A program made the position numbers and the translations under genes. DNA of 64,000 nt from Octopus vulgaris (Eukaryota). The notes beneath the pieces were generated by a model, which ran no database searches, had not been told where the DNA came from, and was given only the letters and a program-made list of their open reading frames with translations. Where the stretch lies: assembly GCA_951406725.2 (NCBI GenBank), contig OX597817.1, positions 98,580,001 through 98,644,000 on the forward strand, read 5' to 3'. Shown here in pieces: positions 1-64,000 of the stretch (its first letter is position 1; the number at the start of each line of letters is the position of its first letter).

Positions 1-103
1 TTACAAAAAGAATAAGTACCAGGGTCGAGTTGCTCGATTAAAGGCGGTGCTCCAGTATGGCTGCAGTCAAATGACTGAAACAAGTAAAAGAGTAAAAAGA
101 GTA
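1..103 (+). mobile_element. 3' end of tRNA-derived SINE (same family as 22494-22904)
   Basis: Matches the tail ...aaggcggtgctccagcatggccgcagtcaaatgactgaaacaagtaaaag seen at 22850-22904 and 6445-6500. Confidence 0.85.
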
Positions 104-300
104 ATACACACACACACACACACAAGAGTTACGGAATGGAGTAGGAGAAATCTTGGCTATATATGCTTCATAGTGAGTGGAACCTCAGAAGTGGTAAAAG
201 TGAGGCCAAGGATGTCTTGATTAGATTGAAAGTTACATTGTCGCAAGGAGGTACATGTTGATGCAAAGAAGATTCAATCACAATGTATGGAGGGCACAGT

Positions 301-653
301 ATGAGAGGGATATGTAAATGTAAGGAGGAAAAAAAAATATAAGGTAGTGTGAGGAAGGAGCTATTGGGCAAGGTTAGTTGACTGATAGTAGATGATATAG
401 AAATTTTGGCCGAATCACAGGATTTAGTAGTGGGATCGGTACTTGAAGAACAGATAAATTGGAGGGGAGAGGGTGAGGAAATATTTCTGGTCATGGGGGA
501 GAGAGAATCCTGTGATTCAGCCAAAACTACCATATCATCTACTACCAGTCAACTAATCTTGCCCAATCCCTCCTTCAACTTACTCTTTTATATTTTTCTT
601 TCTTCTTTCTTCCCTTCTTCTAATACCTAATTCTCCTTACATTTATATATCTC
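301..653. repeat. Imperfect inverted repeat (foldback), arms about 301-424 and 506-653
   Basis: ttgggcaaggttagttgactgatagtagatgatatag...ttttggccgaatcacaggatt is the reverse complement of aatcctgtgattcagccaaaa...catatcatctactaccagtcaactaatcttgcccaa. The outer parts taaatgtaaggag / ctccttacattta also pair. Confidence 0.85.
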
Positions 654-664
654 TGTGGGATGAC

Positions 665-1732
665 TACAGTTTCGTCCACCAAAATGTCGTCAATGTAGGA
701 GCTGGTGGCCTTTCTAATCTTGCCGTCTTTCCCTAGGACAGACCTAAGCACTGCCGCCATGATCTTCGGAGCGGAATTCAGCCCGAAACCCAGCCTGGTT
801 AGACAGTACGTCCGGCCCTTGTACCGCACCAGCTGACATCGCCACAGTTTGTCGCTCACATGGAGCTGCAAGTATGCCGATCTCAAGTCGACAATCGCCG
901 CTGCCTCAGTCGACTGTCTCCACTTACGTAATGCCTCACCACAAACGTCTGTCGCCTCACCTCCCGTGTGACACGATATGTGCTGGTTTAGCTTCCTGAA
1001 GTCCAGCACCGGTCTGACTTTTCCCTTCGTAGGCTGCACCACCGCCATCAGGGGTAGCACTCCGCCCACTACCTCCTCCTTCCAAGGGACAAGGACCCCT
1101 TCCTCGATCCACCTCTCCACCTAGTCTTCAAACTCGACCCTGGCGTGGCCTTTCAGGGTATGCTGGTAACAGCTCACCCTGTTCTCCAGCATCGGGGGCT
1201 CGTCCTTCCATCGCCACTCTATCGTCCACCGCTGACCATCGAATGCCGCCTGAAAGTCTTTGTCCTCGATGGTGTAAGCAGTGCAGTCCCTCACGGAGCT
1301 CTGCTCTCTCTGGCGATCCTGACTCGCAGTGCACGACGTCCCCACACTTCCGAACGTGACCTCATTTCCCACAACACTGACGCCACCGAGGCAGTTGATG
1401 GCGTCCATCCCCATCACCACATCAACTCCATCTATCACGCGTTCAGCCACAATTGCCTGCAGCCTTAGCGTCGCGCTGCGCACCACTATCTCTACCTTGC
1501 TGCTGCCTCTGCAACGGATTTCGCTGCCGTCGACCGCCCGGACACTAGTCACCCTGTTCCATTCCTTCGTCACCCTCGAAGTCACCAGGGTGGTCGTACA
1601 GCCCGTATCCACAAGGGCCTTGAACGTCTCCCCCTCGGCCTCCACGTCAATCAATGGCACCATCTCCAATAGTGCCTCTACTCGTTTGAGGGGAAAGTTC
1701 GAGAGGCAGCAACTTCCCCGCAGTCGTTTCCC
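665..1732 (-). pseudogene. pol: pol 5' part: aspartic protease + reverse transcriptase, truncated just after YIDD
   Basis: ALVDTGC protease motif; RT motifs VLDFRKLN, VDLRSAYLQ, RLGFGLNSAP, SYIDDILV. One in-frame TAG at 1121-1123. Confidence 0.92.
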
Positions 1733-2442
1733 TGGCCGCAATCACGGGCAATGTGCCCTGTCTGCCTGCATCGATAGCAAACGGGCCCCGGCTGCGTACA
1801 GTCCCGCGCCATGTGCGGTCCCTGGCATCTAAAACACCGTCCTGAGAACGGCCGCTCTCGTTGCACGGTGAGCTTCTGTACCTCTTTCTCGGGACGTCAT
1901 CCGTCTTTACGCGCCTCCGTCACCGCCATCGCTATCGCCTTCCACCCAGAGTGTCTCGTCAATGCGCGAGCCTGAGCTACAAGTTCACTCAATGGCATCT
2001 TTTTAACCCCGAGCAGTCGTTGTAGGTGAATCCCTACATCGTCGGGGAACCCATTCACGAACGCCAGTCGGGCTGCTCTCTCCAGTCCTTCTCCGGCAAA
2101 CCCGGCCAGAGTCGCTAGCCTTCTAGCTTCTGATGCATAGTCGTCCACGTGGCCTCCCGTCCACCTGATTGCACCTAGCTTAGCGAAAGCTGTGTACTCG
2201 CATTCCGTGTATGCGTCACACAAGCGTCGCTCTATATTCTCATCGCTGAGCCGTTCCTCTTCATCCATCTCCAGGTAGAGCGACAACGCGCTCCCTTCCA
2301 AATACAGCGCCATAAGACTCGCCACATCGCTTATGCCCTGCAGTCTCGCCACCAGCCTGATTTTGCGAATCCAGGCCACTACATTGCCTTCGCCGTTAAA
2401 AGGTCTGACGACGTCACTGGCGATCCTAATTTTTGCAGACAT
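1678..2442 (-). pseudogene. gag: gag with two zinc knuckles
   Basis: ATG at 2442 (MSAKIRIASD...); capsid-like YLEGSAL and FVNGFP; knuckles CFRCQGPHMARDC and CYRCRQTGHIARDC. One in-frame TGA at 1897-1899. Confidence 0.9.
1726..1732 (-). promoter_or_regulatory. -1 ribosomal frameshift slippery heptamer G GGA AAC (gag/pol)
   Basis: The gag frame reads caG GGA AAC (Q-G-N); a -1 shift gives GKRLRGS..., which is the protease ORF frame. Canonical X XXY YYZ pattern. Confidence 0.8.
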
Positions 2443-2499
2443 CGTGTTGAAAAAAAAATGTGAATGTTTACGAACAGCCGAAATAGCTTGTAGTGACTG

Positions 2500-3927
2500 C
2501 CCAAGACGAAATGCGGGACCGTCTGGTGTGATGCTAGCAGTATAGCGATAGGGGTGGTGTTGGCAATCGAAGGCACTGCGGTGGAGGACGCGGCCTGGCT
2601 TCGGAAAGCAGATGATTTCAACCACATCAATGTCGCCGAATTAGACACGCTGCTGAAAGGGGTGAACTTGGCCTTGAAATGGGGGCTGCGCACGATTGAA
2701 ATGCGGACGGATTCGGCCACTGTGCTTGGCTGGGTAGGATCGGTGATCACCGGTGACAGGAGAGTGCGGACGAAAGGTGCTGCGGAGATGTTAGTGAAGC
2801 GCCGTCTAGGAGTTCTAGGTGAATTGATCGCCGAATTCGGACTGAAGCTGAACATGGTTTTCGTGCCTTCGGAGAAAAACAGGGCGGACGTACTGACCAG
2901 GGTGAAAAGGGCGTGGTTGGAAGAACCGGAGGAGGCCCGGAAAGGGATAGCTGTGGCGTGTCGGTTGGATGACTCTGAACTGAAGAAACTGCACGCTATG
3001 CATCACCTGGGTGTGGGCAGGACCCTGTATCTGGCAAAAAAAATTGATGCTGACGTCACTAGGAGAAGCGTCCGGAAGGTGGTCGGGAGCTGCAACAGGT
3101 GTCAGTCCATCGACCCTGCTCCGTGTGGGCATGAACAAGGAAGCCTTTCCGTGGAGCAGAACTGGAAAAGGCTAGCTGTGGATGTGACACACTACCGTCA
3201 GCAAATGTACCTCTCCATGGTCGACTGTGGGCCGGGCCGGCTGGCCATTTAGAGGGAGTTGAGATCGGGCATTGCTGACGAGATCGTACAGATCCTGAAC
3301 AGGATATTTTTAGAGAGAGGTCCCGTGGAAGAACTACTGATGGACAACGGGGCGGCGTTTCGTTCGGAAGCATTGAGGGTTATGCTTGATCGGTGGAACG
3401 TGCGACGCTTGTTCAGAGCAGCGTATAGGCCGGGCGGTAACGGGATCGTGGAGAGGCACCATCGGACAGTCAAGGCCATAGCGGAAAGAGGGTACATTTC
3501 GCCGCTTGAAGCAGTTTTTTGGTACAACTTGTCTCCCCGATCCGGACAAGCTGAGGAATCTGTGCCGCAGAGAGCTGTGTTCAAATATGAATGGAGGCAC
3601 CCGAGCAAAGCGCTGGAGGGTCACGAGGAAGAGAAGGGACCCGTTCGCGTGAAAATAGGGGAGGAAGTCTGGGTCAAGCCACCAAAGGCGTGCTGTACGT
3701 CTCAATGGAGCAGAGGAACGGTGACGGCGATCAATTCCAGAAGCAACATATCCGTAGATGGAACACCACGACACGTCTTGGACCTTCGCAGGATTGTTGC
3801 TTCGACGGACGATGATTCTGGAGAGGGGGAGAATGAGGAGCCCAGCTTGAGAAGATCTCGACGAGCAAGGCGCTCTCCCGGTTGGATGGTAGACTACAAC
3901 ATGGAGCGGAGAGATTGTGATCTTTAA
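2500..3927 (+). pseudogene. pol: pol 3' part: RNase H + integrase (HHCC, DDE)
   Basis: VWCDASS...HINVAELD...RTDS...NRADVLTR (RNase H); HAMHHLG...CNRC; LAVDVT, LMDNG, GNGIVERHHRT (integrase). In-frame TAG at 3250-3252, likely from TGG. Confidence 0.92.
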
Positions 3928-3940
3928 GATCAGGGTGGTG

Positions 3941-4244
3941 TGTGGGATGACGTCAGCAGCTGGACGTCAGCAGCCGGACGTCAGCAGCCGGGTGTGTTGA
4001 CCGGAAGCGGGGCAAGCGGAAGGGGTCAGCTGTCAGGCGTGCGCAGGGAGCGGAAATCGCCCTTTCCAACGTGGGTCGTGGAGGTGACAAGACGTGCGAG
4101 GACATCGCTAAGGGTTTGGGCTAGCAGTTGCTATCGTTAGTGTTCGGGTCGGGGCTGTGAGGAAGGACTAGTCGTCTCTGGAGGGTCTCCATCACTACGA
4201 AGAGAAGGTAGGTGCCTCTATATTCAAATCGCACACTCAGTACA
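3941..4244 (+). repeat. 3' LTR (304 bp)
   Basis: TG...CA ends; follows the integrase stop and purine-rich aagatcagggtggtg (PPT-like); followed by the TSD ATCTC. Contains three 13-bp gacgtcagcagc repeats. Confidence 0.88.
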
Positions 4245-4249
4245 ATCTC

Positions 4250-4896
4250 ACATGGATAATTTAAAAAGTTTGACTGTTATGTTGTTCAATAAGCAAATAC
4301 ATAGATAAATAAGAAAAGAAATAAAGAGGGAAAAAAGAAAAAAGAAATCTTATGCATGTCATCACACACTTCTACGCACACATATACACATACCAAAACA
4401 CCCCCCACAAAATTAGCACATACATATATATGAGAGAGCATACATGAATTAGGCATATGGATGTTCATGCATATATAAGCAGATACATGCATATATGCAC
4501 ACACCTGCACACATACATACATATACATAAGAAGAAAAAGAAAACAAGAACTGTGTTCATTTTCTTTTCTTTTTATATTCTTTCTTCATCTTATACATTC
4601 ATATCTATTTAATATATTTTGATGTATACTTATTCTTTACTTTAGACTGCTTACTATGTATTCATACACACACACACACACACATATATATGCACACACA
4701 TAGGAGCTTGTATATTTAAATGTATGTGTGCACATGTATATTTGCGTGTGTGTGTATACATATACATATGTATACATGCACATATGTGTAAATAAGTATG
4801 AGTGTGTGTATATGTGTGTATGTGTGTATATATATATATATAAATGTATGTATGTATATTGTGTATATATATGCATGTATATATATGTATATTGTA

Positions 4897-4953
<57 letters not shown>

Positions 4954-5095
4954 GCATGTGTGTGTGTGTGTATATATATATACACATACATATATATATT
5001 TGTATGTATATGTACTTGTGTGTATATATATATATATATGTGTGTGTATTCGAATATATATATGCATGCACATCCATACACCTAATTCATATATA

Positions 5096-5126
<31 letters not shown>

Positions 5127-5305
5127 GTGCAAATTTTGTGGGTTTTTTTGATATGTACATGTGTGGGTATGTGTATATATATGTGAGTGTGTGTATGATT
5201 GTGTGATGACATGCATAAGATATTTTTCTTTTTTCTTCTTTATTTCTTTCTTATTTATGTATTTGCTTATTGAACAATATAGCAAAATTTTTGAATTATC
5301 CACAT
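4250..5305. repeat. Long imperfect inverted repeat (arms about 4250-4480 and 5055-5305) around a (TA/TG)n-rich core
   Basis: ggataatt...ttgttcaataagcaaatacata...tcttatgcatgtcatcacac...atgagagag...atgaattagg is mirrored by cctaattcat...ctctctcat...gtgtgatgacatgcataaga...tatgtatttgcttattgaacaa...aattatcc. Confidence 0.85.
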
Positions 5306-5469
5306 GACATTATTACAATTTGTTCTGGAACATTCCATAGGGAAATATATTTATTTATTTAGCAACATCTATAAACTCACAGGCCTTCAACTTGTGACTA
5401 GTTTGTTAAGTGCCAATGCATGAAACTCTTGGACCCTGAGTTACCCTGTTACTTCTGCTAAATATTAAT

Positions 5470-6500
5470 AGGTGCAGGAGCAGCTGTGTAGTAAGAAGCT
5501 TGCTTTCCAGCCACATGGTTCTGGGTCCTGCTGCATGGCACCTTGGGCAAGTGTCTTCTACTCTAGCCTCAGACCAACCAAAGCCTTGTGAGTGGATTTG
5601 GTGGACAGAAACGGAAAGAAACCTGTTGTGTGTGTGTGTATGTATATATGTATATATCATAATCATCATCATCATCATCGTTAAACGTTCGCTTTCCATG
5701 CTAGCATGGGTTGGACGATTTGACTGAGGACTGGCAAACCAGATGGCTGCACCAGGCTCCAATCTGATCTGGCAGAGTTTCTACAGCTGGATGCCCTTCC
5801 TAATGCCAACCACTCTGAGAGTGTAGTGGGTACTTTTACGTGCCATCAACACGAGGGCCAGTCAGGCAGTACTGGCAATGGCCATGCTCAAATGGTGTTT
5901 TTTATGTGCCACCTGCACAGGAGTCAGTCCAGTGGCACTGGCAATGAGCTCGCTCGAATGTTTTTTCATATGCCACCAGCACAAGTGCCAGTAAGGCAAC
6001 ACAGGTAACGATCAGTTAGCTGCTATGGCAATGATCACACTCGGATGGTGCTCTTAGCTCTCCTTTAGTACGGATGCTAGTCATCGAATTTGATTTCGAT
6101 TTCACTTGCCTCAACAGGTCTTCACTAGCAGAGTTTAGTGTCCGATGAAGGAAAGGTACGCATAAGTACATGTGACATATTAATAAATATCTGTAAATAT
6201 AAAACCATCCAGATTTCTGAGTACCTTATTTTTTCTAGTGTATGTGTGTGTGTATGTGTGTGTGTGTATGCATGCATGTATGCATGTATGTATTTGTGTG
6301 CCTGTATTTGTCCCCCCCCAACATTGCTTGACAACTAATGCTGGTGTGTTTATGTCCCAGTAATTTAGCAGTTCAGCAAAAGAGACTGATAGAATAAGTA
6401 CTAGGCTTACAAAGAATAAGTCCTGGGGCCGAATTGCTTGACTAAAGGCAGTGCTCCACACATCTGCAGTCAAATGATTGAAACAAGTAAAAGAATAAAA
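5470..6500 (+). mobile_element. tRNA-derived SINE split by an RTE 3' fragment inserted in its internal microsatellite
   Basis: 5' half at 5470-5640 (ggtgcaggagcagctgtgtagtaagaagcttgc...ccttgggcaagtg) and 3' half at 6240-6500, both matching the 22494-22904 copy. Confidence 0.8.
5657..6168 (-). mobile_element. RTE LINE 3' UTR fragment with (TGA)n tail
   Basis: Matches the 3' UTRs at 14463-15090, 19600-20135 and 23795-24380; (cat)n tail at 5657-5678. Confidence 0.85.
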
Positions 6501-6514
6501 GAATATATACATAT

Positions 6515-8250
6515 ATGATATATAAATCACGTTCTGTCTGTGTGCACGTATGTGTGTAAAAGATTATAGTGGTCGTATTTTTCAACTGATCGCACTGAGA
6601 TTTTATACATAGGTAAAAGATGTCACAGTGGGTGCATCAGTTAAATTTCATAACATAATCGGTAGTTTCAAAGTGAGATCTGCCCTTTTTTAATCAAAAT
6701 CTTGATGGAAAATCCAATTTCATTAGCACTTATTGGCTATCATTCTGCAAATCGTGTATGAACAGCTGCTATGTTCATCCAATCAGCATTAAGCTTTCTA
6801 AGCAATTTCTTGAAAGAAAATATGTGAAAATCGGTATAATTCTAGAATGAACTGTACTCAAATGCATGCATCTAGGCATGTCCCTCTGTGTTTAATAAAT
6901 AAGCTGACACGAAAGAGTAAGAAGACAAGGCAATTATTTTGAATAAGTAAAAATGAAATAAAATATTAACTTTAACAAATAGAACTAATTGGCAATATAA
7001 TGTGTGAATATTTTCTCCTAACAAAATTCAATTGACAGTAGAAAATGACAAATCGATTGGCAATTGAACATGGAAATTTGGGTGACAAATATCTAAAACT
7101 TATATAAAACAAAAAATGAGTGGTATTTTTCGACTTTTGCGTGACTCACTTGATTTGACATGTACATGCCCATTGTTTATTTTTTAATTCCATTTCATGA
7201 AGAAGGAGTATTAGTATCAACATTTCAAATTATGTGTTATTTTTTATTAATAAGCATAACTGAATGATATTTTGGCAAATTCTTATCATTTTAACGAATT
7301 TTACAGATCATATTCATTGATTACATTCTAAAAAAAGCACTATTTAGTTGGTTCTTGTAGCTTATTCATCCACAAGATTTGTTACTTTATCAGTCAACAT
7401 TGCATATTGCCAAACCCTATATCCCATTTGAAGTTTTCCAGTTATGTGGACTTAGATAACTTTATTTATAAAGAATTTTTATTAGTTTCAAATCAATATA
7501 AGGTAACATCCTTTTTTCCCAAAGGAAGCCCAGTTTTGGCTGTCTTTCATTTTCGGAGAAGTCCTAGAAGCTGTTTTGATTTGCACATTCTTTTTATTTA
7601 AATTTCACACTTAAGTGTGATATTTCTTAGAAATACCCTTTACCTTCTGCTACCTGTCAGTGCACTGGTATTTGCATTGATCATTTACATTTTACCACAA
7701 TTGCACTTTTGGTAGATAGAATATTAATTTTTTTCAAAATACGTTCTGACCACATGTGCTTATAGATGTGAATGCTCATTCACAACTGTCTGCATCCATG
7801 TGCCATTTGGTGTTTACAATACCATTGCAAATAATTGTGTGCTTTAGCAGTGCAGGAATTTTTTGCATTGAAATACTATGTATAGTGCTTGTAAACAGCA
7901 ACAAAGTAAATTTAATTGATTTTTTAAAAGATTCATTCAATTACAGATTTTTTATAGGATGCCTCGAAAAAGCAAGAGTCACACTGGCAGAAAAACAAAA
8001 AATGCTTCCATTTTGCATTCCTTGCAGGCAAGTGAGACAGAAGAACAATGTGTGCTTTAGCCTGCTTGCAATGCTGCTTCTACTTCAACTGTCAGAGGAT
8101 AACAGACAGCCCAACAAGCAGTATTCCGGCAAGCTTGCAATGCTGCCTCTAATTTGATCACCAGAGCATCACAGACAGCTCAACAAGCAGAACTCTGGTG
8201 TGCTTGCAATGCTGCTTCTACTTTGATCATCAGAGCATCGCAGATGCCCA
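6515..8250 (+). mobile_element. Degraded Helitron-like element with an N-terminal 23-aa (STPR-like) repeat ORF relic
   Basis: Helitron-like 5' signature atataaa...ctgtctgt...caactgatc; ATG at 7958 (MPRKSKSHTGRKTKNAS); gcttgcaatgctgc recurs at 8064, 8133 and 8202, an exact 69-bp period. No 3' end identified. Confidence 0.5.
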
Positions 8251-9087
8251 ATATCTGTAAATAAAGCATGTTCCTTTTTGAATACCAGCTCATTTCTGAT
8301 TTAATGTCTCAACTATGTCAAATAAACCTCAATTTTAACCATAGACAGAAGCAGAATTACACTATTTTAGACTCCAGTCCTATCACAAACTTATACTGTC
8401 CAATGGATGGGGGACATTTATTAGTGTGTGTGTGTATATATATATATATAAGATATGAGGAATTTTTCTCATGATAACTCAAACCAATAGGCATGCATTC
8501 TGAATGTTCAAATAGGTGTGCCACCAAAATATCAGCTGAACAGCAGTTGAAATTGTGGTTATGTGACTGTCTTGTTCAAAAACAGCTAAAGGTGGCATCC
8601 CTTTGAGTCATTAGGTAAATGTTAAAGTAGTGAGGAAAGGCAAACAATTAGGCAAGGCAGGACAAGGACAATTAATTTCACTTAATTCAGTCTAAATTCA
8701 GCTACATAACAAATGGTAAAAATATTAAAAAATAGTGTCTGATAACTGTTTCTAGGATATCCCAACTATTGGAGCATTGTATTGAATGAAGAATCTGTAA
8801 GTTGGAAAGATATAGGTTAGACAGTGAAAGAATGATCATCAACAATGATGTTTATTGTGTCCAGGAGGGTGGAAGGGTGGAAGACTGATTCTCAATAACG
8901 ATGTTTGTTGAGTCTAAGAGGGTCCAATTAAATCCAGTTAGACTGGGTCTTCTTCAGGAAAATCCATGATCGGAAAGGATGGCTAGGTAACACAGCATAG
9001 TAAGAGGAAGGAAAGGATTGTTATACAGTACTCCATATTGAGGGAAAATGAATGCTAGCAGATCCAAAGTTGTGCAAATACTGAGAG

Positions 9088-9420
9088 GAGGGATGAAAAT
9101 ACATTCCGGTGAGATAGATAGATAAGAGGTTTGTATTAAATTTATATATTGTTCAATATATTGAAGGATATTCAGTCCTGTGGGAGAATGAATGCTTGCA
9201 GTTCCAAAGCTGTGTGAATAATGAGACAAGGAATAAATAATACATTCTGATGAGAAAAAGATAGATAGGTAAGAGCATTTTATTAGATATATACTGTTCA
9301 GTATATTGAAAGGTATTCAGTCCAGAGAGAATGGGGAGGAATAAATAATACATTCTGGTATTAGAAAGATAGGTAGACAGATAGGTAAGGGCATTGTAGT
9401 AGATATATATTAAGCAATAT
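9088..9420. repeat. Degenerate tandem repeat, about 3 copies of 110-140 bp
   Basis: aaatacattc(c/t)g...gatagatag(a/g)taag(a/g)g...tatattgaa...tattcagtcc recurs near 9097, 9238 and 9346. Confidence 0.65.
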
Positions 9421-9992
9421 AATGAGGGATACTTTTGTCTCGGGGTGGGAGGACCAGAGGGAATAACTACAAAAGGCTAGTAAGTTGGCATTCCCATCCA
9501 AAGAAGTTAGGGGGTGAGGGCAAAAATGTAAAGACCTGATAAGGGAAAAATATAAAACAATACAGGTTACAGACTTATAGAGGTGGGGTTGTAGGCAATA
9601 AAGTGGACACAAGAAATATTATAGACAAATGCATAGTGGGTGGTCAAATCTTACTATGGTGGATACAAAGGATTGTTTAGCCACTAAGAATAGCTAGAAA
9701 TAGATGTGATTTAGTAAAGAAAAGAGTTAAGATTTGTGGTATAAAAAGGTTAAGACATAAAAGTAAAATAAATAAAAATAATTTAATATTAAAATAATGT
9801 TAACTTTTAAAAATAAATTTAAATTAAAATTAAAAATTAGTGTCTGTAGTGCTAATGAAGATACATTATTAAAGACAAAAAAAGGCATCGGAGGGGTGAA
9901 GCATACCCTGCGCGCATATAAACTTTTTTGCAAATTATAGCGTAGCTTACAATGCATTGCTTAACCATGCTTTTTTATCTCTTTTTTTTTTA

Positions 9993-10480
9993 AGTATCAT
10001 CCTTATAGGTATTTATAATCTGGTGAAATTAAGAAATCAATTTGTAAATAAAAGAAAACCTTGAATCCATCAGTGTACACACACACACACACACAAACAG
10101 GGTTGCATATCTATGTATGTGTTTATGTATGTATGAACATATGCATAGGTACACCATGATCTATACACATGCAGATGAGGGTTGATTCATATGAAAAAGA
10201 AAGCAAACAAAATAATATGACCACTTCTAAATCCAATAAAAAAAATTTTTTTCTTACGTATCACCATTATAGGTATTTATACTCTGGTGAATTAAGAAAT
10301 CAAGTCATAAATAAATGAAAACCTCGAATTCATCACTGTACACACATACATACACACACAGTCACATATCTATGTATGTATTTATGTATGTATGCACATA
10401 GGTACACCATGATCTATACACACACAGATGAGGATCAATTCATATGAAAAAAGAAAGTGAACAAATTAATATGACCACTT
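9993..10480. repeat. Tandem duplication, 2 x about 230-260 bp
   Basis: gtatca...ttataggtatttata...ctggtgaa...aagaaatcaa...ataggtacaccatgatctatacac...aatatgaccactt is present at 9993-10226 and 10258-10480. Confidence 0.85.
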
Positions 10481-11001
10481 ATTGAGAAATTTATAAATTT
10501 TAAATTAAGAAAAAATGATTTTTTTAAAGATAATCAAACTAAATGTTCCAACCAAGTTGGCTAGTCTTTCACTGAACATGAATATGAAACTTATAGATCA
10601 TATGAACTCTACATATAGAAGTCACATGCCATCATGCTGATCTCCTTCAATACAGGAACATTACACATACCCAGGACATTATATAATATAAACACAATTT
10701 TTACCAAAAGTCAAACCCAAGGGAAATAATCATCCAAGAATTATTACCCAAAAGAACAGTCATCTCCTTGATTTCTTGTTTTTGTTTACCAAAAATTCTC
10801 ACAAGATTTTATTGTGACTTCCCATGTTTTTTCATGTTTTAATCCAAATTGGAGAGAAAAAAACAATTTTTCTGTGATCAGCTTGAAGAATAGTTGAGAT
10901 ATTTTCTTAACATGAAACCAATGGTAACCTTAATACACAAATAAAGAATCTGTATCCACCAATGCAGTGTTGAGCACTCATTCTCAGTGTTTGATATTTA
11001 A

Positions 11002-11063
<62 letters not shown>

Positions 11064-11549
11064 CATATCATCATCATCATCATCATTTAACGTCCACTTT
11101 TCATGCTGGCATGGGTCGGACGATTTGACTGGCGCTGGCTTCAGTGTCTGTTTTGGAATGGATTTTATGGGTGGATACCCTTTCTGACATCAATCACCAC
11201 ACCAATGTCCATCTCTCCTAGATGAGATTATAGGTAAGTTATCTTGCCTGTCCATGACTTTCAGGTGCTTTAATACACAGCACTTTGAGAGAGTATACTC
11301 CATCATGCCAAATTGCAGCCAAACAGCAAATACATGAGCTGTATACATTAAGTATATCTTTATTACACTAGTACTGCTTCTATTTCATATTTGAATTTAT
11401 TCTTATGTATGCATTGTCCCAGCATACCCACACATAGTTTGCATGCTTTGTGGAGTGATTGGCATTAGGAAGGGCATCCAGCCATAGAAATCAAACAACT
11501 GGAGCCTGGTGCAGCTCTCTGGCTTACCAGCTCTGGTCAAATCATCTTA

Positions 11550-11780
11550 CACTGAAGAAGAAAGACTAGACGAGATCATTCATGACATTCGGCAATCTGA
11601 GAAGGAAACCGAAGGAGATGATGACATTGTTTATAATGATTTTATTCATGTATTTGCATATTTTAATAAATACACATGCTTAATCTATCAGCGAATTTTG
11701 TTCCTTTGGTTAACAAATCCCTCATTTAATAATTCCAAAATAGGCAGTCCCATGATGGATTTATAAAGCAGAGTCTACTG
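11550..11780 (+). mobile_element. pogo/Tigger-like transposon 3' end relic
   Basis: Acidic coding remnant (LDEIIHDIRQSEKETEGDDD) followed by the terminus ...agagtctactg|TA, i.e. a CAGTAGACTC-type TIR. Confidence 0.45.
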
Positions 11781-13719
11781 TATTATTAGGTATCACTTTG
11801 AATTTTTTTTAATATTTAAATGTAATTTCTACTGTACTTTTTCATAGAGAGCATCCAAAAACAGACATTTTCATGCCTTATTTGTGAAATTTGGATGAAT
11901 ATTTTAGGAAATATGACAGCTTGAATGGTCAACAAATTTGTTAAAATTTTGTCTAATTTGCCTAAATGAATAAGTAGCCATATTTGGGGTGTCATGTATT
12001 TTAAAGTGAGATGATAATCATCTTCAAATTATTCAAATTAATAGTGACCATGGTACAGTATTGCTTATTTTTTTCAGGTACAGAAAACTTTTTTTTTGCA
12101 ATTAAATTTGGGACATGTCACCATTTCAATAAAATTTGAATGGACTATTAAAAATGGCTTGGATCAAGACACCCACATAAGTTGGATTTTCTCCATTTTC
12201 ACAGGGATTTTTCCTATTTTTTGTCATCACTAGCTTGGAAATGATGGCAGGGAACTTTTTATGAAAAAAAATTTACAAAGATTTGTGATTTTTACTCACT
12301 TCTCTACATCTCTGTTACTAGGATGTTGAGGGATGTGCTAGAAACAGCAGCTAAATCTCCCTTAAATCACACCTTTTTGTCTCAAAATATTTTCATAAAT
12401 TTTTTTCCTACCATGAAGGCTTCTCCCATTGTTTTTAAGTGCCAAGTAGAAAAAAAATTAGCCAGAATTGGTCCCGAGGGTGAGGTGGGAGTAAAATAAA
12501 ATTGTAAATGTTTGAAAATGTTGTTTTATAAAAAGCTTCCCCTCTTTATTTTCAAGGCTGGTGTGAAAAAAAATTAGAAAAATCTCTCTCAGAATAGAGA
12601 AAATTCAATTTATGAGTGTCCTGATCCCAAAACTCAACCCTACAAATAATTAAATGAAATTGCAGCTGTCGCAAGCATTTCATTGTATATTCAAACATGG
12701 TAATATTGCAATCTGTTATCTGTAGGGGTCTCAGTTTAATACTCTGGTACATGGTATAAAACTGAATTGACTCTAAGTTTGAAGCTTTACAATAAATTTA
12801 ATAAGTATCTTTGGAGATCTCTGTGAAAGGGGTGATGCACACTGTTTGACCAAGCAAAAACCCATTTTTGGTACATCATTTTCATGACAAAACACCTATT
12901 TTCCTTGGAAAATTATATATCATTTGAAAGTTGATGTGAACTTTGTTCTCATATAGTTTTAATCAAAATCTAACACCTACCTAAGATGCCATGATCCCAC
13001 AAACACCCTGGTATTTCCTTCCATTCACAAAGTTTATCCCATATTTTTTGACTGCTGAATGGTAGTCCTCAGTCTAGATCAATGCGCTTGAATGCTATGA
13101 CTCTCATACAGATGAATGTTTTAGCTTTATTTTGATATAAAACTTAATAGATAATTGTTATGAAATATAAAAGTGAAAATTTTACCATTAATTTTCTCTT
13201 AGAAAAAAACATAATTTCTTCAAGATATTTTTTCATACCATAAAGAAAAATTTCTTGCTAATTCATTATGGTCATTGCCAAATATGGCCATCATTCAGTT
13301 CATATGCCTGCCATTTGTAAATGGTAATATCTGAAAATTTATTACTTGCGTTAACATTAAAAACACCTAGAAGTTACAGCAAATTTTTTAGTAGGAGGGA
13401 GAGTGAGAAAAAAAAAATGAATCAGCACTCATTTGTAAATATTTAAACATTATTAAAAAACATCACACTGAACTTTAATAGCCTACAAAATAATATTTAT
13501 CGCACAATATAATTTTAATTAATGAAAATAGACCAATATTTCTCTAAAACAAATGAAATTCACTTGAACAAGAATATGCATGAGGCAAAATTCATATGAT
13601 GCTTGGCATACAGTGAGAGGAAATAAACAACATAATAAACATGATTACACGCTTAATTTTGGATTCTAGAAGCCCTATTTAACTAAATTTAGAGCATATT
13701 CTTGTAGAAATATGTTTAC

Positions 13720-13782
13720 TTAACAATTAATTTGTCCATTCCTTGAAATTCTGGATCAAAATCTGTATCTGAAGCCTTGAAA
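13720..13782 (-). CDS. Candidate 63-bp coding exon (FKASDTDFDPEFQGMDKLIV), linkage to the upstream exons unresolved
   Basis: acag| acceptor, |gtaaac donor, open symmetric phase-2 frame, in non-repetitive sequence. Confidence 0.4.
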
Positions 13783-14417
13783 CTGTCTTGAATATGTGTT
13801 AATCATATATAAAAAGTACTAGTATACCACCCTCTCTTTTAACTCTGTACTTTGTTTCCACACTGTGACTAGATTTGGCAATGATCATAAATGATCATAA
13901 TAATTAGAAAGAAATTTTTCTTTCTTATGGTATAAAAATCTTGTAGAAATTGTTTTTTCTAAGTAAAAACTGATGATAAAATTTTCGGGTTTATATTTTG
14001 TATTGATTACCTGACCTACCCTCATTGAGTTTTATATCAAAATAAAGCTAAAACATTCATCTACATCAAGGTATGATCTTCAACACAACTTGAGTTATAG
14101 CACTTGAGAGCATTGAACTAGAATGAGACCTACTGTTCGGCAGTCAAAAACAAAAAAAAAAATGAGACAAACTTTTGTAAATGTGTGGGAATACCAGGGT
14201 GTCTGAGGGATCCTGACATAATATGTAACTGTCAGATTTTAATTAACACTATATGAAAAGTAAGTTTACATCCAAAGCTTTCAAATGATATATAATTTTC
14301 CATGGAAAATTTTATTTTGACCTGAAAATATAAACCAGAAAATGTGTTTTTTGTGTTCAAACTGTGCTTGTCTTCATTGTACAGCTCTCTATAGTAATAT
14401 ATCTCACTCTGTCTGTA

Positions 14418-14462
<45 letters not shown>

Positions 14463-14465
<3 letters not shown>

Positions 14466-16470
14466 TCATCATCATCATCATCATCGTTTAACGTCCGCTT
14501 TCCAAGCTAGCATGGGTTGGACGGTTCAACTGGGGTCTGGGAAGCCCGAAGGCTGCACCAGGCCAGTCAGATCTGGCAGTGTTTCTACAGCTGGATGTCC
14601 TTCCTAACGCCAACCAATCCGTGAATGTAGTGGGTGCTTTTTATGTGCCACCGACACAGGTGCCAGACGAGGCTGGCGAACGGCCAGCCACGCTCAGATG
14701 GTGTTTTTTATGTGCCACGGACACAGGTGCCAGATGAGGCTGGTGAACAGCCACGCTCAGATGGTGTTTTTTTTTTTTTATGTGCCACGGACACAGGTGG
14801 CAGACGAGGCTGGCGAACGGCCACGCTCGGATGATGTTTTTTACGTGCCACCAGCATGGAGGCCAGACGATGCGGTACTGGCTATGGCCACATTCGGATG
14901 GTTTTCTTATGTGCCACCGGCACTGGTACCACAAAACTACAAATTCCATTGATGTTCATCGATTTTGATTTGATTTGATTTGATTTTCACTTGCCTCAAC
15001 AGGTCTTCACAAGTAGAGTTATGTGTCCCAAGAAGGAAGGTATGCACAGGTGAACTGACTACGTCCCAGGTAGGGGCCATGGGTTATGGCCTCATGTGTC
15101 CTGCCGGGTCTTCTCGCGCACAGCATACTTCCAAAGGTCTCGGTCTCTGGTCATTTCCTCGGTGAGACCTAAAGCACAAAGGTCGTTCTTCACCACCTCG
15201 TCCCAGGTTTTCCTGGGTCTACCTCTTCCACAGGTTCCCTCAACAGCTAGGGTGTGGCACTTTTTCACACAACTATCTTCATCCATTCTTACTATGTGTC
15301 CATACCAGCGTAGACGCCTCTCTTGCACACCACATCTGATGCTTCTTAGGTCCAACTTTTCTCTCAAGGCACTTACACTCTGTCGGGTATGAACACTGAC
15401 ATTACACATCTAACGGAGCATACTGGCTTCATTTCTTGCGAGCTTACGCATATCCTCAGCAGTCACGGCCAATGTTTCACTGCCATGTAGCATGGCTGTT
15501 CGCACACATGCGTCATACAGTCTGCCTTTTACTCTGAGCGAGTGGCCTTTTGTCACCAGCAGAGGTAAGAGCTCTCTGAACTTTGCCCAGGCTATTCTTA
15601 CTCTAGCAGTTACACCTTCGGCACACCCAGCCCCGCTACTGACTTGGTCACCTAGGTAACGGAAGCTATCAACTATTTCAAGTTTTTCTCCCTGGAATGT
15701 GGCGGAAGATGGTCTCTGCGCACTTTCAGTCTTTATTGAACCAGAGCATCTGCCACATACAAAAACTATCTTCCTAGTTAGCCTTCCTTTGACATTGCTG
15801 CACCTCTTATGTGTCCATAGCTTACACTTCGTGCATCTTATAGAGTTTCTACCTACGCCTTTTCTACAGATCGAGCAGGGCCATCTACCTGAAGGCGTTT
15901 GAGATTTGTCTACCTTCCTACTTATTAGGACTTTGGTTTTAGCTAGATTGACTCTAAGGCCCTTTGATTCTAATCCTTGCTTCCACGCCTGAAACTTCTC
16001 CTCGAGTTCTTATAGTGACTCAGCAATTAGAGCAAGGTCATCAGCATAGAGGAGCTCCCAGGGGCATCCTGTCTTGAATTCCTCCGTTATTGCCTGGAGG
16101 ACTATGATAAATAGGAGGGGGCTGAGGACTGAGCCTTGGTGGACCCCAACCTCCACCCGGAATTCTTCACTGTACTCGTTGCCAACCCTCACCTTACTAA
16201 CAGCGTCCCTGTACATGGCACGCACAGCTTTCACTAACCATTCATCTATCCCTAGTTTCCTCATTGACCACCAGATAAGGGATCAGGGGACTCTGTCAAA
16301 GGCTTTCTCCAAGTCAACGAAAGCCAGGTGCAGAGTTTTATCTTTGGCTAGGTATTTCTCCTGCAGCTGTCTCACCAGAAATATGGCATCAGTGGTGCTT
16401 TTCCCTGGCATGAAACTAAACTGCATCTCGTCTAGGTTGACTCTCTTTCTAATCAGTTGGGCTATGACTG
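14463..16470 (-). mobile_element. 5'-truncated RTE-clade LINE: RT, PHD finger, C-terminus, repeat-rich 3' UTR, (TGA)n tail
   Basis: FVDLEKAFDRVP, GVHQGSVLSPLLF, LLYADDL, RLRWYGH, GRGRPRKTW; 3' UTR tandem units containing tgtgccac; (cat)n at 14463-14485. Confidence 0.95.
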
Positions 16471-16494
16471 TAACCTTCAATATTCAAATTTGGT

Positions 16495-17636
16495 ATATAT
16501 ATATAATATATAAATGGCAATTTCTGTCTCTCTGTTACCATCTTAGTGCTTAAACCAATATTCATGAAACTTTGCATAATGTTACACTAACATCCAGTTC
16601 AATAATAGGCTAATTGGATTTGAATAAAAATCTATAATGTGCCCCCCCCCCCCCAGGGCGTTGGGTGAATTATATGATAAAATGAGAAGATTGCAAAAAG
16701 TATAAGTCTAAGGAAAAGGTAGTAGCAGAGAGAGGGTGACTTATATTAGTGAAGGTGAGAAGAGTAGTGAAAACTGGATGGTAACATTAATATGGCTGTC
16801 ATATATACGCAACTGCATACATACTTTTGTAAATACATAGATACAACACATACACACAGAAAGGTGGGTGTGAAGAATATGTAACTTTAAGGGACAGGTG
16901 GCTTTTCTGTTGTCCATCGCATAAGACACACATACGTATATATACATACGTACATACATACATGTCTACCATACACCATTTTAAATTCGTGATTACCTGT
17001 GTGTATGTTTTGAAACTATGTGTGTGTGTGTGATATCCTATAACTGTCTGTCTCTCTACTTTTGTTGGGTCATTCCTGTTGCTGTCACATATTGTGAGAT
17101 TTTAAAATTACGTCAAAATATTCAAATTTGGTATACTGAAATAATTTTGCATGTTAAATTCGATTTTGTTATTTATTTGTTCCAGAAAAAGTGCATAAAA
17201 ATGTTATTGAGGTTTAAAGTTTAATCAATTTTATCTAATTAGAAAACAGGATTTGGAAGCTGGTATTTTCTACATGATAGCTGTATGAGAGCTAGCATTT
17301 TCTGCATGATAGCTGTCTATCATGAAACGAAAGGAAAATCATTAAGAGGAAGAATTTTTATCAAACACATGAAAGCAAAGCATTACAATGACCAAAGTTG
17401 AAAGAACTTCTGCAGTTTTAATGAATGTGTCTGTTTGAAACAGTCAAACAGACATAAATAATTCAAAAAGGAAAAAAAAATCCTCAATGAAGTTTTATGG
17501 TGAAACATTGCACAAATCTGTCCTGATCAAGAGGCTCATCTGTCAGGGAAGGCATGCTCTGACATGGAATAAATAAGAGTTGATATAAGATATTCTATTG
17601 TAAAAATTGCCTGGCAATGACAGGCTATTCAACTAG
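16495..17636 (+). mobile_element. Non-autonomous Helitron
   Basis: 5' atataaa...tctgtctctctgt...aaccaat...gaaactt signature; subterminal hairpin gcctg-gcaatga-caggc (17609-17625) then CTAG|T at 17633-17637. The 5' boundary is approximate. Confidence 0.65.
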
Positions 17637-17798
17637 TACATATATAAATTTAAGTCATACTATATGGATTCAACTAATCCAGTGATTCTCATTAAGAAAA
17701 CTCATTAGTGTATCATTCTACAAAACATAGAGAATATATAGAATGTTACAAGAGAAAAACATAAGTTGTGTATAAAGTTATGAATAATGAGAGAGATA

Positions 17799-19057
17799 CG
17801 AGGGGCGTTCAATAAGTAATGCCCCTGACCCACTTGCAGTTGTTTGATCTAGCTGAAATTTTGCATGTGTACTTATTTATACCTCTATAGATTAAGTGGT
17901 GAATTACAGCTCTGAACTAATTGTGGTTTCTGATTTACAGGTGTTTGAACTGAGTCAAGTGTGAAATGGAGCCTGTTGAGTGTCGAGCAGTGATCTGGTT
18001 TTTGTATTTGAAAGGACGCACACCACGGGAGACTTTTGAAAGTAACTTATGGTGATGATGCCCCATCATATGACCTTGTAAAACGCTGGCATTGTGAATT
18101 CAAACATAGTCGGAACTCTGTGGAAACAGCTCCCAGATCTGGTCGCCCCCTTCTGCCGTTGAGACGTCTGTCCGTCAAGTTGAGGCTGCCATTTTGGAAG
18201 GTCAACACATAACTATTCGCCAAATAGCCCATAAGGTCAAGATTAGTACCGGGTCTGTGGAAACTATCATTCATGACCATTTGCATATGCAAAAGGTGTC
18301 TGCCAGATGGATTTCCAGGTTGCTCACACCTTTCCAGAAGCAAGAACGAGTTGAGTGCTCGGGGATGAATTTGGAGATGTGCCAAGAAGATGAGTCAAAA
18401 TTTTTCAAAAGACTGATCACACAGGATAAAACCTGGGTCCATCACTATGATCCATAGACCAAAGCCCAGTCAATGCAGTGAAAGCACCGTGACTCACCTC
18501 CTCCAAAGAAGGCAAGGGTGCAGCCCTCCACTGACAAGGTTATGCTCACAGTCTTCTGGGACCAGGACGGAGTAGTGATGACAGATTTCCTGGCAAAGGG
18601 TACCACAATTACAGGAGCCTATTATGCTTCACTTTTGAGGAAATTAAGAGAAGCTATCAAAATCAAGAGGCGGGGCAAGATCAGCAAAGGCATCCTCCTC
18701 CTGCAGGACAACGCTCCGGTCCACAACTCGCGTGTCGCCAGATCAGAAGCACAGGCGTGCAGCTATGAACTCCTCCCCTTGCACCCTCTGATTTTCACCT
18801 CTTCCCAGCCATGAAGTTGATTTTGAAAGGAAAGCGTTTCCCAGATGATGCAGCCTTGATTTCTGAAGTCACGTCGTGGTTGGAGGACCAAGCTGGGGTC
18901 TTCTACAAAAACGGTCTCCAGAGCTGTATCAAATGATGGGAGAAATGCATAACTCTGGGTAGTTCCTATGTAGGAAAAGACTAATAACTGTGCCAAGTGT
19001 TGTTGCTCTACTGCTATGGGAAGTGGGTCAGGGGCATTACTTATTGAACGCCCTGCG
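17799..19057 (+). mobile_element. Near full-length mariner (Tc1/mariner) with a decayed transposase
   Basis: TA TSDs; about 36-bp TIRs cgaggggcgttcaataagtaatgcccctgacccact / agtgggtcaggggcattacttattgaacgccctgcg; motifs SARWI, ITQDKTWVHHYD, LLQDNAPVH. Frameshifts and stops; YSPDLAP region damaged. Confidence 0.95.
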
Positions 19058-19599
19058 TATAGTATGATAGAATATATTTAATCATTGGAAAATTTAATTA
19101 ACAACAATTGTTTTGCAGTTTAATAAAACATCTATAGATAATTTATCTTATTATAGAATATAATGAGTAATAAGTTACTTACAAGCCTATATTAATATAA
19201 ACAATCTTTAAATTAATGTAGATAATAAGCTAGCTCTTCAGGTTAAAAGAAATACATATTAAAAAATAATCCCTTGACATAATATTTCAAGAACACAAAG
19301 TCAATATTTAAAATAAAGAACCTTAAAAAATATAGAAGACAATAAGAATAAAATTAATAGAAATTAATAAGACAGTTTTCTAAGGAAAGGAAGAAAAATG
19401 TAGTAAGATATTAAAAAAGTAACTAGTACAAAATTTTGGTACAACAAAAGGAAAATCATATATTTATCATTAATAACCAAGAAAATAATAGATTATAAAG
19501 ACTGAAAAAATAATGAAGTGAATCTAAATAAAAGTTCTTACAGACAATATTTATGAGATATAAGGATTGATATCAAGAAAAATATGAACAATATTAAAT

Positions 19600-22240
19600 T
19601 GTTTAACGTCTGCTTTCCATGCTAGCATGGGTTGGACAATTTGACTGAGGTCTGGTGAACCAGATGGCTGCACTAGACTCCAATCTGATCTGGAAGTTTC
19701 TATAGCTGGATGCCCTTCCTAATGCCAACCACTCCAAGAGTGTAGAGGGTGCTTTTACGTACCAGTTTGGTGGTACTGGTAATGGCCACGCTCAAATGGT
19801 GCTTTTTAAGTGCCACCTGCACGGGAGCCAGTCCAGCGGCACTGGTAACGAGCTCGCTCGAATGTTTTTTCATATGCCACCAGCACAAGTGCTAGTAAGG
19901 CAACGCAGGTAACGATCACACTTGAATGGTGTGCTTAATGTGCCATCGGCACGGAGGCAATGATTTCACATGTATGGTACTCTTAACGCTCCACTAGCAA
20001 CAGATGCCAGTCATCGAATTTGACTTCAATTTCGATTTCACTTGACTCAACAGGTCTTTGCAAGCAGACTTTAGTGTCCAATGAGGGAAAGGCATGCATA
20101 AGTGGACTGGTTACACCCCTGGCATAGGCCACAAGGTTATGGTCTCACTTGCGCTTCCCGAGTCTTCTCAAGCACAGCATAATTCCAAAGGTCCCAGTCA
20201 CTAGTCATTGCCTCGGTGAGGCCCAGTGTTTGAAGGTCATGCTTCACCACCTCATCCCAGGTCTTCCTGGGTCTACCTCTTCCACAGGTTCCCTCAACTG
20301 CTAGGGTGTGGCACTTTTTCACACAACTATCCACATCCATTCTCTCCACATGACCATACCAGCACAGTCGTATCTCTTGCACATCACATCTGGTGCTTCT
20401 TAGGTCCAAACTTTCTCTCAGGGCACTAACACTCTGTCAAGTATGCACACTGATATTACACATCCATCGGAGCATGCTGGCTTCATTCCTTGTGAGCTTA
20501 CGCTTGTCCTCAGCAGTCATGGCCCATGTTTCACTGCCATGTAGCATGGCTGTTCACACAAATGCATCGTACAGTCTACCTTTTACTCTGAGCGAGAGGC
20601 CCTTTGTCACCAGCAAAAGTAAGAGCTCTATGAACTTAACCCAGGCTATTCTTATTCTAGCAGCTACACTTTCAGTGCACCCTCTCCCCGCTACTCACTT
20701 GGTCACGTAGGTAATGGAAGCTATCAACTACTTCTAGTTTTTCTCCCTGGAATGTGGCAGAAGTTGTTCTCTGCACATTTTCAGTGTTATTTATTGCTCC
20801 AGAGCATCTGCCACATACAAAAATGAGCCTCCTAGTTAGCTTTCCTTTGATATTGCTGCACTTCTTATGTGCCCATAGCTTACACTGGGTACATCTTATA
20901 GAGTTTCTACCTATGCCTTTTCTACAGATTGAGCAGGGCCATCTACCTGAAGGGATTTATGGTTTGCCTGCTTTCCTACTTATTAGGACCTTGGTTTTAG
21001 CTAAGTTGACTCTAAGGTCCTTCAATTCTAATCCTTGTTTCCACACTTGAAACTTCTCCTCTAGTTCTGATAGTGACTCAGCAATTAGAGCAAGGTCATC
21101 AGCATAGAGGAGCTCCCAGAGGCATCCTGTCTTGAATTCCTCCGTTATTGCCTGGAGGACTATGATAAATAGGAGGGGGCTGAGGACTGAACCTTGGTGG
21201 ACCCTATCTCTACCCTGAATTCTTCAATGTACTCGTTACCAACCCTAACCTTACTGACAGTGTCCCTGTACATGGCTTGCATGACTCTCACTAACCATTC
21301 ATCTATCCCTAGTTTCCTTATTGACTACCAGATAAGGGATCGGGGGACCCTGTCAAAGCCTTTCTCCATGTCAACGAAAGCCAGGTACAGGGGCTTATCT
21401 TTGGCTAGGTATTTCTCCTGCAGCTGTCTTACCAGAAATATAGCATTAGTGGTGCTTTTCCCTGGCATGAAACCAAACTGCATCTCTCCCTAATTAGTTG
21501 GGCTATGACCCTCTCCATGACCTTCATTACCTGATCCAATAGCTTGATACCTCTGTAATTATTTGTATCTAAAGCTTCACCTATACCTTTGTAGCAGTTG
21601 ACTATTACGCTGCTACACCAGTCATTGAATATGACTCCTTCATGTATCACCTGGTTAGCTATACGGGTGATTAGGCTATAGCCGACACTGCCAGATATTT
21701 TGAGCATCTCTGCAGTGATTCCTGATGGGCCAGGGGCTTCCCCTGTCTTCATACTTTTAATTGCTTTATCTACCAAGGTACTGTCAACTCGGATAGCTGG
21801 CCCCTCTGTTGAGTCAACATTCTGCAGACTCTCTTTCTCCCATTCATTTTCTTTATTGAGCAACCTTTCATAGTCTTGCAACCAACATCATAGCAACCAA
21901 CATCTGTCTTGCAAAACTGTCTTGCAACATGAAATACCTCAATTCTTTGGTCCTCACAGTGCAGAACATTGGCAAATTTTGTCTTATCTGCTTCCCCTCT
22001 AGCTAAATAAACCTGTCTCCTAGCTTCCCTTCTGGCAGTCTGATACAATTCCCTGCTACCACCGTCCTTCCAGTCCTGTTTCTTTTCTCTAATAGCCCTG
22101 TCAACAACATTGTTCCTCCACCACGTTACTTTGGGTCGAGAGGGGACTTTGCACCATCCGCAGATCTGGTCAGTGGCTCTCAGCATGTTGTCCCGTAAAA
22201 ACCTCCAGTTGTCTTCTACACCATGTGAAGCTATATCCCC
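19600..22240 (-). mobile_element. 5'-truncated RTE LINE (linker, RT, PHD, 3' UTR), degenerate
   Basis: TWWRN, GEAPGPSG, NYRGIKLL, LLYADD region, GRGRPRKTW; same 3' UTR as the other copies. Confidence 0.93.
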
Positions 22241-22493
22241 TTATAAGGTAAATACATACAATGATAATATTGGTATGCATTCATTGAAATAGCGTCTGAG
22301 AATATGTAATTACTGTTACCATACAGCTAGATATATTAAAAAATTTTACACATAAGTGTCCTATAAACATTGTTAATATCTATATAAGTTCAAAATTTGA
22401 ATTACCGTTATACTGAAGGTGGTCGAATTGACTATATAAAGAGTTAAATATTACTATCAGGAGTATAAAATAATAAAGATAAGGCAACACATA

Positions 22494-22664
22494 GGTGCAG
22501 GAGTGGCTGTGTGGTAAGTAGCTTGCTAACCAACCACATGGTTCCGGGTTCAGTCCCACTGCGTGGAATCTTGGGCAAGTGTCTTCTGCTATAGCCCCGG
22601 GCTGACCAATGCCTTGTGAGTGGATTTGGTAGACGGAAACTGAAAGAAGCCTGTCGTATATATG

Positions 22665-22701
<37 letters not shown>

Positions 22702-22904
22702 TTGTGTGTCTGTGTTTGTCCCCCTAGCATTGCTTGACGACCGATGCTGGTGTGTTTACATCCCCGTCACTTAGCGGTTCAGTAAAAGAGACTGATAGAA
22801 TAAGTACTGGGCTTACAAAGAATAAGTCCCGAGGTCGATTTGCTCAACTAAAGGCGGTGCTCCAGCATGGCCGCAGTCAAATGACTGAAACAAGTAAAAG
22901 AGTA
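22494..22904 (+). mobile_element. Full-length tRNA-derived SINE with an internal (TA)(TG) microsatellite
   Basis: A-box-like tggctgtgtggta, B-box-like ggttcagtccc, cttgggcaagtg body; further copies at 5470-6500 and 51051-51450. Confidence 0.9.
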
Positions 22905-23085
22905 TGCACACACACACACACACACACACATATACTTTTTTATTAAACATTTTTCCCCTGTTCGTTGGGCAGTTGTGATCAAGAATCTTTAATAAAAGCA
23001 TATTACTCAACTTTTGGTATTCTAGTACTATTTTTTCCACCATGTTTTGCATTTATGTGCTTGCTTATGTGTGTATGTGTGCATG

Positions 23086-23141
<56 letters not shown>

Positions 23142-23204
23142 TGCACATACATAAGATCATATATAAATATGTATGTATAAATATATACATACACCTTATA
23201 CCAA

Positions 23205-24380
23205 CAACTAGAAGTAGTTGATAGCTTCTGTTGTCTAGGTGACCAAGTGAGTAGCGGGAGAGGGTGCACTGAAAGTGTAGCTGCTAGAATAAGAATAGCC
23301 TGGGCTAAGTTCAGAGAGCTCTTACCTCTGCTGGTGACAAAGGGCCTCTCGCTCAGAGTAAAAGGTAGACTGTACGATGCATGTGTATGAACAGCCATGC
23401 TACATGGCAGTGAAACATGGGCCGTGACTGCTGAGGACAAACGTAAGCTCACAAGGAATGAAGCCAGCATGCTCCGATGGATGTGTAATATCAGTGTGCA
23501 TACTTGACAGAGTGTTAGTGCCCTGAGAGAAAGGTTGGACCTAAGAAGCATCAGATGTGGTGTGCAAGAGAGACGATTGCGCTGGTATGGTCATGTGGAG
23601 AGAATGGATGTGGATAGTTGTGTGAAACAGTGCCACACCCTAGCAGTTGAGGGAACCTGTGGAAGAGGTAGACCCAGGAAGACATGGGATGAGGTGGTGA
23701 AGCATGACCTTCAAACATTGGGCCTCACCGAGGCAATGACTAGTGACCGGGACCTCTGGAAATATGCTGTGCTGCAGAAGACACAACAAGCGTAAGTGTG
23801 ACCATAACCTTGTGGCCTATGCAAGGGGTGTAACCAGTCCACTTGTGCATGCCTTTTCTTCATTGGACACTAAACTCTGCTTGCAAAGACCAGTTGAGCC
23901 AAGTGAAATTGAAGTCGAAATCAAATTCAGTGACTGGCATCTGTTGCTAGTGGAGTGCTAAGAGTACCATACGAATGAGATCGTTGCCAGAGCAACAAGC
24001 TGGCCTCCGTGCCAATGGCACGTTAAGCATACCATTCAAGTGTGATCGTTATCGCATCACCTTACCAGCACTTGTGCAGGTGGCATGTGAAATATTCAGG
24101 CGAGGTGATCGCCAGTGCCACTGGACTGGCTCCTGTGCAGGTGGCATGTAAAAAGCACCATTTGGGCGTGGCCGTTGCCAGTACCACCAAACTGGACCTC
24201 GTGCCGGTGGCACGTAAAAGCACCCACTACACTCTCAGAGTGGTTGGCGTTAGGAAGGGCATCCAGCTGTAGAAACTCTGCCAGATCAGATTGGAGTCTG
24301 GTTCGCCAGACCTCAGTCAAATCGTCCAACCCATTCTAGCATGGAAAGCGGACATTAAATGATGATGATGATGATGATGA
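23205..24380 (+). mobile_element. 5'-truncated RTE LINE (C-terminus + 3' UTR + (TGA)n)
   Basis: Highly similar reverse complement of 19600-20735; RLRWYGH, GRGRPRKTW; gatgatgat tail. Confidence 0.93.
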
Positions 24381-24986
24381 TATCAGTGAAATCATCTGTA
24401 CGCACACATATATAGACACATCAGACATATGTCCACAAACATACAAGCATAAGAATGCATATATATATATATATATATATACAAAATTTGTAATTCTTTA
24501 ATTCTTAGAATAACTTTCAAAACTTGTAATTCTTTAAACCTTTGCAATATTCTCTCCCTGTTTCATAAGCCATGTGTTTCCATACTTTGCCATGACTTCC
24601 TCAGCGATTTCTCCCACTCTCTCTAAAATTTGTAAACTTTCTTGCCTTGTTTTATAACTTCTGTCTTACTCATACTTGCCATGTTTCTCCCAGTGGTAAA
24701 ATCTTTCAAGTCTCTCTTCCTTTCTCTCTCTCTCTCTCTCTGCCTCACTAATGTCTTCTTATTGCTATTTCCTGAGGTAAAGCTGGTCATTGCTTGTCCA
24801 CGATGCAGTCACCCATTCCTGCCCCCACCACCTATACTAGAAATCTCTTCTCTTATACTGGAAACCCCTACAGGTCTCTGCCTCACTTCTGTACCAGAAG
24901 ACCCCAAAACCATCACCAGCAATCCTCCACACTACTGCATGTGCCAAATGGAGATGTGTTACTTAGTAAATTAACAAACCACCTAC

Positions 24987-25033
24987 CTCTTTTTTTTCTA
25001 AATATAATGGATTAGCCAATAGCAGCTCATCTT
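24987..25033 (-). CDS. Candidate 47-bp exon (DELLLANPLYLEKKE), phase-compatible with exon 35531-35697
   Basis: ttaag| acceptor, gag|gtaggt donor, phase 1->0. The acceptor is weak and the exon is close to LINE-derived sequence. Confidence 0.35.
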
Positions 25034-25254
25034 CTTAATTTAAATATTGACCTATTTATGCTTACAGCAATAACACTTATACTTACAATGCTTATATTAC
25101 ACTCACCCCCAATAGGGGCAACAATTTTAACATTTTTGAATGATGGTAGGTTAAAGTGAGAACTGATGTCTTTTATCAAATGATCATTGAAACCTTCTTT
25201 TCAGGTGCCGGATACCATCTCTCCTTCCCATGTTACCTCCCATTTCTCTTTCCT

Positions 25255-26672
25255 AGTTTTAAGAGTTGGCACTGCCAATGTAGGCACATTGCAAGGTAGG
25301 TCTAGTGAGATTGTTGAGATGCTTGAATGGTGGTGTTTTGGTGTATGTTGCATTCAAGAGGAGCTTCAGCCAGGTTCCTCACAGGCAAGACTCATAGGTA
25401 TAAAATCTTCTAGGAAGGTAACAGAGTAGGTGGTGTGGGCATACTTCTTGCAGAGAAATAGGCAGATAAGGTCATAGAGGTAGTGAGAGTGTACAATAAA
25501 GTACTTAATGTCAGGCTAGTCTTGCAGAATAGTATAGTGACAATTATCTCTGCCTATGCCCCCCTCCCCAGTGGGCCTACCAAATGAACAAAAGGACCAC
25601 TTTTATGATATTCTTCTGCATGCTACCTCAAAGACAAATGACAATTATCTCCTCTTCATGGCTGGGGATTTCAATGGGCATGTTGGATGACAGCCTGGTA
25701 TCTTCCATAGTGTATTTGGGGGCCACAGAATTGGTTCCTGAAATGAAGGGGTAACAAAGTTACTGGAGTTCTGTGGTGCCAACTTCAAGAAGCCAGCCAG
25801 CCACCTGATAACCTACCAATCAGATTGCCAGATCGATTACATTCTCACCAGACAGCGGGATGCATGATTTTCCTAAATACAAAGATCCTCCCTGGAGAAG
25901 AATGTATACCCCCCTCCCAGCATAGACTAGTCATTGGTGACTTTAGCCTCAAGGCCAGAAGGATGCCAAAAAGCAGACCAATCTGGAAAAGAAGGATTTG
26001 GAAGCTGAAGGATCCTTCAAATGGTCTGAGATTTAGAGATATCCTAATTGAGAAATTTGATGAGAGGGAAGAGGAACTACAGACTTATGACAAAGAAGGC
26101 AACTGAAAATTCCTGTGGGACAGCTTGCAGCATACCACAGACCAAATCTGCAGCTGGTGCAAAGTACCATCCAGACCTAGGGTGACGTGGTGGTGGAACG
26201 ATGCTGTAGACAAGACCATTAGAGCAAAGAAACAGGCCTGGAAGAGTGGGGGCAGTAGGGATCTGTATCAGATAGTCAGAAGGGAAGCTAGGAGATAGAT
26301 ATATCTAGCCAAGGAAGAAGCTGAAAAGAAGTTTTCTTATCTTCAGTGACATGAGGACCAAAGACTTGAAGCATTTTGAATTGCAAGACAGTGTGTGAGG
26401 GAAAACTGTGATATCATAGGAGAGAAATGTGTCTGCATGGATGATGGTGCACTTGCGTTTAATGATTCTGCAAAGAAAGCGGCTTGGAAATGCCATTATG
26501 AAAGACTGCTGCATGTGGAGAATGAACAGAATGGAGGAGAGTCTGCCAAATATCGACTCAAATGAAGGACCAGCTATCTGAATTGACAGTACCTTGGTAG
26601 ATAAAGTAATTAAGGATATGAAGACAGGGAAAGCCCCCAGCCCATCATCACTGAGATGATTAAAATATCAGG
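25255..26672 (+). mobile_element. RTE LINE 5' portion (AP endonuclease + linker), truncated at a PLE junction
   Basis: VGTANVGTL, CCIQE, AYAP, GDFNGHVG, QIDYIL, SQHRLV, TWWWN, GKAP motifs; many stops. Confidence 0.9.
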
Positions 26673-29260
26673 AGGTTTGAAGGACCATACTTTCAAACTA
26701 AACTATCTATTCGGTTAATATGTCCTACAAAATTGAACTTAGGCAAGATTAGTAAAACAATTTTACCCCAAATTAAAGAAATTGGAGAGCTCCTCCTCTA
26801 CCAGTGATGTAATTACAAACATCACATTAATTTCATCCAATTCGATATTTTGGATTATTACACCTCAATAACACCTAAATTACTGAGTGAAGTATTATCA
26901 TTTGCCCAAAACTATACAACCATTCCTGCATCTCATATAGTCATAATCCTGGGTTCTAGAAATACCCTTATAAGCTTTAATGGTAAAGATTGGACCCGAA
27001 ATACAAATTCGGCCCTTTTTGATATAACAATGGGATCTTCAGATTCAGCCCAAATAATAGACTTTGTGGAACTGTTTCTTCTCTTGAAAATTAAGCAACA
27101 CTTTCTTAACATCTCGAGGGATCTCTATAGGGACGATTCACTTTTGGCAACTAAAAATTTATCCTGTCTGGAGATTGAATGTACTAAGAAATATTTAATA
27201 AAATTCTGTAAAAATTATAATTTAAATATAGTGTTTCAAGTAGATAATAAGATTGCTAATTTTTTAGATGTCACACTTAATCTTAACACTAATCTTCACT
27301 ATCCATATAGAAAACCAAACCAAACCCTTTAGTACCTGAACGTTCTTTCTAATCATCCTAGATCAACCCTCAATGGTATGGTAATGGCTAACTTGATTAA
27401 AATTTCAAATTTATCAGTGAACTAGGAGATATTCAATACTCATGTTCTGTATTATAACCAAAAAAAAATTTTACATCCCTGATACAATTCTTAAGACTAC
27501 AATTGCAAATATCTTGAATGAAAATGGTTCACAATCTAGTAATACAACCTCCAATTTAGATAAACCAATTAAACATATGAAAGAACAGTATATTGATGAG
27601 GTCTGAATCAATAATGTAGCATTTAGGAATTCACATAAATATAAACCTTATATCTCTAACCAATCTAATCAGACCAAACATTCAAAATCTAGGAAACATG
27701 AAATTATACGGTTTGCCCCACCCTTCTCTCTTCAGGTCAAATCTTTACCCAAATTACTTTCCAAGATATTGAAGGAAAATTTTCCTAAAAATCCTAAATA
27801 CTATCCAATTTTTAATAAATCCTCTGTGAAATTGTCTTACTCTACTACTCCAAATCTAGGTTTGATCATAGATTCCATTAATAGATCTAAACTCAGGCTT
27901 AAGAAATCTACCCACATAAATCCTTATAATGAACTTTATAACCCCAAAACTGATACTAGCTCTCATGTAAATATTACACCAGGTCACCCCTGATGGTCAA
28001 GGGTGACTTAACCTCTAGTAATTGGAAAATTAATGCTGATGCATGTAATTGTCGAATTAAGGAGTCGTGTCCACTAGCCAGATCCTGTTTACGTAATAAT
28101 GTAGTGTATAGGTGTTCTGTGTAGAACTTTGCCACACAGAGGGTAAGAATTTATATCAGAAGCACTGTAGATTTTAAATATCGATATAGGGCCCATTTAA
28201 ACTTTTTTACAAACATAAAATATAAATTTTCTACAACGCTAGCTATGTATATACAAGAACTTAAAAATATACAATACTCATTATCTTAGTCTGTAATAGC
28301 AGAAGCATCCCCATATAATACAATTATGCATGTATGTAAATAGTGTGTTAGAGAGTCCATGAATATTCTTCATCAATATGACTCTACACCACTAAATAAG
28401 TTCTTAGATGCTTTATTTTCCTGTAACCACAGATACCGTTCAACATTTAAATATTTTGATAAATCTCAATAAATTAACCATTAAATTTTTAATTATCTAT
28501 ATTTCACTTAATCTCTGTACTCCTGCCATCCTGTAACTTTATACTGATCAATTATTACCTGCTTAACATTAACAACATTTTCTAAATTGTATCTCCCATA
28601 ATTCTTGCTATAACATTTCCTCTTCCTGTTAACAAGTTCACCTCCCTATATAACTAAATCTCATCTACCCAGCACAACATTGTACAAAATGTGAATCCTG
28701 AATAATATACTCTCTGATGAAGGAGGTAGTATCCAATTTTTAGTGAAAATACCCTTAAAATCTATGGATTACTGTGCCCCTGAAATGGCCATAAGAGGAT
28801 TTACCACTAATAGTTTATCTAAACAGTATTACTTATTCTCTTGGATTATATACATGTTTTTTGAAAAATCCAATCTCAAAGCTACAATTTTTCTTTATTC
28901 TCTTTTTTTGTAAGACTTTATTTTATTTGCCTTTTCATAAGGGCATATTTATTCTTAAATAATTTTTAGAACACTATTCTAGAATGCCTTTTAATATGAA
29001 TGTAATACTAAACATTTCTATATACATCTATACCTTTATACATTTACACTTTTATAACTTCATCCCATTCTTCTATTTATATATGTATATTAAATTTTTA
29101 TATATTTATGTATTCATAGATTTTTTAAATGTTTTGATATTTTAATGACTGATACATTTGTATATTTAAAAACTGATATACATCGATCCATGACAGAATA
29201 TATGTTTATATAAATTGTTGAACCTATTTGAATTCTTCTTAACATATTTTTATATCTTGC
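26673..29260 (+). mobile_element. Penelope-like element relic (Naiad-like): RT + Cys linker + GIY-YIG + pseudo-LTR
   Basis: FDITMGSSDSAQ, LYRDD, FLDVTLNL, PYRKPN, KLSYSTTPN, CNCRIKESCPL, NVVYRC...IYI; hammerhead in the 3' region. The 3' boundary is approximate. Confidence 0.88.
28710..28797 (+). ncRNA. Type I hammerhead ribozyme (PLE pseudo-LTR), CpG-decayed
   Basis: ctct-CTGATGA(28714-20)-agg...tcca/tgga...cct-GAAA(28782-85)-tggcca-TA-agag. Helix I is ctct/agag; helix III is the palindrome TGGCCA. Confidence 0.75.
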
Positions 29261-29442
29261 GTCTCAGGCTTTTATCTGAGCACTTCAAACTACAGCCTAT
29301 ACAATACACAAAGAAATTTTAATATATATATACACATACATACAAGCTACAGTAGCATCTACCCTTAGTGGTTAGCCATGTTTATGTGGCATATATACTT
29401 CACGTTGTCGTGCAGCTATTGTTTATACCTTGTTCAAAGATT

Positions 29443-29494
<52 letters not shown>

Positions 29495-29667
29495 AATCTT
29501 TGAACAAGGTATATGCCACATAAACATGGCTAACCACTAAGGGTAGATGCTACTGTAGCTTGTAGCCCCAGGAGAACCTCTTCTCCAGCTGGCTATTGAC
29601 ACATTTTCTGTGCCCTATCAGTATTTGCAAAGGGAAGCCATCCTTCCCATTGTCGACCTGATGTGAT

Positions 29668-29713
29668 ACGCATGGACCTGGGTTTCTGGGTATTTACCCG
29701 TCATCAGTGCACG
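29668..29713 (-). ncRNA. Hammerhead ribozyme-like motif
   Basis: Minus strand reads gtgca-CTGATGA-cgggtaaataccca-GAAA-cccagg-TC-catgc; helix II gggta/taccc; helix I register imperfect. Confidence 0.65.
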
Positions 29714-30024
29714 ACAATCACCGGTCTTTGATGCGCAGGGGTCCCAATGCAAATACATATATCCTTTTTCCAGTGATGAAAAGTCACTAATCTCGAAAAA
29801 GTGTAAACAAGCAATAATAAATCTCTGAACGAGGTATAAACAGTAGCTGCACAATATTTAAGTGGAAAATATACTTCACGTTGTCGTGCAGCTACTGTTT
29901 ATACCTCGTTCAGAGATTTATTATTGCTTGTTTACACTTTTTCGAGATTAGTGACTTTTCATCACTGGAAAAAGGATATATGTATTTGCATTGGGACCCC
30001 TCCGCATCGAAGACCGGTGATTGT

Positions 30025-30070
30025 CATGCACTGACGACGGGTAAATATCCAGAAACCCAGGTTCGTGCAT
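30025..30070 (+). ncRNA. Hammerhead ribozyme-like motif (second copy)
   Basis: atgca-CTGACGA(30031-37)-cgggtaaatatcca-GAAA(30052-55)-cccagg-TT-cgtgcat. Confidence 0.6.
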
Positions 30071-30236
30071 ATCACATCAGGTCGACGATGGGAAGGATGG
30101 CTTCCCTTTGCAAATACTGATAGGGCACAGAAAATGTGTCAATAGCTAACTGGAGAAGATGTTCTCCTGGGGTTATAAGCTACAGTAGCATCCACCCTTA
30201 GTGGTTAGCCACATTTAAGTGGCAAATATACTTCAC

Positions 30237-30275
<39 letters not shown>

Positions 30276-30307
30276 AAAATGTAGAGATAACACACGAGTA
30301 TGTAGAT

Positions 30308-33156
30308 ATTTATGAAAAAGAACAAGAATGCTATTTTTTAAAAATTAGGTGCATTTAAATTTATATAAATACAGTTTAAAAAATGCTTTTGTTTTACATG
30401 TTTTGGTTGTTTATAAACCTTATCAAAAATATGTACTTAAATGAAATATGTAGAGAAAAAAATTATTAATAAAATAAATGTTCATAGTGTACTTTTCAAA
30501 CCTGGTAATGGGCTATCTCGAAATTAAATTATACTAGAAAACACTTGAGAAATATGGCAACTCCTTTTCAACCTACATTCAAAACAACTGGAAAAGATAT
30601 CTCAATGACTGCTTCATCCTCTGGAATGAAAGTATAGAAAAACTTAATAAATTCAAAACACTTCTAAATGAAATAAATGAAAACCTCCAATTTACAATAG
30701 AGTATAACCAGGAACAACTACTGGTTTTAGATATCCTTATTAAGAAAGTTGGGAACAAAATAGAGACAGATATCTATTACAAACCCATGGACTTGTAACA
30801 GTACCACTATTTAATTTTTGCCATCGAGACACACCAGGATGAATATTCACAATAGTATCAGACACAAACACCCGTTACACACGATTCCAAGAACTAAAAA
30901 CTACACTCATCAATAGGAATTACCCACAAACCTTAATCAACAATATGATCCAACAAGTCCTTAAATTCAATACACAAGAACTTAGACAACCAAGACCAAA
31001 GAAGCAGGAAAATTTGAAAACCCTGCCTTACATCTCCACACAGAACCCACATAACACTATACTCCATAGCACAGTTCTACAAAGAGGGACCCAAAGATGA
31101 ATCAAATCCAAACACACACCATCATCAAAAGTAAGAGACAGCCAAAATCAATGAAGAGGATTTTAACCCAGGCCAAATTACACTCAACAATAACCACAAA
31201 GCCGACAGTAAAAAGCGTGAGAGGTTCAACTGTGGGATCTGTATCAACATAATAGAAGGATCAGAATACTGATTGGAACAAGGCCAAAATTTTACCATAA
31301 AAACTAACTTTACATCTGCATCAGAGAATTTGATTTACATAATTACATGCTCAGGATGCAAACAACAATATATTGGACACACAAAAAACAGCCTACATCA
31401 GATGATGGCAGTGCACAAATCCCAAATTAGTATTCTGGAATACAGGAAAATATCTGTCAGCAAACACATAGACAGATGCGCATCCAATAAATATCCCAAA
31501 TTCACAACTTTTCCATTATACAAATTCAAAGACAGCACTAGCCAAAATGAACGCATTAACAAGGAAATGCATTTCATAAGAAAGTATCAAAGTATCAACC
31601 AAGTCTAAATTCTTTAAGCTCAGAACACTGAAACTATATGCATATTATTCATAAAAAATAAAGATAAGAGATTAACCCTTTCGTTACCAAACCGCCCAAA
31701 GCCGCCCGAAAAAAATTTTGGTTAATGTGACCAAACCCATCCGTATTTACCTATTCATATTTAAATGAGAATATCAGAGCAAATCTCTTTAGAACATTGG
31801 TGAAAACACGTGATTATACTTCGTAAACAGTTTATCTACAGTTTTGTACAACAATCGAAGTGTAATTTTAATTCCGTGAATTTTGGGAGATTTTTTTCCG
31901 AAATTTGTTCCTATTGTGTTTTCAAAATTTGTAATTCTGACAAAAAATGCATACGAATTTCATTATATCAAGCAGCGAGTCAGAATTCGAAGGATTTTCT
32001 ACTGAAGACCTTGATAAATCTAACTCTATGACTGAAAAAAAAAAGCACGTGGTATTTGATAATGAATCTGATGTTTCATTTTCCGAAAGTGAAAACAGTG
32101 AATCCGAGAGCTCCGACAGCGATAAAGAAAATGAATTGGCACCTGAATGGAGTGAAAATTTAAAAACTGTTTCTTTCGGTGATTTTTCTCAAGAAACTGG
32201 ACCAAGCCACAGACTTTCCCAGGAGAGTAAAGTGATAGACTATTTCTTTTTACTTTTTCTGATGAGTCTATTTGAACTCATTACGGCAGAAACGAACCGT
32301 TATGCTAAATGTAAACAAAGCGAAAGAAAGGATAGTTAGTGGTTTCCCACAACCTTAAATGAATTTAAGACTATTTTGCCATAAATATTATTATGGGTAT
32401 CAGAAAGTTACCCAGAATAACAAATTCTATCGTAAAATTTTGTTGTATACCCAATTGAATATTAGCTAATAACCCATTTTCTATAGCGATGTTTGAATAA
32501 AATTTTAATAATTTTATATTTTGTTGAATTTACCTGTATCTACCTGCAATTAGAGTCACTTTGTGACAAAAATTATAGTATAGAATTGGTTGAGAACATT
32601 TCATTAAATTATCTTCCAAAAATCACATTAATATATTGATAAATAAAAAAGTTATAGTTGTTTAATGAAACCAGACTAAATTCATGATTATGTTCGAAAT
32701 TAATTGAAACACATAAGGGGTGTATTTTGGTCAGAAATATAGTAACGAAAGGGATAAATAAATCCATTTCTGTGAAGATCTCAGGGGAGATAACTTTATG
32801 ATGACTATTATTGCTACTGCTGCTTATTTGATTAGTACAGCTACTCCTCCTGAAAACAATTTTGATCACACTACTTAATTTACCATCACAGACAACAGCT
32901 GAAATTACTACTAGCAATGCCGCAAAAATTAATGGAAATTACCACATGCTCTTTCAGGAAAAAGAAAAGTACACTATGAACGTTTATTTTATTAATAATC
33001 TGTTTTCTCTACATCAGATGATGGCATATTTTTGATAAGGTTTATAAACAACTGAAACATGTAAACTAAAAACATTTTCTTGGTGTACTTATATAAAGAA
33101 ATTTAAATGTACCTAATTTTTAAAAACTAGCATTTTCGTTCTTCTTTTTCATAAAT
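30308..33156 (+). mobile_element. 5'-truncated Penelope-like element (RT thumb + GIY-YIG) bracketed by inverted pseudo-LTRs and interrupted by piggyBac
   Basis: NLVMGYLE, WKRYLNDCFILW, TDIYYKP, NLIYIITCSGCKQQYIGHT (31273-31608); 30308-30497 is the reverse complement of 32964-33156. Confidence 0.9.
31676..32753 (+). mobile_element. Internally deleted piggyBac (PGBD4-like transposase N-terminus only)
   Basis: TTAA|ccctttcgttac ... gtaacgaaaggg|ATAA; acidic N-terminus then DYFFLLF...ITAETNRYA...WFPTT...IIMGI. Confidence 0.9.
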
Positions 33157-33166
33157 AAATAAATAA

Positions 33167-33227
<61 letters not shown>

Positions 33228-33252
33228 TAGATAGATAGATATAGATAGATAT

Positions 33253-34480
33253 GTTTCTTTATTAGCTACACAGGGCTGCACACAGATGGGACAAACTACA
33301 AGGTAGAGCTTTTCTTTTTGGGGATAAAAAAAGGGGGTTTGGTTTTCGATCAAAAGGGATCGTAAAAGGAAAGAAAGAGGAAAGCAAAAAAAAAAGGGGG
33401 GGGTGAAAATAAAAGGAAAAAGAAAAAAGTTGATTGATAGGGATCGTTATCACAGAAATGTCAATATAAAGTGTAAAGGGGAGGAGAGGTGAGGTTTACC
33501 CGTGGAAAGAAAAGCCTATGGAAAAGACCATGGTAACCTCGATCAATGAAGTCACAATGTTATATTTTTTACAAATAAGCAACTTTCTGTAGTAATTTTT
33601 ACAGTTCATAGGATCATAGTAAAGGTGACTTCGTCATTCATACGTGCCATCCTTGCTACATTCACCCATCTTTTTTTAAAACATTCACTAGACAAAACTT
33701 GCCCCTCTACTCTCACTTTCAAGTGATACTTGAAGAAGTTGATGAGAGATTGACCAGAGAGGAAAGTGTTTGTCTCTAATCCTTTCAGGCGCATCCACCA
33801 GATACATTCTTTTGCCATAGCCACAAGTATGATAAAAATAGCTCTTCCTTCCCATTTGAAATAAGGAGGCGTGACGATATTAACGATAGACTCGGCTGAT
33901 AAACCGACACGTCCCACACGTGACAGCAGTCGTTCGACATAAGCCCATAGGTCAGAGATTGTTGGACACTGCACGATTGCATGCAGAACAGTTTCGTTGC
34001 TCTGCCCGCATCTCGGGCAGGTCGGCCCCGTGTTTCTCGAGCCATGCCTATAGAGCTTATCCCGAACGGGTAGCTCTTCGCGGTAGCACTGCCAGGCCCG
34101 AAAGTTGTCTCAAACAGGCGGATCAGGTGTTCCTCGTCGACGCCCAGGTTCGCCCCAAGATCATCGTTGTACCTCCCCTCTACTAATCCCCTATAGAATG
34201 CTTTGGTTGTGTTGAAGTCACTCAAGGTCGACCCGGGACGGCATAGTTGCTTGAGAGCAACGCGACACTTGCGGTGCCATTCGCCCTTCCTCGGCCTCTT
34301 TTTGATCCACAACTGCAGTTCTGTCATGGAAACGAGCTGCGGGAAAGCGTGCCTCACAAATGGCGACCACACCTGTTCACCGTCGTCTACATAGAGCCGG
34401 AGATGTCGCAGTCTCAGTGCGTGTCTGCGCATCATCAACCATGGCATGCCCAGCCCTCCTTTTAACGGGTGTTGACAGCA
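33253..34480 (-). mobile_element. Tx1/L1-like LINE 3' end (zinc-finger region + 3' UTR) inserted in a (GATA)n/(GACA)n tract
   Basis: GGLGMP, WSPFV, CPRCGQSNETVLHAIVQCP (CCHC); AATAAA near the 3' end; gatagatagat on both flanks. Confidence 0.8.
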
Positions 34481-34773
34481 GATAGATAGATGTGTGTGTG
34501 TGTGTGCGTGCATATATGTATATATTTGTATCTGGATTTAAAAGACATATGCTAATTCACAAAAACATTCCTTCAGAATCAGATTCCAAAGGGTAAAGAT
34601 ATAGCAGAAACTTGAATATCTGTTACTTGTATTTTAAACCCTGTCAGTCAGCAGCTGGTCTTAAAAGTCATCTGAGGGCTCATCAATGGAGTGATTGTGC
34701 TGTGTGATGGGGTGTGGTGTGTGTTGATGGGATGACTATCATCTGTCAAGATGAAGCAATCATCAAATATATG

Positions 34774-34821
<48 letters not shown>

Positions 34822-35530
34822 CACACACACTCACATGACAGGCTTCCACAGTTTCCATCTACTGAATTCTACTTACAAAGTATTGGTCAACCCAAAGCTA
34901 TAGTAGAAGGCACTAAGTCAAGGTACTACATACTGTGATCAAACTAGAACTATGTGGCTGCAAAGGAAACCTCTTACCCACAAACCTCTCTATATTATTA
35001 TGTGGAAAATGATTATCAAATATTTCAAAGTAAAAGATATTTTGGGGAAACTAAGATAATAAATTTATGACCTATTTTAAGGGCTCAATGCACACATATC
35101 ATAACTAGCTAACTGAATCAAATTCAGTTATTTATTTTATTCATCAAAGTGAGATGAAAGGATAATTCAACTCTGCTGAAATTGAACTCAAGATACTGAA
35201 ATTACTTTAGTTCCTAACATTCTATCAATAACAAGGATAATGATGATGATAACCATTATCATTGTCCTTTAGATCCATTTTCCATGTTGGCATGGTTGAA
35301 CCATCGCCAGCACAGTAACCAACCACATGTTGCAAGTCACCTGACAATTGTACATGAATCACTGTTGCTGCAGTGTTGCATATGACTGGTTTAAACTTGG
35401 AAATAACAGGAAACAATGATTATGATGACTGGAATAAGGCAATAGTGGATTGTAAACAAATACACCACAATGTATTAATGAACATAATATTTCATGGTTA
35501 ACATTATCTAAATAAAAATGGTTAACTTAC

Positions 35531-35697
35531 TGGGCAGATCATTTATTTCACCATCATCTGAGTTAGTGTCCATAACTTTATTTGTTGACTTTATAACAGT
35601 TGTGCAATCATCATCAGATTTCTCATCATTACTTTTCCAGTAGGTTTGAAGAGTGGTATTTAAGACTACAGCCAGGTTTTCCATATCTCTGTCTTCT
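35531..35697 (-). CDS. Host gene exon (6th of 6 linked): EDRDMENLAVVLNTTLQ...DGEINDLP
   Basis: ttttacag| acceptor, |gtaagt donor, 167 bp, phase 2->1, in frame with exon 40362-40483. Confidence 0.8.
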
Positions 35698-36112
35698 CTG
35701 TAAAATTTTAGTGGAGAATGGAAATAAAAATTGTTTATGAAAGTATAAAATGTGTTTGAAAATATCAATAGAGTATAAAAATACCTATAGTATGTGAAAA
35801 TATTAAATATCAATAGTACAAAAAGATTATTTTACAGAGAAGTGAAATAAACTGCATTTTTTTAATGTGATAAGTGAACACCATCAATTTACTTCATAGA
35901 AAGATAAAATCAAACTTTTGGCATTTATACCTTTCCCAAAAGTATTAACAACATAAGTGAAATGATTTTAGTGAGAAATGGTAATCAAAACTAAGTTCCA
36001 GATTCAATTTACTGGGAGATTAACTACCATCCAGTGATTGACAATTCGATATATATTATAATTTGATACATAATTATATTATAATTCTGCTTGTTTGCTT
36101 ACTTGAGTTAGT

Positions 36113-36148
<36 letters not shown>

Positions 36149-37344
36149 TGGAATGAGAGTGAGAGAGGGAGGTGAAATGAGAGAGAGGGGAGGAGTGAGA
36201 AAAAGAAGTAGAGAAAGATGTACACATGTATATATGCACGCATAAGTATCTCTGTATTAATACACAAAGAGAAAATGTGACATTGTGGTTAGTTGAAGTG
36301 AGACAGAGAAGATAGAAAGGAGAGCTAGGCAGTGAGAGCTAGGAGGAAAGGATTGCTATTATGGTATGTGGTTAAATAGCTGAAGGAAGAAGTAGAAAGA
36401 AAGAGAGAGGGGAAAGAAAATATTTAACACTGGGGAGATGTGGTATAGTTGGAAGAAATAAAAGGAGAAAGTAGGGTAGGGAGAGAATAAGAGGGAAAAT
36501 GAGGGAGAGAGAGAATGTATTTACTGAAGAGAACAGTGAAAAGTGTTTTGTTTTTTTTGTTTTGTTTTTAATATTCATATCACCCATCAGTTAATGTATG
36601 CACTTTAATGAAGTAACTATTGTTTGCTCTGTCAAAGCTTATAAAATACATCAACAACACATGTAAAACTAACAAGACAAAGAACGATAAAGTTGGGTTT
36701 TTTTTTCAAATAACTGTATTAAGTTTTAAAACTTTACCAATGTAGAGAAGCAAAATAATATTATAGATAATGTCTTTGATTTTGCTCCATAGTTAATACT
36801 GTTTACTTTTTAACATAAAGTGATAAATAAGACAACTCACAAAGTAGATGTAAGAATATAAAATCTTTCAGATGTTTCCTGAGATTGAAATTTTAATACT
36901 ACTTATATGAACTTTTACACCATCCCGAGGCTTAAATGGTTCAGAAAATTATACAATTCCATTTTACAATTTTCAAAATAACCATGGAATTTCCACAAGT
37001 ACTTCTAGTAAATATTTAATTTCTATCCTATGATTATCCATACAAAAATACATAAATACATTCCTTTCTCAATGTAGTAGGATAGTCAGCATATTTTTAA
37101 TGTCAAGAAAAGTTATTTATTGATTATTTGTTCTCTTTTACATTTTTACCAGTTTCAGCTTAAGAGCTGACGTCATGCTGGGGCACCACCATTATTGTAG
37201 ATAAAAAAAATGATGATGATGATGTTTGAATTTCCAGCTAATGGAAGGAAAACAAATATTAAATAGATAGTAATATTTTCATATTAAAATACAAGTAAAC
37301 AATTAAGAAACATACATTTATTAGCTTCAACATACATACAACAT

Positions 37345-38935
37345 ACACACATACAAACTAACAAACACACAAATAGAAGCAAGTTGAAAATTTTTGATTA
37401 ACTATATATATATAGAGAGAGATAGATAGATATAGATATATATATATAGATATATAACTACACGTATATAATTATATGTATACAATGTTATATATATATA
37501 ACTATATATAACTCACACTCGGCAGAGTGTAAGTACCTTGAGAGAAAAGCTGGACCTAAGAAGCATCAGTTGTGGTGTGCAAGAGAGACGTTTGCGCTGG
37601 TATGGTCATGTGGCGAGAATGGATGAAGATAGTTGTGTGAAAAAGTGCCACACCCTAGCGGTTGAGGGAACCTGTGGAAGAGGCAGACCCAGGAAAACCT
37701 GGGACAAGGTGGTGAAGCACAACCTTTGAACTTTAGGTCTCACTGAGGAAATGACTAGAGACCGAGACCTCTGGAAGTGTGCTGTGCGCGAGAAGACCCT
37801 GGCAGGACAAGTGAGTCCATAACCCGTGGCCTTCTACATGGGATGGAGCCAGCCTACGTATGCATACCTTCCCTTCTTGGGACACAAAACTCTACTTGTG
37901 AAGACGTGTTGAGGCAAGTGAGGATCAGAATCGAAATCGATCAATGGAAATTGCGGATGTGTTACCAGTGCCGGTGGCATGTCGAAACTCTACTTGTGAA
38001 GACCCGTTGAGGCAAGTGAGGATCAGAATCGAAATCGATCAATGGAAATCAATCAATGGAAATTGCAGATGTGTTACCAGTGCCGGTGGCATGTAAGAGA
38101 ACTTTCCGTTTCGCGACCGTTGCCAGCACCGCCCGTTTGTGTCCGTTGCCAGCCTCGCCTGGCCCTCGTGCCGGTGGCACATAAAAAGCACCATCCGTTC
38201 GTGGCCGTTTGCCAGCTCTGTCTGGCACCAGTGCGGGTGGCACGTAAAAAGCATCCACTACACTAACGGAGTGGTTGGCGTTAGGAAGGGCATCCAGCCG
38301 TAGAAACACTGCCAGATTTGACTGGGCCTGATGAAGCCTTCTGGCTTCACAGACCCCAGTAGAACCGTCCAACCCATGCTAGCATGGAAAACGGACGCTA
38401 AACGATGATGATGATGATGATGATGATGATATATAAATATAGTTATATATATACAATGCTCTGGGGAAGAAACAGAGGCCAGTGTACAATTATGGTGCAC
38501 ACACACAAACTAAGAAACACACAAATAGAAGCAAGTTAAAAATTTTTGATTGACTACATATATATATATAGATAGATATATAGATATATATATATATAGA
38601 TATAATAAAAAGGGTAAATAATTTTTTTCGTGGATTTTTAGACAACCAACAATTATTTACCGGTAAATTTCGGTATGTAAATATGACTTTTAGCGTCTGG
38701 AACTTCTGTAGAGTTCAGTATATATAGTAGTAATTAAAAAGGCAGGCAACAGGTTGCTTTGCCGCATACCGAAAGAATTAGAAATGGCGGTCAGAGACTG
38801 TTTAATTCCATTTTCTACAAGTGGAGGCTCCATATATGATACAACCCTGCAAAATCGGAGTAGTAAATAAACGAAAACAATCTCTTACCGTTAATGGTGA
38901 ACATGTTTCTAGATTGTAGGCTAGAAATTGCCTAA

Positions 38936-38984
<49 letters not shown>

Positions 38985-39070
38985 GGTAGGTAGGTAGGTA
39001 GGTGGGTAGGTGGGTAGGTGGGTAGGTGGGTGGGTAGGTAGGTAGGTAGGTAGGTAGGTAGGTAGGTAGG

Positions 39071-39140
<70 letters not shown>

Positions 39141-39262
39141 TAGATATATAATTACATGTATATAATTATATGTATACAGTGTTATATATATAACTATATA
39201 TAAATATAGTTATATATATACAATGCTCTGGGGGAGAACAGAGGCCATAGTACAATTATGGT
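37345..39262. repeat. Old tandem duplication (about 240-bp unit), each copy later split by a different insertion
   Basis: aaacacacaaatagaagcaagtt...aatttttgatt at about 37364 and 38515; tatagttatatatatacaatgctctgggg...acagaggcca at about 38438 and 39205. Confidence 0.75.
37512..38428 (+). mobile_element. Young 5'-truncated RTE LINE 3' end
   Basis: RLRWYGH, GRGRPRKTW; CpG-rich 3' UTR with an internal ~100-bp duplication; (TGA)n tail; tatataa on both sides (TSD-like). Confidence 0.92.
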
Positions 39263-40361
39263 AGCAACTGAAAAGACGGAGACAAAAACACAGTCCACCT
39301 GTGGGTTAGGAGCTGCAGTCAGTCAGTGATTTAATGCCAAGCAGTGAATACAGTCAGGGGTGTGTGTGTGTGTGTATGTGCGTGTGATGCATGCATGAGT
39401 GTGTAGCAGCACTACCACCCAGATGTGGGAGCTGTAGTCCATAGCAGGCCTCAGTAACTGTTGGGAGCTGAAATATTTTTTAGCATTGGAGAAAAGTGCT
39501 AGTTTTTGAGATGTTGCCCTAACTACTTTCAGGAGAGATTTGTAGTGATAATGAAGTGCAGCATTTGGGGCTACCTGACTCCAGATACTGAGTTCTAGCT
39601 CATGTTTTAGAAGAGTGGTGGGATGGTGTTTTTTTTTTTACATACGAGTGCTTTTTATACCTGTGCTTTTTGCTGTTAAAAGAGACAAATTTAAAATGGT
39701 CCTACTGGATCCTCACTAGTATCTATTTTCATAATCAGTGCAGTTTGGAGAGTCAGGATGTGTGTAAGATAATGCATGGTTAGGGAAAGTTAGGGGAGTT
39801 ATTGGATGTGGCAACTATACAATCTTAAACAAAAATTCCTTCAATGTAAGCTTTCAATTTCTTTGCTATTAGCCCACACACTAGGTGATGTGTTTTGAAA
39901 ATATATCGTTTTTACATATAGGTTCTTTTTAAAATGCTATGTGGCTCAAATTTTAGTTGTGCATAATCCACAAGCTTGGTCAAACAGCAGCATTCAAGAC
40001 TGTACTTTTTAAAAACTGCAGTTGACTTCTTGAATGCAAATAGGACATATACAAAATATAATTACCTTTGTGGAAAATTACTAGTTCATTGTTCACTTGA
40101 ACATCTAACTATTGCCAGCATGTAACATTAATTTTAAAATGGAACATATTAGATAATGTAGTCACTAATATAAAAAAAAGGTAACTAATATAAAAAAAAA
40201 ATCAAGGCTGACCAGTGAGTAACTACCACAAATAAAAATCCAGACATTACATACATGCACACACAGAGTTTGTTCACATATATGTAACATATACAAATCT
40301 ACATGCAAGAATTTTCTATTTTGTATAATTTGACAACTAAAAATTGATGTGTAAAATCTAC

Positions 40362-40483
40362 CTTAATTTATCCCATTTATTCTTTGTAGCTCTGGTGTTA
40401 TCTTCAGGTGAAGAATTCTCTTCATCTTCATCATCTTCTGGTTGACGATATTGTTGTTGCGGCAGAACATTCTTCAAAGGTAC
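40362..40483 (-). CDS. Host gene exon (5th): VPLKNVLPQQQYRQPEDDEDEENSS...KWDKL
   Basis: tattaag| acceptor, ag|gtagat donor, 122 bp, phase 0->2, open frame. Confidence 0.8.
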
Positions 40484-40899
40484 CTTAATATAAATATGCA
40501 ATACTCTTTTATATGGAGCTTTCTGATTATTACATTAGCAAGGTTTAAGAAAATGCAAGTTTTAAAAAGAATTAGAATATTTCATAACTTCTTTAATTAG
40601 AAATCTTAGGTTTAAATTGTACCCTTTCCTAAGATCACCAAACCTGCACTTTAGGATAAAAGAGAGATGGTAATGAGAGCAAGAAGAACCTACAGATCTT
40701 ACAGCATATATAGGGTACCTGCTCAATTTATAAGGTTCTACAAACTGAAACCATTCAGGATTTGTACTTAGTTTAGAGTGAAGCAATAACAAGTTTTCAG
40801 ATGTTACAGTAAAACACATGTAAAACAGTAATGCTATACAGCTGCTTTGAGTCGAGTAAGAGTTGTGGCAGACAAAATGTATTGCAATATTTAGCCACT

Positions 40900-41430
40900 A
40901 TATATTCTGTGTTCAGCTGCCACCACCAAGGAAAGCATTGATCATGTTCACAACATGATGAATGACAAGCAATTGATTATAAATCAAATAGCCAATGCTA
41001 TTAGCACATTCTGTGAGAGAGTTGAGAATATTCTGCATAATGAACTTGATATGATGAAGGTTTCTGCTAGATGGGTGCTATGTCTTCTGATACCTGATCA
41101 AAAGTGCACCAAACTGATGATACCATGGAAAAGTCTGACATCGTTTGAGGCAGATCCAGTTGATTTCCAGACCAAGGGTGACTGTTGGGTTCATCACTTT
41201 GAGCCAGAGACAATCAATGCAGTGGAAACACCTCTTCTCCACTTGCTTTAAAGAAGGTCAAGGTCATTTCATTTGCAGGAAATGTGGTGGCCTCAGTTTT
41301 TTGGGATGCAAAAGGCATTGTGCTTAATGAAATGTGTTGACCACAAGAGGGACTATGTCGAAAAATAAACCTCATTTGGTCACATTCCATGAGAGTATCT
41401 TGGTCAGCCTATGAACTTTACAGCCAGCCT
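40900..41430 (+). mobile_element. Degraded mariner fragment
   Basis: ILHNELDMMKVSARWV, DCWVHHFEPET, and VFWDAKGI-like remnants. Confidence 0.8.
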
Positions 41431-41500
41431 TCACATTATGATGTAGGTTACAACTTACTTCTATAAATTACAACTCACAAATTTGTGGCTTTGAGCTAAT

Positions 41501-41553
<53 letters not shown>

Positions 41554-41557
<4 letters not shown>

Positions 41558-42111
41558 GCCCTGATGCAGTACCAGGCAGTGGCTCTCATGGCTTCTGATC
41601 TTAACTGATTGGAAGTGTTATCATGTACATTGTTTTGTCTTGGTATAAAAGATGGGCTACAGCAAATATTCTGCTCAGTACCACAGATTTGCTTGTCAGT
41701 TGTTTGACCTTAACCAGTTGAGCATGTCCCTTAGTGGCTGACGATATGTGCATCTCTGATCACGTGCAGAAGTAGTGGGGGAGCATCATAGCCATGTGTT
41801 GAGAGGGATTCTTTGGGGTTTGAATAATTCACCTCTGGAAACATGGGTGGTTCTTTCAACATCCTTAAACAACCCTTATTCAGGGACCTTTTGAGCGGGA
41901 TGGGCTACTCAACCTGAAGAAAATTCTAACTGGGCCCCACCTGCAAGGTCATGTGCTGTTTATCTTGATATGAGATCACCATGTCGCGCACATATGGTTG
42001 TGATGCATGTGCCTGGTGTACCCTTATCAGACGGGTAGTCATGATGGGTATACTGGGCTTCGTATATTTTACCCCAGTGTCACTTTGATGGCATGCACTG
42101 CTCTCTCACTC
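41554..42111. mobile_element. About 558-bp non-coding element embedded in an (AAT)n microsatellite
   Basis: Sharp GC-richer block with pure (AAT)n on both sides; no ORF, TIR or tRNA head seen. Confidence 0.6.
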
Positions 42112-42166
<55 letters not shown>

Positions 42167-42169
42167 GAA

Positions 42170-42210
<41 letters not shown>

Positions 42211-43048
42211 AATGAACTAAACATCATATCATACAGTCAATAAATATAGACCAGCATAAACGTCTCCCCATGCTAAAAAAAATTTAGAACATTACAAGTA
42301 ATAATGGCCATATCAAAAGATACACTAGATACCAACAAAGTAAATGACTTGATCAACTCAACAGCTGTAGTGATATCCAGGGAAACTGGACCCTTACAAG
42401 GAAAAAAAAAGTCCCAACCAAATCTCAAAGCCCAAAATGGAAACAGATCATAATAAATAAAATTCATAAACAAAAGAAAGACATCACTACTTTGTGAATT
42501 AGAGAAAATGGGATCAACTATGAAAAATAAAAAAAAAGGCTTATATAACAAAACAATGCAACATAAAAAATAAAGTAGATACCTGGGAGGTAAAAGAAAA
42601 AATTAAACAGGGTATAGCAGCAAAAACTTGCCACATGAAAAATGGGAACGCTTCTTCCAATAAAATAGAGAATTCAAAATATACATAAAAAGTTTTTATA
42701 GAAAGCCAAACAAAAAAAACTATATCAATAGATGCCATGCCAACAACATCAGCGATTTAGTCATACTGGGAAGCAATTTGGAACAAACCAAAAAACACAA
42801 TAAAAATGCTCCATCGATTAGTAGGGAAAAGGATAGGAACACAATTGAACAACAGATATGGTCCACCATCACAGGCCAAGAGATCATGGACACACTGAGG
42901 AGTACCAGCAACTGGAAAGCTCCAGGGATAGACAAGGTCCTCAACTTTTGGTTGAAACACCTCACCAACACCCATTAACAACTTAGCAGCAGTATTTAAT
43001 TTATTGATAAGTGAGCCAGAATCAACACCAAACTGGATGAGCAAGCAT

Positions 43049-46000
43049 TGTCATAGTTAAATAATAATTAAAGGAAAAGAGCAGAGTTATGTCCCCTCAT
43101 TCTGTTGTAGGTAGTTGGTGCTTTGAGAGCACTGTACTCCCAACAGTCTTTGCGACATAGCATTTCTACTGGAAAGATATACAAACTCAAGACGGACATT
43201 TAGTCTCTCTTATCTTATTTGGTGCAACTCTCATTGGACTGAGCTCTTGACTCCTGGCTCTCAGAGAGGTTGGCTTGCTTTATTCTCAGCCATTACAGTT
43301 ACCTCATTATGTAGCTGGTGCATTCCTTACTCTCTTCTGTTCCAGCATGAATCACATAAGATGAACCTTTAACCATTAATGCTAACTGGCTTATTCTCCA
43401 ACCACCTACTGACCAACTAATTTTCACTAGCTATAAAACAACCACATTTGTACACCTTTTACTATTTCACATGCACTTTTTGTAAAAGCACAGTTATATA
43501 AAAACTTGTTAACTAAACTTTGACAGACTGTTATTTGTCAGGCCAATGTATACACAGCTTAATATAACACAAACAACAAAACTGGATTCATGTTTGACTC
43601 TTCACTAAAATGGTGACGCCGAAAGAAGAAAAAATTGTTTTTATGCGTCAAGTCAACGTTTTCCTGTCTCTTCTTACCCTACATCTTTTCAGTCAGTTTA
43701 CCTAACAACTTAAGTGGACAGCAAACGAAGTTATATAGTTGTGAGTTATTTTTTCAACTTTTGAATGGTATTGTCTTCTTCGTCTTCTCACGGGGGTGAT
43801 GTGACAGCATCACTGACTCCAGCAACCAAGTATAGTGAAGTTCTTCCTTGCTGCTACTGCTACAACCATCATGTTTAGTACTCTATAGCTTCGCTTTCCT
43901 CCTCTTCACCTAGCCTCGCTTCTTCAATTTCCTGGGTAGTCTATTGATTTTCATGCTGATATTTTTCTATTCGTCTACATTTCTTGACAGCAACAGGCAG
44001 CATTCTTCCTTCCCGCTCTTTTGTGGAGATGTTCCTTTGTACTTCGCGCAAGAAGAGGCATACTTTGTTGTGAATAATATCCAGTCAGCTCAACAGCAAC
44101 TTGACATTTTGCTTAGTGTGTTTCCTTCTGCCTTGGCTACTCATTTGAAAGATTTGATAACAGATATGCCAAAGGATGCAACTTATTCCTCAATCAAACA
44201 AGAGGTTTTTTTGCAGGACATCCTTTTCAGTTGAGCGCCGCTTCCAGACCCTTGTAAACTATGAGCATTTGGGTGACAGAAAGCTCACAGAATTTCCTTG
44301 TCGCATTCGCAACCTCAGACGTGTCTCCTGAAGACAGCTCTCTCCTAAAACAGTTATTCTTCTTATGTTTCCTGCAGAATGTCCAGGCCATCTTAGCTCC
44401 TATGGTTGAAGTCAGCACTGCAGATCAGATAGCCACTTCAGCTGACAAAATAATGGAATTTTCTGGAAACTAAACCTCTTCCACTGAAGTCATTTCTGCA
44501 TTGTCTAATATAGTTACTGTTGATCTTATTTCTAATCATGCATGCGACTATGGAAGCAATTCAGCAACTTACGAGACAGATTGAAAAGATGTGTGTACCT
44601 CGAGAGTTCTGGTGTCATATCCGTTCATTCAGTCGTCATTGTTATTCCTCTCCTTCTTCGTCAAGGACTGTATACTGGTATCATGCACATTTTGACACAA
44701 AAGCACACAAGTGTGTGTCACCATGTTCATCCTCAAGTCAAGAAATCTAGCTAGGGAGACACTGAGCATGTCAGCAGCTCCCACTACGTCAGCCCCTAAT
44801 CATGCATTTTTTTGTGCTGGACCCCAACTTGCATAAGAATTTTATGGTTGACACTGGTACTTCATGTAGCATCTGGCCGGTAAAGTTTGTAACAGATAAG
44901 TCTGTTCTCTCTCGAATTTCTCAGCAAGTTGTCAACAATTCTTCTATTGACACATTTGGGCAGATATCTCTCTCCTTGGATAGATGTTTTGTGATTGCTG
45001 ATCTACCCTATCCTAATCTCTGGGCAGATTTCTTCCACCACTTCTCACTGTTGATGGATGTTCACCAACAGCATTTGTTGGATAGCCTAATGGAGTTATC
45101 AGTTCCTGGTTGTCCAGCATTTGCTCTTGTTGTAAGCCTGGTACTTTTTAGTGTTGTATCTGGTGATACCTACCATTCACTTCTTGACTCTTTCCTGGAG
45201 CTTACCAATTTAACTTTCCCAGTCACTGATCCTGTTCATTCTATGAGGCATCTTATCAACACCAATGGTTCACCAGTGTTTGCTTATCCCCGCCATCTTC
45301 CTCCTGATAAACTCAAGGCTGCAAAAGCAGAATTCAACCACATGCTCCAGTTGGGGCTTATTCATCCTTCTTTGGTTTGCAAAGAAGCTATGGATTTCCA
45401 GCCAGTTGGGGATTATCATAGATTAAATGCTATTACGACCCTGGACAGATACCCTTTTCACACTTGCAGGACTTTTCTTGCTACCTTGCTTGGTAGTACT
45501 GTCTTTATTAAGGTTGATCTTGTCCAGGCATATCACCAGATTCCTTTAAATCCAGACGATATACCAAAGACTGCACTTACTACTCCTTTTAGTTCATTTG
45601 AATTCCTTTCAATATCTTTTGGATTGTGGAATACCACTAGCACCTTTCAAAGGTTTATAGACAAGGTCATTTATGGTCACAACTTCGTCTATGCTTATAC
45701 TGATGATTTATTCATCACAAGTTCTACAAAGGAAGAACATATCCAGCATCTAACACTACTTTTTTCAGCATTTATGTAAATTATCAAGTCAAAATCAACC
45801 CAGCAAAGAGTGTGTTTGGTTCTGCATTGCTGGAATTCTTAGACCATATAATGGAATTCGTCCTCTCCCACAGAAAGTACAAACTATTCAGAAGCTTCCT
45901 TCTCCATCTTCTCTTAAGCAGCTTCACCATTTCCTCAGTTTGGCGAATTTTTATCATGGATTCATTCCAAATTGTGTGGAGAAATTGAGTTCACTTACAG

Positions 46001-46350
46001 CATTGCTGAAAGATTGGAAGAAGAGGAATGAAGTTATCACCCTTTCCCCATCACTTGTTGCTGATTTTCAAACTGTTAAACAAGCCCTGGCTAATGTTTC
46101 AATGTTAGTACACCTAAAATCCAATGCAAAGCTTTTGCTTGTGGTAAATGCATCAGATACAGCTGTGGGTGCCATATTACAGCAAGCTGACCAAGGAATT
46201 CTGCAACTGCTGGCATTTTATTGCCATCATCTCAAGCCTGCTGGGATGCGCTATAGCATGTTTGGAAGAGAATTACTTGCTATTTATTTTGTGGGGAAGC
46301 ATTTTTGTCATTTCCTAGAAGGAAGGGAGTTTATGATATTCACAAACCAT
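43049..46350 (+). mobile_element. CsRn1-like gypsy relic, 5' half only (LTR, PBS, gag, PR, RT, partial RNase H)
   Basis: TG at 43049; PBS-like TGGTGACGCCGA at 43611 (tRNA-Trp type); CHCC gag motif relic WYHAHFDTKAHKCVSPC; VDTG, DYHRLN, DLVQAYHQIP, YTDD, RELLAIY. Confidence 0.88.
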
Positions 46351-47500
46351 GCCAATAACAAAAACACTGTACACCCACAAAATTGCAGACCAATAACATG
46401 CTTATCAACATCCTACAAAACCCTAACATCAGTCATCTATAACTGGCCTATAAAGCACCTAGAAAACTACAATGGTGCTGGAGAGGGATGTATGGCTGTA
46501 AGGAGCAACTTCTAGTAAACTGAGCCATTACATAGGACTGTAAGAGGAGAAAGACAAACCTGAACATGACTTGGATTGATTGCCAGAAATCATTTGACAG
46601 TGTTCCAAACTCATGGATGCTGGAATCTCTCCACACAAATAAGTTAACTCCACCATTACTAAAGTATATTAAATATGGCAAACTGGAAAACCAGTATAAC
46701 ATTAAAAAATAACTCACAAGTTATTAAAACCTACCCTATACCCATAAGAAGGAGGATTTTCCTGGGAGATTCAGTTACCCCTGCTTTTCTGCCTTTCTCT
46801 GATTCTGCTAACAAACTTGTTAGCAGAACCATGGGTTATAGGTGTTATGGACAAAAAATAAGCCATCTCCTGTACATGGATGACATAAAACTTTTTGCTA
46901 AAAGCACCACAGAACAGAGAAACCTTATCAAAATTGTCCAGAGTCTCAGCAATGACATTGGAATGACCATGGGGTTGGACAAATTTGCCAGTGTCACACT
47001 GAGAAGAGGCAAATTATTCAGCACTGAAAACACTGCACTCAGCATAAACACAGAAAGTAGATATTTAGACTACAACTGCTTGTACAAATATCTAGGAACA
47101 GATGAAACAGCTACAATACAACACACAGAATGAAAGAAAAAATTAGGAGGGGGTATTACAAAAGAGTTAGACTAATATTAAGCACTGAACTTAATGCTAA
47201 AAATAAGATAATAGAGATAAACACACTAGCCATACCTATTATAAATTACAGCATTAACATAATAAACTGGAAGATCAGTGAATCGAGAAACCTAGATAGA
47301 AGAATCAGAAAACTACTAACAGTGTTACAGTTCTGTATTTGAGAGATGAGGAATTATGTACATTATTTACATTTGATGGATATTTGCTAGGACATAATAA
47401 CCTCCTAAGCAGACCTAGTGCAGATATGAGCAGCATATGGGAACTAGTATTAAGGAAGGATAGGAAAATATTAGATTTATAAGCCTCCTTAATTGCCCAC

Positions 47501-47572
47501 GGGCATATGTCATAGTGGTTAAGAGCATAGGCTACTAACCCCAAGATTCCGAGTTTGATTCCAGGCAGTGAC
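47501..47572 (+). ncRNA. tRNA-like (Pol III A/B box) segment, not an intact tRNA gene
   Basis: catagtggttaagagc (A box/D arm), gg-ctactaa-cc (anticodon-arm-like), gagtttgattcc (B box/T loop); acceptor stem poor. Confidence 0.7.
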
Positions 47573-47579
47573 TTGAATG

Positions 47580-47645
<66 letters not shown>

Positions 47646-47696
47646 GTATTGTGAAAATACCTTAGGAATGAGAACCCTCATTTGAAATTCCCCAGG

Positions 47697-47737
47697 ACAC
47701 CTGATGAAGGCTGGAGAGTACATCAGCCGAAATGTGT
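47697..47737 (+). ncRNA. Hammerhead ribozyme core, helix III/cleavage site missing in this copy
   Basis: acac-CTGATGA(47701-07)-a-ggctg...cagcc-GAAA(47729-32)-t-gtgt; helix I acac/gtgt and helix II ggctg/cagcc. Confidence 0.65.
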
Positions 47738-50196
47738 TAACAACAAACAAGATGAGGACAAATATCCCTCAAATGTAAATAATGTACTAACAGTGTGCTG
47801 AAGTCATCACCCCAAAGCAGACACAGACAGAATATATCTATCCTGCTCAGAAGGAGGCTATGGCCTGATATAGATAGAGACTTACAGTAAAATCACAACA
47901 GTTGGACTAGCAAAATACTTAGAAACAAAGAGTGGAAGACTACTGCATGTAGTAAAGCAACATGAGAAAAAGAAAATGCTTTTCTCTATACACAAGGAGG
48001 CGACAAAATACAGAAACAAACTACACTTGACCTCAGATGTCAACATAGCATAATGGTCAAAGAGACAAAAAACATGAAAACTGAATTACAAAAGATACTG
48101 AACAAGAAATGGAGAGAAAAATCACTTCATGGCCAATAACCTGCAAGGTTTGACAGAGAGGAAGTGAGCCTAAATAAAAGCCAACAATGAATCAAAAGCT
48201 CTGGACTAAAAGCCAAAACGGAAGGGCTGATTCTTGCTGCACAAGACCAATGCCTGACTACAAAATTATATAAACAAAATAATGAAAACAGGCCTCAATG
48301 TGCAACTAGTATAATGAGGCAGTTGACTACGTCATCTCAGGCTGCTTAGTCCTTACCAAGTCTGAATATATATACAGACACAACAAAGTAAGCAGTTATA
48401 TCCATTGGACAATATGCCAACATCAAAACTGATAACAGCTGGCATAAGCATGTGCCAAGCAAGGTACAAGACAATGACCAGACCACAATCATCTGGGATA
48501 TGCCTGTTCAAACCAACAAAGATATAAAAGCTAATCACCCAGACATAATAGTCAAGGATTGGGGAAAAAAACACCAGCTTACTGATAGATATTGCAGTCC
48601 CTTCTGATCAAAATATTGTCAAAAAAGAAGCGGAAAAATTGTCAAAGTACAAAGACCTCAAAATTGAAGTATTCAAAATGTGGAGCATGAAGGTAAAAAC
48701 AATACCAATAATAATTGGCACAATGGGCATGATAAAAAACATATGAACAAAAACGTAGAGCCTATACCTGGATCCTCAACACTACACACTGTCCCAAAAA
48801 TAGTCCTGCTAGGAACAGCCCACATCCTATGCAAGACACTATAAAGCAAATAATACAACCAAAACAAAACAACCCACAAATACAAGACAGACTTTTACCC
48901 AGTGAAATAAACTTCCACTAGCAAGCCAGAAAATTAAAGCATTTCACACTCAACACACAATACAAGCTGTAACACAACAAGACTGCACCACACCTCAAGA
49001 GAAAAAACAAAAACAAAAAGACTAACACAATACAGTATTGGGAAGAGTCTGCACACTCCCAACAGCAGAAAAGAACATACAATGCTATACACATCCCAGC
49101 AACACAAAGATGTAGTAGATGATGCAGTAGAAATTTGCCTCAATCTTGCCAAATATTGAACGGTTATATAATAATAATAATCATTTGCAGTGTTTACCTC
49201 CACTATTCATATTAGCATGAATATGGCTTTTATCAATGTGAATATGTTATATTGAATACTATATAAAAATGATCAGAGTAAGAAGGGGAAATAATATCAT
49301 GATGATGCTGAATCTCAAGAATTCCATGCAATTAACAAAGAAAAAGCAGTCTGATGAAGCTTATAGATGCAGAAGCATGTATTCACAATCACCCTGTTGT
49401 CTCCAGAGAAAAACAGTGTTTTGTAAATTCTAAAGAATTCTTGATTCTTGAGATCATGTCCCCTTCTAATTCTGAGTCAGTTACAACTGCTGTCAGGCAT
49501 TTCTTTGTTATTTGTAGAAGATAATTTCAATAAATCAAGAATTAATAATATGTGATATTTAATACACCTTTATATATATTACTGTTATATGCTCATTCTA
49601 CTTGTAAATACTCAACCATAAAGTATTGTCAGTTAGGCAAGCTGAAGTATGCAGATTAATGTTAATTGTCTATGGGTACATAAAAATGGTTAAAGCAAGA
49701 TTTGAACTGATGAACATGAGTTTAGTAATCAACCTTCTTAAACTTAAGATTACTATCATTATTACAAATCAAAATATATATCATTCTATATATGCTGATC
49801 CAACCAACTCAAATTCTACAGCCCACTAAGTCTTTCCATAGATTTTCTATTCATAATTAAAGTGATATCATAGATGAAATATGGTAGTGTAGAAATTGTA
49901 CAGCTTTGTGAGTTGTGAGATCATATTTGTTGCTGGTGAATCACTGGTCCTGAGTAAGAGACTAAATTCTATATGCTTCCACTTATATAATTTCTAGATC
50001 ACTTGAGAATGTAATGTGATATACTGATGTCTTATCCACAGGAACATTATTTATTTATTTGACACTTCAGTGTCTATATAAAGCAATAGTATTATGAGTT
50101 TTTGTGGTCCATTGTAATATTTGATTTTTGTTTTTAAGCAATTGAAAAACAACTATTATTTTTTACATGTCATGCAAAACAAAATTTAATACTCAC

Positions 50197-50285
50197 AACT
50201 GATCTTGGTTCACTGCGGATGTCATATGATTCAGCTAACTTTGATGGTTGTTTAAGTTCTACTCGACATTCATGACGTTCCAGTG
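50197..50285 (-). CDS. Host gene exon (4th): LERHECRVELKQPSKLAESYDIRSEPRSV
   Basis: cttgtag| acceptor, |gtgagt donor, 89 bp, phase 1->0. Confidence 0.85.
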
Positions 50286-51050
50286 CTACAAGTGAGTAGT
50301 TGGTTTATATCATAATGCAAAGTTTTGAAATGTTTACTATCATCAATAAATTATAGATATACCCGCATGTCATCAATAATGATGGAGCTATTGTTGAAAA
50401 GTGTACATGATGAAAGTTGCTAGTGAGAGAATGAGGATGTAAATAAAAATGCCAAAATAACAAGAAACTGAGAAAATTATATTTATCACTCACCAAATAT
50501 TACACAGATTTGATTACTGTTAATATGTACAATATGTTGTAATTAATGATTCATTCGCTATTCTACATTGCTGTTTTCTACAATAAACACTCTACATAAT
50601 TTCATAAATGTTGTATATGTATTAAAAACTACCAAAATATATACATATTCATACATGGGTACATGAACTTGCAAATGGGTTAAGGGGCAGAAGGTTTAGT
50701 TTATGCAAAAGTTGCACATTTACAACATATATAACACATTCCCTGCAAAAGCTACAAATATACATAATAATTATTATTCACATCCATACATTTGTGTGCA
50801 TATGTGTGTCTATATATGTGCATGTTTGATTGAAAATAGATTTTCTTTGCTGGTGGCATATAAAAAGCACCCTTTGAACATTGCACCTCACAGAAGCAAT
50901 GATAAGTGACTGAGACCTTTGGTAATATGCTGTGCTTGAGGAGACCTGTGCAGCCAAGTGAAATTGTAGTCAAGGTCGATGCCAGTGTCATGTAACATGC
51001 ACCTGTGCCGGTGGCACACAAAAAGCACCTCTTTACTCTCTCTTTTAGTC

Positions 51051-51450
51051 TCTCTTTTACTTGTTTCAGTCATTTGACTGCGGTCATGCTGGAGCACCGC
51101 CTTTAGTCAAGCAAATCGACCCCGGGACTTATTCTTTGTAAGCCCAGTACTTATTCTATCGGTCTCTTTTGCCGAACCGCTAAGTGACGGGGATGTAAAC
51201 ACACCAGCATCGGTTGTCAAGCAATGCTAGGGGGACAAACACAGACACACAAACACACACGCATACATATATATGTATATACATATATACGACAGGCTTC
51301 TTTCAGTTTCCGTCTACCAAATCCACTCACAAGGCTTTGGTCAGCCCGGGGCTATAGCAGAAGACACTTGCCCAAGATACCATGCAGTGGGACTGAACCC
51401 GGAACCATGTGGTTGGTTAGCAAGCTACTTACCACACAGCCACTCCTGCG
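51051..51450 (-). mobile_element. Full-length tRNA SINE (young copy), nested in an RTE 3' UTR-like remnant
   Basis: Reverse complement of 22494-22904; flanks 50845-51030 and 51455-51610 resemble the RTE 3' UTR. Confidence 0.9.
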
Positions 51451-52711
51451 CCTTTTCCTGCACCCATTACTCTCTTGGAACAGTTGTCATTAGGAAGGGC
51501 ATCCAGCCATAGAAACCATATCAAACTAGCCCTCCAGCTTACCAGTTTCAGTCAAACTATCTAACCCATACCAGCATGGAAAGCAGATGCTAAATAATTA
51601 TGATAATGATGATATAAATAGAGAACACAAAAAATGAATATGATTAAACTTTCAATTTCTATTGTTATGTCATAATCACTTGTACTATATATGCATGCAT
51701 GTGTGTGTATATATATACAAATTTGCATTAGTATGCCTGAGTTAGTATTCATGTGTATATGATATTTTCTCTCTTCCCCCTGTCTTGTTTCCTTTCCTCC
51801 TTCTTCAAACAGCTGAGTGTTACCAAAAAGAAAAGTATATATGCTCAGTTTCATCATCATCATCATCATCGTTTAAGACCGATGTTAAGCAATGATGATA
51901 ATGATGATGAAACTGAGCATTATATATATAGATACATATTCTCTCATACAGCATAATATTTCTTTAGACTTTGTACTTAATTAAGGGAAGCAAATCTAAT
52001 CTTCCTATTGATTGTAATCTTTTTGAGTAATTGTTTCTTACATAGGAATAAAATGCGAATAAAAATGGGAAGCCCAAACATTCATGCATTAGCAAAATAA
52101 GAGAGTAAAATGTTTCTAATTAGGAGCTAAAATGTGTTACAGACTGAACATACTGAGAATTTACTTTTAATTGCTATTTTGGAAAATCAAGATAGTATTT
52201 TAGATCAATTTAAATTATTTAAATTAATAAAAAATACATAAGTAGTTTTGAAACTCTAAATGTTACTAACGTTGAATTAGTCCTTTATCTAGAGTGTAAA
52301 GAAAGCAAGCCTGAGCCAGAAGGTACACAAAGGTCTGAACTTGAGAGTAGAGAACAAATTCAGGTAGAAGAGTGTGATATGATTCAAGTTTATTTTAAGT
52401 AGATCAATGATAAGATTCATTTGTTTTGAAATAAGTATAAAACAATAACTATGATACATTCTGTAATATGAAAGAATTTATTGAAAATAAACATTGTAGT
52501 ATGAAAAGTAAAACAAGGACCAATAGGACACATATATTAATGGTACCTCAGCACATGTATCATCAGTAACAGGAGCACATTTCATATAGTAGAGGTATGT
52601 AGAATACATATTTATTCAAGGGAGAAATTGAGATTTTAAGATAAAGCTTTTACAGTGATTAAAATAATCTAAGATTAAAAAGTCATTGGTAAATACAATA
52701 TTGATTTAAAA

Positions 52712-52915
52712 TTTTGGCACAAGGCCAGCAATTTAAGGGGAGAGGTAAGTTGATTACACTGACCCTAATGTTCAACTGGTACTTAGTTTATGGATCTTGA
52801 AAGGATGAAAAGCAAAGTCGGCTTTGGCAGAATTTGAACTCAGAATGAAAAGACTGATGAAATGCAGCTAAGCATTTTTTCCACCATGCTAACAATTTTG
52901 CCACCTCACTGCCTT
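52712..52915 (-). mobile_element. Second tRNA SINE family (MetaSINE-like body)
   Basis: Minus strand: ggcagtgaggtggcaaaattgttagc (A-box-like), gagttcaaattc (B box), body gccgactttgcttttcatcctttc...taagtaccagt. Confidence 0.7.
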
Positions 52916-53390
52916 CTTAGTAAATATAGTATTAATATATGAAATCAAATGCTAAATCCTATAACTGAATATTGACACTGCACACAAATCAAAACACTTA
53001 AGACGAGTGATGAGTTTATATGTGTTGGAGAAGTCAGAAGCAGATCATAACAACAAACACTATTAAGAACCTAGCCTGAGCTAAACATAAACCACAGCAA
53101 AGCATAAAGTACATGTAAAGTTTGGTAGGAGGGAGAGGAAAACTTGAGGAGGAAATAAAGAAAATAGGATAATATCATAATCATTATCATTACATTCTTC
53201 ATCCTCATCCTCATCGTATGTCTGTTTTTCCATGTTTCTACAAGTTGAACAAGCATTCTCCAACACATTTCATTACATGTTGCAGCCAAAAGACAATAAT
53301 TATTTCAGCTTAGTTACAAGGACAATGTTTCAAAGTAGGAAAAAATATAGCTAATATCTTATAGGGATTTTATTTTATCAATTACAGCAA

Positions 53391-53469
53391 GCTTATTAGT
53401 ATATACAGTTCTATGTCTCACTGTATGAATGTTGAACAGTGAGACACAGAACTGTATATATTAATAGGC
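53391..53469. other. Near-perfect 34-bp-arm hairpin in a host intron
   Basis: gcttattagtatatacagttctatgtctcactgt / acagtgagacacagaactgtatatattaataggc with an 11-nt loop and 3 non-Watson-Crick positions. Confidence 0.85.
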
Positions 53470-53543
53470 ATGCAGTCTTAGTTATCCATGTTATACTAAT
53501 CTAGAACTTTAAATAATATGCACTGTAAAAGAGAAATACTTAC

Positions 53544-53601
53544 AACAGGATAAAGATTGCTTCTGGCGCCTTTTCTGCCGGGCAAGCACATTAGGGAGGC
53601 T
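53544..53601 (-). CDS. Host gene exon (3rd): SLPNVLARQKRRQKQSLSC
   Basis: ttttaattgtag| acceptor, |gtaagt donor, 58 bp, phase 0->1. Confidence 0.85.
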
Positions 53602-55099
53602 CTACAATTAAAAGCAACCTTCATTATTATAACTCTTACTCATGCATTTGAAAATATTATATATGCTTTTCAACACACTGATATGAGTGGTTGATCAAAG
53701 AACCGATCAAATGAAACCACAGTTCAGGTATGTAATCTGTGTTTATCTTACATTAACAAGTACAAGCAAGACTACAGATTAAAAAATTCACTTTATAATC
53801 AAATGGTTTTGGGTTCAGTCTCCCTACATGGCACATTAACTATAGAACAAGACTGACTAGTACCTTGCAAGTGACATTGGCATATGAAAACTGTGCAGAA
53901 GCCAGCCAGCCAATTGGTAGCTTGCTTGCCCATTGAGTGGGGTCAGGAGTGAGTGGGGAAATAAAGGATATTTGCAGAAGCATAGTAATGATGATAGAGT
54001 AAACAGGAAAAGAGAGAGTGAGAGAGAGATTACATGCTGTTGAGTAGGTTGCAGAAGTGGATGGGAAGAGTAAGACATACATAGTGCATGAGGTGGATGA
54101 GACATATGTTGGTGGGGGAGGCAAGATAGTATGGTGGCACAGTGGGGGTGAATGGTCAATGAAAAGCTGTGTACCTTTATATTTAAAATGTTCATATGCA
54201 CTGAAACATCATAAGACCTTTGCTGTGGTTACTGTCTTGAAGAATAAATTCTCCTAATAGACTACATGCCAAGTACAATATATTTTCACACACATACTGT
54301 CTATAAGGAGAATTTCTTCTTCAAGAGAGTCACTTTTAACATCTGAATGTAAATATGGGATCTTTTCCTTTTGAACAGCAGACAATTTCTAGTTAACTAA
54401 ACACTTTAAAACTTCGTATACTGGTAGAATGTAAATGTGCACAACTTTGTTTTAATCATCATTGCTTAATTAAATCCAGATTGACAAGTTCTTAGTGGAC
54501 TATGAATAACTGATTCAGTGTTTATAACTGATGACACATAACCATGCATAAACATAGAAGTTGACAAAGGAATGCAACAAATGATGAGATGCTGTGTTGG
54601 AGAGGCCCAACCATCTCATGCAAACAAGATGCAGACGATGATGATGATGGCAATACATTTTTCTTTATATCTTTTTTTTATGTTAAGATGATTGAACTTA
54701 CAGCTGTTGATCAATGCAGCCTTCGCATTCTTTCACAAAAATTATGCATAGAGCACTCTTTGTTTTTTCTGAAAAGTACATTAACAACCTCACTTCATAA
54801 TTGTGTGTATGTTTGTGAGCACATGTGTAGTGTATGTATGTATGTTCTCTTCTATTTTTAAATAAAGTGGTTTCTAACAAAGCTACAAAACTCTATTGTT
54901 GGAATGTAGATAAACATATTCACATTGTGAACTTGAGAAAAGTCTTGCATATTTTTACTGTTTCACTCACAGATTGAATTTGTAATGTGCATATTAAATG
55001 GTTGATTTCTTTTATTTTGAAAATCCTGACTTTTCCAGACTGTCATTTTAGGCATTTACTCACAAAACCAAATGCATCAATTATTAATGATATAAATGT

Positions 55100-56660
55100 A
55101 AATTTATAATCTGAGTATAGAAGTTGAAAGTTTCGAAGCAGTTGTCTATAATTATTCTCTTTGTCTTTGACATTTGAAGAAATATTCACATCAGCAGGAT
55201 AGCTGATCTATGAGTAAGTACATCCTTTTTCTTGTCTGTTCCAAACAACAATATCCAACCTGTTATATGTGCACTTGGTAGAAGTTTTGATAAGAATGCT
55301 CCACCAATATTCCTGGTGTTGATGGTTATGTACATATTCAATAACAGGGGTGCTCTCTATATTCATCCAAGAACAGTTTTTTTCAGATGGCACTGTATAT
55401 TATTTTAGCAATGTAGACTTGCATTGGGAAGTAATATCTTGATGACAATTTTGGGCAGTTGCTGATTAAACATATGATGTGACATAATTGACATTTCCAG
55501 TTGAATCTTGGGGCACCAAGGACTTCACTGTCCTTTTTGTTTATTATGTGTTTTGTTGCAATCTCCTGCTCTTGGATTGCAAAAGCACAGCCTTCAAAGT
55601 ACAATTTGATGTAGCATTCATGAGACCAAGAAAAGCTGTACATTATGTCAATATTACAGCCATCTGTGGGAAACATACCCATGCATAGTCTTTGTTTTTT
55701 TTTTGTTTTGTTTTTTTGGTATGCTGAGCATTTCACATACAGATTTTCTTTGGGGTATGTTAGCCCAGCTGCTTTTCAATTGTATGAGTTGTCAAGAAGA
55801 CAGTGCTACCTGAGAAGGTCACTGCTGACATATAAGATGTTGTTTTCTTCTCTTTTCAGTATTAGGTTTAAGCATTTATTTAACTGCTGTAGTTTAGCAG
55901 ATGCTGTCTGAGAAAGACTATACATTTGAAGGCTGTTTGCACTGATCTCAAGCCTCTACTTCTATTACCTCTTCTAAGGTAGGGCTTGTTGATATCACTG
56001 TTTCTGTGGAAGCTTCCAGCTGATGTCAGGATCTTACAGGTTTTAATGTCTATGTTGAGAATTCCCTCTACAGCCCAATCAAGTAATCCAAATATTGGTA
56101 TCAGCATTGATGCTTTAAATGTATTGTGTTGTAAGAGGAAATTTCCAACTACTATATTTTTTCTAAGTCTGGTGTAGTATTCTTGAGTCATCATCATTAT
56201 CATTATCCTCTACTTTTTCGTGCTCACATGGTTCAGAGGGAATTTGTTGAGGCTTACATCTATAATACAATGTCAAGGCAAGGAGACCTTTGTATATGTT
56301 TTCATCAATGCCAAGGTATATTTAGCATTCTTTACATGGAACAGGAGATATGGAGAGACCATTGATGCACAGGTTTGGGGGATTTGGGAGATTGGTTTTT
56401 CATGTTCAACAATCAATTATGAACACTTCTATTGGCCAAATTCCATTCTTATGTCAGCTGAAAAATGTTAAGTCCAACTTTTTTGGCATTGTAAACACTT
56501 TTAGCATAGATCATCAAGTCATCCACAAAGAAATTATGGGTTACATTGGTATCTTTAAAAGTTGCAATCTGAAACATGTGACCATTGAATTTTTATAGTA
56601 GAAATAATAATGGATTTAATGACAAAATAAACAGAATGATAGAATGACTATCTCCTGGGA
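55100..56660 (-). mobile_element. Highly degraded R4-like non-LTR relic
   Basis: FHRNSDINKPYL...RGL, FAIQEQEIATK, CQLC...ISNCPKL, NRLDIVVW remnants. Confidence 0.7.
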
Positions 56661-56689
56661 ATATTCCGTCTGAAATATTTATAACATCA

Positions 56690-59544
56690 GAGATGATCAT
56701 TCCACTCTTTCAGGATTTCACAACTTCACTACACGGCAGTACTATTTTTTCTAAACTAGATCTTGTCCATATATATCACCAAAGACCCACCCACCCTACT
56801 AACATTCCAAAAACTGCTGTAACTACTCCCATTGGTGCTATCGAGTATTTAACAATGCCATTTGGATTACGCAACGCTGCGAGCTCTTTCAAATGCTTCA
56901 TAGATAAAGTCATCTGTGATTTCCATTTTGTATATGCATACATCAATGATCTCCTCATTGCCAGTTCATCAGAAGCAGAACATGAAAGTCATCTACAACA
57001 GCTATTTGCTCATTTGTCACAGCATAATACCTGGATTAATGTTACAAAATGTGTTTTCAGAGCTTCCTTCCTTACCTTCCTGGGATACACCATCGAATCA
57101 GGCCTTTAGCCAAAAAAGTTGATGCCGTCAAAAAGATTCCTTTACCTACTTCACTGTGTCAATTCCATCATTTTCTAGGCCTCATAAATTTTTACTGACA
57201 TTTTATTCCTAACTGTGCGCAAATATTGGTACCCCTTACAGATATGTTGCAGAACAGAATGAAAACAAATGAACCTGTCTCATTCACTTCTACCCAGATA
57301 TCCTTTCAGGATATCAAACAGAGTTTATCACACGTCTTTATGCTGACCTATCAGGCTCCTGACACAAAGCTGTCATTGTCTGTAGATGCTTCGGACCTTG
57401 CTGTTGATTTTGTGTTACACCAACAGTGTAGTTCCAAATGGAAACCTCTTATGTTCTTTTCAAAATGGCTCAAACCAGTCCAGGCTCATTACAGTACTTT
57501 CAGTCATGAACTGATCGCCATCTACCTCACAGTGAAACATTTCCAGCACGTGCTGGAAGGCAAGAATTTCCCAATCTACACAGATCACAAGCTGCTATCC
57601 TTTGCTTCGAAATGCAAGCTCGACAAATTCTCACCTCAAGATATGTTACTTGGATTTCATTTCCCAGTTCACAAGTGATATGTGACACATTCCTGGAAAA
57701 GAGAATATCACTGTTGATGCTCAGTCTTGTTTGTCTATCGACTCCATATTCTCACCTACTGAGATTGATTTGGATGCCATGGCAAAAGATCAACCATGAG
57801 CAAAGGACATAGATAACAACAAACCAGAGTTCTCTCCTTTGACCTACAAGGCCTACCTGTAATAACTTCCAACTCTGAGATTCTTTGTGACATCTCTACC
57901 AATTGCCCTCATCCATTTGTGCCCAAGAACCACAGATGCTGAGTGTTTTCTGCACTATATGACATCTCACATCCTGGCATTGCTGCCACTTTGAAGCTAA
58001 TTTCAACTTGTTTCATCTGGTCCAACATGAGACAAGACATCACTAACTGGACCAGGAACTGCCTGCCTTGCCAGAATATGAAGGTTCACAGGCACATCAA
58101 AGCACCAATCAAAGCACCACTGGGATGCACATTTCTAGCATATCCACATATATCGTCACCAACTGTCGCTCAGGCACTTGTATCAGGTTGGATTTCTCGT
58201 TTTGGTACACCTGCAACAATTACAACTGACAGAGGTTGACAATTTGAATCACATCTTTTCCACGATCTGACAAAAATCTTAGGATCAAGATGTAGCCACA
58301 CACAAGCTACCATCCTGTCCAAAATGGATGCATCAAGTGATTCCATTGCCAATTAAAAGCATCTCTGTGTGCATATCCTGACCCACAGAAATAGACAGAA
58401 TATTTGCCCGTTTTTCTTCTTGGTTTTAGTTCTGCTGTCAAAGCAGACATTTTGTATAGATCACCTTTATGGATTACCAATTGTTGAATGGATCACCTTT
58501 TTCATTACCTGCTCAAACAATCACTCCAGTTTCATAGCATTCAAAAGATTACACAAGCTACATGGTTTGTCTTAGACATTACATGGAGACCTTGCTTCCC
58601 ACCAACACAAGACAGCAATCCATTAAAACCTATGTTCCTGCAAACATATCATCCTGGACTCATGGTTTCATGAGAAATGATGCAGTTAGCCACCCGTTAA
58701 CCCCTCCATACCAAGGACCTTACCAAGTTTCATCCCATTCAGAAAAAATTGCCACTATTGACTATAAAGGTGTGAAAGACACTGTCAGTGTGGATAGACT
58801 GAAAAAGGCTTACATAGACACAACTGTTCCCACTCCCATTCCACATAATGCATACACTGCACAACAGACACTGCCCACACAACAAACTTCAAATTCGCCC
58901 TTCGTAACTACTAGTAGCGTACAAAATGTGCATTGGCCACAAAAATTGACTCATACTTACATCTAAAGGAATATTGAATGAACTTTTTCATATTTTGTTT
59001 TTATGCCATTTTCATTGTTTATGCATGCTATTTCATTGTTGTGTTTGCACCCTATTTTTATTATTGTATTACATATTACATTTCCTTTGGTTTATTATTT
59101 TGTACCGTAAAGGCTCCTGGTATGTTTTGCCATAAATTCACGATTGCCAAGGGAGTCTGTAACATATCCATCATCCCTACTTGGATTGTCTCAGGGCTAA
59201 ACATAAAAGCCTGGAAGGGACACAGCAGGCCGCCATGACTCATGCACAAAACACAACAGCCCTTACAGATAATGAAAGTTGTGAAAGGCATATAAGGAGC
59301 CCAACTGACAGGACTCAGCCTATTTTTCCTTTGGGCAGTCAGCTTGCCAACTGCCTACAGCTAAGACTGATAGCTCTCTTTCTTTGTTTCAGTGCCCTAC
59401 ATCTGGTGTCACTTTGAATTCACACACTCAGAGTTTGTAAGTTTACATACCAAGATGCCTTAGCATTTTACAATGAATAAATCATCTTCACCAAACATCT
59501 GTATTACCTGAATTTATTGCTTGCTCTTCACAAAAAGATATTCA
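56690..59544 (+). mobile_element. CsRn1-like gypsy relic, 3' half (RT, RNase H, integrase, 3' LTR from about 59158)
   Basis: [32 protein letters not shown]...CLPCQ, ITTDRG, PPYQGPY, VSVDRLK; purine run aagggag then TGT at 59158, TATA-like near 59290 and AATAAA near 59476. The LTR end is approximate. Confidence 0.88.
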
Positions 59545-60416
59545 TGAATGATACATGCATGCCTGTTTTGATTCCCTAATACATTGCTATCACAAATACA
59601 TATCTCAAACTATTAAAGATGGATAAGGCAATTAAGAATATGAAGACAAAGTAAGTGTGTGGCCCATCAGGAATTGCTGCTGAGATACTTAAAATATCTG
59701 GTAGAGTAGGATATGGTTCGGCCACCAATATAGTTAATCAGGTTATTCAAGAAGAAAACATCTCCAATGACTGATGTAGCAGCTGTTACACAGGAAAGGA
59801 AGATAGAAGTAATTACAGTTAGAAATAATTATATAGGCAACAAATTTCAACATGAACCTCCACTGAGTCACACCTATATTTCACACCATCAATTACTTCA
59901 GTCACCTCTATCCTATATAACCATCCCTCCACACATTCTTATGAAACTTTCACCTTTGCCTAGTCCAATCTTCTGTAAGACTTCACCTATATTCCCCCTC
60001 CCCACTGTGCCTTAAGAGTATGTCCTGACACAAACCCACCACCATCTCTCTCTTTCCATCTCTATCTTTCTCCCCCTTATTCTCCAATGGGGATATTCTT
60101 GTAGCTCTTCTACAGCAGGACACCTATCTCTATCTATTATTCTTTTAACTTCTCTTCAATTGGCACAAAGCCAGCTTCCGAAATGTTACCTCACCCCAGT
60201 TGAGGGGACTTTATTTTGCAACCAGGTGACCTTACTGGTGCTGGTACCACAAAAAAAGTACCTAGTATATTCTGTAAAGTGAGTGGCATTAAGATGGGCA
60301 TCCAACCATAGAAACCACGCCAGTATGGAAAAACACATATATTGATGATGATGATGATGGGATTAATATGTGACTAGCGAACAAAGTGAATTACAAATAC
60401 ACCACATAAACTTTAC

Positions 60417-60575
60417 CTTTGGAGCTTCACCTTCACCAAGATTAGAACTGCACTCTTTTGAACTTGATGAACTTGATGATAATCGAGGAACACAACTATT
60501 TGTGTTCTGAGGTTCACTATTACCTATATCAATGACTGGTGGTGGTGGTAATGGACGAGATTTTTCAGCAGAATG
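60417..60575 (-). CDS. Host gene exon (2nd): HSAEKSRPLPPPP...GEGEAPK
   Basis: ctttttgtag| acceptor, aag|gtaaag donor, 159 bp, phase 0->0; RPLPPPP class I SH3-ligand-like motif. Confidence 0.85.
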
Positions 60576-60902
60576 CTACAAAAAGGAAAGTATGTACATG
60601 TTTACTAGATTTTAACTGAGATTGTGTACTGAAGCTGTATCAAGATATGTTACAGTATGAATCATATGAAGTTGTTTTGTCAGTAGTGTTTTGCTGTTGC
60701 CATGTGTTTACTTGATGTGTCCTAATACAATTGTTATCAAAATAAGTTTTTGCAATTACAACTGAAAATATATATTTAACAATTGTTGTAGGAAATGTAT
60801 GACTGTAAAATATTTTCATATGAATGTAATGAGAAAGATTCAAATAACAATCAAATGCAGCACTTGCAATATTGTCTGCAGAGGTCAATAACAGAATAAG
60901 TA

Positions 60903-60948
60903 TGTTTTAAACCTGTTTACATCCTATGATGTAAACGGGTTTAAAACA
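60903..60948. other. 21-bp-arm hairpin in a short host intron
   Basis: tgttttaaacctgtttacatc-ctat-gatgtaaacgggtttaaaaca, one mismatch. Confidence 0.8.
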
Positions 60949-61090
60949 CAAACTAACATGTTAAAAGACAAAGTAACATGTAAAATACATGAATGTGTGT
61001 ATATTTACATATATATATATATCCTATACTTATATTTTTTTTCTCAAACCACATTTAAAAAAAACATTGAAGAACTTTTTTCTGGAGTAC

Positions 61091-61183
61091 CTTCTTCAAA
61101 ATTGACTCTGTTCCATTATGAATATTTAAAGGCATAAATTTTCCCTTAGGACCAGCTGCATTTTTCGCTTTTTCTTCATCTTG
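61091..61183 (-). CDS. Host gene exon (first seen in window): QDEEKAKNAAGPKGKF...ESILKK; the gene continues upstream (possibly NEK4-like)
   Basis: ttttttcag| acceptor, aag|gtact donor, 93 bp, phase 0->0. The six exons join into one uninterrupted frame. Confidence 0.82.
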
Positions 61184-61619
61184 CTGAAAAAATATAAAAA
61201 TCATTCTAAAGTATTTTGAGGAGAATAAGACTTTTAAAACATTAGCTCTATGCTTCTCTTCACCCTTACCTTACTATTCACTACATCCACCTATCAACCC
61301 TACCCAATCTTTATAAGCATGACCCAATTTTCTCTCACTCTTCCAGTCATTCCCCATCTCAAACCCATCCCTCACCTTCCTCATACATTCTTGCAACCTA
61401 TACTCATCCCCATTGTTCCCATTTATCTTTATTTACCTTCTTGAAGTTCAGGGCTCAACCTGACACTTCATCACCATTATTTTACCTCTCTTTCCAGCCC
61501 AACCTCAGTTACTTAACACCAACTCTTCTATAGTAGGAACAACTTTGTAGTCCTCTACAAGAAACCTGTTCTGTTCTTGTATCTTTCATATTTTAACCTC
61601 TCATCACCTAGTATAAAGC

Positions 61620-61654
<35 letters not shown>

Positions 61655-62044
61655 TGTAGAACCACTCAGTTAAAAAGGAACTTAGCTTTGCAAACTGCAT
61701 GGCAAGATCACTGGTACTGGTGCCACAAAAGTTACACCCAGTATGCTCTGTAACATGGATGATATTAGGAAGGGCATTCAGCTGTAGAAACCCTGCCAAG
61801 CAGACACTGAAGCATGATGCAATGCACAGAACTACCAAATCCTATCAAATCATCCAACCTATGCCAGCATGGAACATGGACATTAAAAGATGATGATGAT
61901 GATGATATAACTCAAACTAGGTATTATTTTCATCAGAAAGATTTCAACTTATAAAGTTTTAAAGTATCCTTGTCTTAAGTTAATATCTTCCATATTTTAA
62001 ATTCAATCTACCTTAGGTTTATAAATATTCAACAGACCTGGAAG

Positions 62045-63995
62045 GATTGAAAAGGTGATGGTAGCAAAAAACTATCAAGTAGCTAGATGCGAAGCCAGAG
62101 GAGAAGCAAAAAGGAAGTAGCTTGCCAATGTTCTGCAGCATGAGGACCAGTGGCTTGAGGTGTTGCAGTTTGCAAGACTATGTGTCAGGGAAAATCATGT
62201 TGTTGTTGGAGAGAAGTGAATTCACATGGATGATGGTTCACTTGCAGGCAGTGCTCCTGCAAAGAAAGCGGCTTTTAAGTGCCACTATGAAAGGCTACTA
62301 AATGTACAAAACACATGGGAGAAGAAGAATATGCCTAATATGGATCCAACAGATGGACCAGCTATTCGAATAGACAGTAGCTTGGTAGATAAACCAATTA
62401 AGAATATGAAGACAGGGAAAGCCCCTGGCCCATCAAGAATCATCACTGAGATGCTTAAAATATTTGGTAGAGTGGGATATGGTCTAGTTACCCATATAGT
62501 TAAACAGGTAGTCCACAAGGGAGTCATACCTAATGACTGGTGTAGCAGCATTATAGTCAAATGCTACAAAAATAAAGATGATGCCTTAGACAAAAATAAT
62601 TACAGAGGTATCAAATTGCTGGACCAGGTAATGAAAGTTACACAGATGGTCAACTAATTAGGTAGAGAATAAATCTAGATGAGATGACAGTTTGGTTTCG
62701 TGCTAGAGTGAAGCACTACTGATGGTAAGGCAGCTGCAGGAGAAATATTTAGCTGAAATAAACCTCTGTACTTGGCTTTGTTAACATGGAGAAAGCCTTT
62801 GACAGGGTCCCCTCACTCCCTTATGTAGAGGTCAATGTGGAAGGGGTAGATGAGCAGTTAGTGAGAGCTGTACAAGCCATGTACAGGGATGCTGCCAGTA
62901 AGGTGAAAGTTGTCAACAAATGTAGCAATGAATTCAGAGTAGAGGTAGGAGTCCACCAGAGATTGGTTCTCAGCCTCCTCTTGTTCATTAGAGCTCTTCA
63001 AGTCATAACAAAGAAATTTAAGTGGGCAACTCTTGAGAGCTCCTGTATGCTGATTATTTTGTTCTTATAGCTGAATTACAACCAGAACTAAACAAGAAAT
63101 TTTAGGTGTGGAAGCAAAGTCTGGAATCAATGAGTCTTAGAGTTAATTTAGCAAAGACCAAAGACCAAAGTGGGAAAACAGATAAATCACAAATCCTTTC
63201 AGGGAGATAGCACTACTCGATATGTAGAACAAATGTAGGTAGAAACTCCATATGGTGTACCTTATGTGCAAGTTATGGGCACATAAGAGATGTAGGAGTA
63301 TAAGATGAAGCGTAACAGAGAAAGTAGTCTTTGTGTGAGGCAGATGTGCAGGTACAATGATTACTAGAAATGTACAGAAAATAGATTTCCTCTAATGCTT
63401 GTTAGGATACATAGAAGTAGTAGATAGCTTCTGTTAAATAGATGACCAAGTCAGCAATGAAGGAGGAAGCTTTAAGAGCATAGCTACTAACATAAGAATG
63501 GGCTGGGCAAAGTTCAGAGAGCTTCTACCTTTCTTCATAACAAAAGGCCTTTCCCTCAGAGTAAAAGGCAGATTGTATGATGCCTGTGTGTGAACAGCTA
63601 TGCTATATGTTATGTTTCAACATGGGCTATGATGGTAGAGGATATGCAAAAGTTTGAAAGAAATGAAGCTACCATGTTCTGCTGGATGTGCAGTGTCAGT
63701 GTGCACGTGCAACTGAGTGTAAGTATCTTGAGAGAAAAATTGGGTATAAAAGGCAGCAGATGTAGTGTGTAAGAGAGAGAAGACTGTGCTGATATGGTCA
63801 TATGATTTGTATGGAGGAGGACAGCTGAGTAAAGAAGTGTCTGTCTCTAATTGTTGAGGGAATATGTTGGAGAGGTAGATCCAGGTAGAAATGAGATGCG
63901 GTGTTGAAATACGAGCCTTGGTTGTTGAGTCATACAGAGGCAATGACAAGTGACTGAGGCTTCTGGTGATTTGCTGTACTTGAGGAGACACATCA
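62045..63995 (+). mobile_element. Old degenerate RTE LINE (linker, RT, PHD, C-terminus)
   Basis: GKAPGPS, NYRGIKLL, EKAFDRVP, GVHQ and decayed PHD cysteines; many stops. Confidence 0.9.
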
Positions 63996-64000
63996 AGCTA

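Follow-up and report, generated by a model that had tools for sequence, protein, structure and literature searches.

A tRNA-derived head as a constant part of a Penelope-like element in Octopus vulgaris

Layout of the insertion at 47314..47796

Within the window, i.e. the whole 64,000-nt stretch of Octopus vulgaris DNA that was analysed, positions 47314..47796 are occupied by a dead, 5'-truncated copy of a high-copy Penelope-like element (PLE) of the Penelope/Poseidon type. The parts recognised in a first-pass annotation made from the sequence (target-site duplication or TSD, inverted arm, codons, tRNA-like block, (AAT)n and hammerhead) were all recovered where it had placed them, and its reading of the locus as a PLE 3' end is borne out by the inverted arm, tail, hammerhead and endonuclease C-terminus.

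47314..47325, strand not applicable: left TSD, 12 bp, direct repeat with a frame across the site
47326..47386, minus strand: inverted arm, terminus plus tail of about 32 nt, corresponding to element ORF nt +95 to +156
47385..47482, plus strand: end of a 5'-truncated PLE ORF, last 31 endonuclease codons and stop
47483..47494, plus strand: short 3' UTR, with an 11-nt deletion relative to the family
47495..47572, plus strand: tRNA-derived head with a 6-nt leader (U1 = 47495), tRNA +1 equivalent at 47501
47508-47518, plus strand: A box, inside the head
47553-47562, plus strand: B box, inside the head
47576..47645, plus strand: (AAT)n tract, found family-wide with varying length
47668..47787, plus strand: start of the next unit's ORF, from ATG 47668 across the hammerhead as far as the terminus (ORF nt +124)
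47696..47738, plus strand: minimal type I hammerhead
47785..47796, strand not applicable: right TSD, whose first 3 bases are also the element end

When the insert and one repeat are omitted, the host LINE-like ORF reads as one frame with one in-frame stop, and the 12-bp repeat is therefore taken as a true target-site duplication. The 31 codons (47387-47479) and stop (47480-47482) are joined to the inverted arm by a short microhomology, and the encoded peptide, which had been noted for its resemblance to PLE GIY-YIG C-termini, is identical at 12 of 24 positions to the full-length relative P0003 (E 2e-6). As the copy begins 124 nt upstream of the head, it was derived from a long, ORF-bearing RNA. 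Its decay includes a stop-to-tRNA-like-block gap of 18 nt versus 29 nt in the family, one A-box substitution, CpG-type changes in both the A box and the B box, and one stop and a 1-nt deletion in the next unit's ORF. The terminus would represent the first reverse transcriptase (RT) start of the element, and the inverted arm appears to read from the second.

The hammerhead comprises the core CUGAUGA (47701-47707), an extra A, helix II (47709-47728), GAAA (47729-47732) and the 5' strand of helix I (47696-47700). Helix III is absent, as had been noted, but this is usual in the hammerheads of PLEs and no peculiarity of the copy. The published minimal type I form of PLEs is characterised by an extra base before helix II and a palindromic 15.2-16.2 (PMC4209133); the family has this form, and its consensus carries a complete hammerhead. 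What is truly defective in the copy's ribozyme is the cut site, where a 3-nt deletion, together with CpG decay, has removed the palindromic ACGU and the cleavage triplet. Across 289 arms, the exact ACGU-U junction is kept in 95, CpG-decayed in 63, affected by the 3-nt deletion in 30 and unclassed in 101, with the strict whole motif present in 27; an intact copy forms both helix I and helix II.

The family unit and its tRNA-derived head

The unit of the family runs in the order head, (AAT)n, ATG, an 823-codon frame for RT and endonuclease, stop, short UTR and next head, so ordered in the majority sequence of family copies from which the 823-codon frame was taken. The first 160 nt of this frame contain the hammerhead as well as a pair of fixed 3' end points, and the tRNA-like block is the 5' leader of the following unit. 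It had been overlooked that hammerhead, terminus and tail are coding sequence, namely the N-terminus of the element's own protein. The longest natural open frame among 150 RT matches has 569 codons, and none of the copies seen is intact over the whole length between head and 3' end; the longest one that starts at the head (L288) ends at about ORF nt 1,060, as does L248, which is likewise not near full-length. The family appears to be inactive in this genome. The natural 569-aa frame matches Pfam RVT_1 with a score just below the curated cut-off, and the element protein gives weak matches to telomerase RT structures. Pfam GIY-YIG has no match on the family's endonuclease stretch, where the motif was recognised by eye, and does match the relative P0069. 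In the C-terminal 110 aa and the natural frames, CxC lies between GIY and YIG, two histidines follow further on, and no linker cysteine cluster is present. A CCHH motif with two cysteines from GIY to YIG and no CX2-5CxxC linker defines the EN+ PLEs of the Penelope/Poseidon clade (PMC8557442), and the octopus element shares both properties. It also has the single ORF with RT and C-terminal GIY-YIG endonuclease, and the pLTR with an inverted 5'-truncated arm and 30-40-nt tail, of EN+ PLEs. On these sequence characters of ORF, motif, pLTR and hammerhead, the element is an EN+ PLE of Penelope/Poseidon type.

The proposed tie between the tRNA-like block, the hammerhead and an ORF for RT and GIY-YIG endonuclease holds across the family. 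Of 27 RT-picked copies, 6 end before the stop codon; all 21 that extend to it carry on into the head, with one of these stopping at the fifth head base and another showing an internal deletion. The hammerhead region lies downstream of the head in 48 of 55 head-picked copies, the remaining seven having no alternative tail in common. A one-off SINE nested in this particular PLE copy, the reading that other copies lacking the block would have favoured, is virtually eliminated by this constancy, by the thousands of genomic copies and by the lack of a TSD around the block itself. The same arrangement was not seen in relatives: A and B boxes within 500 nt after the stop occurred in 0 of 39 related frames, several of which have little flanking sequence (of 80 related loci, 41 without an open frame of 350 codons were left out). 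One upstream A/B-box match, about 440 nt from the truncated ORF of L345, looks unrelated.

The head is, by alignment to the genome's own tRNAs, tRNA-derived. The best alignments, among six amino-acid types sampled, were to Arg-TCT (45/74, 61%), Ala (44/74, 59%) and Arg-TCG (43/73, 59%), with z of 6-7.5 against shuffles; SINEBase asks for a tRNA identity of 60% or more across 60 nt (PMC3531059). Both boxes are intact in the family and the stems are broken (acceptor 2/7 pairs, T stem 3/5, anticodon stem 3/5). Neither Rfam nor ARAGORN called a tRNA or ribozyme in the 47314..47796 copy, and CpG-intact copies gave no call by Rfam (one copy) or ARAGORN (0/6). A functional tRNA was accordingly rejected, and a suggested role as an RNase P/Z processing signal is unlikely because only two of seven acceptor pairs remain. 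A and B boxes indicate, but do not prove, use by Pol III (PMC3531059). Three other SINE-like repeats carry heads 66-71% alike, and no donor SINE with the same head and a different tail was found among the seven of 55 head-picked copies without the hammerhead part.

Copy ends, terminator runs and RNA reads

Genome-wide counts of exact 31-34-mers were 7,057 for the terminus, 3,185 for the 3' half of the head and 532 for the sequence just upstream of the head. Among 61 head-bearing insertions (from the first 96 of the 7,057 terminus matches listed, all on one contig), 37 have their 5' end in U-8..U+12, 10 within the head and 14 further upstream, so that many copies start at the tRNA head, which an internal Pol III promoter would predict. 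The rate of 5' ends per base in U-8..U+12 is 18.6-fold above the flanking stretches, with a P value (2e-24) that is only indicative because this interval was picked after the arm-level data had been seen. Four copies jump from mid-ORF sequence directly to U1 or U-1, and of ten arms continuing past the tail, six start at the head and four upstream of or inside it. The 3' ends of 187 arms are bimodal (96 at +117..130, 76 at +148..167), resembling the two RT starts described in the available part of the work on PAc of Anolis (PMC11167929). Hammerhead cleavage as a source of copy ends was rejected, there being no excess at the cut: of 187 arms, 6 have their start no more than 3 nt away from it and none has its end there, with arms shorter than 40 nt excluded.

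The 2.6-kb majority sense strand contains no run of four T (T4), the Pol III terminator, compared with a mean of 3.0 under codon shuffling (P 0.02-0.03) and 4.6 under a second null (P 0.007). Natural copies contain 0.4-0.5 T4 per kb, none common to more than about 12% of copies. Related PLE frames show 377 T4 against 338 expected, with 2.8 per kb in 19 frames of similar T content and no T4-free frame among the 38 with an expectation of at least 2, and in a second PLE family of the same genome T4 and T5 are as frequent as expected. G4 runs are also missing from the ORF, but their expectation is only 1.05 (P 0.28). The T4 result concerns one lineage with an A-rich strand and a moderate P value.

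Among the records listed as carrying the stretch, none was of RNA. RNA-seq reads from organism B (three raw runs of one study, about 6% of each) revealed no place where many molecules begin. Depth on the family is equal on both strands and approximately doubles at the head start, with loose ends there; this step reflects a DNA boundary in passively transcribed copies and is thus uninformative on the promoter. At least half of the words were present in 15 of 24 runs from organisms A-F, the head-ORF junction outside organisms A and B being followed by word shares alone.

Transcription by Pol III and its alternatives

The best explanation, with a probability of roughly 0.6, is a unit whose tRNA head is read by Pol III, giving SINE-like short copies. 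The whole element is likely Pol III-read, since the frame is preceded by the tRNA head at which most head-bearing copies begin, and both the 5'-end peak and the absence of T4 would fit such transcription. The predicted Pol III start lies at the tRNA +1 position or a few bases ahead of it, and with no terminator in its way the polymerase could read the whole unit and continue into the next pLTR. By analogy with the anole Poseidon work, RT would start inside the RNA at ORF nt ~+125 or +157. A start nearest the RNA 5' end would produce SINE-like copies of about 300 nt from head to terminus, whereas a start in the downstream pLTR would produce ORF-bearing truncated copies such as 47314..47796. Most of the short copies would lack downstream RT-binding sequence, since they end at or before the tail, and would not propagate alone. 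The arrangement may have originated when a SINE with tRNA head and (AAT)n, or a tRNA copy, inserted between the stop and start codons of a master, the inserted head replacing the master's Pol II promoter; the Penelope promoter is known to reside in the pLTR (PMC2377424).

A more speculative extension, which is possible but doubtful, is that an autonomous PLE has switched from Pol II to Pol III, with a captured tRNA head driving all 2.6 kb of the unit, a terminator-purged ORF and an 823-aa protein made from uncapped RNA, and sheds SINE-like copies by the thousand through internal priming on that RNA. Protein could be produced by cap-independent translation of the same RNA or from Pol II read-through RNA. 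An uncapped RNA with the two-codon upstream ORF that lies inside the A box would be a poor mRNA, which speaks against the Pol III reading. Reporters driven by Pol III type 2 promoters can be translated, and removing a terminator improves this (PMC8223928). According to Kojima, Pol II is a requirement of autonomous elements owing to the weak processivity of Pol III (PMC10886601).

An ordinary internal Pol II promoter in the pLTR, overlapping a decayed SINE head, would yield capped RNA and solve the translation problem, with the absence of T4 being incidental. The accessible text on D. virilis Penelope describes a TATA-less internal pLTR promoter (PMC2377424), the 5'-end peak marks the RNA start and not which polymerase made it, and the T4 statistic is moderate (P 0.007-0.03). 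This reading is nevertheless unlikely, given that the start matches the tRNA 5' end within a few bases, that both boxes have stayed intact while the stems decayed, and that none of the 38 comparable relatives is T4-free. It is also rather improbable that the 5' ends pile up through RT stalling or template switching at a palindrome at the head's 5' edge, or through RNase P cutting at tRNA +1. Hairpins do generate end clusters, with 15 of 40 head-start junctions being fold-backs into the head and helix II marking the end of 8 of 96 arms, and 8 of the 37 head-start ends fall exactly at tRNA +1; but the other 25 junctions show no fold-back, the acceptor stem is broken with no tRNA fold found by ARAGORN or Rfam, and the absence of T4 is left unexplained. 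RT typically stalls on meeting a structure from its 3' side, and the present case would need a stall once the structure had been read through.

The idea from which the analysis set out, that of a PLE-dependent SINE, takes its strict form in a true SINE family that has its own masters, relies on Pol III for transcription and is moved in trans by the PLE protein. Head-start copies of about 270-320 nt with thousands of matches have the size, interspersion and at least 100 copies expected of a SINE (PMC3531059), short copies far outnumber ORF-linked ones, and the available text on Sm-alpha offers a precedent (PMC6765202), although the tRNA identity is marginal. No separate SINE subfamily could be recognised, because, after correction, none of 195 columns tells the 64 head-start arms apart from the 47 ORF-linked ones (best P 0.004), a comparison that would miss masters not yet diverged, and divergence is similar (4.1% versus 4.9%). 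Moreover, what forms the body is the coding start of the autonomous element itself, and the PAc template needs about 172 nt of ORF in the portion of PMC11167929 available, slightly more than short copies keep. The claim of a separate family is consequently not sustained, and such a family has a low probability. A non-autonomous SINE lineage in the SINEBase sense, distinct from its partner, tailed by a 3' simple repeat and copied by a LINE, was also rejected: the arms are undifferentiated, (AAT)n is internal, the 3' ends lie in PLE coding sequence and the partner is a PLE.

Comparison with known systems was made against the available parts of the papers cited. PAc and D. virilis Penelope share with the octopus element a single ORF for RT plus a GIY-YIG-type domain at the C-terminus, the ORF start overlapping the hammerhead, a pair of 3' end points that lie about 32 nt from each other and produce the tail, the inverted 5' arm, a variable TSD and the promoter position in the pLTR (PMC11167929, PMC2377424). 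In contrast to the TATA-less, LINE-like internal promoter described for Penelope (PMC2377424), the octopus pLTR consists mostly of a tRNA-derived A/B-box head and (AAT)n, with 5' ends at the head and no T4. The nearest precedents in these sources, Sm-alpha and Helenus, are both non-autonomous. Schistosome Sm-alpha/Sj-alpha likewise combine a tRNA-derived Pol III promoter, a following type I hammerhead and very high copy number, but Sm-alpha is non-coding, non-autonomous, tRNA-Gln-derived and often tandem with a canonical hammerhead (PMC6765202, PMC2770079), whereas the octopus head lies within a protein-coding autonomous unit with a minimal, coding ribozyme. The TRIMp3 elements Helenus, Ajax and Cassandra similarly have a small-RNA-derived Pol III promoter in the terminal repeat, with a proposed origin by SINE insertion, but are non-autonomous LTR elements whose autonomous partners are expected to use Pol II, while in octopus the coding element itself has the head (PMC10886601). 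The earlier remark was that no described example was known; a tRNA head with a hammerhead after it is on record for Sm-alpha, and no PLE with a tRNA-derived head was found in the open full-text literature.

Animal non-LTR retrozymes are also short, pLTR-derived hammerhead repeats needing PLE enzymes (bioRxiv 10.64898/2026.07.22.740005, PMC7761336), but form head-to-tail tandem arrays, and no tRNA head is described for them in the part of the preprint available (bioRxiv 10.64898/2026.07.22.740005). The octopus copies are dispersed, as single copies or inverted pairs, and a retrozyme identity, which calls for head-to-tail units that each hold a complete hammerhead, was rejected on 89 terminus-picked loci whose arms were single or inverted, with direct repeats rare and partial. 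Octopus tRNA SINEs named OK, OR1 and OR2 were reportedly described by Ohshima and Okada in 1994; these share a tRNA-derived head in an octopus genome and, compared by description, OK or OR1, or some repeat-library entry, may be identical with the present repeat. OR2 is listed as a CORE SINE (PMC4758252), and the present element is not OR2-like in build because its body is PLE coding sequence with no room for a CORE domain.

In the standard division, as given in PMC3531059 and PMC10886601, Pol II serves the autonomous retrotransposons and Pol III serves only their short parasites. If the Pol III reading is true, this division would be broken by a coding PLE whose RNA starts with a tRNA head and whose ORF is free of terminators. 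Such an element would provide a natural example of a long, possibly translated Pol III RNA and would represent one route from autonomous element to SINE without a separate fusion step, the SINE being born from its own partner. The copies also show at the genome level how a PLE works in a second animal, with two apparent RT starts inside the RNA and copy ends not in excess at the hammerhead cut, and repeat libraries may file the short copies as an unclassified SINE.

The head as a fixed part of a coding element

All the parts that the first-pass annotation had named within the insert were found in place, and its 12-bp repeat stands as a genuine target-site duplication, since leaving the insert out of the reading gives back a single frame in the LINE-like ORF of the host. 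The features are as follows, in window coordinates:

47314-47796: insert, a Penelope-like element (PLE) 3' end
47495-47572: tRNA-derived A/B-box block (the head), numbered from U1 at 47495
47507-47515: ATG over the A box, also in the family, opening a two-codon upstream ORF about 110 nt 5' of the main ATG
47668: main ATG, 33 nt upstream of the CUGAUGA core of the hammerhead
47733-47738: site of a 3-nt in-frame deletion over the ribozyme cut site
46500-48900: host of the insertion, a decayed LINE, probably of R4/Dong type, that has an RT motif, matched weakly by RVT_1, and a C-terminal pattern of restriction-like endonuclease
44766-46512 and 1124-3924: open frames (206-337 codons), presumably parts of LTR-retroelement protease, RT, RNase H and integrase

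Among 27 distinct copies chosen on RT similarity and frame length, six break off before the stop, and the 21 that get to it all continue into the head. Of 55 distinct copies picked by the head, 48 carry the hammerhead region downstream; the other seven are cut or interrupted, with no shared alternative tail found among them. The suggested linkage of the tRNA-like block to the hammerhead and to an RT and endonuclease ORF is thereby borne out, and a one-off nested SINE does not fit a head present in every stop-reaching copy.

Among six amino-acid types sampled from the genome's own tRNA genes, the best alignments of the head were to Arg (45/74 and 43/73) and Ala (44/74). The family keeps both its A and B boxes intact, and the acceptor and T stems retain 2/7 and 3/5 pairs, intact boxes with decayed stems being the usual condition of SINE heads. 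Because the cloverleaf stems are broken, the proposed alternative role as an RNase P/Z processing signal is disfavoured. At three sampled loci (L041, L286 and L326), SINE-like repeats of different body have tRNA heads 66-71% like the octopus PLE head, possible kin of the captured one.

Upstream extension of copies led into RT and endonuclease sequence, and the column majority over long copies, with coverage of at least 18 at each ORF position, gave a single 823-codon frame in a unit of ~2.6 kb, to which ORF segments had a mean identity of 91% (range 85-95%). The family looks inactive, because the longest natural open frame among the best 150 RT hits is 569 codons. Genome-wide exact-match counts (assembly of 2.8 Gb, 227 contigs; reversed control words gave 0 matches) were 7,057 for a terminus 31-mer, 3,185 for a 34-mer (30 fixed letters) from the 3' half of the head, 1,062 for a CpG-rich 26-mer at its start and 532 for a 31-mer over the stop and UTR immediately upstream. 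Between the GIY-like and YIG-like triplets of the endonuclease lie two cysteines, and a zinc-finger linker is lacking, which is the Penelope/Poseidon pattern of Craig et al. (PMC8557442). The putative clade label, Penelope/Poseidon, rests on motifs and architecture; none of the 2,735 relatives at E 1e-30 or better (7,990 scored) bears a PLE name.

Coding hammerhead and layout of the unit

The hammerhead, the terminus (the element's 3' end point, ORF nt about +124) and the tail (the ~32-nt extension beyond) are coding sequence, which the first-pass annotation had missed. In natural copies the frame from the ATG spans ribozyme and tail alike and carries on into the remaining ORF, and the window peptide at the ORF start matches the N-terminus of a full-length relative, P0003, at 11/17 positions (E 0.001). 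This layout is shared with PAc, an anole Poseidon-type PLE, in which the ORF begins within the hammerhead, with two internal sites of RT initiation setting the limits of the tail (PMC11167929). The octopus 3' ends likewise form two clusters, with 172/187 arms (copy segments of a locus) ending at +117..130 or +148..167 from the ATG. Because the hammerhead, terminus and tail code for the start of the next ORF, the head and (AAT)n tract, as read from sequence, serve each unit as its 3' UTR and the following one as its 5' leader; this is also where the terminal repeat (pLTR) of D. virilis Penelope carries its promoter (PMC2377424). At two loci (L246, L260) the leader (AAT)n was the landing site for 600-700-nt insertions of another repeat, itself ending in (AAT)n.

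The family ribozyme is the minimal type I hammerhead predicted to act as a dimer (Cervera and de la Pena, PMC4209133), with helix I, core, an extra base and helix II, and a palindromic ACGU replacing helix III. The 3-nt deletion seen in the window copy recurs in 30/188 classed arms including it, for which slippage in a short repeat or an RT jump across cleaved RNA may be offered. Copy ends showed no enrichment at the hammerhead cut, in agreement with PAc, for which uncleaved RNA is the main template.

Copy starts and a candidate Pol III promoter

The 5'-end sample was picked by the terminus motif, a choice neutral as to 5' end, and comprised 96 of the first 100 listed matches (four rows left out) at 89 loci on a single contig. 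At 28 loci the copies stop short of the head. The other 61 have a head-bearing arm, and there 37 end in U-8..U+12, 10 within the head and 14 further upstream, three of the last, at -11, being fold-back overruns. The ending rate per base was 0.059 in U-8..U+12, an interval chosen after arm-level data were seen, versus 0.003-0.004 either side. A small palindrome at the head edge does not alone account for this peak, as a fold-back into the head is seen at only 15 of the 40 junctions in U-11..+12, while 13 lead to an inverted arm elsewhere and 12 to flank or another repeat. Among all 43 tail-ORF junction matches, 10 have a head-bearing arm upstream (six beginning at U-2..U7, three further upstream, one inside the head). 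Four further matches (L297, L298, L310, L322) are compound insertions with mid-ORF sequence joined directly to the head at U1 or U-1, which suggests that RT completed one template and then jumped into ORF RNA. The window copy itself starts at U-124 and therefore derives from a long RNA. In 8/96 arms (loci L091-L180), 5' ends fall where hammerhead helix II begins or just short of it; the two strands of this helix provide microhomology with an inverted arm.

We give a probability of about 60% to the reading that RNA of this Penelope/Poseidon-type element starts in the captured tRNA head under putative Pol III control. If Pol III reads the unit, runs of four T (T4) should be absent from the sense strand, and the majority sense strand has none, its longest T run being 3, versus 3.0 expected from codon shuffles (P 0.02-0.03) and 4.6 (P 0.007) when Phe codons could be chosen freely. 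Natural copies have T4 at a density of 0.4-0.5 per kb, in scattered positions. A 350-codon filter passed 39/80 loci on metagenome contigs, and in these 39 related open frames T4 was at or above expectation (377 observed versus 338 expected), and none of the 38 with an expectation of at least 2 was T4-free; a second intact PLE family in the same genome has T4 and T5 runs at the expected rate. The absence, predicted ahead of counting, is a moderate signal from one lineage. Three RNA-seq runs gave depth symmetric between strands and no start peak, which bears neither way on the promoter.

The idea of a distinct PLE-dependent SINE family fared less well: in 64 head-start versus 47 ORF-linked arms (33 with other 5' ends excluded), none of 195 variable columns was diagnostic past the corrected threshold (best Fisher P 0.004), and divergence was 4.1% versus 4.9%. 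The short copies appear to descend from the source that also gave rise to the ORF-linked ones, the outcome expected if RT starts at an internal site ~300 nt from the RNA 5' end, which would yield short SINE-like copies. The head-bearing element thus likely sheds such copies without a separate SINE lineage.

Known systems and a second family

Related arrangements are known, namely schistosome Sm-alpha, where a tRNA head precedes a hammerhead (PMC6765202, PMC2770079), Helenus, with a tRNA-derived promoter within its terminal repeat (PMC10886601), and the pLTR-derived, non-autonomous repeats of retrozymes (bioRxiv 10.64898/2026.07.22.740005) and Chlamys (PMC8557442). All are non-coding, whereas the octopus head belongs to a coding PLE. 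No coding PLE with a tRNA-derived head was matched in the full-text literature searched, and the available text of three octopus repeat papers (PMC13282606, PMC8967140, PMC6962438) treats PLEs and SINEs as separate entries, with no head-bearing PLE mentioned. The captured tRNA head in a Penelope/Poseidon-type element is real and, against the literature searched, a new variation on a known theme.

The second, young PLE family (L273-L282, e.g. G000:C15:43316700-43323200) gave no match by hammerhead pattern or ARAGORN. Its sense strand is C/T-rich, direct repeats of 0.9-1.05 kb occur in 2/3 copies checked, and its frames are intact, measuring 626-1,181 codons between stops. It is possibly still active.
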